Positions 1-49,906 are shown, counted from the first letter of the stretch. The stretch is DNA of 49,906 nt from Chloroflexota bacterium (GCA_022566795.1 JADFIF010000004.1:1-49906), one strand, 5' to 3'. Translations and numbers: made by a program. The notes: generated by a model from the letters alone, not told the origin.

Positions 1-769
1 CCGAGAAGACGGGATGCGTGACGCAGCAGTATATCTCTTCGGCGCCGTGTTCTTTCAGGGCGTTGGCGGCGGCGATGACGGTGCCGCCCGTGCCGATCTC
101 GTCGTCGATAATCAGCGCGGTCTTGCCGTCGACCTGGCCGATGATGTTCGCGACCTCGACTCTATCCTCATTCCCCACGCGATGCTTCTCGACGATGGCA
201 ATGGGAACGTCCAGAATGCGCGCCGTATCGCCGGCCCGCTTGTTGCCCCCAACGTCGGTGGCGACGACGACGAGGTTGGGGATCTCGCGCTCCTGGTAGA
301 AGCGGGCGAGCATGGGCACGGCCGTCAGCTCGTCCACGGGAATGTTAAAGAAGCCCTGTATCTGCCCGGCGTGCAGGTCCATCGTAAGCACACGGTCCGC
401 CCCGGCCACTGTGATGAAGTCGGCTATGAGCCGAGCCGTAATGGGAACCCGCGGCTGGTCTTTCTTGTCACTGCGGCCGTATGCATAGTAGGGAATCACT
501 GCGGTGATACGGCCGGCCGAGGCTCTTTTGGCCGCGTCGATCATGATAAAGAGCTCCATCAGGTGCTCGTTCACGGGCGCGGATATGGGCTGTACCAGGA
601 AGACGTCCTTCTCCCTGATGTTCTCCCGAAAACTGACGAAGGTGTTGTCGTTGCTGAACTTGAAGACTTCGCAGTCTCCAAGGGTCATGCCGAGGTAAGA
701 GCAGATGCTCCTGGCGAGCCTCAGATGGGCGTTTCCGCTGAAAACCTTGAGGTCTTCGAACAAGGCCAT
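1..769 (-). CDS. prs: ribose-phosphate pyrophosphokinase (PRPP synthetase), truncated by the window edge
   Basis: Absent from the ORF track because it runs off the left edge. The reverse complement from ATG at 769..767 reads MALFEDLKVFSGNAHLRLARSICSYLG...VIPYYAYGRSDKKDQPRVPITARL...DLHAGQIQGFF...ALIIDDEIGTGGT, which are PRPP synthetase signatures. A GGAGG lies about 9 nt upstream. The + ORF 14..973 is its antisense shadow. Confidence 0.9.
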   Translation of the reverse strand, partial: MALFEDLKVFSGNAHLRLARSICSYLGMTLGDCEVFKFSNDNTFVSFRENIREKDVFLVQPISAPVNEHLMELFIMIDAAKRASAGRITAVIPYYAYGRSDKKDQPRVPITARLIADFITVAGADRVLTMDLHAGQIQGFFNIPVDELTAVPMLARFYQEREIPNLVVVATDVGGNKRAGDTARILDVPIAIVEKHRVGNEDRVEVANIIGQVDGKTALIIDDEIGTGGTVIAAANALKEHGAEEIYCCVTHPVFS

Positions 770-1131
770 GGGGGCAAGCCTCCGGTGCTTTCCTTCCCAT
801 TGTACAGGCGCCGCGGGTATTCCGGCCGTGGCCGGGCCGTGGTCGCCCGCATTATAGCACAACCCCATTTTAGCGAAGATCCTCCGCCACCACCTGGCGC
901 TATTGCGGAGTTACAATCAGAAGATGGAGCGTTAGAATCGACGCATGCCGGACGGAAGGAGGTGACGAGGTGAGAATTTTCTCGCGGTTCCTCCGGTGGC
1001 GGAGATATGGCAGGCGAAGTGCCAGGAGCGTTGCTCTCCTGCAGCGGCTCACGCCAGGGGGCCGCGCAGACATGACGGCTTCTACGACGGGAGCATTGGA
1101 GATACGAAGGGAGCCAGAAGGTGTCGAGCTG

Positions 1132-1836
1132 ATGGAAGACATCTCGCAGGCGCGGTGGGTTGAGGAGCGTCTCCGGCCCTGGCACACCCGTGGCGCTGTT
1201 GAAACGCGGGTGGGCTCGATCGTGCCTGAGGGATTTGCAGCCTACGCGCGCGTGTTTCACCCCGCCGAGCTCCGAACTGACCGGGGACATGAGCCGGTCC
1301 GGTGGTCTACGGTGGCTTCATGGACTGGGCGGACCGTCCATCCTCAGATGCAGTTCGAACGCATCGCGAACCTTTCCGAGCCCTACCAGGATCCGCCGTG
1401 GGGCTCGTATCCGCGATATGGGTGCCTCCCACCTGAAGAGTGCCGCACGATCGCCGAAGTGCTCGGGGAATTCACCTCGACACCCGACCGCTGTTATTTC
1501 TGTGTTTGGGAAGGCTGGGGGTTCCTTGATCCCGGCCTCTACAAGAATGCGTCTCGCCTGAGAGTTCCGGGCCGAGGCTACCTGCTATTTCGCGGCCCTC
1601 TGGATGCTATCATGTCGTTTTTGGATCAGATCCCCCGTGGCTGGTCGCAGTCGCCGAGTATCTGGTGGCCTGACGATCGAGCCTGGTGTGTTGCAACGGA
1701 GATAGACTTTTCCGACACGTATGTTGGCGGGAGCGACGCGTGTATCGAGCGAATCCTGAGCTGCCGAGACCTAGAGGCGCTCCTTATAACGACCGAGGCG
1801 CGTGTCGACTCCGGGGGGGACACGATCAATATCTGA
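1132..1836 (+). CDS. conserved hypothetical protein (no domain recognised)
   Basis: Part of ORF 970..1836 with coding-like third-position GC. Candidate starts are ATG 1132 (MEDISQARWVEERLRPW...) and ATG 1072. The C-terminal block WWPDDRAWCVATEIDFSDTYVGGS looks like an uncharacterised family, from memory only. Confidence 0.5.
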   Translation: MEDISQARWVEERLRPWHTRGAVETRVGSIVPEGFAAYARVFHPAELRTDRGHEPVRWSTVASWTGRTVHPQMQFERIANLSEPYQDPPWGSYPRYGCLPPEECRTIAEVLGEFTSTPDRCYFCVWEGWGFLDPGLYKNASRLRVPGRGYLLFRGPLDAIMSFLDQIPRGWSQSPSIWWPDDRAWCVATEIDFSDTYVGGSDACIERILSCRDLEALLITTEARVDSGGDTINI

Positions 1837-1899
1837 GAAATGCACCTTTAGACGCTTGTGCGTAGACGCGTGTGCGGGCGGCCGCTCCGCTACAGGTCT

Positions 1900-1927
1900 T
1901 TGCTTGGCCGGCGGAGGACATTATAAT
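1900..1927 (+). promoter_or_regulatory. candidate sigma70-type promoter (TTGCTT-16 nt-TATAAT) upstream of the Memo-like gene
   Basis: TTGCTT lies at 1900..1905 and TATAAT at 1922..1927, in an AT-richer patch 45 nt upstream of the TTG start at 1973. Confidence 0.3.
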
Positions 1928-1972
1928 AACGCTGGTTAATTCAGACGCCGTAGTGGCAGTCTCGGGCACGAC

Positions 1973-3229
1973 TTGGAGAAACCGCCCTTTTCCGACCTTC
2001 CTGACAGGCCAAAGCTCCGCCCTGCGATCTCAGAGAACGTCGAGCACCAAGGTCAGAGCTACCTGCGCCTCCGCGACCCAACGGGCCTGGTCGAGGAGGC
2101 GGTACTCGTCCCTCAAGCCCTCGTCACTCTGCTGGCGCTGTGCGACGGCAGCCGTGACGTCTCCGCCCTGCAGATCGGCATGATGCTGAGGACCGGCGTC
2201 CAGCTCACGCCGTCCATCATCCGCGGTGTGCTCTCTCGGCTAGATGAGGCGATGTTGCTGGAAAACGGCGCCTTCGCGGCAGCCCACGAAAGGGCGCTGC
2301 GAGCATATCGGGATTCGCCCCATCGACCGCCGTCTCACGCCGGGTTGGTCTATCCCGCGGACCCCGAAGACCTCTCCAGGACCCTCCAGAGTTACTGCGA
2401 CGACGCGGAGGAAGAGCTGGGCCCGGAGCGCCCAAAAGGAAGCCTAGCCGGCATGCTTTGCCCCCACATAGACTACGAGCGAGGCCATGAGACCTACGCT
2501 CGGCTCTGGCGCCGCGCCGCGCCGATGCTGGATGACATCGAGCTCGTCATCATATTCGGCACCGACCACTCGGGCGGGCCCGGCCAGATCACACCGACGC
2601 GCCAGAGCTACAAGACGCCCCTGGGGGTTCTCCCCACCGACGTTGGAATTGTCGACCGCCTCGCGGAGGCGCTGGGAACAGATGAGGCTTTCGCCGAGGA
2701 GCTCCATCACGCCAAGGAGCACTCGATCGAGCTGGCTGCTGTATGGCTCCACTACTTTATCGGGGGACGCTGCTGCCCGGTAGTGCCCATCCTGTGTGGC
2801 TCATTTGCGGAATTCGTGACCGAATCGAGCCGACTGGCGGATGCGGGGCCGATCCACCGCACACTCGAGGTGCTGGCCGACGCGACGTCCGGCCGGAAAA
2901 CGTTGGTGATTGCCGCTGGCGATCTGGCCCACGTTGGCCCCGCATTCGGGAACCCAAGGCCTGCAGATGCCGTCGAACGGGCGAGAGTGGAGGCCGGTGA
3001 CCGCCAATCGTTGGAGGCCATCTGCGCGGGTGACAGCGAGCGATTCTTTGAGGTCTCTCGCGCCGAGGCCGATGCCCGGAAGCTCTGCGGCATGCCCCCG
3101 ATCTACATGATGCTAAGGCACCTGGCCGGGTCGTGTGGCGAGGCGCTGGGCTACGATCAGTGCCTGGCCGATGCGCGAGGAGGGTCTTTCGTCTCTATCG
3201 CGGGCGCCCTGATATACGACGGGGCCTAG
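1973..3229 (+). CDS. MEMO1 / AmmeMemoRadiSam system protein B family protein with an extra ~110-aa N-terminal domain
   Basis: 418-aa ORF with a TTG start. The core RPPSHAGLVYPADPEDL...CPHIDYERG...FGTDHSG...EHSIE...AAGDLAHVGP matches Memo-like dioxygenase-fold motifs. The N-terminal segment VPQALVTLLALCDGSRDVSALQIGMMLR...IIRGVLSRLDEAMLL is additional. Confidence 0.8.
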   Translation: MEKPPFSDLPDRPKLRPAISENVEHQGQSYLRLRDPTGLVEEAVLVPQALVTLLALCDGSRDVSALQIGMMLRTGVQLTPSIIRGVLSRLDEAMLLENGAFAAAHERALRAYRDSPHRPPSHAGLVYPADPEDLSRTLQSYCDDAEEELGPERPKGSLAGMLCPHIDYERGHETYARLWRRAAPMLDDIELVIIFGTDHSGGPGQITPTRQSYKTPLGVLPTDVGIVDRLAEALGTDEAFAEELHHAKEHSIELAAVWLHYFIGGRCCPVVPILCGSFAEFVTESSRLADAGPIHRTLEVLADATSGRKTLVIAAGDLAHVGPAFGNPRPADAVERARVEAGDRQSLEAICAGDSERFFEVSRAEADARKLCGMPPIYMMLRHLAGSCGEALGYDQCLADARGGSFVSIAGALIYDGA

Positions 3230-3366
3230 CACGGCGCAGCGTCCATGCCGGCGCCCTCTTCGACACGGTCAGAGTCTGCATCTGAGGGAACGCCGGAAGG
3301 GTAAATCCCCTGCGGACACCCCGTTTCAGCCCGGCAATCCGGCTCGCGTCACCAGTGTTTCCGGCA

Positions 3367-4374
3367 CTACGCGCCCGCAATCAGAACGTCGAAGAGTGTC
3401 TGCACGTCCGCCATGTCCAAGAGGCCATTGCCGTTGAAGTCGAAGGCGGCGATATCGCTCTGCACCGCCGGCGAGCTCATGTGTTCGAACAGGGCCACGA
3501 TGTCGGCGAAGTCGAGCCTCGAGTTGCCGTTCAGGTCCTCGGCGGTGCCGTCACCGTCGAGGTCCTGAGCCGGCGCATTCATGCCGGGCAGCGTCGGATA
3601 GACGGCGAGGACCTCGACCTGCGTGGTGGCGACGCCAACGGCCCCCAGGCTGTCCGTAACGCTGACGCTCACCACGAAGACGCCCAACGCCGAGTAGGTG
3701 TGACCAAGGGCGAAAGTGGTGCCAGTGAGAGTCAGCGGCTGCACGCCCGAGCCGTCTCCGTAGTCGACCGTAGCTGTCCATGTGTCGTCCGCCGTATCCA
3801 CGAAAGACCCGGAGCCGCCGTAGACCTCGCCTTCGTTGATGGTCGAGGCGGCCCCGGCGTCCACCGATGGGACGACGTTTAGAATCGTCACCGAGCCGGC
3901 CACGACCTGGTGACTGATCGGGAACCCACCCTCATCATCCAGGCGGGCGACGGAGATCGTAACCGCGGTCTGACCAGGCTTCAGGCCGTCCACTGTCAGC
4001 GTGGCCAGCAGGGCCTGCCCGACGCCTACCTCGATCAGGCGCATCAGGTCTGCGGCTCGTAGCCGCACGCTTGAAGCCGACAGCGCCTGTTGCGACACGA
4101 GACCGAACCCGGGGAGGGTCGTGCTCGCGATGGTCGCAACCGTTGGATCGGCCAGCGAAACGGTGAGGTCGTAACCTGACAGCCCCGTCGCCGCGTCGCT
4201 CAGCGTGATGGCCAGGGAAACAGACTGCCCAACGTTTGCTTGCGCCGACTGCACCGTGAGCGACGGTACAAGGGCCGCAGCGGCGGGCGCCGGCGCAGTC
4301 CGACCCAGCACCATGGTTAGGATAAGTATAAGAATGGCTATCGAACGGGCGCTCGTGCTTCTTAACGATCTCAT
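3367..4374 (-). CDS. secreted cohesin-like + PKD + dockerin (type I-like) domain protein
   Basis: Signal peptide MRSLRSTSARSIAILILILTMVLG...APAAAA. A cohesin-like block follows (GQSVSLAITLSDAATGLSGYDLTVSLADPTVATI...VARLDDEGGFPI), then a PKD motif (TATVDYGDGSG...GHTYSALGVFVVSVSVTD). The C-terminus has two Ca-binding dockerin repeats (DLNGNSRLDFADIVALF and DFNGNGLLDMADVQTLF). Confidence 0.75.
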   Translation of the reverse strand: MRSLRSTSARSIAILILILTMVLGRTAPAPAAAALVPSLTVQSAQANVGQSVSLAITLSDAATGLSGYDLTVSLADPTVATIASTTLPGFGLVSQQALSASSVRLRAADLMRLIEVGVGQALLATLTVDGLKPGQTAVTISVARLDDEGGFPISHQVVAGSVTILNVVPSVDAGAASTINEGEVYGGSGSFVDTADDTWTATVDYGDGSGVQPLTLTGTTFALGHTYSALGVFVVSVSVTDSLGAVGVATTQVEVLAVYPTLPGMNAPAQDLDGDGTAEDLNGNSRLDFADIVALFEHMSSPAVQSDIAAFDFNGNGLLDMADVQTLFDVLIAGA

Positions 4375-4696
4375 CTACCCCACCCCATCTTCAACCTGAC
4401 CGCCGATCTCTGGTCCAGTCTAGGGGGGCGTCGGCCGCAGGGCATGAGCCACAAGTATCAAAACGGCGTGAGGAATTCGTCCCACGCATCGAGAGGCCTT
4501 TTGTCCTTTAGGACCTATCTCAAAGAGGCGCTCCCCAATTTTCATCACGTGCGTGGCGGGATCCGGGTCCTGGGGCTGTTAGGCCTCGGGCTCCCAGCGA
4601 TTTGAGGGCATCTTCCATGACCAAAGTACCCCCCTTGTTCAGTACCTTTCTCCCTGGGGCCGACCGCACCCCCTGTATTAAGGTGAGGGGAACGAT

Positions 4697-4896
4697 CTAG
4701 TGCTTCGTTGCATAGGTCTTAATACAGCCCACCGCCTACCCTCGAAAAGGCTCCGAGGGGCCAAGCCCCTCGGGCTCCCCGGGTTCCAAGTCCCAACAAG
4801 TCGGGACTGGCGGGGGTCTGGGGGTGTCCCCCAAACCCTAATCCTCACGGGCGGGCGGGTCGGGAAAAAATACGTATCGCTTTCTTGCTCACTAAG
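4697..4896 (+). repeat. intergenic repeat family C, copy 1 (MITE-like, ~200 nt)
   Basis: Aligns by eye to the reverse complements of 29407..29545 and 34483..34635. The shared core is GTGTCCCCCA(A/G)ACC.TAA.CCT.ACG.GCG.G.GGGT.G......CGTATCGCTTTCTTGC..AC.AAG. The termini are CTAGTG / CTTAGTG. Copy 1 carries an extra internal hairpin, CCGAGGGGCCAAGCCCCTCGG. Confidence 0.8.
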
Positions 4897-4980
4897 TACT
4901 AGGTCGGTATCAAGGGCCTGGACGTCACATGGCGTGCAATGAGATGGGGCTCTGGGTCACAGATGGTGAAAGGAGAGTCT

Positions 4981-5628
4981 ATGGCGGGGAACAATGTGAG
5001 GCACCTGTGGGGAGCCGAGTTCTCGGTGGTGCCGGAGGGGCTCTCCGAGGGCCAAGTCGTGTCGTTCGTCAACGACCTGATAGCCCGCTCGCAGGGCAAT
5101 GGAGCTGATGTGGAGAGGCATTCTTCACTGGTGCAGCTGGCGGAGAAGACTATTCTCGAGGCGCATAAACTCGCCGAAAGTATCAAGGAAAAGGCGACGC
5201 GCGACGCGGAGGCCGACGCGGAGAGGATCACCAAGCTGGCGCATGAAAAGGCCCGGGAGCAGGGAGCGAGAGTCCTGGAATCTGCTCAACATGAGGCCGA
5301 AACCAACGCGAACGCCGTGGCCGTTCAAGCCGAGAATCAGGCTCAGCAGATCACGAGGAAGGCCCATCGAGAGGCGCAAGATATCCTCCAGGCGGCCAAA
5401 CAGCAGGCCGCCGACATCGCTTCAGAGGCCAGGCTCGAAGCGGAGTACACAGTCCGAAAGCTTACCTCCAGAGTCAGCGACGAGCTGAGGGCGGCCGTCT
5501 CGACGATCTCGAGCTCGATTCTGCCTGACCTCGACGCCGCGCCCTCTGATCCACAGCCGGATGTGTCGCCTCGCAAGACGAGCCGCTCGGGGGCTTCGGG
5601 TGGCGGGACCAGGCGCAAGTCTAGCTAA
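4981..5628 (+). CDS. DivIVA-domain-like coiled-coil protein (paralog 1)
   Basis: ATG 4981 is preceded by GAAAGGAGAG. The N-terminus LWGAEFSVVPEGLSEGQVVSFVNDLI resembles the DivIVA N-terminal motif (F....RGY...EVD.FL..V). A long A/E/Q/K-rich coiled coil follows. Confidence 0.6.
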   Translation: MAGNNVRHLWGAEFSVVPEGLSEGQVVSFVNDLIARSQGNGADVERHSSLVQLAEKTILEAHKLAESIKEKATRDAEADAERITKLAHEKAREQGARVLESAQHEAETNANAVAVQAENQAQQITRKAHREAQDILQAAKQQAADIASEARLEAEYTVRKLTSRVSDELRAAVSTISSSILPDLDAAPSDPQPDVSPRKTSRSGASGGGTRRKSS

Positions 5629-5794
5629 GCCCACATGAGCCCAGCGGGTCGATGAAACCGAAGAGCGCCGAGGGGCGACGCCTTTCGCCGGGCTATGGGG
5701 TGAGCTTCGACTCTTTAAGCTCTGGCGACTCGTCTCGCCTGCCGCGCGAGAAGGCTGAGCGAGGGACCGGTCGAAGAACCTCGGCTCGACCGAC

Positions 5795-6388
5795 GTGACG
5801 CCGATGGAACCGGACACCACAAAGAAGCTCTGGGGACAGGATTTCCGAATCGTTCCTGACGGGCTCGATGTCACCGATGTGGCACTGTTCGTCGAGGCCC
5901 TGATGAGCCGCTACCAGTCGAGCATCGACAAGGCGAGCCACATTGAGCCGCTGCACGAGCTGGCTCGAAAAGCGGTCGAGGAGGCGGAGCACATTGCCGG
6001 AGAGATCAAGCGTCGCTCGGAGGAGGAGGCCAAAAGCCTGGCGACCGAGATCAGGTCCAACGCCGAGCATTCGGCGGATGAGATAGTCGAGCGGGCCTTT
6101 GCCGCCGGCGCCGCCATCGAGGAAGAGGCGCAACGTAAGGCCCGTGAGAAGGTCGACGAGCTCCAGATGACCTTCTCTACAATGAAACGGTGGGCAAACG
6201 ACGAGTTCGCCGCGCTCAAAGATGTCGAGGAGCGTATGGGGGTTTTCCTCTCCGCGTACGAGAGCTTCTTGAGCTTGCTCGGCAAAGGGGTCGCCCGACC
6301 GCCTGAAGGCGCAGAGCAATCTGACTTCAGCGATACCATCCCACAGGAGTGGCAACCGAATAGTCGAGGAGCAGATGATGCGAGATAA
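5795..6388 (+). CDS. DivIVA-domain-like coiled-coil protein (paralog 2)
   Basis: The N-terminus KLWGQDFRIVPDGLDVTDVALFVEALM parallels the upstream paralog and is followed by a coiled coil. The start is GTG 5795 or ATG 5804. Confidence 0.55.
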   Translation: MTPMEPDTTKKLWGQDFRIVPDGLDVTDVALFVEALMSRYQSSIDKASHIEPLHELARKAVEEAEHIAGEIKRRSEEEAKSLATEIRSNAEHSADEIVERAFAAGAAIEEEAQRKAREKVDELQMTFSTMKRWANDEFAALKDVEERMGVFLSAYESFLSLLGKGVARPPEGAEQSDFSDTIPQEWQPNSRGADDAR

Positions 6389-6572
6389 CGACTCTCACGA
6401 GACCGTCGCCCAGGTCGAGCCGCAGGGCAAGGCCGATTCTTGTCAGCACTACTGGCTGATCGAGCCGCCTACGGGGCCAACCAGCGACGGCGTTTGCCGC
6501 CTCTGCGGCGAGAAGCGTGCATTCGAGAACTCCCAGTCCGTCGTCGCACGCCCGTGGGGCAGCTCGACATAG
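6375..6572 (+). CDS. small zinc-ribbon-like protein (C-x-H ... C-x-x-C)
   Basis: A GAGGAG SD sits 6 nt upstream of ATG 6375. The ORF overlaps the end of the preceding gene by 14 nt, consistent with translational coupling. The motif is CQHYWLIEPPTGPTSDGVCRLCGEKRAFENS. Confidence 0.55.
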   Translation: MMRDNDSHETVAQVEPQGKADSCQHYWLIEPPTGPTSDGVCRLCGEKRAFENSQSVVARPWGSST

Positions 6573-6678
6573 GAGTCCCTGGTTGGAAGGCCTGCAGCCG
6601 ACTTGGAGCATAAATGTGCGTCTGAGGTTTGCTACGAACGCAGGCGGCTCAGATTTAACGGACGTGAGGACCACGACA

Positions 6679-7083
6679 ATGGCTGATTTCACTAGGTATG
6701 ACCTGACCATTGGAGACCAGACAATTCCGAAGCTGTACAAGCGCCGTTTAATACTTCAGGTGGTTCATGAAGCCATAAAGAGAGATTATTCACCTGAATC
6801 CATCGAAGATGCGACCGGATTGAAGTATCTGTGGGTTTCGTTTGATAGAGAATTAGGCAGAATCCAGTTTATCGAGGCCGCCAGCAAAGGAATGGAAACG
6901 CAAGGGAAGAAGTTCGATGGCGCTCGATACTTCACAGCAGAGCAAGAGCTGATCGTTTTCCACGGAAGAACTTATGCGCTCACGACTCAATGGGGTCTCG
7001 GCAACGTTTTTGATGCCGTCAAGAAAGTGGTTGAACTCATAGGAGCCTCAGCAGACATCAGGTATGCTCCTTCCTCTGCTTAG
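6679..7083 (+). CDS. hypothetical protein (lower-GC islet)
   Basis: In-frame ATG 6679 (MADFTRYDLTIGDQTIPKLYKRR...) is preceded by GTGAGGA. Composition is visibly AT-richer than the neighbouring genes. The upstream part of track ORF 6517..7083 looks non-coding. Confidence 0.5.
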   Translation: MADFTRYDLTIGDQTIPKLYKRRLILQVVHEAIKRDYSPESIEDATGLKYLWVSFDRELGRIQFIEAASKGMETQGKKFDGARYFTAEQELIVFHGRTYALTTQWGLGNVFDAVKKVVELIGASADIRYAPSSA

Positions 7084-7200
7084 CCAGCGGTTAGCAATTC
7101 TCTCCAGTAAAAACGTATGCCAGGCTACTAAACCTCCAAAAACCCTCCTCCTACAAAAGCAGGAGGCCCCTGAGATGAGCACAGAAAAGGCGCTGCAGCG

Positions 7201-7407
7201 ATGAAGCTGACTACGACACTGTTGTTGCTGATAGTGCTAGCAATGCTGCTCATACAGCAGATGCAGCGCGAATCAGAGCCTCAGCTGACAGCAGAGATGA
7301 TCAATACTGTGATACGTGAGAACCCTGAGCAGATACAGCAGATGTGGGAAGCTGCACTGCGCGAAGGAGCTGCACTGATGCGGCAGTACATGGAGGAAGC
7401 ACGATGA
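7201..7407 (+). CDS. small single-pass membrane protein, hypothetical
   Basis: 68 aa with an N-terminal hydrophobic helix (LTTTLLLLIVLAMLLI). There is no SD of its own. The ATG overlaps the stop of a 9-codon upstream ORF (7175..7204), which does have an AGGAGG. Confidence 0.4.
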   Translation: MKLTTTLLLLIVLAMLLIQQMQRESEPQLTAEMINTVIRENPEQIQQMWEAALREGAALMRQYMEEAR

Positions 7408-7784
7408 ACAACCCAGCCAACTACAACGACGGCCTATAGAGAACGCCTCGTCGCTTCAACATGTAGTCATAAAGCCTCTAGCCCAACACGACCAACATCG
7501 GCGAATAGTCTTTCCCAGGTTGGAAGACGCAATGTACCATTTCAAGGGCCTTTACGAGATTGATGTTGAGGCGTCGCGGCGCGAGAGGAAAATCACGTAC
7601 AACCGCATTGCGACTAGAGTTCAAACGTATCAGGCTCTTTGAGAGAGCCCTTTGGACCTTTGCGATCGCTGGGACGACTGTGACCTGCAGATCGGGTGGG
7701 TAAGCTGAGAACTATCGCAGTTAGCCACGGCTCAGCGGTGGGCATCCTGTGGCAGACCTAAGTAACAGAACTTAGGAGAAAGAC

Positions 7785-8231
7785 ATGAACTGGTATCTCG
7801 AAGTCCTGAAGAAGTACGCGGTATTTAACGGGAGAGCTAGGCGGAAAGAGTATTGGTACTTTTTCTTGTTCAGCTCCATCATCGGATGGGTTCTTTTAGT
7901 CATCGACGCCGTGATCGGCACTTTCAGCGCCGAGGCCGGTATTGGCCTGTTGAGTGGCATCTACACAATGGCCGTCCTGATTCCACACATAGGCGTGTTG
8001 GTGCGGCGGCTTCATGACACTGACCGCAGCGGTTGGTGGTGGCTTATCGGCCTGATTCCGCTCATCGGCATTGTAGTCCTTTTTGTCTTTTTGGTGCAGG
8101 ACAGCAAGCCCGGTGAAAACCGATATGGTTCCAACCCAAAGAGTGCAGCAGCTTTCGACAGGCTCAGGGCAGGCTCCCCAGACCCCGTGCCAGGGGGCTC
8201 AGCCCCTCTGGACTCCCGGGCGGGGTCTTGA
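7785..8231 (+). CDS. DUF805 (YhaH/YhaI-like) inner-membrane protein with a repeat-derived C-terminal tail
   Basis: Motifs are RARRKEYWYFFLF...RRLHDTDRSGWWWLIGLIPLIG...GENRYGSNP. An AGGAGAAAG SD is present. The last ~25 codons (AFDRLRAGSPDPVPGGSAPLDSRAGS) are read from repeat family R. Confidence 0.85.
   Translation: MNWYLEVLKKYAVFNGRARRKEYWYFFLFSSIIGWVLLVIDAVIGTFSAEAGIGLLSGIYTMAVLIPHIGVLVRRLHDTDRSGWWWLIGLIPLIGIVVLFVFLVQDSKPGENRYGSNPKSAAAFDRLRAGSPDPVPGGSAPLDSRAGS
8154..8231 (+). repeat. intergenic repeat family R, copy a (hairpin-containing, ~80 nt)
   Basis: TTCGACAGGCTCAGGGCAGGCTCCCCAGACCCCGTGCCAGGGGGCTCAGCCCCTCTGGACTCCCGGGCGGGG aligns position-for-position with 44847..44925. Parts of it recur at 17664..17771, 22091..22157 and 42490..42565. 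Confidence 0.75.
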
Positions 8232-8236
8232 GATAG

Positions 8237-10429
8237 TCACTTGGGCCAGTTTCGAGCTCGCACCACCTTGACGCCGCGGTCCGCGATCACCGACACCCTG
8301 GTCCGGCCGCCACGACGGGAGTAGGCCAGGTCCACGGTGCTATCGCCCACTCGAAGGCCTCGAATCTCTACCTCGCCAAGCCAGTGCGGCAGCCGCGGCC
8401 GAACTATTCTGAGCTCGTTTTTGGTCGCATCAGGCACCAGCCCCAATATGGCCTGCAACAGGAGTGGAATCGTACCCGCCGCCCAGGCCTGAGGCCGGCA
8501 GGCGACAGGGTAGCGCACCGGCACTCCATGCGCCGTCCTCGGCGCCCCCGAGAACAGCTCCGGAAGGCGGTAGTAGTCGAACGCTCGGCTGGAGTCGTAC
8601 ATCGCCGTTGCCAGCTCCTCGAGCTCCTGTTCGAATCCGTGGCGTTTGAGGCCCATGCCGATCAGCGAGTTGTCGTGCGGCCAGATGCTGCCCAGATGAT
8701 ACCCGAGCGGGTTGTAGCGGGCCGAGCCGCTGCTCAGGGTCCGGATACCCCATCCGGAGAACATGTCGTTGGCGAACATCCTCGTCGCTACGCTGCCGGC
8801 GTGCTTTCCATCGACGATTCCGGTCCAGAGGCACTGGCCCGGGTTCGACGAGATGGCGGAGGCTTGTTCCCCGTCGGCTCCCAACGCCATTGCGAAGTAG
8901 CCCTCCTCCTGGACCCAATAGTCCGCGTTGAAGGCTTCTTTCAGCGCTGCCGCTTTGCGGCGCAACTGTGTCCCGAGCTCGCCATTTCCCAGCAATGCCT
9001 GAATCCGAGCCAGGCCTAGATAGGCTGCGTAAACGTAACCCTGCACCTCCGCCAGAGCGATGGGCGCTCTCGCCAGTGTTCCGTCCCCGTTGACGATACC
9101 GTCGCGAGAGTCCTTCCAGCCCTGATTCTGGAGACCCTTTGTCGAGCGCTTGGCGTAGGTGAGGTAGCGACCTCCGCCCCATCCAACGCGATTCTCGATC
9201 CAGTCCAGCGCCATCATAAGATTGGGCTCGAGCTCCCTTACGAGCTCCAAGTCGCCGGTCCACGACAGATACTCCGCCGCCAGCATCAGGAATAGGGGAG
9301 TGGCGTCGACGGAGCCGTAGTAGGGCGACATTGGTATCTCGCCCAGCGCGGCCATCTCACCCACCCTGCGCTCGTGGAGGATCTTACCCGGCTCCTCGTC
9401 GCGCCAATCGTCGACCTTGCTCCCCTGCAAGCGGGCCAGGACACGAAGCGAATCTCTGGCTATCTCGGGGTTGAACGCCAGCATCTGAAAAGACGTGATG
9501 AGGCTGTCCCTGCCAAAGAGGCTGCTGAACCACGGGGTTCCGGCCGCGATGAAGTCGCCATCCTCTCCAGCCACCGACAGAAGCCGGATATCGTCCAAAG
9601 ACCTCTGCAGTATGGCGTTGAAGAACTCGTTGTCCGTGGAGACCTGTGTGCAGGAGGCGAGCCAGTTCCGATGGGCTTGATCCAGGCTCTCGAAGGCTTC
9701 GTCAATCGGCTCGTCGGCGGGATCGTCGTCGACGGCTACCGTGAAGCTCAAGCTCTGGCTTTCGCGGTGGCCAAGGGTGATGGCGAAGAGGGCGCCATGC
9801 TCCGAGACATTCTCCGGGCGCTGCGAAAACCTGAATGCCGTCTTCCTCAGCACGCCGTCCAAACCCTCGTAGGAGAAGAGGACCCGCGTTTCGTCGACGA
9901 GAGGCGGCAGTAGGTTCCCTCTCCGCGGACGCTTCTCTCCCCTGAACTCGAAGATGTCCAAAAAGTCGGCAGCGAACTCCAGGCGAAGGTGGACCGTGAC
10001 CGGGAAGACGTTGAAATTCGTGATCTGAACCGTCTCGTGCAACGACTTGTCGATGACGCGACGCCGCATGATCTCTAGCGTCTCTTTGGGAATCTCGCGC
10101 CCGGAGGCGACGGTCATCGGAGGATTGGTAAGGTGGTGTTCAGACGAGAACCCCAGCTCCGCCGTCGAGAGGAGTACGGTAGGTCTGACGTCGCCGAAAG
10201 ACAGGTCGTAGACGGATAGGTATCGCGTGTCGCCCTTGTATAGTCCGTACCCCTGGTCTTCGCCCGGGGGCAGGTTGCCCTCGGCGTTCGCCATCATGAA
10301 GAGGCCGCCCTCTTTGATGACGATGGCGTCCCTAATGTCTGCGACAGTTACGGCCTCGCCTTGCGAGAAGAGTTCGTCTCGCTCGGGGAGCCGGATGCTT
10401 TGCCCGTGACCGTTAGCTTCTAATCGCAT
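8237..10429 (-). CDS. amylo-alpha-1,6-glucosidase / glycogen-debranching-enzyme-like protein (GDE_N + GDE_C)
   Basis: 730 aa. The block IAAGTPWFSSLFGRDSLITSFQML and the (alpha/alpha)6-barrel-like C-terminal half are typical of the bacterial/archaeal GDE_C family. Confidence 0.8.
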   Translation of the reverse strand: MRLEANGHGQSIRLPERDELFSQGEAVTVADIRDAIVIKEGGLFMMANAEGNLPPGEDQGYGLYKGDTRYLSVYDLSFGDVRPTVLLSTAELGFSSEHHLTNPPMTVASGREIPKETLEIMRRRVIDKSLHETVQITNFNVFPVTVHLRLEFAADFLDIFEFRGEKRPRRGNLLPPLVDETRVLFSYEGLDGVLRKTAFRFSQRPENVSEHGALFAITLGHRESQSLSFTVAVDDDPADEPIDEAFESLDQAHRNWLASCTQVSTDNEFFNAILQRSLDDIRLLSVAGEDGDFIAAGTPWFSSLFGRDSLITSFQMLAFNPEIARDSLRVLARLQGSKVDDWRDEEPGKILHERRVGEMAALGEIPMSPYYGSVDATPLFLMLAAEYLSWTGDLELVRELEPNLMMALDWIENRVGWGGGRYLTYAKRSTKGLQNQGWKDSRDGIVNGDGTLARAPIALAEVQGYVYAAYLGLARIQALLGNGELGTQLRRKAAALKEAFNADYWVQEEGYFAMALGADGEQASAISSNPGQCLWTGIVDGKHAGSVATRMFANDMFSGWGIRTLSSGSARYNPLGYHLGSIWPHDNSLIGMGLKRHGFEQELEELATAMYDSSRAFDYYRLPELFSGAPRTAHGVPVRYPVACRPQAWAAGTIPLLLQAILGLVPDATKNELRIVRPRLPHWLGEVEIRGLRVGDSTVDLAYSRRGGRTRVSVIADRGVKVVRARNWPK

Positions 10430-10444
10430 GGCTCCTGGCCGCGC

Positions 10445-11209
10445 TCAACCGCCCACATGAGGCTCAGAAACGCTCTTCTGATTCTGCAAGAGTCCAGTGG
10501 ACGACCCCTGGGCGAGGTCGGCGTCTGGCGCGAGGGGCAGCGGTGGGACCACCCGCAGCTCGTTCACGACGTCTGTGACCGATGGCATCCAATGCGCCAT
10601 CTCCTCGACGGCGACTCTGTGATGCTCATGGGCTACCTCGCCGTGCAGCCGAACCGTACCCCGGTCGAAAACAACTCCAATCGCCGCTGGATTCAAGCCC
10701 AGGTCCTGCGCTACCGCCCGGGCGATTTCTTCAGGGACGTCACGCCGTCTCGGGCCCTCTTCGATGAGGACCTGGATCTCGTTGGTCACTCCCCTCACAC
10801 CGGCGGCTGCCCATACCTCGTTCTCTACGGCGCACCTCTCAGCGGCCGTTCGGGCCAGGCCACGCAGGTGTACGCAGCCGATGGTTACCTCGACGGAGAA
10901 CTGCGTCTCGTCGATAATCGTGCTCTTCGCGAGGGCTGTGCGAAGCCGCATCCTAAGCGTGACATCGTCGACCGCGACCATAGGGGCAACCCTGAGCCTG
11001 TTGACGACTTCACTGACACCACACGCCGTCAGAGCGACCTCTTCAATCGTTCGCTTGTGCATCACATTGGGAACGGAGCCCTCCAGGACAGCCACGCGCT
11101 CGCGGACCCGTACCGCGAGTTCGACGCAGTCGAGGAGCCCTCGTTCTGCCAGGCGCTCCTTAATATCGCGCGCGGCCTCTAAATTCCGTACCTGATTGAT
11201 TTGGATCAC
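10445..11209 (-). CDS. triple BON-domain protein (OsmY-like)
   Basis: Three repeats of the BON pattern are present (…VRERVAVLEGSVPN.. / VTIGCVHLRGLART.. / FDRGTVRLHGEVAH.. each followed by ..V.GV..V.N.L.V). I prefer the GTG start at 11209, which has a GGAGGTG SD 6 nt upstream. The track start ATG 11254 is the alternative. Confidence 0.7.
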   Translation of the reverse strand: MIQINQVRNLEAARDIKERLAERGLLDCVELAVRVRERVAVLEGSVPNVMHKRTIEEVALTACGVSEVVNRLRVAPMVAVDDVTLRMRLRTALAKSTIIDETQFSVEVTIGCVHLRGLARTAAERCAVENEVWAAAGVRGVTNEIQVLIEEGPRRRDVPEEIARAVAQDLGLNPAAIGVVFDRGTVRLHGEVAHEHHRVAVEEMAHWMPSVTDVVNELRVVPPLPLAPDADLAQGSSTGLLQNQKSVSEPHVGG

Positions 11210-11240
11210 AGGGGCACCTCCATCTGACTCACCGGCTGAC

Positions 11241-12329
11241 TCACCGGCGCTCACTCAGCGGCGCTCTGGGAGCGGCAGCGACGTGCACGCCTTTCGTAAA
11301 CTCACCCGGCGACAGGATTTTTCGATAGGCGTCAAGGTAATCGTCCACCATGCGCGGCACATCGAAGCGCTCTTCGACATGCTCCCGACATGCGCGCGGG
11401 TCGATGATCGCACCGACCTTGCTTGCGGCCTCGACCATCTCGTCGAGAGTGTCGACGACCAAGCCGGTCCGGCCGTGGACTATGACCTCGGCCGCAGACC
11501 CTCTCTTGAAGGCGACGACGGGAGTTCCGCACGCCATCGCCTCGACCATGAACAGTCCGAAGGGCTCTTCCCATGTAATTGGTGCCAGCAGGCAGCGCGC
11601 CCGCGACATGAGCTCCCGTTTTTGGAAGTAGTCTACTTCGCCGATGTAGCGGACTCGATCGCCGTCCACAAGCGGAAGAACCTGGCTGTCGAAGTACTCT
11701 CGGTCCACCTCGTCGACGTTGCCCGCCAGGACGAGCGGAGCACCCAGTCTCAGGGCTGTTTCGATGGCGAGGTGAGTCCCTTTTTCCGCGCTTATACGGC
11801 TGAGGAACAGCAGGTAAGAGTCCGCCCGGCGGCGACCGTTGAAGGGATAGCTGAAGACATCTATCGCGTTGTATATGACTCCCGAGAAACGGTCCTTCTC
11901 AGGAAGCTCCGCTTTTGCCGAGGCGCTTATGGTGTTGAACCATCCCCGGTAGCGTGCGAAGAGAACACGCATGTCTGGGTCCAGGTTTCCGTGCAGCGTA
12001 GTGAGGACCGGCGCGTCAAAAAACTCGGCCAGCGCCATTCCCTCGAGGGCGGTGTGGTTGTGGACCAGGTCGAAGCCCGCGGAGGCTTGGACGCAGGTGA
12101 GGACGTTGAGCAGGTTGAGGACTTGTGTATTCCGGCCGGCGCCGCGCAGGAAACGCGGACACACCGACGACAACTGGGCCTCTGTTATCGAGTCGCCGCT
12201 GGCGAAGAGAGTCACGTCGTGCCCTCTGCGCACGAGCCCGTCAGTCAACAGGCCAACGACCAGCTCGGTCCCACCGTAGCCCAGCGGCGGGACCCGGATG
12301 TCTAGTGGAGATATCACCGCTATGCGCAT
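11241..12329 (-). CDS. glycosyltransferase family 4 (GT-B fold)
   Basis: The N-terminus MRIAVISPLDIRVPPLGYGGTELVVGLLTDGLVRRGHDVTLFASGDS is typical. The C-terminal EEPFGLFMVEAMACGTPVVA matches the GT4 E-x7-E region. Confidence 0.85.
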   Translation of the reverse strand: MRIAVISPLDIRVPPLGYGGTELVVGLLTDGLVRRGHDVTLFASGDSITEAQLSSVCPRFLRGAGRNTQVLNLLNVLTCVQASAGFDLVHNHTALEGMALAEFFDAPVLTTLHGNLDPDMRVLFARYRGWFNTISASAKAELPEKDRFSGVIYNAIDVFSYPFNGRRRADSYLLFLSRISAEKGTHLAIETALRLGAPLVLAGNVDEVDREYFDSQVLPLVDGDRVRYIGEVDYFQKRELMSRARCLLAPITWEEPFGLFMVEAMACGTPVVAFKRGSAAEVIVHGRTGLVVDTLDEMVEAASKVGAIIDPRACREHVEERFDVPRMVDDYLDAYRKILSPGEFTKGVHVAAAPRAPLSERR

Positions 12330-13196
12330 TGTCCGACCCCCATCGATCTGCCCTCTGACATCGAGAGCTGTGCCCGACGCATGGAAAGGGCTGAATCGTT
12401 CACGAGACGATCGAGCAGTCAGGGGGACATCCTACGGAGAACCTTCCGGAGATGTTGTCTGAAATGCCCCGCCGCGGCGAGATCCTACTCAGACCCCCGG
12501 ATGGTGATGCAGAAGTGCGCAAGATCGCCGAGAGGCACCTTGCGCCCCTTTCCGCCTGTGCGCTAGGCTGCGCGCAGGACGGCAGGTGCAGCTTACCGTG
12601 TGTGTATGGTAAGCGGCTTCTAATCGACCCCCAAACGATACTGTCGTCCTATTCATCTTTCGGCTCAGCGCCTAACCCCCCAAAGGCTGTGCCGGTGCTG
12701 CTGCACCCGCCGCCGGTGCAAAGATCGCCTCGGCACGAATACGAATCCGCTGCGAGGCGCCCTGTCTCCGAAGCGGGCGGGAGCATGTGCATACCAGAAC
12801 CCCGAGGCCGGGGATGCACGATAAGGGCATTGTATTCCCCGCCCTGGACAGGTGTCAAATGGTCACTCTGGCCTGATTGCGGCATCAATCATCCGAATGA
12901 CCGACTCATGCTACGTCATTCGGCATACCCCTCCGACGCTTCTAGCGTGCATTTGCTCACGGCATACGCACGGCGTCATCTCGAAGCGTCCTGACTGTCG
13001 CGCGGGGGCTGGGGATCGCGCGTGAGGGTCCCGTGAAGGATTGCCAGCACGGGTTAGGCGAAGGGGTGCAAAGGGCTGCGGCCATGTCCGTGGCTCCGGA
13101 CGATCTAGAGGTCAGGTACGCCAGAGCCCAGTGGAGCCTAGACACTCCAGTCCGGCAGAGTTGATTGAGTCAACTATGGGTGTATCACAACAACTC

Positions 13197-14210
13197 TTAA
13201 CCCAGCTGGAACACCAATATGCTTGCCAACACGTACAGTCCGATCAGCGTGACTGCCTCGAACGTCCAGAATCTGTTGGGCCTGGTTCGAGATCGGTTAA
13301 AAAGCGCGATGATCACCACCACCGTCATAATGACCGCGACGATTGAGGTGAGTGTATGAATCGGGGAAACGTTACTCCATAAAACGCCGTCCGTGAATGC
13401 CGCGTCGTCAATAAACAGGACGAAGCCCATATTGAACAGGTTGCTTCCGAGCAGGTTGGATATTGCAAGAGTTGGAGCATTTAATCGTATTGCGGCGACC
13501 GCGGTGGCTAACTCCGGTAACGAAGTGCTAAGGGCCAGAAATTGAGTGCCAACGAAGCTTGCTTCCCAACCCATCTCCTCCGCTATGGTATCCCCGGTTT
13601 GCGCCAGCCAAACCGCGGAGCCTACGATAACACCCACCGACACCAGAAACATCACCGTCGTAGCCGTTACGCTAGCCTCAGCGTACTCGCTGTTCGCCTC
13701 GATCTCGACGTCGCCTTGCGCCCGCTCAAATCGGTAGATCATGAACATTGCGCCCGCGAACGCTAAAACTAATACGATCGAGACCGGGCTTATGGGCCAC
13801 GTCGAGGTAGTTGTGGTCATGCTATGAATCACGAGCGCGCTTGCGGCTATGGCGATGAGCCCGATTCCCAGAGCGCCCACTAGGATGGTTGTCGTGCTGA
13901 CCGCCGTCAAAATGGGGCCATTTCGCCAAAAGATATCCAGCAGGCCGATGATCACGAGATTGAATAGATTGCTTCCGAATGCGTCGCCCGCAGCGAGGTC
14001 AGGAGCGCCAACGAATGTCACTGAGCTGACGCCGGTGACTAATTCGGGAAGCGATGTCACGGTCGCGAGCAGCCCAACTCCAATGAGCGACTGGCCCAGG
14101 CCGGTCTTGAATGAGATGATATCCGCGGATTTCGCCAGAAAGTGGGAAGCTGTGAGGATCATAATTGTGACTCCGGCTAGCTGGAGCCACAAAAGGGCAA
14201 TTGGCATCAA
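13197..14210 (-). CDS. Na+/Ca2+ exchanger (CaCA / YrbG-like) membrane protein
   Basis: Two alpha-repeat motifs are present: GLLATVTSLPELVTGVSS...GDAFGSNLFNLVIIG and FLALSTSLPELATAVAAIR...NLLGSNLFNMGFV. The protein is polytopic. Confidence 0.85.
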   Translation of the reverse strand: MMPIALLWLQLAGVTIMILTASHFLAKSADIISFKTGLGQSLIGVGLLATVTSLPELVTGVSSVTFVGAPDLAAGDAFGSNLFNLVIIGLLDIFWRNGPILTAVSTTTILVGALGIGLIAIAASALVIHSMTTTTSTWPISPVSIVLVLAFAGAMFMIYRFERAQGDVEIEANSEYAEASVTATTVMFLVSVGVIVGSAVWLAQTGDTIAEEMGWEASFVGTQFLALSTSLPELATAVAAIRLNAPTLAISNLLGSNLFNMGFVLFIDDAAFTDGVLWSNVSPIHTLTSIVAVIMTVVVIIALFNRSRTRPNRFWTFEAVTLIGLYVLASILVFQLG

Positions 14211-14746
14211 ATACTCCTGGCCGAAATATCTCAGATCAACTCGTTTTGGTCAGAGCAACGGTGCGTCGTAGACGGATCGTCCCAGAACACCTCTAGGCTC
14301 TGGCCCTGAGCGTCGTGGTCAGCGCAAGCAAGGCGGACGAGCGGCGAGCGCCCAGGACGACTGGCCTCAACGACTTCCTCCACGGGCCACCTCGCGATCG
14401 CGCTCGCACGAGTTCGCCCACGGGGGGAGGTCGCCCGAGTAATGATCGGGCTGTCGTTGAGTCAGGCAAATGGAGTCATTCTGGCGTCCTAATTCTAGGC
14501 CTCTCGACGGACGGTTCGCAAGAGGCCGCGGCGGCAACGGCGCCGACGCGGGTAGTCACGGCCCGCAGTTCCTGAAGTAGAGCTTCTGCATTGGCGCCCT
14601 GACGATGGCTGCGGCTATGGGCTACAATGGCTTCGCTTTCTCTTGTGATGGGCCCAGGGTGTGCCCTTCGGCTGATTCGGAGTGAGGTAGCAGGTCGCGC
14701 TCCGCTCCGCATAGCGCGATGCAATTTCCAATGGGACGTGAACATC

Positions 14747-15412
14747 ATGACGCACGACACACGCCGATTCTGGAACGAAATGTGGGCCGACCACGACGAC
14801 TTCACTCGCGACGCGGATGACTTGCTCGTAGCCGAGATGGAGGGCCGAACCCCGGGGCGCGCCCTGGATATCGGCTGCGGTGCGGGCGGCAACGCGGTAT
14901 GGCTGGCGGAGCAGGGCTGGCAAGTGACAGCAACAGATTTCGCCGATGCCGCCATCGAAAAAGGCAAGCGGCTGGCGACCAGACGAGGCGTACAGGTGGA
15001 ATTTGTCGTCGCAGAAGCCACAACCTTCCGGCCTGATGACCAGTACGATTTGATCACTTCTTTCTATATACAGTTGCCCCCCGACCAGCGTGCGAAGATG
15101 TTATCCATAGCGGCTGGCGCCCTCACGCCCGGAGGCACGCTGTTGTTCGTTGGCCACGACAAGTCTAACCCGCCTTCAGGGTGGACAGACCAGGACATGT
15201 TGAGCCTGACGACTCCCGACGGAGTCGCGTCTGAGCTCCGTGGTCTGAAAATCGAGCAGGCCTTAGTTGTGGGACGCGACGGTGGAGGACATGCAGCCCA
15301 CGCGCATGACTCCGAAGACGATCACAGCACACATGAGCGCTCTACAGATGAATGTCATAACGCACATGGTTCGGGCAGCACCGTCGTTAAGGCCGTTCGG
15401 CTGGCACAGTAG
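14747..15412 (+). CDS. class I SAM-dependent methyltransferase (TehB-like)
   Basis: Motif I ALDIGCGAGGNAVWLAEQGWQVTATD. I prefer the internal ATG 14747 (MTHDTRRFWNEMW) over the track start 14627. Confidence 0.8.
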   Translation: MTHDTRRFWNEMWADHDDFTRDADDLLVAEMEGRTPGRALDIGCGAGGNAVWLAEQGWQVTATDFADAAIEKGKRLATRRGVQVEFVVAEATTFRPDDQYDLITSFYIQLPPDQRAKMLSIAAGALTPGGTLLFVGHDKSNPPSGWTDQDMLSLTTPDGVASELRGLKIEQALVVGRDGGGHAAHAHDSEDDHSTHERSTDECHNAHGSGSTVVKAVRLAQ

Positions 15413-15578
15413 ATAGCGCCGCGGAGCCCTCAGCCGGCCCGGCGGCTCGGGAAGCCCAAGGCGCGGAATCTTGACGCTCCCCCCAAGCACTCGTACACTC
15501 ACACCCACCGCTCGAGGAAGTCTACTCGAGGTCTTCCGCCGCGACCCCAGTCGGCTGCCCTCGACAATCGGAGCAGCC

Positions 15579-16469
15579 ATGAGCACAGCCGATGAAGGTC
15601 GCGTGGTGAAGATTGGGGCCATCGATGTCGTGGCCCTGTCCGATGGGCGCGTGCCTCTGCCGACCCAGCGCCTGTTCCCCGAGACTCCCGAGGAGGTCTG
15701 GACCCCGTATCGGAGCAGGTTTCCGGAGGCGTTTGACGCCAGCGGGTTCTTGATCAACCTGGGGTCGTTCCTGGTGCGCACCGGCGAGCGAACGGTCCTT
15801 GTCGACACCGGCCTTGGGCCTATCTCGCTGTGGCCCACGCTTTGGCCGATGTCCCCAGAGGCGCGGCCCGGACCCGCCGAGCTGCTCGACGACCTAAGAG
15901 CGAAAGGGGTCCGTCCCGAAGATATCGACACTGTGTTCCTAACGCACCTGCACGGCGACCACGTGGGCTGGAACCTGACCAAAGACGCCGGCGGCGAGTG
16001 GTCGCCGACGTTTCCGAAAGCGCGCTATCTCGTCCACAGAGCAGATTGGGAAAGGTTTACCCAGCCTCAGTTTCTCGATTCCGGACGTCGCGAGGCGGCT
16101 GAGCGCAACTACCTGCCGCTGGACGACCTTGGCGTCCTGGACCTGATCGAGGGCGACCACCAGGTAGCTCCAGGGCTCACCGCAATCCACGCCCCGGGGC
16201 ATACCCCCGGCCACATGGGCCTGCTCATATCTTCGGGCGGCCAGCGGGCCGTCATCGTCGGCGACCTGGTGGGCGGTCCTGCGCACGTATCGGAGCCGGA
16301 CTGGCCGTATGCGCCCGACTTCGACGCCGCGCAGGCGCGGGAAGCCAGACACAGGCTGCTGGACCAGGCGGAGGAGGGTGGGATGGTCGTCATGGGCAGC
16401 CACATGACGCGGCCCGGATGGGGACGTCTGATTCGCTGGGAGGGCAAACGTTACTGGCAGGCGCTGTAA
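15579..16469 (+). CDS. MBL-fold metallo-hydrolase (lactonase-like)
   Basis: THLHGDHVGWN (the HxHxDH motif) and HAPGHTPGH are present. I prefer ATG 15579 (MSTADEGRVVKIG). Confidence 0.8.
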   Translation: MSTADEGRVVKIGAIDVVALSDGRVPLPTQRLFPETPEEVWTPYRSRFPEAFDASGFLINLGSFLVRTGERTVLVDTGLGPISLWPTLWPMSPEARPGPAELLDDLRAKGVRPEDIDTVFLTHLHGDHVGWNLTKDAGGEWSPTFPKARYLVHRADWERFTQPQFLDSGRREAAERNYLPLDDLGVLDLIEGDHQVAPGLTAIHAPGHTPGHMGLLISSGGQRAVIVGDLVGGPAHVSEPDWPYAPDFDAAQAREARHRLLDQAEEGGMVVMGSHMTRPGWGRLIRWEGKRYWQAL

Positions 16470-16545
16470 ACGTCAAGCCGTCGCTCGACGCGTTACGATT
16501 CGCCCGGATGAACCAAATGGAGCAAACGGAGAAAGAGAGGCTACG

Positions 16546-16944
16546 ATGGCACTAACACTCGCGGACGCGAACCGTGTAGCTCAGCAGGCCCTGTCCAAAG
16601 CTCAGGAGCTCAACATCAAGATCAGCGTCGCCGTGTGCGACGAGGGCGGGCGGCTGATGGCGTTCAGCCGCATGGACGGCGCGATATGGGCCGGCGTCTA
16701 TGGGAGCCAGGGCAAGGCCGTCGTGTCGGCGGCCTTCGGGAGGCCCAGCGGCGAGATGGCGGAGCGGGCGGATTCACCTATCATGAGAGGAGTCACCGCC
16801 GCCGAGGGCGGCCACATGATCCCGAGCCAGGGGGCCGTCCCCATCATTCGCAACGGCGTCGTGGACGGCGCATGCGGCGTCGGCGGAGGAACGGCCCAGC
16901 AGGATGAGGACTGCGCTCGGGCGGGCGTCGCGGCGATCGCCTAG
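16546..16944 (+). CDS. GlcG/HbpS-like (DUF336) heme-binding protein
   Basis: 132 aa. The pattern ...ISVAVCDEGGRLMAFSRMDGA......A..KA..A..F....GGVPI...G...GA.GVGGG is typical of the family. Confidence 0.8.
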   Translation: MALTLADANRVAQQALSKAQELNIKISVAVCDEGGRLMAFSRMDGAIWAGVYGSQGKAVVSAAFGRPSGEMAERADSPIMRGVTAAEGGHMIPSQGAVPIIRNGVVDGACGVGGGTAQQDEDCARAGVAAIA

Positions 16945-17044
16945 CCCGGCCGGTAGCAGGCCCCGGCTAATGCTCGCGCTGGGGTGCGTATCGAATGCCA
17001 GGTCCTCTTGCGAGCGGCAGCGTGCGGAAGGTGATTGCCTTGCG

Positions 17045-17542
17045 CTACCAGCCTTTCGACCGGCGTGTGGACTGGGTCGCATGGAGGCCAAGGTACCGCA
17101 ACGGAGTTGGCCAGCGCGGCCTCTTCTCCGCATAAACCGACACCATCGCGGCGGCGACGCCCAGGGCGACGACCGCAATCAGGTCGGTGGGGATGCCCCC
17201 GTAGAGCGCGAGCCACTCGACGATCCCGACGGTCGACATCACTAGTAAGATCACCACGTTTATTGTCAGCGCGTTCGTCATCAGATCGTCGCGGTAGTGG
17301 GAGTGCCTTCGTTTCCACAGGGCGTAGGTGGACCGGTATCCGAGCAGGTAGCATCCGAAGACTAAGACAAAGGCCGCCGGCACCTCGAGTATCGGGTCAA
17401 GGCCGCTGTATGAGCTGGCGCCCGGTATGGCTTTGCTAACGGTCTGCGAGTAGGTCAGCAGTCTGACGTCCCACCAGGCGAGCCACACGTTGGCGGAGGC
17501 CAGTAAGGAGATGGCAATTAGCTGTATCCGTGTCGAACCCAT
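17045..17542 (-). CDS. hypothetical polytopic membrane protein
   Basis: Part of ORF 17045..17566 with 4-5 hydrophobic helices. The start is ATG 17542 or 17566. No family was recognised. Confidence 0.45.
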   Translation of the reverse strand: MGSTRIQLIAISLLASANVWLAWWDVRLLTYSQTVSKAIPGASSYSGLDPILEVPAAFVLVFGCYLLGYRSTYALWKRRHSHYRDDLMTNALTINVVILLVMSTVGIVEWLALYGGIPTDLIAVVALGVAAAMVSVYAEKRPRWPTPLRYLGLHATQSTRRSKGW

Positions 17543-17663
17543 TCCAACCCTCCAATTCGCGGGCAATTCGCAGGACCTGACAATCGTGCGCGGCCCGCCT
17601 ATCGCTTATTTCAGCTCTGGGTAGGGCGCTGAAAAACTCTTTCGACCATCCCATTCGACGATG

Positions 17664-17771
17664 CCCAGGGCAGGCTCTCTGGCGCCGTTTCGAGTGAGGA
17701 AAAGGAAGAAATTTGTTCTGAGGGAGACCCTCAGACTCCCGGCCAGGGGCCTAGCCCCTCTGCACTCCCCC
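17664..17771 (+). repeat. repeat family R, copy b
   Basis: CCCAGGGCAGGCTCTCTGGCGCC matches the reverse complement of 42490..42514. It contains the hairpin CAGGGGCCTAGCCCCTCTG. Confidence 0.65.
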
Positions 17772-17779
17772 ATTTTTCT

Positions 17780-18382
17780 TCAGCTCACAGTAGCCAGCGT
17801 AGCCGCCGCCGCGCAATCGAACGCGGGCGGGAGCTCTGCTCGAAGGCGGACGTACTCATCGAGAGAGCCTGGGCCAGGGCCCAGCCTCGCCTGGACTGCC
17901 CAGTCGTGTGTCGCGCGATCGGTCAAGCCCATCAGCGAGTGGACCAGCGCCCTTTGGAGATAGGTCGCCTGGAGCCAAGCTTCCTGAGGCTGGAGCTCAA
18001 TGACCGTCGTGAGGTCCTCGACGGCGCGGACGTGCTCTCCAAGCGCGAGGTAGGCTGAGGCGCGGCTGGTGTATGCGAATTCCAGTCTGGGCTCGAGTTG
18101 GATAGCCTCATCTAGCTCGCCAAAGCCCGTAGAGCATTGCTCTTTGGTCAGGTGGCGGGTTCCGTTCGGGATCACGACGCCGGTCGTGCCGAAGCCGAAG
18201 AGGTGAAGGGCGCCTCGCGAGGCGTGCTCAAAGGCCAGCGCATGGCTTGTGGTATCGGCGGTCGCCTGCGAGCCGCAGGCTGTAGCCAGTAACAGCCAGA
18301 CCAGCATCGCAGCTACCGCACCGCGCTTGCGACCTCGACGAGCTTGCTCGCTGCCCCCGAGCCCCGCCGACCCGTCCGTCAT
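17780..18382 (-). CDS. TPR-repeat lipoprotein
   Basis: The signal has a lipobox, LLLATAC. TPR-like helices include AIQLEPRLEFAYTSRASAYLALGEHVRAVEDLTTVIELQP. The start lies 4 nt after the stop of the upstream RHH ORF. Confidence 0.6.
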   Translation of the reverse strand: MTDGSAGLGGSEQARRGRKRGAVAAMLVWLLLATACGSQATADTTSHALAFEHASRGALHLFGFGTTGVVIPNGTRHLTKEQCSTGFGELDEAIQLEPRLEFAYTSRASAYLALGEHVRAVEDLTTVIELQPQEAWLQATYLQRALVHSLMGLTDRATHDWAVQARLGPGPGSLDEYVRLRAELPPAFDCAAAATLATVS

Positions 18383-18386
18383 CTCC

Positions 18387-18569
18387 TCAGCTCCGCCCGT
18401 TGGGCTTTGCGGGCTGCTGAACGTTCTCCTTTCGGAGCTTGTCCAGCACCGCCTCCTCTATCCACTGTCCCAGACTCTTTCGCGCTACCACCGCCGCCAC
18501 TCTCGCCTGGTGATAAATCGTTTCCTTCATCCGGATGGACTTGGCTTCGCGGTCAGATCTTGTACTCAT
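18387..18569 (-). CDS. small ribbon-helix-helix (CopG/Arc-like) protein
   Basis: 60 aa. IRMKETIYHQARVAAVVARKSLGQWIEEAVLDKL fits a beta-strand/helix/helix RHH pattern. It lies between ftsZ and the TPR lipoprotein on the same strand. Confidence 0.45.
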   Translation of the reverse strand: MSTRSDREAKSIRMKETIYHQARVAAVVARKSLGQWIEEAVLDKLRKENVQQPAKPNGRS

Positions 18570-18819
18570 AGCACTTCAAATGGTGGGCCGCGCCCTGCGT
18601 TCCCCAGTGGCCCAAGAGGCGGGGGCCGCCGCAGCAGGCATCGGCCGGACACTGGTGGCGGCCGGGCCTGTGTGAGTGGCGCTGCCCCCTTTGCCCTGAA
18701 GCGGGGCCAGGCCCGGCCTGGGTTGTGTTTGTCACCGAATCGCAGAGTCCGGCCTACACACTGAAGGCAGCGGAGTGAACACCGTCTCCGTGCCGGACCA
18801 GACTGCGGGTCTTCCGAAG

Positions 18820-19929
18820 CTAGATGCCGTGGAAGCTATCCTCATCTTCGGACTTCGACGATGGCACGAAGCCGCGGAGGCGCTCGCGCAGGCTGGGCTT
18901 CGAGCCTTGCGCCTCGAGCCCCGTGGCGATCAGGGTCATCTTGACGGAGTCCTCAAGCGTATTGTCCACCGACATCCCGAAGAAGATGGTGGCGTCCTTC
19001 CTGACGGACCTGCCGATGAGCTCGCCCGCCGCGTTGACGGCCCCGAGCGTAAGCTGCTCGCCGCCCTTGACCGAGAACAGGACGCCGCGGGCACCCTTGA
19101 TCGAGATGTTGAGCAGGGGGTTGGCGATGGCCTGTTTGGCCGCATCGACCGCCCCTGTGCGACCATGGCCGGTCCCGATGGCCATGAGGGCCCCGCCGGG
19201 GTGGTCCATGATGCTGCGGACGTCGGCAAAGTCGACGTTGATCTCGCCAGGGACGTTGATGAGCTCCGAGACGCTCAATATCCCTTGAGTGACAACCTCA
19301 TCGGCCGTCTTGAAGGCCTCGATCATCCTCGCGTCGTGATTGACAAACTGAAGCAGCCGGTCGTTGTGGATGACGATAAGATTGTCCACGTACGGGCGTA
19401 GGCGTCCCACGCCGGCGATGGCATCCTTTATCCGCCGGCTCCCCTCGAAGCTGAAGGGAGTCGTAACGACGCCGACCACCAGTGCTCCCATCTCCTTGGC
19501 GAGGTAGGCTACGTATGGCGCGGCTCCGGTCCCTGTGCCCCCGCCCATGCCCGAGGTCACGAAGACGAGCTCGGAATTCTTCAGGGCGTTCCTGAGCTGG
19601 CTCGAAGACTCCTCGGCGGCCTGCTCCCCCATCTTGGCGTCGCCGCCGGCGCCCCAGCCGCGCGTGACTCGAGGCCCGATCTGGACAGTCTCGGCCAATC
19701 GCCCAATCGGCTCCAGCGACTTGACGTCGGTATTAACCATGACGTACTTGACGCCGCGAACGTCGTGTTCCAGCATGCGCCGAACACAGTTGCACCCGCC
19801 GCCGCCGACACCTATTACGGTAATCCGCGCGGGGGCCCGCTCCCAGGATTCCTGCCGCGTCTGGCCGGCTTGAGACTGCTCAACTACCATTGGCCCGTTC
19901 TGTGTCCTCGCTCCATCAACTTCAACCAT
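18820..19929 (-). CDS. ftsZ: cell division protein FtsZ
   Basis: ITVIGVGGGGCNCV is present, and the tubulin signature SGMGGGTGTGAAPYVA. I prefer ATG 19929 (MVEVDG...), which has a GGAAGGAGAGG SD 7 nt upstream. The track ORF extends to 20088 through the leader. Confidence 0.92.
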   Translation of the reverse strand: MVEVDGARTQNGPMVVEQSQAGQTRQESWERAPARITVIGVGGGGCNCVRRMLEHDVRGVKYVMVNTDVKSLEPIGRLAETVQIGPRVTRGWGAGGDAKMGEQAAEESSSQLRNALKNSELVFVTSGMGGGTGTGAAPYVAYLAKEMGALVVGVVTTPFSFEGSRRIKDAIAGVGRLRPYVDNLIVIHNDRLLQFVNHDARMIEAFKTADEVVTQGILSVSELINVPGEINVDFADVRSIMDHPGGALMAIGTGHGRTGAVDAAKQAIANPLLNISIKGARGVLFSVKGGEQLTLGAVNAAGELIGRSVRKDATIFFGMSVDNTLEDSVKMTLIATGLEAQGSKPSLRERLRGFVPSSKSEDEDSFHGI

Positions 19930-19970
19930 TGGTCCTCTCCTTCCCCGTGATATGTCCACATCTCTTACTT

Positions 19971-20047
19971 GGTCGACATGTGGGTGTGGCCGACATGTGG
20001 GACAAATGCCCGATGTAACACTTGTAGCACAAGAGTGTGAACACTCT
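19971..20047 (-). promoter_or_regulatory. operator-like repeats in the ftsZ upstream region
   Basis: A tandem 14-mer, GG(T/C)CGACATGTGGG, occurs at 19971..19984 and 19988..20001 (17-nt period, each a near-palindrome). There are two overlapping inverted repeats: ACACTTGT-agc-ACAAGAGTGT (20018..20038) and AGAGTGT-ga-ACACTCT (20032..20047). TGTGAC-aaga-TGTGAC lies at 20081..20096. Confidence 0.3.
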
Positions 20048-20364
20048 GATGACAAGGCGGTGAACATACGGGAGATGTATTGTGACAAGATGTGACCTCC
20101 GCGGGCGGGTTTCCAGGAAGTAGCCAGCCGTGTGGAGGTCTGTGGCCCGCCACGGAACGGCGAAATGTACCGTGCCGGCTCAGGCGCCGCGGGAGCTCAG
20201 ATCGTCGAAGGGGAGCCCTGCCTCCTCAGGTGAGCGGGCGCTCAAGCACCGGAGAGCAGCCGTGATCGAAGATGGTCTGGCCAGGGCGGGCCCTTACACC
20301 CGGCCTGAAGTCAAGCCGGCGGCGCTGGTCCCTCGGGCGTACCTGGCCGGGGGTCGGGTGGCCG

Positions 20365-21237
20365 TCAGGCCGGCAGTATTGCCAGGGCCGGCTCGGGCAG
20401 TGGGGGACTGTGGCTCGACACGACCCGGGCCATCTCTTCGTCGTCCAGCCGGCTGAAGCGTTCCGCCGCGTCCAACACCTTGGGCAAGAGCGTGACGTCG
20501 CCGGCGCTTGGCGCCGTATGCATGGGGTTGGAGAGGACCCACCAGAGCGCCTTGTCGATGTCCTCCTGCTCTCGATGCGGGTCGTACCAGGTGGTGCACT
20601 CCCGATCGCGTTCGCCCCAGCCGCCGCGAGCGATCATCTTGATCGTTTGCACACCCACGTTCCGTGAAGCCGCCTTCTCGAGAAGCTCCATGGCGTCCTC
20701 CCGGTACTCCCGGCTGCGAAACATGGATGCGCTGACTGGGAACATGATGGTATCGAAGTCAAACCGGTCCAGCGCCTCGAGCTGGACTCGCGGGACATCG
20801 GGGCCATGACCCGTGATGCCTATCCACCTGGTGAGGCCCCGCTCGCGCATCTCGACCAGGGCTTCGAGGGCACCGCCGTTGCCGGTCACCTGGTCGAGGC
20901 TCTCCATATCGCCAACCGAGTGAAGCTGAAACAGCTCAAAGGACTCCACCCCCAGGCGGCTCATGGCGCTGCGGATGTTCTCCCAGGCCTGCTCCTTTGC
21001 TCGCTCTCTCGTCTTGGCGCCCAGAAAGACCTGGTCCCGAATCTTCGGCATCCACGGCGCCATGCGCTCCATCGCCTGGCCGTAGGTAGGGGCGATGTCG
21101 ATATGATTCACGCCGTGGTCCAGGATATGCTCCACCGCCACATCGGCGACGTCTTGCGTGACGCGCCCCAAGGCCGCGGTGCCAAAGGTAACCACGGTGC
21201 TGTGATGGCCGGTGCGGCCAAGCAATCGCTTTTCCAT
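20365..21237 (-). CDS. aldo/keto reductase
   Basis: MEKRLLGRTGHHSTVVTFGTAALG...HGVNHIDIAPTYGQ...LGAKT is a typical AKR N-terminus. Confidence 0.85.
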   Translation of the reverse strand: MEKRLLGRTGHHSTVVTFGTAALGRVTQDVADVAVEHILDHGVNHIDIAPTYGQAMERMAPWMPKIRDQVFLGAKTRERAKEQAWENIRSAMSRLGVESFELFQLHSVGDMESLDQVTGNGGALEALVEMRERGLTRWIGITGHGPDVPRVQLEALDRFDFDTIMFPVSASMFRSREYREDAMELLEKAASRNVGVQTIKMIARGGWGERDRECTTWYDPHREQEDIDKALWWVLSNPMHTAPSAGDVTLLPKVLDAAERFSRLDDEEMARVVSSHSPPLPEPALAILPA

Positions 21238-21316
21238 CTTAGTCTCCTTTTCGGTCCCATGGGATTCTTTCGTAGCTCACCGGACGCGCCGTGGCCCGGC
21301 GAACGGCCTGTATCGT

Positions 21317-21808
21317 TCAGCGTGACTCCGCGATGCACTGCTCGAGCAGATCGAGGGCCGCCCTGGTGAATGTCCACATATTGGCCTCGCGGTCGGAGTC
21401 GCCGGTCTCGACGGTGAGGACGCGCTCGACGGGCCCGGCGACGGCGATGCACGCGTGACCCGCGGCGTCGCCGTAGCGATTTCCCGTTGGACCGCTGGCG
21501 CCGGTCTCGCTCAACCCCCAGGTGGTCCCAAGCGATTGGCGTACACTGCGGGCATTCAGCAGGGCGTAGGCCTCCGTACTCGCTCGGATATCGGCCATGG
21601 CGTCATCGGGAACCCTGAGCAGCTCCCGCTGAGACACGCGAGTATAGATCACCGTGCCTCCCAGGTAGTAGGCCGATGCTCCGGGAATGGCTACCAGCGC
21701 CGCCGAGATGAGTCCGGCGGCAGACGATTCGGCCACCGCGACTGTCTGCTCGTGCTGCTTCAGCAGCGCACCGACCGACGCGCCCATCGAGCTCAGGCTT
21801 TCCACCAT
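21317..21808 (-). CDS. CinA-family protein (stand-alone PncC-like nicotinamide-nucleotide amidohydrolase domain)
   Basis: TVAVAESSAAGLISAALVAIPGASAYYLGGTVIYT...ALLNA......GTTWGLSETGASGP is the CinA C-terminal domain pattern. Confidence 0.85.
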   Translation of the reverse strand: MVESLSSMGASVGALLKQHEQTVAVAESSAAGLISAALVAIPGASAYYLGGTVIYTRVSQRELLRVPDDAMADIRASTEAYALLNARSVRQSLGTTWGLSETGASGPTGNRYGDAAGHACIAVAGPVERVLTVETGDSDREANMWTFTRAALDLLEQCIAESR

Positions 21809-21941
21809 CTCCTCCTTGTTACTCGGCGATTGGGCAAGGCAGCTAGTGGGGTTTCGATATGAAAGTGATCGTCACGGGCCTGGCGCACTAGCCTCTAACA
21901 CTAAGAGCTTCTAACAATACCATGGCTTATTTCATTGGTAT

Positions 21942-22054
21942 GAACAAATGTCATTGTCATGGAAATGTCGTTTCGAGCCAGGTCGAGAAATCTAAGGCCC
22001 CCTTGAGCAAAGACCGATTGTCCCTTTGCCGGCGACGTATCCAGGCCGGCGCTG
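21942..22054 (+). repeat. repeat family D, copy 1
   Basis: GAACAAATGTC...TTTCGAGCCAGGTCGAGAAATCTAAGGCCCCCTTGAGCAAAGA...GCCGGCGCTG aligns with the reverse complement of 23348..23445. Confidence 0.75.
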
Positions 22055-22090
22055 CAACAGCGGTTGCGAGGGTACACGGCCAGGCGGCGA

Positions 22091-22157
22091 CTGAGAGCAG
22101 AGCGCCTTAGACCCCTCGGCGGAGCCTGCCTTGAGCCTGTCGAAGGGCTCGGGGTGA
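22091..22157 (-). repeat. repeat family R, copy c (partial)
   Basis: The reverse complement reads CCCTTCGACAGGCTCAAGGCAGGCTCCGCCGAGGGG..., which matches the 5' half of the 8154 and 44847 copies. Confidence 0.6.
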
Positions 22158-22222
22158 CAGCGACCTGGCATATTCAATCATCTTTGCGGCGGTCACAAGG
22201 GGCGGGAATATATCCCCTTCCT

Positions 22223-22981
22223 CTACGCGCTGAGGTGCCTCCCGAGGAAGTCCCAAATCTTGTTCCAGCCGTCGACGGCCTGCTCCTGGCGATACGCGGG
22301 CCGGTCGTAGTAGAAGAAGCCGTGGCCGGCGTTGGGATACGTGTGGAACTCGTAGTCCTTCCCGTGATTCTTCAGCTCCTGCTCGTGGGTGGCGACCTGC
22401 TCGGGCGGAGGGCTCTGGTCCTCCTCGCCGAAGAGCCCGAGGAGCGGGCACGAGAGGTCTTTCGTGTAGTCGATGGGCGCGACGGGCTGCTTGGGTGTGA
22501 GATCGCCGGCCGACATCACGACGCGGCCACCCCAGCACTCTACGGCGGCGTCGAACCCTTCGGCGCGGCAGGCCGCGAGAAATGTGTGCCGGCCGCCGGA
22601 GCAGGTCCCAAAGACGCCGACCTTGCCGTTGCTGGAGGGGAGCGACTTCAGGTAACGCATCGCCCCGGCGACATCGCCCACGACCTGGTCGTCGGAGACT
22701 CCGCCGAGGCCGCGCGCGTTCGCCGCAGCGTCGTCCGGGCTTCCGTGACCTTCGCGGCAGTAGAGATCGGGGCTGACGGCCAGGTAGCCGTGATGCGCGA
22801 ACTTGCGGGTCGCCTCCCGGTACCATTCGTCCCACCCCGGCAGGTGATGTATTAGAACGACGCCTGGAAACGGGCCGCCGCCCAGCGGCCTGGCAAAGTA
22901 GGTATGTATGGGATCCCCATCGTTGCCGTTGACGGTAATGGTATCTGCGAGCAAACCCTCATACATCTGGGTCTCGTACAT
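22223..22981 (-). CDS. dienelactone hydrolase family protein
   Basis: PFPGVVLIHHLPGWDEWYRE...GVFGTCSGGRH...YPNAGHGFF shows the nucleophile elbow and catalytic His. I prefer ATG 22981 (MYETQMYEG), which has a GAGGAGAGG SD. The track ORF extends to 23287. Confidence 0.85.
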   Translation of the reverse strand: MYETQMYEGLLADTITVNGNDGDPIHTYFARPLGGGPFPGVVLIHHLPGWDEWYREATRKFAHHGYLAVSPDLYCREGHGSPDDAAANARGLGGVSDDQVVGDVAGAMRYLKSLPSSNGKVGVFGTCSGGRHTFLAACRAEGFDAAVECWGGRVVMSAGDLTPKQPVAPIDYTKDLSCPLLGLFGEEDQSPPPEQVATHEQELKNHGKDYEFHTYPNAGHGFFYYDRPAYRQEQAVDGWNKIWDFLGRHLSA

Positions 22982-23347
22982 ATCGCGCCTCTCCTCATGA
23001 TGAGATTTCATCGGCGTAGGATACCCTAATCGGCATCGATGCGCACTATCCCAGGTCTGCCGACGGCCGTGGGTTGTGGGGTGTGAAGAAGTCTCATGCC
23101 CCATGGCGGTGTCGTCATTGGTCTCCGTCCGGACAGATGTGTCACAACGAGACACGCACAGGGGCACTGGCCGCGGAGGCTGTGGCCGCGGCGGAGGACT
23201 AGTGCGAATACTCAAGTAGATTGGCACTGATGAGGTTTGACGCACCTGGTTATCGCTGGTATCATCCGCGACACCCACGAAAAGCATCTCTGAAAGTTCG
23301 TTTTGGTTAGAATTCGGAGTGGGTAGATAGCAGGAGGCTCGGGATGA

Positions 23348-23445
23348 CAGCGCCGGCGAGGATACCTTCTTGGCGAAGGGACGACCGCTCTCTGCTCAAG
23401 TGGGCCTTAGATTTCTCGACCCGGCTCGAAAAGACATTTGTCATA
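23348..23445 (-). repeat. repeat family D, copy 2 (inverted relative to copy 1)
   Basis: See 21942..22054. The two copies bracket the dienelactone hydrolase gene. Confidence 0.75.
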
Positions 23446-23544
23446 CAGGACGCCCCCGGCTCAGGATGTTCCGAAAGCGGGGCTCGACCCTTTGACGCGC
23501 TTGTCGCATGTAATTTGCGGATTTCAACCGCCGAGCTGCACGCC

Positions 23545-24150
23545 TTGACACGGAAGACGGGCACCTCCAACTGGAAAAGATACCCGAGCCGCACCGCTCT
23601 GGCTCTCGCCCTGGCGACGCTGCTGGCCGTGGCCGCGGGCTGCTCGCAGTCGGACGCGGCGCCCGCGCCGTCCACCGCCGACCGTGCCATCCAGCCTCAG
23701 CCGGTCGCGGCCAGCGCTGCGCCGGGACCGACCGCCGTCGTCGCGTTGCCACCCCAGTCAGAGGCTCCGGTCTCAGTCGAGGCAAAGGTCACGAAGCTCG
23801 CGTCCGGAGAGCTCTCGCTCGCGGCGGCAACGTCCTTCGGCGCCCCTGGATTCCACGAGGTGCTGACGGATTCCCAGACGATTCCGGAGGACCTCACTGC
23901 CCCGGCGGGCCGCTGCCTGGTGCTGACGTTACGCGACCTGGGAAGGCCGGAGCAGAGGTGCGCCAGGGAACATCCCCTGTCAGGATGCGCCACCGTCGAC
24001 TGGTCGGACTTCGACGGCCGCCCCGGCGTGCCGCCAGGGGGCGTGTTCGAGCACCGTCTGGTCTTGCAGCTGGCTTCCGGCGAGCAGTCGTTCTTCCTGA
24101 GCGACTCGGGGTCGCTGAACGAGGCTCCGGACCGCTACAAGCCTGGCTGA
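23545..24150 (+). CDS. hypothetical lipoprotein; may continue through the in-frame TGA to 24309
   Basis: Lipobox LLAVAAGC. The TTG 23545 start is tentative. The ORF ends at TGA 24148..24150, but the same frame stays open for 52 more codons with very high third-position GC (…EWTAIIPSDVVPGSEMQLRVVMTKFGGPAVRIGYEVLLEPEE*). Confidence 0.5.
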   Translation: MTRKTGTSNWKRYPSRTALALALATLLAVAAGCSQSDAAPAPSTADRAIQPQPVAASAAPGPTAVVALPPQSEAPVSVEAKVTKLASGELSLAAATSFGAPGFHEVLTDSQTIPEDLTAPAGRCLVLTLRDLGRPEQRCAREHPLSGCATVDWSDFDGRPGVPPGGVFEHRLVLQLASGEQSFFLSDSGSLNEAPDRYKPG

Positions 24151-24162
24151 CCGCATTCGGCG

Positions 24163-24180
24163 GTGGGCGGGACCGCCCGC
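24163..24180 (+). other. GC-rich hairpin 12 nt downstream of the in-frame TGA (SECIS-like position)
   Basis: GUGGGCG-GGAC-CGCCCGC forms a 7-bp stem including one G.U pair. No U-tract follows, so it is not an intrinsic terminator. Confidence 0.3.
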
Positions 24181-24442
24181 GAGTGGACCGCGATCATCCC
24201 GTCGGACGTGGTGCCCGGAAGCGAGATGCAGCTTCGTGTGGTGATGACCAAGTTCGGTGGGCCTGCGGTGCGCATCGGCTACGAGGTGCTGCTGGAGCCG
24301 GAAGAGTAGCCGGGTCGGGACCCGGTCGTCGAAGGCCCGTTCGAGGACGGTTCGGCGAACGCCATCTTCGCGCCGTCGAGCGCCCCAGCCGCAACCTCAG
24401 AGTCGAGGGCTGCCGATTTGACGTCGCAAGCTGGCCGGGAAC

Positions 24443-26125
24443 TCATTGACCCCTGTCAGGAGCTGAGGACGGACCGGAATCGTCGGACTGCTCAGGGCTG
24501 CCGAACCTCTGTCCCATGACGCCCTTGAGGAGCTGATCGAACTGCGTCGAGGCGCCGGCGAGGGCAGTGAAGTCTGTCCCGCTCATCACCATCAGCTCGA
24601 CAGCGGTCGATGCCCTGGCCGAGGCCGAGTGGCGGCCACCTCGGAGCAGCGACCTCTCGCCGAAGAAGTCTCCGGGGCCAAGCTCTGCTACCTTAGTCTC
24701 CACGCCGTCTGTTAGGGACACGATCTGGACGCGTCCCTCGAGCACAATGTAGAGATTTCGGGCGGGCCCACCCTCTCGGAACACCGTCTCTCCCGCGTCA
24801 TAGTGCGCCCTGGACACGCCTTGGCTTCTGGCGATGTCGAGCCGGACGATATCCCGGTGGAACAGCAGCTCAAGCGTCCAGTCGCTCACAACCCTTAGCT
24901 TGCGCTCGAGCCGCGGCAGCTGCAAGAGGTAGTAGGTACGGTACAGAAACCAGGCCATGAGGCCCTCTATCTTGAGCCCTGCCACGTCCGCGGCCGCGGA
25001 GAACCTGCCGAGCGGAACGAAGACCCCAAGGCTTCTGTAGGAGAACGTTCGGAGAGGCTCCCCTTTGATCGCGGCAAGGATGTTCCGGGCTACGTGCCTC
25101 CCCTCCCTCAACGCGTGCTGCGCGGTGGGCGGCGCGGTCCCGCCGGTGCGGACATCGGGGACGGCTGCGCAGTCCCCAGCGGCCCAGATCCCGTCGCTGC
25201 CCGGTACTGCCAGGGTTTCGTCCACCACCAATCGCCCTTTGCGATCGCGGCTGCCCGGCACCGTCTCCAGCAGCCGGTTGGGCGACGAACCCATGGCCGC
25301 CACTACAGTCCCGGTTGCGATCTCCTGGCCATCGCCCAGGACCGCGCTCTGGACGGTGGCGCCCTTTATACCGGTGTTGAGACGGATCTCGATGCCTCTA
25401 CGTTCCATCACTCGGTGGCTGAAGGCTGCCTGCTTCTCGCTCAGCTCCGGCAGAATCCTGCTCGACCGCTGCAAGAGAACGACCCTGACATCGCCGGGGG
25501 ATACGTTTGGATAGTCCCGCGCCGCCTCTCTTACGAAGGAGTTGATCTCCGCTGCCACCTCGACTCCGTTGTAGCCACCACCCACGACGACGAACGTGAG
25601 CAGCTCGGCCTTCTCAGCGGCATCGTCCTCGACCTGCGCCCTTTCGATGACGCCGATCAGGTGGTTGCGCAGCGCGAAGGCGTCTCCCAGCGTCTTCAAA
25701 GGAAAGGCGTGCTCGGACATCCCCGGGACCATCGACAGGTCGGTGCTGACGCCCACGGCCACCAGCAGGTGATCGTAGGGAATACTGTCGTAGTGCACGT
25801 GTCTGCCGGAGTAGCGGACTACAACGGTGCTGGTGGCCGCGTCAACAGCCTCGATCTCGGCCTGATAGAAGCGTGTATGCCGCAGCAGTCGGCGAATCGG
25901 GTTCACGATGTGTGGAGGCTCGATGCTGCCCGACACAACCTCGGACAGCATGGGCTGAAAAAGGAAAAAGTTATCCTGGCTCACCATGGCGAGCTCGATG
26001 AGGCCCTTTCGCGCGGCCTTCTCCAGCTTGAGGGCGGCATAGACACCGGCGTAACCTCCGCCAAGAATCACGACCCGGGGCGGGCGCTGATCGCTCGGTC
26101 TCTCTTTTGCAGGTGCGCCAGACAC
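24443..26125 (-). CDS. type II NADH dehydrogenase (NDH-2)-like flavoprotein fused to a C-terminal cyclic-nucleotide-binding domain
   Basis: Two dinucleotide folds are present (VVILGGGYAGV and FVVVGGGYNGVE), and WAAGDCA. The C-terminal ~120 aa read YDAGETVFREGGPARNLYIVLEGRV...GPGDFFGERSLLRGGRHSASARA, a cNMP-binding fold. The GTG start has an AAGGAGG SD. Confidence 0.85.
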   Translation of the reverse strand: MSGAPAKERPSDQRPPRVVILGGGYAGVYAALKLEKAARKGLIELAMVSQDNFFLFQPMLSEVVSGSIEPPHIVNPIRRLLRHTRFYQAEIEAVDAATSTVVVRYSGRHVHYDSIPYDHLLVAVGVSTDLSMVPGMSEHAFPLKTLGDAFALRNHLIGVIERAQVEDDAAEKAELLTFVVVGGGYNGVEVAAEINSFVREAARDYPNVSPGDVRVVLLQRSSRILPELSEKQAAFSHRVMERRGIEIRLNTGIKGATVQSAVLGDGQEIATGTVVAAMGSSPNRLLETVPGSRDRKGRLVVDETLAVPGSDGIWAAGDCAAVPDVRTGGTAPPTAQHALREGRHVARNILAAIKGEPLRTFSYRSLGVFVPLGRFSAAADVAGLKIEGLMAWFLYRTYYLLQLPRLERKLRVVSDWTLELLFHRDIVRLDIARSQGVSRAHYDAGETVFREGGPARNLYIVLEGRVQIVSLTDGVETKVAELGPGDFFGERSLLRGGRHSASARASTAVELMVMSGTDFTALAGASTQFDQLLKGVMGQRFGSPEQSDDSGPSSAPDRGQ

Positions 26126-26349
26126 CGTGAGCCTCCTTGGACAGGTTCAACCTTTCAGGATAACTTTCGATCCGTACCAGAACGTCTCCCTGTGTTCCCG
26201 AGCGTCGCACGCTTCAACGGAGCCGCGCCGGTCAGAGACCCCCCAACGAGAGCACGGCCCCTCGCGCCAGAAGCGAAGATGCAGCACCGAGTCGCCGACC
26301 TTTGGTTGACTTAGCTGCATCTCCGGATGCCAGGAGGGTAGGGTGGGAG

Positions 26350-26607
26350 TCACGTAGAATCTGCCCACAGGGGCATCTGCCTGACGCCCCAGCACGCCGG
26401 AGGGATATTGTCCCCCGGGTACTGGACCGGAAACGCCCCGAGCTGTCGCGGCATGCCCCAGTACAGCTCGGGCAGCCGATAGCTGTGGAAATAGCTGGCC
26501 CGCAGGTCGAGCACCTAGTACTCCCCGGCTTGCAACCGGGAGGCCAGCTCGGTCTTGAGCTGCAGGCCGCCGTAAGCTCCGGCCGGCGCGGGACGTTGCG
26601 CCGTCAT
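26350..26607 (-). pseudogene. coding-like ORF translationally coupled to tkt (ATGA overlap), interrupted by an in-frame TAG; possibly a decayed rhodanese-like gene
   Basis: ATG 26607..26605 overlaps the tkt stop. High GC3 reading gives [46 protein letters not shown]...PPACWGVRQ. The TAG is at 26517..26515. Coding-like sequence seems to continue in another frame down to 26147. Confidence 0.3.
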
Positions 26608-28622
26608 GTCTGGCTCGTCCCAACGAGGCGCCTGGCCTCCTCCGCCATATGCTGAGCGGTCAGACCGAACTTTTCGTACAGGACAGCCGCCGGAGCGGAC
26701 GCGCCAAAGTGAGAGAGGCCAATGGCCACGCCGTCCAGTCCGACATACCGCTCCCAGCCTACGCTCGTACTCGCCTCGATCGAAACCCTCGCCCGTACGT
26801 CAGGCGGCAGAACGCTGGCGCGATACTCCTCGGGTTGGGCGTCGAACAGCTCCCACGATGGGAGCGACACGACGCGGGCGGCAGTCCCATCCTCTTGCAG
26901 CAGCTTGGCCGCCTCCAACGCGATGTGTACCTCCGAGCCGGCACCGATGAGGATCACATCGGGCTTCGACGAGGCCTCCCACAGCACGTAGCCGCCCTGC
27001 CGCACGCCATTGGCGGAACTGAGCTCTTTGCGATCGAGCACCGGGAGGTTCTGCCGGCTCAGCGCCAGCACGGTAGGTCCGTGCCTGCGCTCCATCGCCA
27101 CCTTCCATGCCTCCACGCTCTCCGTGGCGTCCGCGGGCCGCAGTACTACCAGGTTCGGAATGCCGCGGAGACCGAGCAGCTGCTCGATGGGCTGATGGGT
27201 CGGCCCGTCCTCACCCATGCCGATAGAGTCGTGGGTAAAGATGTACACCACCCTCAGCTCCATCAGGGCGGCCAGCCGCATCGGGGGGCGCATGTAGTCG
27301 GAGAAGATCAGAAACGTCGCCGTATATGGGATGGTTCCGCCGTGTAATGCCATGCCGTTGGCAATGGCCCCCATCGCGTGCTCTCGGACGCCGAAGTGCA
27401 GATTATGCCCACAGTGCTCCTCGAAACCGTAGTGGCCGTGGTCCTTCAGCAGCGTCTTGGTGGAGGGGGCCAGGTCCGCCGAGCCTCCGGTGAAGGCATG
27501 GACTCTGTCCACGAGCGCGTTCATCACGCGCCCCGATGCGTCCCGAGTGGCTATGGGCTTGTCATCGGCGCTAAAGAGCTCGTCGAGGCCGCGCTGCCAT
27601 CCTTCCGGAAGGTCTCCCCGCAGCGCCTCCTCGAGCTGGGCAGCCTCCGTCGGGTAGGCTTTCCGGTACGCGGCCATCCGGGCCTGCCAATCGTCTTGCA
27701 GCTGCCTGCCACGGGCCCGGGCCTCGCGGAACCGGTCCAGGACCTCATCTGGCACCGTGAAGGGGTCTCGATAGGGCCAGCCCAAGGCCTCCTTTGTCAG
27801 ACGCACCTCTTCTTCGCCAAGCGGTTCGCCGTGAGCCGAGGCGGTCCCCGCCTTGTTGGGGCTCCCGTAGCCGATGATGGTGCGGCAGATCACCAGGCTG
27901 GGGCGGCCCGTCTCCGCCCGGGCCATGGTTGCGGCCGATTCAACGGACCGCACGTCCATGCCATCGATAGGGCCGACCACATGCCAGCCGTAGGCCTGGA
28001 ACCTCTGGGCCACGTTCTCCGCGAAGGCTATGTCGGTGTTTCCCTCGATGGAGATGTCGTTGTCGTCGTAAAAGTAGATGAGCTTGCCCAGGCGCAGGGT
28101 GCCCGCCAGCGACGCGGCCTCAGAGGCCACACCTTCTTGCAGGTCGCCGTCTGAGACGATGCCGTAAACGGAGTGGTTGATGATCTCGTGTCCGGGCCGA
28201 TTGTAGTGGTCCGCAAGCCAGCGCTCGGCTATGGCCATGCCCACGCCGTGCGCAAAGCCCTGGCCCAGTGGCCCCGTCGTCATCTCCACACCGGGCGTCA
28301 AGCCGTACTCCGGGTGGCCGGGAGTCTTGCTGCCCCACTGCCGGAAACGCTTGAGCTCTTCGATAGGCAGGTCGTACCCGGTGAGGTGAAGCAGCGCGTA
28401 GAGCAGCGCCGAGGCATGGCCCGGCGACAGGATGAACCGGTCTCTGTCGGGCCACGCTGGGTCGTTCGGATTGTGTCTCAGGAATCGGTCCCACAGCACG
28501 TAAGCCATCGGCGCCGCGCCCATGGGCGTTCCGGGGTGGCCCGATTTGGCCTTCTGCACCGTGTCCACCGCCAGGAACCGAACCGTGTTGATGGCCAGCT
28601 CGTCAATATCCGTTGTGTTCAC
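26604..28622 (-). CDS. tkt: transketolase
   Basis: [29 protein letters not shown]...GDGDLQEGV...ThDP and pyrimidine-binding regions throughout. I prefer GTG 28622 (VNTTDIDEL), giving about 672 aa. The track ORF extends to 28733. Confidence 0.92.
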
Positions 28623-28648
28623 GGGTCGCCACCTTTCTCTAGTTTCGC

Positions 28649-29021
28649 TCAGGGAAGCCTGGTTACCCACGTTGAGCGCTCGTATTTGTCGACGCAATCC
28701 AGGACCGTTGAAACGACTGTAGCATGATTCCATGTGAGGGGCGATACGCTCAAAGGCTCACCAGTCAGTGGGTGGATCTGGTCTTCCAAAACGCCGCTGG
28801 GTAGCGCATATACCCACTCAATCATCGGGATCGCCAACTTAAGATCCTCGAAGGTCTCTGCCTTGGCAATACGATATTGCGCCAGCAACCGGGTCGAGAT
28901 AATCCAGGGATTCCCCGGGTATGTTCTCCTTCTGTTGGTCCACGGCGCGGTCCCAGTGATACGTTTCGCCTTCGTAGCGGGCTAATCCAACCGTTCCCCG
29001 ATGTTGACGGGGAGTTGACAC
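28649..29021 (-). pseudogene. relic of a GH15 (glucoamylase-family) gene: only the last ~120 codons remain, with a +1 frameshift
   Basis: Frame A reads GLARYEGETYHWDRAVDQQKENIPG. Frame B reads NPWIISTRLLAQYRIAKAE...[23 protein letters not shown]. The frames join at CCCGGGGAATCCC (about 28910..28917), where one G appears to be extra. There is no N-terminal catalytic region upstream. Confidence 0.65.
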
Positions 29022-29086
29022 AGGATGGATAACCTGAATATTCTAGGCCCGATTTGGGGTGAGTTCTCCATCCGGGAGGCGCTGAT

Positions 29087-29410
29087 ATCAAGAGGGTCGG
29101 CTTCCTGCTCAAGGTGAAGCAGGACACGATAGGGGAGTACAAGCGGCACCACCAGACGGTGTGGCCGGAGATGCTGGACGCCCTTCGTAGGAGCGGCTGG
29201 CACAACTACTCGCTGTTCATGGGGGAGGACGGGCTCCTTTTCGGCTCCTTCGAGGCCGATGAGAGCTTTCAGGCCTCTCTCGACGGAATGGCCGAGGAGG
29301 AGGCCAACCGACGCTGGCAGGAGTTCATGGCGCCTTTCTTCGAGATCCCATCGGGCGCTCGCCCAGACCAGATGATGGTGGAGCTGGAAGAGGTCTTCCA
29401 CCTGGACTAG
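29087..29410 (+). CDS. rhaM: L-rhamnose mutarotase (RhaM/YiiL family); probable non-canonical ATC start
   Basis: (I)KRVGFLLKVKQDTIGEYKRHHQTVWPEMLDALRRSGWHNYSLF... matches the family from its first residues. GGGAGG at 29074..29079 lies 7 nt upstream of ATC 29087. The track start GTG 29114 has no SD and would remove the first conserved beta-strand. Confidence 0.75.
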   Translation: MKRVGFLLKVKQDTIGEYKRHHQTVWPEMLDALRRSGWHNYSLFMGEDGLLFGSFEADESFQASLDGMAEEEANRRWQEFMAPFFEIPSGARPDQMMVELEEVFHLD

Positions 29411-29545
29411 TGCTTGGTCGGCAAGAAAGCGATACGTACATCTCTCCACCCACCCGCACGTAAGGATTATGGTCTGGGGGACACCGGAAGACCACGAGGG
29501 TAGGCGCAGGGGCCTACCCCTACGGTAGAGGGAACCCTCTGAGGT
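29407..29545 (-). repeat. repeat family C, copy 2 (inverted relative to copy 1)
   Basis: It begins inside the rhaM stop codon (CTAGTGCTTGGTCGGCAAGAAAGCGATACG...GGTCTGGGGGACACC). A hairpin, GGGTAGGC-gcagg-GCCTACCC, follows. Confidence 0.75.
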
Positions 29546-29667
29546 TGCCATCGCCTGGGCCCACACATGTTAGGATTCTCCTTAGCCAGCAACCTCCAGG
29601 CCGCGGCGACACCGACTCGCCCGCTCTGGCGGCTGGAATTTCGCCGAGGATTGAGGAGTGAGGAGAG

Positions 29668-30633
29668 ATGAGAGCTGGATTCGGTCAGTTTCGGGACGCC
29701 ACGCCCGAGTACCTTCGCTTCGCCGCGCAGTACGGCGCCACAGACGTTCTCCTGAACACGCCGAGCCTGCCCGGCATGGGGGGCCGGTGGGAGCTTCACG
29801 ACCTCGTCAAGCTCCGCCTGACGGTTGAGCAGTACGGTCTGAAGCTTTCCGCCTTGGAGAATGTGCCTACGTCATTCTACGACCAGATAATGCTGGGTGG
29901 CCCCAGGCGTGACGAGCAGATCGAGAACATGGTCTTCACGGTTAGGAACATCGCCAGAGCGGGCATACCCATATTCGGCTACAACTGGATGCCCTCGCAC
30001 GTCTGGCGCACCACGCCGGCCTCGATACGGTGTGAGTCGATCGCCACCGCCTTCGACTACGGCCAAGCCAAGAAGATGCCCCGTACGCACGACCGTGAGT
30101 ACGGCGAAGAGGAGATGTGGGACAACCTGGAGTACTGGATAAAGATCATAACGCCCGTCGCCGAAGAGGAGGGGATCCGCCTTGGCATTCACCCGTGCGA
30201 CCCGCCGGTGCCACTCCTGGGCGGTATCCCGCAACTCTTGCGCAGCTTCGATGCGTACAAGCGCCTGATCGAGATATGCCCCTCGGATTGCAATGCCATC
30301 GAGTTCTGCCAGGGGACGTTCTCCGAGATGGAGGGCGACGACATTTACGAGATGATCCGGTACTTCGGCGAGCGTAATAAGATCCTCTACGTGCACTTCA
30401 GGAACGTCTCCGGCCAGGTGCCCAGGTTTCACGAGGAGTTCATAAACACCGGATACGTGGATATGTACAGGGCGATGAAGATCTATCACCAGGTCGGTTT
30501 CGACAGCTTCTTCATCGACGACCACGTGCCGCAAACCTTCCAAGACACGTCCTGGGGCCACCGAGGTCGTGCTTTTGCCAACGGCTACATCCAGGCGCTG
30601 ATCGAGGCGGTGACCAAGGAGGCGGTCGCCTAA
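29668..30633 (+). CDS. uxuA: mannonate dehydratase (UxuA) family protein, xylose-isomerase-like TIM barrel
   Basis: LENVP...IFGYNWMP..VWRT...HPCDPP...LYVHFRNV.G....F.E.F...G.VDM is the UxuA-family pattern. A GGAGTGAGGAGAG SD is present. Confidence 0.7.
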   Translation: MRAGFGQFRDATPEYLRFAAQYGATDVLLNTPSLPGMGGRWELHDLVKLRLTVEQYGLKLSALENVPTSFYDQIMLGGPRRDEQIENMVFTVRNIARAGIPIFGYNWMPSHVWRTTPASIRCESIATAFDYGQAKKMPRTHDREYGEEEMWDNLEYWIKIITPVAEEEGIRLGIHPCDPPVPLLGGIPQLLRSFDAYKRLIEICPSDCNAIEFCQGTFSEMEGDDIYEMIRYFGERNKILYVHFRNVSGQVPRFHEEFINTGYVDMYRAMKIYHQVGFDSFFIDDHVPQTFQDTSWGHRGRAFANGYIQALIEAVTKEAVA

Positions 30634-30776
30634 CGAGCCTTGCCGCGATCTACGATTGACCCGCCTCGCACTCCCTCCAGAGAAATTGGGGGCTCAGGTA
30701 CCCTGGAAAGTTGGCTCGCAGGCTGGAGCAGACGTACAGCGACGAAGTGTCAGTACTTCAAGAGCAGGAGATTCAT

Positions 30777-31811
30777 ATGACGAAACGGGAAGAGAACTGG
30801 GAGTACGGTCTGAGGACGGAGGGACACGAGGCGACCCTGGCGGTCGAGGGGCCGGTGGTCCTGGGCGAAGGCGATTTCCGGTACGAGGTATCCGGCACCA
30901 ACTGGGGCAATCTGCCTGAAGGGTGGGTCTATAAGGAGGCCACGGCGGTTGACGTGGACTCTAAAGACAACATCTATGTTTTCAATCGAGGCACGTGCCC
31001 GATGATCGTCTTCGATCGCGAAGGGAATATCGTGCGAACCTGGGGCGAGGGGGTATTCAAGAACCCCCACGGCGTCACCATTGCGCCTGACGATACGGTG
31101 TTCTGTGTCGACAACGGCGACAGCACCGTGCGCAAGTTCACCCCCGAGGGCAAGCTGCTGATGACGCTCGGCACACCCAACCAGCCCTCTCCGAAGATGA
31201 GCGGCAAGCCCTTTAGCGTCCCAGCCCATGTGGCTGTGGACAAGCGCACAGGGGAGTTCTATGTGGCCGACGGCTACTCGAACGCTCGTGTCCACAAGTA
31301 CACCCCTGAAGGCAAGCTGCTGTTCTCCTGGGGAGAATCTGGGACAGGTGAGGGACAGTTCAATATCGTGCATAACCTCGCCATAGACAGCGAGGGATGG
31401 GTATATGTGGCCGACCGGGAGAACCACCGCATCCAGATTTTCAGCCCCGACGGCAAGTATGAGACCCAGTGGGTCAATCTGTCCCGCGCCGCCACGATAT
31501 GCGTTGACGATCGCTCGGGTGAAGACCTGGTGTACATCGGCGAATACTTCTGTGGGATTGCCACCAACAGCATTGGCACGGACCTCGGCCCTCGGGTCAC
31601 CATCATGAACACAAGTGGGAAGGTCGTTGCCCGTGTAGGTCGCGAAAGCTACGGCGATCAGACCGGCAGATTCTACTCACCTCACGGCATCGCCGTGGAC
31701 TCGTACGGAGACATCTACGTGGCCGAGGTCTCCTGGAGCGACTATGGCAGCAGGATGGACCCGCCTGTCGAGCTGCGGTCTATGCAGAAACTGGTCAAAG
31801 TGAGGGATTAG
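30777..31811 (+). CDS. NHL-repeat six-bladed beta-propeller protein (peptidyl-alpha-hydroxyglycine lyase-like / lactonase-like)
   Basis: Repeated blades are visible: PHGVTIAPDDTVFCVDNGDSTVRKFTPEGKLL, AHVAVD..GEFYVADGYSNARVHKYTPEGKLL, HNLAIDSEGWVYVADRENHRIQIFSPDGKY and PHGIAVDSYGDIYVAEV. ATG 30777 has an AGGAG SD. Confidence 0.8.
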   Translation: MTKREENWEYGLRTEGHEATLAVEGPVVLGEGDFRYEVSGTNWGNLPEGWVYKEATAVDVDSKDNIYVFNRGTCPMIVFDREGNIVRTWGEGVFKNPHGVTIAPDDTVFCVDNGDSTVRKFTPEGKLLMTLGTPNQPSPKMSGKPFSVPAHVAVDKRTGEFYVADGYSNARVHKYTPEGKLLFSWGESGTGEGQFNIVHNLAIDSEGWVYVADRENHRIQIFSPDGKYETQWVNLSRAATICVDDRSGEDLVYIGEYFCGIATNSIGTDLGPRVTIMNTSGKVVARVGRESYGDQTGRFYSPHGIAVDSYGDIYVAEVSWSDYGSRMDPPVELRSMQKLVKVRD

Positions 31812-31980
31812 TCAAGCGCCGATGGAGAAGTTGCTGTTGCGGCGGGAGATACTGAAGGAATATGGGCAGCCCAGAGGAGAGGCACTAGCGCGCCGGGAAC
31901 CGGACACCCGGCGCAGGCGGCGAAGGGGAGAGTACCGTTTAGAGGCTGGCATGATGCGGTGATGGCAGGGGACGGCTGAA

Positions 31981-32202
31981 ATGACGATGGGTGAACAATC
32001 GAAGGAGATTCCCTCCGAACATTTCTCCCTATCGTGCCATGAATGCGGCGGAAAGCTGGGAATCCTCAGCCTCTCCTACGTCCGAGTCCGACACCATCTG
32101 GAGCCGTTAATGCTTTGCACAAAATGCCTGTCCAAGACTAATCTCGACGCCCTGCCCTTAGAATACGCAGACAGGATGAGGGCCTCCCTTGAAGAACAGT
32201 AA
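31981..32202 (+). CDS. small CxxC...CxxC zinc-ribbon-like hypothetical protein
   Basis: 73 aa with CHECGGK...CTKC. Composition is AT-richer than the surroundings. No family was recognised. Confidence 0.35.
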   Translation: MTMGEQSKEIPSEHFSLSCHECGGKLGILSLSYVRVRHHLEPLMLCTKCLSKTNLDALPLEYADRMRASLEEQ

Positions 32203-32391
32203 GATCAGGCAGGGGAGCGGAGAATCAACGCAAACGCACGAAGACCTAGATCGGCAAGAATTTGTCTGTCGTAGGTGATCTGTTTTAACCCGAACTGTCA
32301 ACGCGTTGACCGACATCTTCCCCGCGGGCCCCGGGTTTTGTTCCGCGGTCTCCGCGGAGAGCTCGGCGACCTCGTGAGCTTCAACTCCGAG

Positions 32392-33420
32392 CTATCCAGG
32401 AAAACTCACGAAGAGCACCCACATCGGCCCCTTTCCGACGTGGTAGATCTCTAGCGGGTCCAGCTCCCCAGTGCCGTCATCTATTCGGTACGAGGCCAAC
32501 CTTCCCGATTCGAGGCCCGCGGCGAACAGGAACCTCCCGCTGGGATCTATGCTGATCGCCCGAGGCACCGGCTCCGTGGGAACGCGCCCGATGGACGTCA
32601 GATGGCCGGTGGAGGCGTCGACGGAGAAGCAAGCGATGCTGTCGTGGCCTCGGTTCGGAGCGTACAGGAACTTTCCGGACGGCGTGATCTGGATCTGCGC
32701 GCAGCTATTGGTGCCGTCGTAGCCGTCCGGCAGGGTCGATACCGTCTGGAAGACGCTCAGGGTCCCCGCTGAAGAGTCGAGGTTGTACCCGGTCACACTG
32801 CACCCCTGCTCGTTCGAGAAGTACAGGATGTCGCGAGTCGGATGGAAGCAGAAGTGGCGCGGGCCCTCGCCGTCAACAGGGGGCGAAACACGCGGGAGGG
32901 AGTTTGGAGTAAGCCGGCCGCTATTCCCGTCGAACCTGAACTGGAGGATCAGGTTCGGCCCGGTACGCCCGCCGATGTGGGGGAGGAAAGCGAAGCTGTT
33001 GGACCGGTCCGTCTGCATCGAGTGCGCCCCGGGAGCCGTATCTATCCACTCGATGGGTGGCGAGCCTACAGCACCGTCCTCCCCGATTGCGTGGACCCCC
33101 GCTTTGCCCGCGGAATAGTAGGCCGAGAGCAAGAATCTGCCCGTGCGGTCCGTCGCTAGGTAGCAGGGATCGGCATCGAGCGGCGCCGTCCCGACAGGCG
33201 AGAGGCCTCCCGTGCCCGGGTCGATCGCGAAACTGGAGATCGCCGGTACGTCACGGCGGCCCACGTGGAGGAACCGCCGCTCAGGGTCCACGGCCAGGGG
33301 TGCGGGCCGGCCTTGCACGTCTACCGCGTCGCGCTGTTCGAGCCGGCCGGTCTGAGGGTCCATCTCGAAGACCAAGATGCGGTCCTCCTCCGAAGCGGTG
33401 ACATACGTAAAGACGCTCAT
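32392..33420 (-). CDS. lactonase family protein (6-phosphogluconolactonase-like seven-bladed propeller, YbhE/Pgl type)
   Basis: MSVFTYVTASEEDRILVFEMDPQTGRLEQ...P..LAVDP..RFL.. is repeated along the protein. An AAGGAG SD is present. Confidence 0.8.
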   Translation of the reverse strand: MSVFTYVTASEEDRILVFEMDPQTGRLEQRDAVDVQGRPAPLAVDPERRFLHVGRRDVPAISSFAIDPGTGGLSPVGTAPLDADPCYLATDRTGRFLLSAYYSAGKAGVHAIGEDGAVGSPPIEWIDTAPGAHSMQTDRSNSFAFLPHIGGRTGPNLILQFRFDGNSGRLTPNSLPRVSPPVDGEGPRHFCFHPTRDILYFSNEQGCSVTGYNLDSSAGTLSVFQTVSTLPDGYDGTNSCAQIQITPSGKFLYAPNRGHDSIACFSVDASTGHLTSIGRVPTEPVPRAISIDPSGRFLFAAGLESGRLASYRIDDGTGELDPLEIYHVGKGPMWVLFVSFPG

Positions 33421-33526
33421 CGGCTCGAATCTCCTTTGCGATACCGCGCGTCTACTCGCGCACTACTCCGCTAGGCGCGTGCATCGAACGTGGGATTCCA
33501 AGTCGCCTTGCACATCGTGTGCCCTA

Positions 33527-34195
33527 TCAGCCGGGACCTTCTCCCGTGATCTTCTGCACGGCCTGCTCCAGCTGTTCCTTGGTGATAATACCACTGTGGT
33601 TGACAAGCTCGTCTCCATTCGAGTTCACCACGACGGTGGTAGGTAGCAGGCTAACGCCGTACCTTCGCGTCAACACCCCGTCCTCATCTGTGGCTATCGG
33701 ATACTTCACCCCCACTCGATTGACAAACCCTGAGACCGCCAGCCTGGGTGTGGAGACCGCAACCCCAATGAGGGCCACGCTTTCTTTGTGTTCCTGCCAG
33801 AAGCGTTCCAGCTCTGGCATCTCTTCGACGCAAGGAGCACACCACGACGCCCAGAAGTTCAAGACTACTACCTCGGTTCCGAAGTCGGACAGTTGCCTGG
33901 TGGACCCATCGAACATTGAGATAGGCGGGGGTGTGGCGTCCATGCCGGAGCAGGATACGACGATGAGCATGACGAAGATCGTGGCCGCCGCTCTTACGCC
34001 GTCGGGCTTGTGGTGAGGCCCCGGGCGGCGTCCGATATCAAGCGAGGCATCGGGAGTTCCCTCCGGGTTGGAGAGGGCGGCGCGGGTGGGGGAGGTGAGT
34101 CGCTCCAAGGGCTTCACGAGCGACTGGAACGCCGTCTCAGGCCTTGGTAGGTGGCAACGCGCGACCGCATCGGGCTCCCCCGTGCCACCGGACAT
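33527..34195 (-). CDS. TlpA/ResA-like thioredoxin-fold thiol:disulfide oxidoreductase, probable lipoprotein; start unresolved
   Basis: VVVLNFWASWCAPCVEEMPELE contains the CxxC motif. A signal-like AAATIFVMLIVVSCSG lies upstream, but no well-placed in-frame start precedes it. An out-of-frame ATG with a good GGAGGG SD sits about 34060, so an indel is possible. The 5' end given here is arbitrary. Confidence 0.65.
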   Translation of the reverse strand: MSGGTGEPDAVARCHLPRPETAFQSLVKPLERLTSPTRAALSNPEGTPDASLDIGRRPGPHHKPDGVRAAATIFVMLIVVSCSGMDATPPPISMFDGSTRQLSDFGTEVVVLNFWASWCAPCVEEMPELERFWQEHKESVALIGVAVSTPRLAVSGFVNRVGVKYPIATDEDGVLTRRYGVSLLPTTVVVNSNGDELVNHSGIITKEQLEQAVQKITGEGPG

Positions 34196-34482
34196 CAAGC
34201 CAAGTGCATCCCTGAAGCGTAAGTTCATATCCGTGCCGATGTTTTCGAGCTGGCAGCTTGCGCAGCGCACCGTAAGGCTCCGTAGGCCAGTGGGGTCGAG
34301 TGTAGCAGCAGGGTAGGGGGCGGTCAATCGGCGCCACGAATCTGAGCCGCCCTTAGTGTGTCGCGGCGCCGATACCGACCACGTGGCTCGAACTCGCTTC
34401 TCCCTACGCCATCGCCACGGTCGAATGACTCCGCTCGCCCGACATGCTAACGTGTGCGAGACGACATCGCGCATGACCAGCG

Positions 34483-34635
34483 CTTAGTCAGCAAGAAAGC
34501 GATACGCACTTTCCCACCCACGCGCCCGTGAGGCTTAGGGTCTGGGGGGACACCCCCGCCAGTCCCGACCCGTCGCGACTTGGAACCCACAGGGCGGGCG
34601 TGGGCTGTATCAAGATTTACGCAACGAAGCACTAG
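34483..34635 (-). repeat. repeat family C, copy 3
   Basis: CTTAGTCAGCAAGAAAGCGATACGCAC...GGGTCTGGGGGGACACCCCCGCCAGTCCCGACC...GCAACGAAGCACTAG is the reverse complement of copy 1 without its internal hairpin. Confidence 0.8.
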
Positions 34636-34665
34636 CTCATTCTCACTGGAGGCAAGTCGCATCCG

Positions 34666-36519
34666 ATGCAACAGACATACGAGGGCTCGCATCAGCGGTA
34701 CGGAGTGATCGTAGACACGAACGTTATGGTTCCGGCGCGGGACGGCATCGAGCTCGCCACGGACATCTTCTATCCGGCTGGGGGCGATCGAAAGGCGGAC
34801 GGGCGGTACCCAGCCATCCTGGAGCGGACCCCCTACGACAAGGCGACGGCCCGACAGGTAACGAAGGGCAAGTTCTTCGCGCGCAGAGGCTACGTCGTCG
34901 CGATACAGGACGTGCGCGGCAGGTTCAAGTCCGAGGGCGAGTGGTACGCCTTCGCCAAGGAGGCACCCGACGGGTACGACGCGGTCGAGTGGATCGCTCG
35001 GCAGCCGTGGAGCGACGGCCAGGTCGGCACGATGGGCGACTCCTACGCCGGGAGCGACCAGTCCGCTCTCGCGACTCTGAACCCTCCTCACCTGTCGACG
35101 ATGGTAGTGGCCGTTGGGGCGTCCAACTATCACCACAGCTCCATGCGACAAAACGGCGCCCTCGAGCAGCGCTTCATGGTCTATGCCTTCCGGATGGCCG
35201 TGACCAGCAAGGAGGCATCGGCCGACCCGGGACTGAAGGCAGCGCTGCTCCGGACCTTCCCCGACGATATACCTCAGATACTCGACCAGCTTCCCCTGAA
35301 GGAGGGGGCCACAGTCCTGCGAAGGCTGCCATCGTACGAGCGGTGGGCCATAGACATCCTGACCCACGGCGATTACGACGACTACTGGAAGCAGCGGGGC
35401 TACTCGCCGTCCGAGTATTACACCGAGCACGCCGACGTGCCAACCCTTTACCTCGGCGGCTGGTACGACTCCTATGCCCGCAACACCTGCGAAAGCTACG
35501 TCGCACTGAGCAAGATGAAGTCTGCCCCCCAGCGCCTGCTCATGGGGCCGTGGACTCACGGACAGTACGAAGTGACCTTCTCCGGCGACGTCGACTTCGG
35601 CCCGGGGGCGCACATCGACTACAACGACCTGAAGCTGGCCTGGTTCGACCACTACATGAAGGGGATGCACACCGAGGTTGCGGACTGGTCGCCGGTACGC
35701 ATCTTCACGATGGGCACCGGCGACGGCAAGCCCAACGACGACCGTCGCGTGAACCGGGGCGGCTACTGGCGAGACGAGCCGGACTGGCCCCCGCCGGAAA
35801 CCAGTTTCACACCCTACTACCTGGTGGGCGACGGCTCGCTGTCTACCAGAATGCCGGCGGCCGGGACCCGTCCGTCCACATCGTTCACCTTTGATCCGAA
35901 GAACCCCGTGCCGACCATGGGCGGGGGAATATCGGCGGCCGACACGGTCCTTAGGCCCGGTGCGTTCGACCAGAGGGGCAGACCCGATTTCCTCGGCTGC
36001 ACGAACACGCTGCCGCTTAACTCACGCGCCGACGTCCTCACCTTTCAGACGCCGCCACTCGTGGAGGATGTCGAAGTCACGGGACCCGTGGAGATGCGCC
36101 TCTGGGCGTCTTCTTCCGCGGTCGATACCGACTTCACCGCGAAGCTGATCGACGTGTACCCACCCAGCTCCGACTATCCGGAGGGTCTCGCCATCAACAT
36201 CACGGACTCCATAGTGAGGGCGCGATACCGGAATGGGTACGAGAAGCCGGAGCTGATGACGCCCGGGGAGCCCTACGAGCTCGTGTTCGAGCTCTATCCG
36301 ACGTCGACTGTGTTCAAGTCAGGCCACCGGATACGGATCGACATCAGCAGCAGCAACTGGCCGCGCTTCGACGTGAACCCGAACACCGGCGGCCCGCTCG
36401 GCCGGGACCAGAGCTACCAGCTCGCTCATCAGACCGTTTACCACGACACCGACTGCCCGTCGCACATCGTCCTGCCGATCCAGGAGGGTAGGGGAGACGA
36501 GTCTGCCGCTTCGGGCTAA
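34666..36519 (+). CDS. CocE/NonD family hydrolase (X-Pro dipeptidyl-peptidase S15 fold)
   Basis: RDGIELATDIFYP....YPAILERTPYDK...GYVVAIQDVRG...GDSYAG shows the nucleophile motif. The C-terminal beta-sandwich reads GHRIRIDISSSNWPRFDVNPNTG. Confidence 0.85.
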   Translation: MQQTYEGSHQRYGVIVDTNVMVPARDGIELATDIFYPAGGDRKADGRYPAILERTPYDKATARQVTKGKFFARRGYVVAIQDVRGRFKSEGEWYAFAKEAPDGYDAVEWIARQPWSDGQVGTMGDSYAGSDQSALATLNPPHLSTMVVAVGASNYHHSSMRQNGALEQRFMVYAFRMAVTSKEASADPGLKAALLRTFPDDIPQILDQLPLKEGATVLRRLPSYERWAIDILTHGDYDDYWKQRGYSPSEYYTEHADVPTLYLGGWYDSYARNTCESYVALSKMKSAPQRLLMGPWTHGQYEVTFSGDVDFGPGAHIDYNDLKLAWFDHYMKGMHTEVADWSPVRIFTMGTGDGKPNDDRRVNRGGYWRDEPDWPPPETSFTPYYLVGDGSLSTRMPAAGTRPSTSFTFDPKNPVPTMGGGISAADTVLRPGAFDQRGRPDFLGCTNTLPLNSRADVLTFQTPPLVEDVEVTGPVEMRLWASSSAVDTDFTAKLIDVYPPSSDYPEGLAINITDSIVRARYRNGYEKPELMTPGEPYELVFELYPTSTVFKSGHRIRIDISSSNWPRFDVNPNTGGPLGRDQSYQLAHQTVYHDTDCPSHIVLPIQEGRGDESAASG

Positions 36520-36604
36520 GCTCGGACCGCCGCCGAGACGCGTCACCTCGCCGAGACCGTTCGCCCTAGCCGACGCGGCGCACCCGAGCTCCGGAGTAGG
36601 TACC

Positions 36605-37608
36605 ATGCCTGAGGAGGTGACCCTCGTGCCCAGACCGCGAGTGCTTGTATGCCGTGAGATCTTTCAGGAGGCCTACGAGACTATAGAGGCCGAGGCGGAT
36701 GCAGAAATGTGGACAGAATATCTGCCCATGTCACGGAGCGTGCTTCTGGAGAAGATAAAGGGGGTCGATGGGGTCCTCAGCATGGTGACCGAGCGAGTAG
36801 ACGCCGAGCTGATGGATTCCGCGGGGTCGCAGCTTAGAGTCATCAGCCAGTTCGGGGTTGGGTTCGATAACATTGACGTCGCCGAGGCCACAAGCAGGGA
36901 GATAGCCGTAGGAAACACCCCGGACGTGCTGACGCAGACCACGGCCGACGCCGCCTTTGCGCTGCTGATGGCGGCGGCAAGGCGGATCGTCGAGGGTGCG
37001 AGGGCGGTCCGCGAGGGGAAGTGGGAGACCTGGCATCCGCTTCATTACCTGGGACAAGATGTCCACGGCAGCACACTCGGGATCATGGGCATGGGGCGAA
37101 TAGGAGGGGCAATGGCCCGCCGGGCGCGGGGGTTCGACATGGACGTGCTCTACACCGACATTGCGCGTCGAAAGGACATGGAGGCCGAGCTCTCGCTAAG
37201 GTATGTGGACCAGGACACATTGCTGAGAGAGTCAGACTTCGTGAGCCTGCACACGGTCTTGGGTGATGCTACCTACCATCTTATCGGCGAGCGGGAGCTG
37301 TCCATGATGAAGCCGACCGCGGTGCTGATCAACGCCTCCCGCGGGCCGGTGGTTGACCCCATGGCCCTCTACCAGGCCCTCAGCGCGGGAGAGATCGCGG
37401 CGGCCGCGCTGGACGTCACCGAGCCCGAGCCTATTCTCATGACGACCCGCTTCTGACCCTCGACAACTGCGTGATAGTGCCGCACATCGCTAGTGCCAGC
37501 GTGAAGACGCGGGCCGAGATGTCACGAATCGCCGCCCAGAACCTTCTCGACGGAGTCAGGGGAGAGAGACCTCGGTACTGCGTCAATCCAGAGGTGTACG
37601 AGCGCTGA
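36605..37608 (+). pseudogene. D-isomer-specific 2-hydroxyacid dehydrogenase (GhrB/glyoxylate reductase-like) with a frame disruption near 37439
   Basis: Frame 1 runs to [16 protein letters not shown] (stop at 37454..37456). From 37441 a second frame reads [27 protein letters not shown]...NPEVYER* to 37608. That second frame carries the conserved PH(I/L)(A/G)SA catalytic-His motif. One nucleotide appears to be missing. Confidence 0.8.
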
Positions 37609-37701
37609 TGCCCTTCGACTTGGGTGTGCGGCCTGGGCCCGTGGCCAGGGAAGCTGATCGCCAGATCGCCGTGTGGGCCAGGTCGAGCATGCGGAGCCGC
37701 C

Positions 37702-38508
37702 CTATGTTTGCAAGGCCCCTGCCACCGCCTTGTAACCCGAGAAACAGGCGCGCTCGAAGGGATGCGTGCTGAACGTCTCGATGCTGATGTAGCGATCGTA
37801 GCCAATCTCGTCCAAGACACCAAGCGTGCTTGCCAGGTCCAGCCGTCCTTCGCCGGGAATATGCATCCGGTAGTCGGGATGCCTGCCCTCACAGTCCTTC
37901 ACGTGAACGTGCGCGATAAGATCGCCCATCCTCCGAGCTTCGGACCGGGGATCGAGTCCCATCAGCAGCAAGAAGCCCGGGTCGTAGTAGCATCGTAGGT
38001 TTTCCGCGCCGACCTCCTCGACCATCCTAAGCATCTGGTCGGTCGTGTCGAGCAGATCGCCGGGCCATATGGTGGTCAAGGCGATAAGGACTCCGCGCTC
38101 CGCGGCGTAGGCGCTGGCATCTCGGAGCGCGCTGGTTGTCTGCTCCCACAAGTGCCGCTGCCGCCGCGGGCTGCCTCGTGCGGGACCGACGTGAACGCCC
38201 AGGCTATCCGCCCCAAGGTCCAGCGCCACGTCTACAAAGCCCTTGAGATCCATGGGCCGGCCCTGCTCAATAGTAGTCGTCAGGTGCTCATGCGTAATGG
38301 CGATGCAGACCTCGAGGCCGAGACTCTCGGCATAACGCCGGAGCTCCGAGCGTTCCGCCGGCGGGAAGTGTTCCGGGGACGTGGTGCGTCCCTTGGTCGC
38401 CGAAAGATCGACGCCGTGGTAGCCGGCCTCGGCGATCGAGTCGAGCACCGGCCGGTACGGCATCGAGAGGATGTCGATGTACGAGAAGGTGTAGAACCCG
38501 ATCTTCAC
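37702..38508 (-). CDS. sugar phosphate isomerase/epimerase (xylose-isomerase-like TIM barrel)
   Basis: MKIGFYTFSY...AEAGYHGVDL...LGLEV....H.......LGA..L.VH.G...HVHVKD...G.G is the AP-endonuclease-2/TIM pattern. Confidence 0.8.
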   Translation of the reverse strand: MKIGFYTFSYIDILSMPYRPVLDSIAEAGYHGVDLSATKGRTTSPEHFPPAERSELRRYAESLGLEVCIAITHEHLTTTIEQGRPMDLKGFVDVALDLGADSLGVHVGPARGSPRRQRHLWEQTTSALRDASAYAAERGVLIALTTIWPGDLLDTTDQMLRMVEEVGAENLRCYYDPGFLLLMGLDPRSEARRMGDLIAHVHVKDCEGRHPDYRMHIPGEGRLDLASTLGVLDEIGYDRYISIETFSTHPFERACFSGYKAVAGALQT

Positions 38509-38640
38509 GGTGTGCGGACCATCGAGGGCTCGGCCGGCGGGACGCGGCTCGGCGCAGTGTAGCAGGGGGTCCTGGAAGGGTCAAACGGCTAATACGGCAC
38601 GACGCCGTCCACCAATGGGCCTATACGCCGCATCTTAGAC

Positions 38641-38700
38641 TGGTGCCCAGGAAGGGATTCGAACCCCCACTCCCTTTCGGGAAGCGGATTTTAAGTCCGC
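38641..38700 (-). pseudogene. 3' fragment of tRNA-Leu(UAA): anticodon stem to CCA, no 5' half (att-like duplicate)
   Basis: TGGTGCCCAGGAAGGGATTCGAACCCCCACTCCCTTTCGGGAAGCGGATTTTAAGTCCGC matches 42203..42262 at 57 of 60 positions. The sequence beyond 38700 has no D-arm or 5' acceptor strand. Confidence 0.75.
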
Positions 38701-38856
38701 CCATGCCCATCTCACCCCGAGATGCCACATCCCATGCGTGGCGTAGGGTAGGGGGCCACGGGCTTTCAATTGTCTACACCTGCCATCCTGTGCTGCGTCA
38801 TATCAACACGTTCGGGGGGCAATTTGGGGGCAATTCTCCTCTGCACTTAGCTGCCG

Positions 38857-39040
38857 TCAGAAGCCGCCGCCAACACCCTTTACGAAAGTCTCAGCCGCCG
38901 CCTTCTGCAACCCTGGTGCAACGTGAGAGTACGTGTCGTCGGTCAGCCCAACGCTGGCATGCCCCAATACCCAGACCAATTTCGCCTAAGCCATGCACCC
39001 CCTCGACCTCGAACCCTTTCACCTATGGACCAACGCCCCC
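38857..39040 (-). pseudogene. degraded tyrosine recombinase (phage-type integrase) C-terminal remnant
   Basis: The reverse strand reads ...WVLGHASVGLTDDTYSHVAPGLQKAAAETFVKGVGGGF*, which is the LGH....T...Y.H catalytic-Tyr region. Upstream homology (EGVHGLGEI, CRASAAMGAL) is broken by stops and frame changes. Confidence 0.5.
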
Positions 39041-39160
39041 ATAGCCGCAGACGCTCGGCACTTCGACCCGCCAACCTTCTACCCCGACTCCCACAGACGA
39101 ACCAACGTCGACTCCACTCCCACCATTACCACAGACAGCCAATCCACACGAGGCAGGTAG

Positions 39161-39793
39161 CTACTGCACCAGCGACAAGAGCTGCCTGGCAGCCTCCACC
39201 AGCGCCTCGTTCTCGGTTAGGGCCAGCACCTGCTCCAGGTCTGCGACCGCCCTGGCGGTGTCGCCCGCACTCACGTGGACCTGTGCCCTGTTGTAGTAGG
39301 CATCTCCCAACGACGGGTCGAGCTCAATCGCTTTGGAGAAGCTCAGCAAGGCCCTCTCATCGCTTTCGGCGGCTACAAGGACCAGGCCTTTGTTGTGGTG
39401 GGCGATGGCGAGGTCCGGATCGAGCTCTATTGCCTGGTTGACGTCGCCTAGCGCGAGCGCCAGGTTGTCACCAAGGAAGTAGACGTGAGCACGAGCCGCG
39501 TAGGCCATCGCCAGTGTGCTATCCAGTTCGATGGCCTTCGAATAGGCCTCTAAGGCCAGGGTCAGGAGGCCACCCTCTGCGAAATGCAAGCCCAGCTCGT
39601 ACTCGCGCGTCGCCCTGGAATCCGGCCTAGGACTCAGCGCCAACGTGGGGGGAACAGTTGGAGTGGGCTTCGGTGCCACAGCCAACTCGGACGCTGGGGT
39701 TCGAGTAGCCGTAGGTGTGGGCGCAGGCTCACCGCACGCCGCGCCGGCTGTAACGGTGAGCAACAGGACACCGATGACGAAGTATCTTTTCAA
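39161..39793 (-). CDS. TPR-repeat lipoprotein
   Basis: Lipobox LTVTAGAAC is followed by a Pro/Thr-rich linker and four TPR-like units (AYSKAIELDSTLAMAYAARA..., VNQAIELDPDLAIAHHNKG..., FSKAIELDPSLGDAYYNRA...). Confidence 0.7.
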   Translation of the reverse strand: MKRYFVIGVLLLTVTAGAACGEPAPTPTATRTPASELAVAPKPTPTVPPTLALSPRPDSRATREYELGLHFAEGGLLTLALEAYSKAIELDSTLAMAYAARAHVYFLGDNLALALGDVNQAIELDPDLAIAHHNKGLVLVAAESDERALLSFSKAIELDPSLGDAYYNRAQVHVSAGDTARAVADLEQVLALTENEALVEAARQLLSLVQ

Positions 39794-39926
39794 TTCTTCA
39801 CCTTAGCTCCGAGCTTTTCAGGCCCACCCTACCACAAGAGGTCGCTAAGCCGGGCAGGATGCTTTACCAACGGCTGGGGTCGATGCTACCCTGTCACCCC
39901 AACTACGCGCACCTAAGGAGGCAACG

Positions 39927-40553
39927 ATGTTCTACGAGCGAATCCTTTTACGACCGAGTCTTGGCAAGGGGAATGAACTCCGCGCCCTTGTCCAAGACAG
40001 GACCAAGAGCAATCAGCCAAGGCTAAGGACTGTTTTGACCGAGAGTGTCCTCGGTGAGGGGCAAACCTTTGTCTCCGGCACTTTTCATGAGAACCTCAAA
40101 GCGTATGAGACGGAGCGAGAGGCTCGCCGGGCTGACTCTGGTTTTCAGTCCTTTGCAGCGAAGGTGAGCGGTCTGTTAAGCCGCCCCAGGGAGGCCCAGC
40201 TGTTCGAGATCATCTCATCGTCTGCTGCCGGAGGTGGGTCCGCGCGCTATACCCACGGAGTGCGGCTCATCGCTGCCCGCGACAAAGAGATGGAACTGCG
40301 GCAGGCCCTGGAGGACTTCGCGCAAGCCAGGCAGGCTGAAGGCGCCACGGTCGCAGGCATCCATAGGCGCCTCTTCCCAATCGAGGGGCCAACGTTCCAC
40401 ATCTTCCTCGCCTACCAAGACCTAGGCGAGTACGAGAGCACGGTGCGCGAGCGCCCCGAGAGCATTCGCAACTTGATTGCGAAGACAAACCCCATCATCG
40501 CAGCGGCACCACGACAGCAGCTATTCCAGGTGATAGTGCCGTTGCCTAGCTAG
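39927..40553 (+). CDS. hypothetical protein with two tandem NIPSNAP/ABM-like (dimeric alpha-beta barrel) repeats
   Basis: There is an internal duplication: MFYERILLRP..GKGNELRALVQDR... and RYTHGVRLIAARDKEMELRQALEDF.... Each repeat ends in ...QLFE/QVIV. Confidence 0.5.
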   Translation: MFYERILLRPSLGKGNELRALVQDRTKSNQPRLRTVLTESVLGEGQTFVSGTFHENLKAYETEREARRADSGFQSFAAKVSGLLSRPREAQLFEIISSSAAGGGSARYTHGVRLIAARDKEMELRQALEDFAQARQAEGATVAGIHRRLFPIEGPTFHIFLAYQDLGEYESTVRERPESIRNLIAKTNPIIAAAPRQQLFQVIVPLPS

Positions 40554-40676
40554 CCAATACTGCTGTCCTTCCAGCAGCATCGAGTCAGAGAGAGCATGGC
40601 GGCGACCCCGGGTGACGCAGAGAACGTCCGGGGTCGCCGCTTCGGAGCACGGGGCATGACGGCCCGGCTTGCTTGT

Positions 40677-41177
40677 CTACCACAAACACCCGACGCCATC
40701 CCGACGCGCCTCTTGTTCGACGCTAATCAGTAACTCCCGGTGCTGGCCGTCTCCCTTCCACGCCACGGCCAGTCCCTCACGTACCAGCGTCTCGTCTATG
40801 CTGTCGCCCGCGTCCGTGTACAGGTAATACAGCAGCCGCCCGAACCTATCCTCAGTCCGCGGCCCTAGCTCGACCCGCACGTTGTTGCCTGCCAGCCTAC
40901 GCAGCCTGACCGTAGCGACTGAGGCACACCGCTCCCCCGCTTCGGGCGCGTCGATGCCGAACAGCCTAACGCTGAACGGGCCGGAGACGAAAGTATCGCC
41001 GTCGATGACTCGGTCCACGGGGATGTTCTCGCACGTCCGACAGCAGAGGGTAGTAGCACAATCAGGGATGTCTCTCCAGAACTCGTCAATCGCGAACAGC
41101 CCGACAGTGACCACCAAGGCTACCCCGAAGAGGGCGACGACTTTCCGGAAGATGCGCCTCATTGCCCGTTGCCGCAA
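40677..41177 (-). CDS. membrane-anchored thermonuclease (staphylococcal nuclease, SNase-like)
   Basis: An N-terminal TM helix (VVALFGVALVVTVGLFAI) is followed by VIDGDTFVSGPFSVRLFGIDAPE...GRLLYYLY...ETLVREGLA. Confidence 0.8.
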   Translation of the reverse strand: MRQRAMRRIFRKVVALFGVALVVTVGLFAIDEFWRDIPDCATTLCCRTCENIPVDRVIDGDTFVSGPFSVRLFGIDAPEAGERCASVATVRLRRLAGNNVRVELGPRTEDRFGRLLYYLYTDAGDSIDETLVREGLAVAWKGDGQHRELLISVEQEARRDGVGCLW

Positions 41178-41345
41178 TCAGGGTCGAGGCCGAGGGAGAC
41201 GCTAAGTGTAGAGGAGCCGGGCGCAGGGTGTTCTTGTCTAATCCTTGAGGCGAGCCAGACACGCAGATGACCTAAGGCGAAGAGCCCGCAGAATCCGGTC
41301 ACCGAGCCCCCTCTAGCCTCGCTAGGACTAAGAGTGCCGAGAGTG

Positions 41346-41734
41346 TCAGCCAACCTTCCTCCAGACATGCTCTGCTCCCGTCCTCACCCCTCCGCTGATA
41401 GTGCGTGTTGTCAGCCTATCCCCTTCAACCTTGACCTCGACCTCCATATCCAAGCCGATCAGGTTGCTTTCAGGTTGGCTACCCTCTTGAAAGTCGCTCT
41501 GGAGCCAGAAATCGTATACGTCCCGGCAAGCGCCCTAACACCCCGATAGGCTGCCATTGCTTCTTCGGGGGTCGGCTCACTCCCCTCTGAGCGTTGCCGG
41601 TTCTTGGGCATCACCACCATGCTAAAGTGCGTCTCAGTAAAGACACTGATGCCTTGATCGGTGTCGGAAACCGCCTCCCATGCGCCTACGAGTGGAGAAC
41701 TCATGACGATACCTCCTTTGGGATTACTGAGCAC
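41346..41734 (-). pseudogene. lipocalin-like domain protein, frame-disrupted near 41459
   Basis: Frame 1 reads MSSPLVGAWEAVSDTDQGISVFTETHFSMVV...LAGTYTISGSRATFKRVANLKAT*. From 41459 a second frame continues with IGLDMEVEVKVEGDRLTTRTISGGVRTGAEHVWRKVG*, the expected C-terminal strands. One nucleotide appears to be missing. Confidence 0.6.
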
Positions 41735-41858
41735 ATAGCTGCGCTCGGCAGCAGGATACAGGTCGGCTCTACGGGTGGCAAGCCGAAGGGGCAGGGACTC
41801 GAACCGCCTCAGGTCGTCTCAGTAGGCTTGACCTGGCGGGCATCGCATACTCGCCATC

Positions 41859-42056
41859 ATGTGGGACTGCGGCGCGACGAACGAACAGATCAGGGGTTTC
41901 TTCTCACGCATGTGCGAGCAGATAGGAGAGGACGGGTTCACGCCTGGAGAGGCCATGCTCATTTGCGTCTGTGACGATTGCCGCGATGAGTCAAAAACGC
42001 GAAGTGATTATGAGGACGACCATCATCCCAAGCTGGTAGGACCACGTTGGGACTAA
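41859..42056 (+). CDS. small Cys-rich hypothetical protein
   Basis: 65 aa with five Cys (CVCDDC cluster). No family was recognised. It could be spurious. Confidence 0.3.
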   Translation: MWDCGATNEQIRGFFSRMCEQIGEDGFTPGEAMLICVCDDCRDESKTRSDYEDDHHPKLVGPRWD

Positions 42057-42129
42057 CCCTGCTGTCCTACCTTGACTCTGCCAGGCGAACAGACGTACCA
42101 TTTGCCGCCATTCTCAAACAGATGGGGGC

Positions 42130-42159
42130 AAAAAGGGGGCAATTGGTCCGTTTGCCCCC
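42130..42159 (-). terminator. intrinsic terminator downstream of tRNA-Leu
   Basis: The minus-strand RNA reads GGGGGCAA-acggaccaa-UUGCCCCC followed by UUUUU, about 44 nt after the tRNA 3' end. Confidence 0.55.
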
Positions 42160-42202
42160 TTTGAAAGGCCTTTCGCCATTTCCCCGTCAATACCCTATAG
42201 AC

Positions 42203-42288
42203 TGGTGCCCAGGGAGGGATTCGAACCCACACTCCCTTGCGGGAAGCGGATTTTAAGTCCGCTGCGTCTGCCGTTCCGCCACCTGGGC
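42203..42288 (-). tRNA. tRNA-Leu (anticodon UAA), class II with a long variable arm and encoded CCA
   Basis: The reverse complement reads GCCCAGG-UG-GCGGAACGGCAGACGC-A-GCGGA-CUUAAAA-UCCGC-UUCCCGCAAGGGAGU-GUGGG-UUCGAAU-CCCUC-CCUGGGC-ACCA. The cloverleaf folds with one U.U mismatch in the T stem. Confidence 0.88.
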
Positions 42289-42489
42289 TTTTTGCGTAGG
42301 TGGTAACCGGGCGCATCCTTTGGCCCAAGGCCCCCCGGCCACGCCCGTCCACCGATATTATAAGGCAAGAAACGGCGGCACCTGGAAAACGCATCACCCG
42401 CGCGGTGCAGGGCGACGGAGTCTGAGAAGCAGGCGGGAGTCTAGCGGGCTGATTATGGATGGGGGTGCAGTCCCAATACGTCGGGATTG

Positions 42490-42565
42490 CCGGGCGCCAG
42501 AGAGCCTGCCCTGAGCAAAGCCTGCGGTGAGCCCTGTCCACGAGCGCAGCGAAGGATTGTCGAAC
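42490..42565 (-). repeat. repeat family R, copy d (partial)
   Basis: The reverse complement reads GTTCGACAATCC...GCTCAGGGCAGGCTCTCTGGCGCCCGG, sharing the TTCGAC and CAGGGCAGGCTC modules. Confidence 0.55.
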
Positions 42566-42615
42566 TATCGAAGTGGATGGCGGAAGAGTTTTTCAGCGCC
42601 CTGATAGGCCACGGC

Positions 42616-44670
42616 CTACAAGAACAGCGGAGCGAATACCAACGCGACGATGGACATGAGCTTGATGAGGATGTTGAGCGCCGGCCCGGAGGTGTCCTTG
42701 AAGGGGTCGCCGACGGTATCGCCGACGACGGCGGCGGCGTGCTGCGGTGAGCCCTTGCCGCCCAGGTTGCCGGCCTCGATGTACTTCTTGGCGTTGTCCC
42801 ACGCGCCGCCGGCGTTGGCCATCATGATCGCCAGCAGGAATCCGGTGGCGATGGCCCCGACCAGCAGGCCGCCCAGGGCCTCGGCGCCGAGGATGGCCCC
42901 AACGGCGATGGGTGCGGTGATCGCCAGCGCTCCGGGCAGGACCATCTCGCGCATCGCCCCGCGAGTGCTGATGTCGACCGCTCGCGCGTAATCGGCCGGC
43001 GCCGTGCCCTCCATCAGGCCCGCGATCTCGCGGAATTGGCGGCGTACCTCCGTCACCATCTCCATCGCCGCGCGTCCGACGGCCTGCATGGTCAGCGCGG
43101 CGAAGAGGAACGGCATGATGGCTCCGACTATCACGCCCATGAGGACGTTCGCGTCGAGCAGATTGAAGACCCGGATCCCGACCACCTCCGAGTAGGCGGC
43201 CATGAGCGCCAGCGCCGTCAGCACGGCCGAGCCAATGGCAAACCCCTTGCCGGTGGCGGCCGTAGTGTTGCCAAGAGCGTCGAGCGCATCTGTCCGCTCG
43301 CGGACCTCTGGGTCCAGGCCGGCCTGCTCCGCGATGCCCCCGGCGTTATCGGCTACGGGCCCGTAAGCGTCGGTGGCCAGCGTGATGCCCAGGGTGGACA
43401 GCATACCGACGGCGGCGAGGGCCACCCCGTACGTGCCCGCGAGCTCGTTGGCAAGCCATATGGCGACCACGATCACTACGCCGGGGATGACGGTGCTAAG
43501 CATCCCCAGGCCAAGGCCGCCGATGATGACCGTCGCGGGGCCGGTCTCGGCCTGCTCCGCGATCCCCCGTGTGAACCGGTACTCGTACGACGTAAAAACC
43601 TCGGAGGAGGTGCCGATGATCTGTCCGGCGACCAGACCCGCCAGTACGACCCAGAACAGGTTGAAGTCCATGTCGAGGGAGGCGATGGCGATGCCGGTGC
43701 CGATGAGGACCAGGCCTCCCGCCGTGAAGATTCCGGTGCGCAGCGCCCAGAGCAGCCGCCCCATGCCGGCGTCTTCGCCGGTGCGGACCACGAAGGTGCC
43801 GACTATCGCCGCGAAGATGCCGATCGCGGCGATCAGAATCGGAAGCAGGAACAGGTTCGCATCGAAGTCGCCCGTGGGGTCGGCTACGCCGAGGGCCGTG
43901 GCCCCAACGGCGGCGAGGGCCAGCGTGGCGATTATCGAGCCTACGTAGGACTCGAACAGGTCGGCCCCCATGCCGGCGACGTCGCCCACGTTATCGCCGA
44001 CGTTGTCGGCCACCGTCGCGGGGTTGCGAGGGTCGTCCTCGGGAATGCCCTGCTCGATCTTGCCCACCAGGTCCGCGCCGATGTCGGCGGCTTTGGTGTA
44101 GATTCCGCCCCCGACTCTGGCGAACAGCGCGATCGAAGACGCGCCGAACCCGAATCCCGCCACGATGCTGAAGTCCTTGAACACCCACCACAGCGCCGTT
44201 ACACCGAGGAGTCCTATGCCGACGACTGAGATACCCATCACCGCGCCGCTGTTGAAGGCGACGCGCAGCGCCGGGTTCAGGCCCTGCATCGCCTTCACGG
44301 TCGTCCGCGTGTTGGCCCGCACCGCGATGCTCATCCCAACGAACCCGGCCAGCGCCGACGCGAAGGCTCCGGCGATGTACGCGATGGCCGTCGACGGAAT
44401 ATTGCGGTCCGTGCCCGTCTTGTCCAGAACGTCGTAGTCGATGAAGACCGCCAGAACGATGAACATCCCCACAACGAATATCGCGAGCAGGCGGTACTCG
44501 CGGCTCAGGAAGGCCATGGCGCCCTCTTGAATGGCGCGGCCTATGGCCTGAATCTTCTCGTCTCCTGCATCCTCGCGGAGCACCCGCATCGTGAGCACCA
44601 GGGCAAAGGCCAGTGCCACGAGGCCCGCCGCAATCGCGAGGTAGAGAATCGTCAAAGCTCGCCTCCACAA
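42616..44670 (-). CDS. hppA: membrane-bound proton/sodium-translocating pyrophosphatase
   Basis: 684 aa and polytopic. Signature blocks are GGGIYTKAADIGADLVGK, DNVGDNVGDVAGMGADLFESY and GGAWDNAKKYIE...AAVVGDTVGDPFKDTSGP. Confidence 0.92.
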   Translation of the reverse strand: MWRRALTILYLAIAAGLVALAFALVLTMRVLREDAGDEKIQAIGRAIQEGAMAFLSREYRLLAIFVVGMFIVLAVFIDYDVLDKTGTDRNIPSTAIAYIAGAFASALAGFVGMSIAVRANTRTTVKAMQGLNPALRVAFNSGAVMGISVVGIGLLGVTALWWVFKDFSIVAGFGFGASSIALFARVGGGIYTKAADIGADLVGKIEQGIPEDDPRNPATVADNVGDNVGDVAGMGADLFESYVGSIIATLALAAVGATALGVADPTGDFDANLFLLPILIAAIGIFAAIVGTFVVRTGEDAGMGRLLWALRTGIFTAGGLVLIGTGIAIASLDMDFNLFWVVLAGLVAGQIIGTSSEVFTSYEYRFTRGIAEQAETGPATVIIGGLGLGMLSTVIPGVVIVVAIWLANELAGTYGVALAAVGMLSTLGITLATDAYGPVADNAGGIAEQAGLDPEVRERTDALDALGNTTAATGKGFAIGSAVLTALALMAAYSEVVGIRVFNLLDANVLMGVIVGAIMPFLFAALTMQAVGRAAMEMVTEVRRQFREIAGLMEGTAPADYARAVDISTRGAMREMVLPGALAITAPIAVGAILGAEALGGLLVGAIATGFLLAIMMANAGGAWDNAKKYIEAGNLGGKGSPQHAAAVVGDTVGDPFKDTSGPALNILIKLMSIVALVFAPLFL

Positions 44671-44846
44671 AAAAGCCTTCCCTTAGTTGGAAAGACCGGC
44701 AAAGTATCCGCTGGGAACCGATGACGAAAACCTACCATAGAGAGGTTGGCCAGTCAAGAATGGCGGGCTGCCCCGGCATGACTCTTAGGAACCATCTCAA
44801 CAAGCAAATGCTTTGTTCTCACCCAGCCGCAGGGGGGACACATCCC

Positions 44847-44925
44847 TTCGACGGGCTGAGGGCTGGCTGTCCAGACCCATTGCCAGAAGGGTAGCCCTCT
44901 GGATTCCCTGGGCGGGAGCTTGAAA
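44847..44925 (+). repeat. repeat family R, copy e
   Basis: TTCGACGGGCTGAGGGCTGGCTGTCCAGACCCATTGCCAGAAGGGTAGCCCTCTGGATTCCCTGGGCGGGAGC is collinear with 8154..8231. Confidence 0.75.
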
Positions 44926-44932
44926 TTGTTGG

Positions 44933-45655
44933 TTAGCTCGCGCCATCTCCCTGTGCAGGCGCGCTCGTGTCGCCGAGCGCCTGGTGAAACGCGGCGAGCC
45001 GCTGCTCGAGGCTGCGCTGCCGGAGCGCCACCGTCAGGTCGCCGCGCGTGCGCTCCAGGACTCCCCGCGCCATGTCGGTATTCCGTCGAAGGCCTCGCGT
45101 TACCGCCTCCGGGTAGTCCATCGTTACCAGGACCGAGTAGACCTCGTCCATCAGCTCCAGCAGCTCTTCGCACCGCGACACGTCGTCCCTTCGCAGCAGG
45201 TCGAGGACAAAGCGCCGGAGCTCGCCCACGGTCTCGGCCAATCCGTTCAGGTAGGGCGCCGGCCCCACTTTGAGCTCATCGGGCCCGGGGAGCCTCGTCC
45301 CCTTGGTAAAGGCAAGCGTCGCCGTCGCCTCCACGTACTCCTTCTGCGCGTCCTCGACGAAGCCCGCGTAGTACACCGACGACCTTGGCGTAAGCTCAGC
45401 TTCGATTTCCGCGACGAGGCCCGCGGCGGAATCCAGCAGCCGCCGCGCCTGATCGTACTCGCCCCGATGCGTCGCGCGGATAGAGTTGGCAGAGGTGCGA
45501 ACGACGTCCCTGGATAGACGCAGGGCCTTCTCTCGAGCGGCGTGCGTCTCGGCGAAGGCTGAATCCGCCGCGTCCGCAATCTGCCTGAGGTCGCGCTTGA
45601 GCTTTTCGGGTGTGGCCCTGTCTTCGGTCACCAATCGCCGCCTTGGCCTGGGCAT
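44933..45655 (-). CDS. translin-family protein (tentative)
   Basis: All-helical 240 aa. YLNGLAETVGELRRFVLDLLRR resembles the translin Y..G..D..GEL.R motif. The assignment is from memory of the family pattern. Confidence 0.5.
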   Translation of the reverse strand: MPRPRRRLVTEDRATPEKLKRDLRQIADAADSAFAETHAAREKALRLSRDVVRTSANSIRATHRGEYDQARRLLDSAAGLVAEIEAELTPRSSVYYAGFVEDAQKEYVEATATLAFTKGTRLPGPDELKVGPAPYLNGLAETVGELRRFVLDLLRRDDVSRCEELLELMDEVYSVLVTMDYPEAVTRGLRRNTDMARGVLERTRGDLTVALRQRSLEQRLAAFHQALGDTSAPAQGDGAS

Positions 45656-45940
45656 TTAGCGTTTGCGTTAGCTCATCCCACCTTCGCACTGCTGAACAAG
45701 GGGGAGAGTCAGAGAGGCGGTAAAGGCGCGGGCAATCGCCAACAGTAACGTCAGATGCCCATTGCCCATAACGACCCACGTTTGGCGATTATGCCTCACC
45801 GGTTCTGGCGTGGCTGTCTTACGCATCCATCGACAGCTTTGCGCCATGGCTAGCGAATCCAGTCAGGACACGTTCGCCCAGCTCCGGAGTTGCACCGCTC
45901 TCGTCGACTGACCGACTCTACCTGTTTACCGACGGTCGGT

Positions 45941-46522
45941 TCAGGACTTCTTCTCTACTACGTAGGGGTAGTTCATCCCTGATTTGTAGGGGCTATCCGG
46001 CGCCGCATCCAGGCGCATGGTGATATTGAACTTGTTGCCCCAGTTGAAGATCGAGGCGGCGAAGACCATCTCCACGATTTCCTCGTCGTTGAAATGCGTT
46101 CGGATTTCCGCGAAAAACTCGTCGTCTATTTCGTTAGGGTCAGCCGCCATCTTCTCTGCCAGCTTCACAGCCACGGCCTCACGCGGCGTAAGCCCGGACT
46201 CGTCAATGTGGCCGATGATGCACTCCTCTTTGGGCTCCACCTCGCCGCGAACCGCGGCGGTGCGAACGGTGCTTCAATAGGTGCAGCGGTTAATCTCACC
46301 GGTCTTGATGCGCATCATCTCCAGCAGGTACGGTTCAACAATGCCCTTGCCGAAGAATTCGACAAAAGCCGGTACGATGGCTTTCAAGAGCCCGGGCCGG
46401 CGGGCGATCACACCAAACATCGCTTCGTCCACCCACCAGCCTTCCTTGCCATCCTTGAGCAGTTGATTGATCTCCGGATCATCCGACTCGCCAATCCGGA
46501 CCGGGGTGATTCGCGTTGCCAT
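45941..46522 (-). CDS. carboxymuconolactone decarboxylase / AhpD-like family protein, predicted selenoprotein (in-frame UGA at 46276..46274)
   Basis: Track ORFs 46274..46576 and 45941..46240 share one frame. Joined, they read ...MRIKTGEINRCTY-U-STVRTAAVRGEVEPKEECIIGHIDESGLTPREAVAVKLAEKM...IFNWGNKFN, a collinear CMD-domain pattern with TGA at the second Cys of CxxC. ATG 46522 has a GAGGAGG SD. Confidence 0.75.
46238..46262 (-). promoter_or_regulatory. SECIS-like hairpin downstream of the in-frame UGA
   Basis: The RNA reads CACC-GCCGCG-GUU-CGCGGC-(GA)-GGUG. It starts 11 nt after the UGA, and the G/U-containing apical loop is about 24 nt from the UGA. Confidence 0.5.
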
Positions 46523-46774
46523 GTTTACCTCCTCAAGCACATACCAGATCCGCCCTGAATTGAACAATCCGCCCACTCTCTCCCCGGCCTCGGAGGAGAG
46601 TCGGCCGCAATTCGGTCATCGGTCGGTCATAGGCACACTCCTCTTCCGACCTCTAGAACCTCGGTGGAAAACACATTAGAACGACTGCCAACAAACCCTG
46701 CCACCGGCCATACTAGCAGTCGCACTTACCCGTATCAATCTGTATGGGCCCAAGTGGCTCTTCTCAGGGCCACT

Positions 46775-47794
46775 CTAAGCGGTCGAGGCGCTGAGCATCG
46801 CCTCGACCAGCGCCGACGTGGCAGCCTTGGGGTCGTCGGCAAAGGTTACGGCGCTGACGACGCAGACGCAGTCGGCTCCGGCCCGCACAACTTCGCCGAT
46901 ATTGGACCCGTTGATGCCCCCAATAGCCACCACCGGCTGCGGCGCCAGGTCCTTGATCTGGCCGATCAGGCCGATGCCTACCGGATTGCGTTGTCCTTTG
47001 CCCACCGTCGACGTCGGATAGATGGCCCCTACCGCCAGGTAGTCGGCGCCCTGCGCCTGCGAGTCCATCGCCTCCGCGACGGTGTTGTTGGAGCGGCCGA
47101 CGATCTGCGTCGGCGTAAGGACTCGGCGCGCCTCCGCCACGGGGAGATCGGTCTGGCCGACGTGCAGTCCATGCGCCTCTACGCACAGCGCCAGGTCCGC
47201 ATCGTCATTCACCACGAACAGGGCCCCCGCGCTCTCGCAGAGCGACCGGAGCTGACGGGCGAGCACAAGCACCTCACCCTTGTCCATGGTCTTGTCGCGA
47301 AGCTGCAGCACGGCGGCGCCGCCGCTGATGGCCGCTTCGGCGACCTCGAAAACGGGCCTGCCCTTGGTAGCCTCGGGATCGACTACCACGTAAAGGCCTT
47401 TGACTCGCGAAGCGGCCCCGGACCTGATGTCCGTGGCGACGCGTTGGGTCGCCCGAGCCAGCACGCGACGGGCCTGGGCCACCCAGCTCTCTTCGAAAGG
47501 AGAGCCGCCCGTGCCGGTCGACAGGGCCAGCGTGTCCAGCGACCTGCCTATCGACGAGACTACGCCGAGGGCCATCTCTCGGGGCTGGTCGGTCAACTCT
47601 ACGAACGCGGTGCGACGCTGCTGCAGCTCCTCGCGGGACAGGTCGGCCGACTCGGCCAGCGGCAGCGACTCACGAAGCATCTTGATGTCGGCATGCAGTC
47701 CCAGCGGGGCCGTGACAAAAAACTCCAGAAGGCGGATGCCCTCGACTACGGCGTGGACCTGGGAGGCGACGAAGGGAAGCATCGAGCCCGCCAT
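46775..47794 (-). CDS. thiE: thiamine-phosphate synthase with a ~125-aa N-terminal extension
   Basis: The C-terminal 210 aa read LYVVVDP....GGAAVLQLRDK....VNDD.DLA....A.GLHVGQ.DLP...AR......IVG.S.......A...GADYLAVG.IYPT.TK....P.G......I......PVVAIGGI. The N-terminal domain is unassigned. Confidence 0.85.
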   Translation of the reverse strand: MAGSMLPFVASQVHAVVEGIRLLEFFVTAPLGLHADIKMLRESLPLAESADLSREELQQRRTAFVELTDQPREMALGVVSSIGRSLDTLALSTGTGGSPFEESWVAQARRVLARATQRVATDIRSGAASRVKGLYVVVDPEATKGRPVFEVAEAAISGGAAVLQLRDKTMDKGEVLVLARQLRSLCESAGALFVVNDDADLALCVEAHGLHVGQTDLPVAEARRVLTPTQIVGRSNNTVAEAMDSQAQGADYLAVGAIYPTSTVGKGQRNPVGIGLIGQIKDLAPQPVVAIGGINGSNIGEVVRAGADCVCVVSAVTFADDPKAATSALVEAMLSASTA

Positions 47795-48120
47795 CAGAGG
47801 TCCAATCCCTTGGGCATCTTGCCTCGTCTGGCGTCGTCGATAGTCTTTCGGACGGACTCAGGCATGTCGACGCCGAACTTCTTGTAGCTGCGCTCGACGT
47901 TGCGTCCGATGCTGGAGGAGTCTCTGTAGTAGTCCGACTGCGCGCCGGTGCCGGAGGACATCTTGAACGAGACCGGGGAGATCACCCGCTCCATGTCACC
48001 GCTCTGGCACTCGGGGCACGATGGGCTCAGCTTCTGTCGCATCGAGCGTACGAAGAAGCTCGACTTGACGTTACACGACTGGCATCGGTACTCGTACGTC
48101 GGCAAGACCATTGGCCCCAT
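47794..48120 (-). CDS. FmdB-family zinc-ribbon protein (CxxC_CxxC_SSSS type)
   Basis: LPTYEYRCQSCNVKSSFFVRSMRQKLSPSCPECQSGDMERVIS. The true start may be ATG 48111 or TTG 48105 (giving MPTYEY). The stop overlaps the thiE ATG by 1 nt. Confidence 0.7.
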   Translation of the reverse strand: MGPMVLPTYEYRCQSCNVKSSFFVRSMRQKLSPSCPECQSGDMERVISPVSFKMSSGTGAQSDYYRDSSSIGRNVERSYKKFGVDMPESVRKTIDDARRGKMPKGLDL

Positions 48121-48164
48121 TCGGAACTCAGGTGAGATTGTACCACGGCCCTGGAGGCCTGCCC

Positions 48165-48533
48165 CTACGCCTCGACGGCGTTTTCGATGACGTCGAGACG
48201 CAGCACCTGGCCGTTGGGGCCGAGATTGAGCACCACGATGTCTATACGCCAGTCCCGGGTCGTGGCGCCATGCGCCTGCAGGTACGCCTGCGCGGCATCC
48301 ACCAGGTGCGACTGCTTTGCGGGCGTTATCGACTCCTCCGGCGGACCAAAGCTCCGGCCCTTACGCGTGCGCACCTCGACGAACACCAAGACGCCGTCCT
48401 TTTCGGCCACCAGGTCGATCTCCAGCCGGCCGACGCGGTAGTTGGAGTGGAGGACCGAGTAGCCGTCCGACTCCAGCCTACGCCGGGCGATATCCTCGCC
48501 CTTGCGTCCCAGCCGGCGGCGACTCGCGGTCAT
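48165..48533 (-). CDS. yraN: YraN-family (UPF0102) endonuclease-like protein
   Basis: MTASRRRLGRKGEDIARRRLESDGYSVLHSNYRVGRLEIDLVAEKDGVLVFVEVRTR... The ATG overlaps the rnhB stop (ATGA). The track ORF start at 48740 is too long. Confidence 0.8.
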   Translation of the reverse strand: MTASRRRLGRKGEDIARRRLESDGYSVLHSNYRVGRLEIDLVAEKDGVLVFVEVRTRKGRSFGPPEESITPAKQSHLVDAAQAYLQAHGATTRDWRIDIVVLNLGPNGQVLRLDVIENAVEA

Positions 48534-49366
48534 CGGCCGACAACCAAGCCCTTGACGGGTGCGAAGGAGCGTCGGTGTATTGGGCAGGGCCCCAGTCGTT
48601 CGAGGCTTCGCAGGTGCCGGGCGGTCGCGTACCCTTTGTTGTCCGCAAAGCCATACCCGGGGTATGTTAGGTCCTCTTCGCGCATCATGCGGTCGCGAGC
48701 GACCTTGGCCACTATCGAGGCCGCGGCGATCGAGAGGCATAGCGCGTCGCCCCTGACGATGGCCTTCTGGGGCAGGCCCAGCGACGGAACTGGGAAGGCG
48801 TCCAGCAGCAAGAACTGCGGCTGGAGGGACAGCGCGTGGACGGCTCTCTTCATGGCGAGGTTTGTCGCCGCCACGATCCCCAGGCTATCGATCTCCTCGC
48901 AAGAGCTCACGCCTATCTCGAGACCCAGAGCCACACGGCGAAGATGGGGCAGCACCCCTTCGCGCTCATCCCTCGTAAGCTGCTTGCTGTCGCGCACCAT
49001 CCTGACCCATCGGCCCTTTAGATTGGATGGAAGAATCGCCACACCGGCCACGACGGGCCCGGCGAGGGGGCCGCGGCCCACCTCGTCCAACCCTGCGACC
49101 AGCGAGTAGCCCCGCTGGAGGAGGTCAGCCTCCTCGTTGTACGAGGGCACGGACCTTCTTCGACGCCGCCTGCGCCTGGTCGCATCAGGGCCCCGGTCTG
49201 GGGCTTTGACGGTGGTCAATGCTCTAACCTCGTCCAGCGAGGGCGCTGGCCCAACCTGCCCAAATCGACGCTCTGGGTGGGCGTCGCCGACGAGAGAGCA
49301 GGCCGGTGGCACGTTAACATTGTCTTGGAGGGGGGTGATCGTTAAGCCCACTACTACCGCCTTCAC
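48530..49366 (-). CDS. rnhB: ribonuclease HII
   Basis: VAGLDEVGRGPLAGPVVA...DSKQLT...LLLDA...KGDA...IAAASIVAKV.RD....L...YPGYGF..NKGY.T..H. The true start may be internal (for example GTG 49150), because the first ~70 codons are low-complexity. Confidence 0.85.
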   Translation of the reverse strand: MKAVVVGLTITPLQDNVNVPPACSLVGDAHPERRFGQVGPAPSLDEVRALTTVKAPDRGPDATRRRRRRRRSVPSYNEEADLLQRGYSLVAGLDEVGRGPLAGPVVAGVAILPSNLKGRWVRMVRDSKQLTRDEREGVLPHLRRVALGLEIGVSSCEEIDSLGIVAATNLAMKRAVHALSLQPQFLLLDAFPVPSLGLPQKAIVRGDALCLSIAAASIVAKVARDRMMREEDLTYPGYGFADNKGYATARHLRSLERLGPCPIHRRSFAPVKGLVVGR

Positions 49367-49379
49367 ATCGAGACGGCGC

Positions 49380-49892
49380 CTAGGCGTTGATGCCCCGCTG
49401 CATGCCCCGAAGGTAGGCCACCTGACCCACGTGCTGGCTCTCCTCGACGAGGACGTGAGCGAGCATCTGCGCGATGGTGTAGTCTGCGCGGCGCTCCGGT
49501 AAGGGTATGCGCTCGAGGTCCTCGTGGCTCAGGCCGTCGAGGTAACTCAGCGTCTCTCGCCGCACCGCATCGTAGTAGCTCATCATCTGCTCGATGTCGA
49601 ACTGCGGGAGATTCGCCACCTGCTCAACGGTGAATCCGTAACCGCCATCCCGCTCTGGGAGCCCGAACTTCTGCTGCCATCCGTCGCGTATCCATACGTG
49701 GTCTTTACCTTGAGCGACGCCGTTGATCCAGCTGTCCTCGACCCGAGCCATATGCCAGACGACGAAGTCGATGTGGTGGGAGTGCGGCGTCGGCTGAAAG
49801 CGGCGCTCCTCTGCCGTCAGTCCATCTATGGCCTTCCGCAGCTCCTCCGTGTACTCGTTGAGGGCCGCGCGTACGATGTCCTTAAAGTCCAT
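49380..49892 (-). CDS. DinB-family (DinB_2) metal-binding protein
   Basis: This is a four-helix-bundle pattern with the conserved His triad context (HIDFVVWHMARVED ... MLAHVLVEESQHVGQVAYLRG). Confidence 0.8.
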   Translation of the reverse strand: MDFKDIVRAALNEYTEELRKAIDGLTAEERRFQPTPHSHHIDFVVWHMARVEDSWINGVAQGKDHVWIRDGWQQKFGLPERDGGYGFTVEQVANLPQFDIEQMMSYYDAVRRETLSYLDGLSHEDLERIPLPERRADYTIAQMLAHVLVEESQHVGQVAYLRGMQRGINA

Positions 49893-49906
49893 GGGATGCC
49901 GCCTTA

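Follow-up and report, generated by a model that had tools for sequence, protein, structure and literature searches.

AhpD-like selenoproteins have been found repeatedly in bacteria. The family corresponds to COG2128/YciW, to TIGR01926 and to 'AhpD-like 1' of the GOS survey (PMC1088965, PMC2398784, PMC13188914, PMC9312934). In the Sargasso Sea data, 27 sequences of AhpD-like proteins (COG2128) with selenocysteine (Sec) in a CxxU motif were described as new selenoproteins (PMC1088965), and 'AhpD-like 1' was among the most abundant families of the GOS survey, with 299 selenoproteins and 902 Cys homologues (PMC2398784). AhpD-like selenoproteins also appear in genome surveys and reviews, and a published representative of the family is MCB9421940.1. 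Two curated groups of the AhpD superfamily, NF053654 ('YciW-related (seleno)protein') and NF041238 ('alkylhydroperoxidase-related (seleno)protein', with CFYUT), contain Sec and Cys forms mixed. For the RNA element, the bacterial SECIS (bSECIS) model sets a loop of 3-9 nt, an upper stem of 4-16 bp, a UGA-loop distance of 16-37 nt and a minimum free energy (MFE) of ≤ -7.5 kcal/mol; the loop has a G in its first two positions and mostly follows N-G-[G/U]-N-N (PMC13188914).

The DNA analysed here, referred to as the window, is a stretch of 49,906 nt from a Chloroflexota bacterium (GCA_022566795.1, JADFIF010000004.1:1-49906). The original prediction had proposed that two minus-strand ORFs, 46274..46576 and 45941..46240, lie in one frame and are split by a TGA and 11 sense codons, and program translation of 46522..45941 confirmed this. 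The result showed a single frame of 193 codons on the minus strand, in which the TGA at 46276..46274 is the sole interruption and is followed by 110 more codons without a stop. Read through, the translation runs ...KTGEINRCTY*STVRTAAVRGEV..., and the immediate context of the internal TGA is ...GEINRCTY*STVRTAAVRG.... The terminal stop is also a TGA (45943..45941), so that the gene uses this codon both internally and as a terminator. The upstream ORF had been given a GTG start at 46576; this did not hold, as the start is the ATG at 46522-46520, which has the Shine-Dalgarno-like GAGGAGG 5 nt upstream and at which the orthologues all begin with an aligned M-[AST]-T-R-I. The joined protein is collinear over its full length with homologues of about 195 aa (52-61% identity) and with orthologues of the Chloroflexota clade (78-83% identity). 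The features of the gene are as follows.

46528..46534, minus strand: Shine-Dalgarno-like GAGGAGG, read in the sequence.
45941..46522, minus strand: complete coding sequence of the predicted AhpD-like selenoprotein, 193 sense codons including Sec83 and then the stop TGA, based on translation, full-length collinearity and dN/dS.
46283..46285, minus strand: TGC encoding Cys80, the first residue of C-x-x-U, invariant in the clade alignment and aligned with the first Cys of CxxC in PA0269, Deinococcus radiodurans AhpD and Bmp8.
46274..46276, minus strand: in-frame TGA, codon 83, the predicted Sec codon, with TGA or a Cys codon in 80/80 loci; in solved AhpD-like structures the aligned residue is the second Cys of CxxC.

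Taken together with the comparative results described below, these data indicate, with a probability of about 0.9, that 46522..45941 (minus strand) forms one AhpD-like gene that genuinely encodes Sec and whose all-alpha product of 193 residues has the AhpD/carboxymuconolactone-decarboxylase fold and the redox centre Cys80-Thr-Tyr-Sec83.

The codon at the TGA column was compared across 80 related loci, obtained by scanning one genome per GTDB species. TGA was present in 57 of the 80 and TGC or TGT in the remaining 23, and other codons were found in none (0/80). Cys also stands at this column in all full-length database homologues, about 90 proteins of about 195 aa that are 54-62% identical to the query and have the motif N-x-C-x-Y-C, in agreement with the earlier proposal that the TGA sits at the second-Cys position of CxxC. 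According to the record titles, the TGA forms occur in Chloroflexota/Anaerolineae (L001-L003, plus the unclassified L004; their identity of 78-83% makes a Chloroflexota origin of the window very probable) and further in Acidimicrobiia, Acidobacteriota/Thermoanaerobaculia, Gemmatimonadales, Candidatus Entotheonella, Polyangia and a few Proteobacteria. A TGA form was also found in an isolate, Haloechinothrix halophila YIM 93223. The Cys forms belong mainly to Alphaproteobacteria and Thiotrichaceae. When a tree was built by neighbour joining, the TGA forms fell into one clade, with a single Cys form, that of Pseudonocardia sulfidoxydans, nested within it. Several host lineage names, such as Entotheonella and Spongiisociaceae, suggest sponge symbionts.

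Besides these full-length homologues, the joined protein, used as a database query, retrieved at least 30 clusters of proteins of about 110 aa, which cover only the C-terminal 52% and all begin with Met exactly one residue past the TGA column. These entries are truncated C-terminal halves of TGA-form genes; the splitting of the gene by default gene callers, which had been anticipated, is thus already visible in the public databases. The dN/dS values were 0.05-0.13 for codons 1-82 (three comparisons within the Chloroflexota clade; dS was saturated against L004) and 0.08-0.24 for the codons past the TGA (against L001-L004), and the segment past the TGA is 52-64% identical to the Cys forms and fragments. 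Values below 1 in both halves indicate that both are under purifying selection and that the part past the TGA is translated.

A SECIS-like hairpin with a G/U loop had been predicted just past the UGA. Such a hairpin is present and lies inside the coding sequence, with the following parts.

46238..46262, minus strand: bacterial SECIS-type hairpin within the coding sequence, based on MFE, covariation and RNAalifold on 58 TGA forms.
46262-46260 with 46240-46238, minus strand: lower stem, from the window sequence.
46259-46253 with 46249-46243, minus strand: upper stem, from the window sequence.
46252-46250, minus strand: apical loop GUU, from the window sequence.

The window hairpin, CACCGCCGCG-GUU-CGCGGCGAGGUG (46262..46238), has a folding energy of -14.3 kcal/mol, and the family mean is -10.6 kcal/mol. 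It begins 11 nt past the UGA, spans 12-36 nt downstream and has its loop 21 nt past the UGA; a 2-nt bulge lies on the 3' side between the upper and lower stems. The window and L001 form one pair (46253 with 46249 in the window) beyond the family consensus, whose 5-nt loop is GGUUC (46253-46249) in the window. This element lies within every limit of the published bSECIS model (PMC13188914), with a loop of 3-5 nt, an upper stem of 6-7 bp, a spacing of 20-21 nt, the energy given above, and G followed by U in the loop. As a single sequence, the hairpin is only marginally more stable than shuffled DNA of this GC content: the 25-nt hairpin gave z = -2.2, with 5 of 200 shuffles as good, and a 51-nt segment gave z = -1.6. 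Since some true orthologues have z near 0 in GC-rich DNA, single-sequence fold statistics were not relied on, and it is the comparison of orthologues that makes the hairpin significant.

For this comparison, 51 nt from the TGA were aligned without gaps for 58 TGA-form sequences, and a structure of eight pairs (columns 16-23 with 29-38) was scored. The result showed that 96.7% of the cells in the TGA forms are standard pairs and that double compensatory changes occur in four of the eight pairs (41 cells); the pair types are GC/AU at 19-33, CG/UA/GC at 20-32, CG/UA at 21-31 and CG/UG/GC at 18-34. Neither the observed paired fraction nor the covariation score was reached by any of 500 shuffles, and sliding the partner by 1-3 columns reduced the pairing to 14-60%. 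RNAalifold, given the alignment of the 58 TGA forms as its only input, returned an identical 6-bp upper stem and 5-nt loop. In the TGA forms, the upper stem and loop lie 14-31 nt past the TGA. The loop reads NGUNN in all 58, with G25 and U26 invariant; columns 24-28 are GGUUC in the window and CGUGC, CGUGA, GGUCA or GGUCC in others. On the same structure, the 23 Cys forms were 56.8% paired and had no covariation, and all six upper-stem pairs were formed in 56/58 TGA forms versus 0/23 Cys forms. These data show that the hairpin is conserved in orthologues carrying TGA, which the original prediction had put forward as a test of itself.

As the hairpin is coding, its compensatory changes alter the protein. 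The codons 7 and 11 past the TGA covary in this way, giving the residue pairs Ala/Gly, Thr/Gly, Val/Asp, Ala(GCU)/Ser(AGC) and Gly/Ala. In this family it can thus be seen clearly how a SECIS hairpin limits the protein sequence that it overlaps, with paired residue changes that keep the RNA pairs.

The use of TGA elsewhere in the window was also considered. The window has a GC content of 62.4%, and TAG, TGA and TAA close roughly 19, 18 and 10 predicted genes, respectively. The genes for transketolase, CinA, a DUF805 protein and an FmdB-type zinc ribbon protein have their TGA stop where the Pfam models end, and TGA thus closes ordinary genes at model ends, which implies that the standard genetic code applies in the window. 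It had been argued that recoding is local, given that TGA is an ordinary stop elsewhere; this stands, as the four genes just named and the AhpD-like gene itself all end in TGA. A second candidate selenoprotein gene was not found when the window was scanned for in-frame TGAs flanked by coding signal on either side, as all other candidates look like antisense frames or gene ends. Neither tRNA-Sec nor selB nor other sel genes were found in the 50-kb window by a tRNA search, a SelB search and inspection of the annotated genes, and tblastn with an approximate Escherichia coli SelD query, a weak test, detected no SelD in either the window or the 80 loci.

The locus of the cultured actinomycete H. 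halophila YIM 93223 (L035) has its TGA-form orthologue at 10001-10561, preceded by a TetR-type regulator gene, tRNA-Sec and selB. The two Sec genes were assigned as follows.

L035, 9042-9136: tRNA-Sec, found with ARAGORN and with Rfam RF01852 at 80.9 bits.
L035, 7191-8957: selB, matching TIGR00475 at 288 bits against a cut-off of 242.

The tRNA-Sec gene is 0.9 kb from the orthologue and both Sec genes are within less than 3 kb of it. This linkage shows that at least one genome with this TGA form has the decoding apparatus, and that the two are physically linked. A tblastn search with the L035 SelB as query returned no further selB in the window and ortholog-locus DNA searched.

In the window, the AhpD-like gene stands alone, with thiE and an fmdB-type zinc ribbon gene on one side and a translin-like gene and an H+-pyrophosphatase gene on the other. 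No linkage to ahpC was seen within the window, where the nearest Redoxin/AhpC-TSA gene (33527-34474) is 11.5 kb off. A promoter-like site was noted at 46738-46710 (minus strand), one being seen against 0.6 expected by chance, and the promoter and terminator scan around the gene gave no terminator. At about 37430, a gene for a 2-hydroxyacid dehydrogenase has an apparent 1-nt frameshift, indicating that the window assembly is not error-free.

The redox centre of the protein lies in the motif E68-x11-C80-T-Y-U83-x3-R87, in which Glu68 stands 12 residues upstream of Cys80 and Arg87 four residues past Sec; Glu68, Cys80 and Arg87 are invariant in the clade alignment. The best NCBIfam match was TIGR01926, 'peroxidase-related enzyme' (E = 9.6e-17, profile positions 14-173 of 178), with a score of 61.3 bits, below the curated cut-off of 81.8, which marks it as a diverged subfamily. 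Pfam, including PF02627 (CMD), gave no family at E <= 0.01 for the joined protein with the TGA taken as Cys. Some homologues have a precomputed PF02627 match, and JGI names homologues 'alkylhydroperoxidase family enzyme' or 'uncharacterized peroxidase-related enzyme'. When the PDB was searched with a clade profile, Pseudomonas aeruginosa PA0269/AhpD was matched at 7e-14, with its CxxC aligned to C80/U83; further matches were AhpD of D. radiodurans, the debrominase Bmp8 and several 'peroxidase-related' structures. An AlphaFold model was made of P0001, a Cys homologue that shares 59-61% identity with the window protein (pLDDT 86, pTM 0.82). The model is all-helical and matches 6k40, 6ohi/6ohj, 2prr, 3c1l and 2ijc at TM 0.68-0.78 with a probability of 1.00, whereas structures of Mycobacterium tuberculosis AhpD match at TM 0.39-0.41 only. 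Judging from the sequence profiles and the homologue model, the window protein belongs within the AhpD-like superfamily, though outside the curated family thresholds. Of the AhpD/CMD-like domain originally proposed, the AhpD fold was thus upheld by the PDB profile match, the P0001 model and TIGR01926, while the Pfam CMD model gave no match at the threshold above.

In the decoding proposed here, UGA at codon 83 would be read as Sec by the established bacterial pathway. The hairpin with G-U in its loop would serve as the bacterial SECIS and recruit SelB-GTP-Sec-tRNA(Sec) as the UGA enters the A site; this complex would bind the hairpin loop and deliver Sec at UGA83. We infer that Sec is actually inserted in the source organism. 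Family membership suggests that the protein is most likely a selenol/thiol oxidoreductase. By analogy with the chemistry of the family, Sec83 would be the nucleophile that attacks an oxidized substrate (for instance a disulfide, a peroxide or a sulfenic acid), Cys80 would resolve the intermediate to give a selenenylsulfide, and a cellular thiol reductant would recycle the enzyme.

Several other explanations of the in-frame TGA were weighed. The gene could be an ordinary Cys AhpD-like gene in which the TGA arose by nonsense mutation or through faulty base calling or assembly, for a change from TGC to TGA needs one substitution and the apparent frameshift at about 37430 shows that errors or pseudogenes occur in the window. 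Against this, the genomes of 57 species from several phyla, each assembled independently, have TGA at this column, the TGA forms carry a covarying hairpin that the Cys forms are without, and the downstream half is open and under purifying selection. We consider an artefact very improbable, and a pseudogene was rejected as contradicted by the conservation of TGA across species. It is just as hard to believe that translation ends at the TGA and that two genes are present, one for an 82-residue N-terminal fragment and one for a separate 99-residue C-terminal protein starting at GTG 46240, as the two ORF calls would suggest. Many 110-aa public entries do begin at a Met just past the TGA; however, the codon past the TGA encodes Ser, Gln or Asn in the window and in many orthologues and is no start codon, and the 11 codons from TGA to GTG are kept as protein (T-V-R-T-A-A-V-R-G) and bear the hairpin. 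Moreover, neither half would be a complete AhpD fold, since the break would cut through the CxxC helix and the E-x11 relay, and inspection of the sequence showed no ribosome-binding site for the second piece. Two separate genes were therefore rejected on the grounds of the conserved inter-ORF codons, the lack of a start past the TGA and the incomplete folds.

The UGA could also be recoded to something other than Sec: a near-cognate or suppressor tRNA could insert Trp or Cys, tRNA-Sec could carry Cys under selenium limitation, or the code could be a variant one. Insertion of Cys at Sec UGA codons via the Sec pathway is known from other systems, which lends this idea some weight, as does the result that Sec machinery was not found in the 50-kb window. 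However, the hairpin fits the SelB-dependent SECIS model and one orthologue is physically linked to selB and tRNA-Sec, so that recoding to another residue is highly unlikely. A reassigned code is excluded by the many well-supported window genes that TGA ends at the expected positions, and a variant genetic code was rejected since TGA is the stop of many window genes where the family models end. The reading preferred here remains that of one gene with Sec at codon 83.

As a selenoprotein gene, it marks the source Chloroflexota genome as a likely selenium user, a phylum counted among the selenoprotein-rich bacteria (PMC13326102). For annotation, one selenoprotein gene should replace two hypothetical ORFs, and the same error is widespread, as the at least 30 clusters of C-terminal halves show. 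The Sec clade spans Chloroflexota, Acidimicrobiia, Acidobacteriota, Gemmatimonadota, Entotheonella, Polyangia and some Proteobacteria and passes no curated family cut-off, either of NCBIfam or of Pfam. The subfamily escapes the curated models now in use, and its genes are routinely cut short by gene callers; with a dedicated model that takes in the SECIS, the annotation of dozens of species would be put right.

Compared with known SECIS elements, the window hairpin resembles the E. coli fdhF type and the general bSECIS model (PMC13188914) in lying within the coding sequence straight past the UGA, in having G then U in its loop, and in having its spacing, loop size, stem length and energy within the limits of the model. 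Unlike in E. coli fdhF, its sequence is unrelated, its loop has 3-5 nt and its 3' side bears a 2-nt bulge; binding by SelB is predicted.

Among solved proteins, the closest relatives are PA0269/AhpD (PDB 2ijc, 2o4d, 7xw1) and D. radiodurans AhpD (6k40), with profile E-values of 7e-14 and 1.2e-7 and TM of 0.72-0.78. Their E-x11-C-x-x-C segment aligns residue for residue with that of the window protein, but they have Cys where the window has Sec. PA0269 also differs in having His four residues past the second Cys, where the clade has Arg, and in being without the N-terminal ~55 residues. The top fold match was the Bmp8 debrominase of marine Pseudoalteromonas (PDB 6ohi, 6ohj; TM 0.72), whose CxxC aligns as well. 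As in few solved relatives, the alignment with Bmp8 is nearly whole-length (residues 2-170 to 9-177); however, identity is 21%, the profile E-value is 1.7e-7, and nothing in the window data points to halogenated substrates. The clade with E-x11-C-x-Y-U-x3-R may conceivably be a functionally distinct AhpD-fold selenoenzyme, for example one that catalyses Sec-dependent reductive dehalogenation by a mechanism akin to that of Bmp8 and, by analogy, of the deiodinases, rather than a peroxidase partner, but we regard this as a long shot. The link to Bmp8 is just a distant fold and profile match common to other AhpD-like proteins and is kept as a lead only.

The classical AhpD signature has a His four residues past the second Cys. 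The window protein differs from canonical AhpD of the AhpC-reducing, M. tuberculosis type, as E-x11-C-x-x-C-x3-H is broken by Arg87 in place of His and the gene has no ahpC linkage in the window; identity with canonical AhpD was rejected on these two grounds and on the TM of 0.39-0.41 to M. tuberculosis AhpD. With NF053654, residues 4-172 of the window protein align to profile positions 3-172 of 179 (E = 4.7e-15), but the scores, 55.8 bits against a cut-off of 310 for NF053654 and 18.2 against 175 for NF041238, place it in neither group. With the AhpD-like selenoprotein family it shares CxxU with Sec at the second position, the AhpD fold, widespread Cys homologues and a SECIS just past the UGA, and it is set apart by its score below the TIGR01926 cut-off. 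The original prediction had stated that Sec-containing AhpD-like proteins were described before, and the CxxU forms in PMC1088965 and PMC2398784 are such proteins. We therefore file the window gene as a member of the CxxU 'AhpD-like' selenoprotein group and not as canonical AhpD. As CxxU AhpD-like selenoproteins have been known since 2005, the gene implies no new mechanism; it is a new, well-supported member of a known family.

The residues encoded by both arms of the SECIS-type hairpin stem in the AhpD-like predicted selenoprotein gene (window 46258..46256 and 46246..46244; A2 alignment columns 19-21 and 31-33) were found to covary across the family, and the pairs that change together were Ala/Gly, Thr/Gly, Val/Asp, Ala/Ser and Gly/Ala. 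Judged from the alignment, the protein sequence is visibly shaped by RNA pairing at the stem. A Cys form (TGC) was found at L066 10250, the related locus of Pseudonocardia sulfidoxydans NBRC 16205, which is nested in an otherwise all-TGA clade and carries no hairpin. By its sequence, this locus looks like a Sec-to-Cys reversion in which the hairpin was lost; the database homologues P0089 (Microbacterium) and P0090 resemble it in appearance.

Among the database homologues, at least 30 clusters (P0091-P0120) consist of ‘proteins’ of about 110 aa that start at an ATG right after the Sec-TGA of the orthologues, and part of them are named ‘alkylhydroperoxidase family enzyme’. These entries are gene-caller annotation artefacts.

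Upstream of the gene, one promoter-like site was found (46738-46710) compared to 0.6 expected, and the gene may have a leader of about 190 nt running from this site to the ATG.

Window 46523..46738, minus strand: candidate leader, about 190 nt, promoter-like site to ATG

The candidate leader holds the inverted repeat ACUCUCC...GGAGAGU (approximately 46601-46575) and showed no match to an Rfam family.

The following features lie elsewhere in the window.

24443..26125, minus strand: pyridine-nucleotide-disulfide oxidoreductase fused to a cyclic-nucleotide-binding domain
33527..34474, minus strand: Redoxin/AhpC-TSA/thioredoxin-like protein, 315 aa
36605..37608, plus strand: D-2-hydroxyacid dehydrogenase gene, apparently frameshifted, frame break near 37430-37456
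38641..38722, minus strand: tRNA-Leu, anticodon TAA, ARAGORN only
42203..42288, minus strand: tRNA-Leu, anticodon TAA, ARAGORN and Rfam tRNA model

Neither of the two redox genes adjoins the selenoprotein gene. In the dehydrogenase gene, one frame terminates in ...[14 protein letters not shown] and a different one holds the canonical C-terminus ...[20 protein letters not shown]...EVYER*; one absent base at about 37431-37433 would link the two. Either the assembly has an indel here or the gene is a true pseudogene. The tRNA-Leu at 42203..42288 passed the gathering threshold of the Rfam tRNA model, whereas that at 38641..38722 did not and may be a false call or a degenerate copy.

A related locus in an actinomycete, L035, contains a compact gene cluster.

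L035 7191..10561: Haloechinothrix halophila YIM 93223, NZ_KI632509.1

Its order is selB, tRNA-Sec and a TetR-family regulator, all on the minus strand, followed by the divergent TGA-form AhpD-like gene on the plus strand; an IS256 transposase lies immediately past selB and helD lies downstream. In H. halophila, the AhpD-like protein may be one of the main proteins that the Sec machinery of this actinomycete serves.
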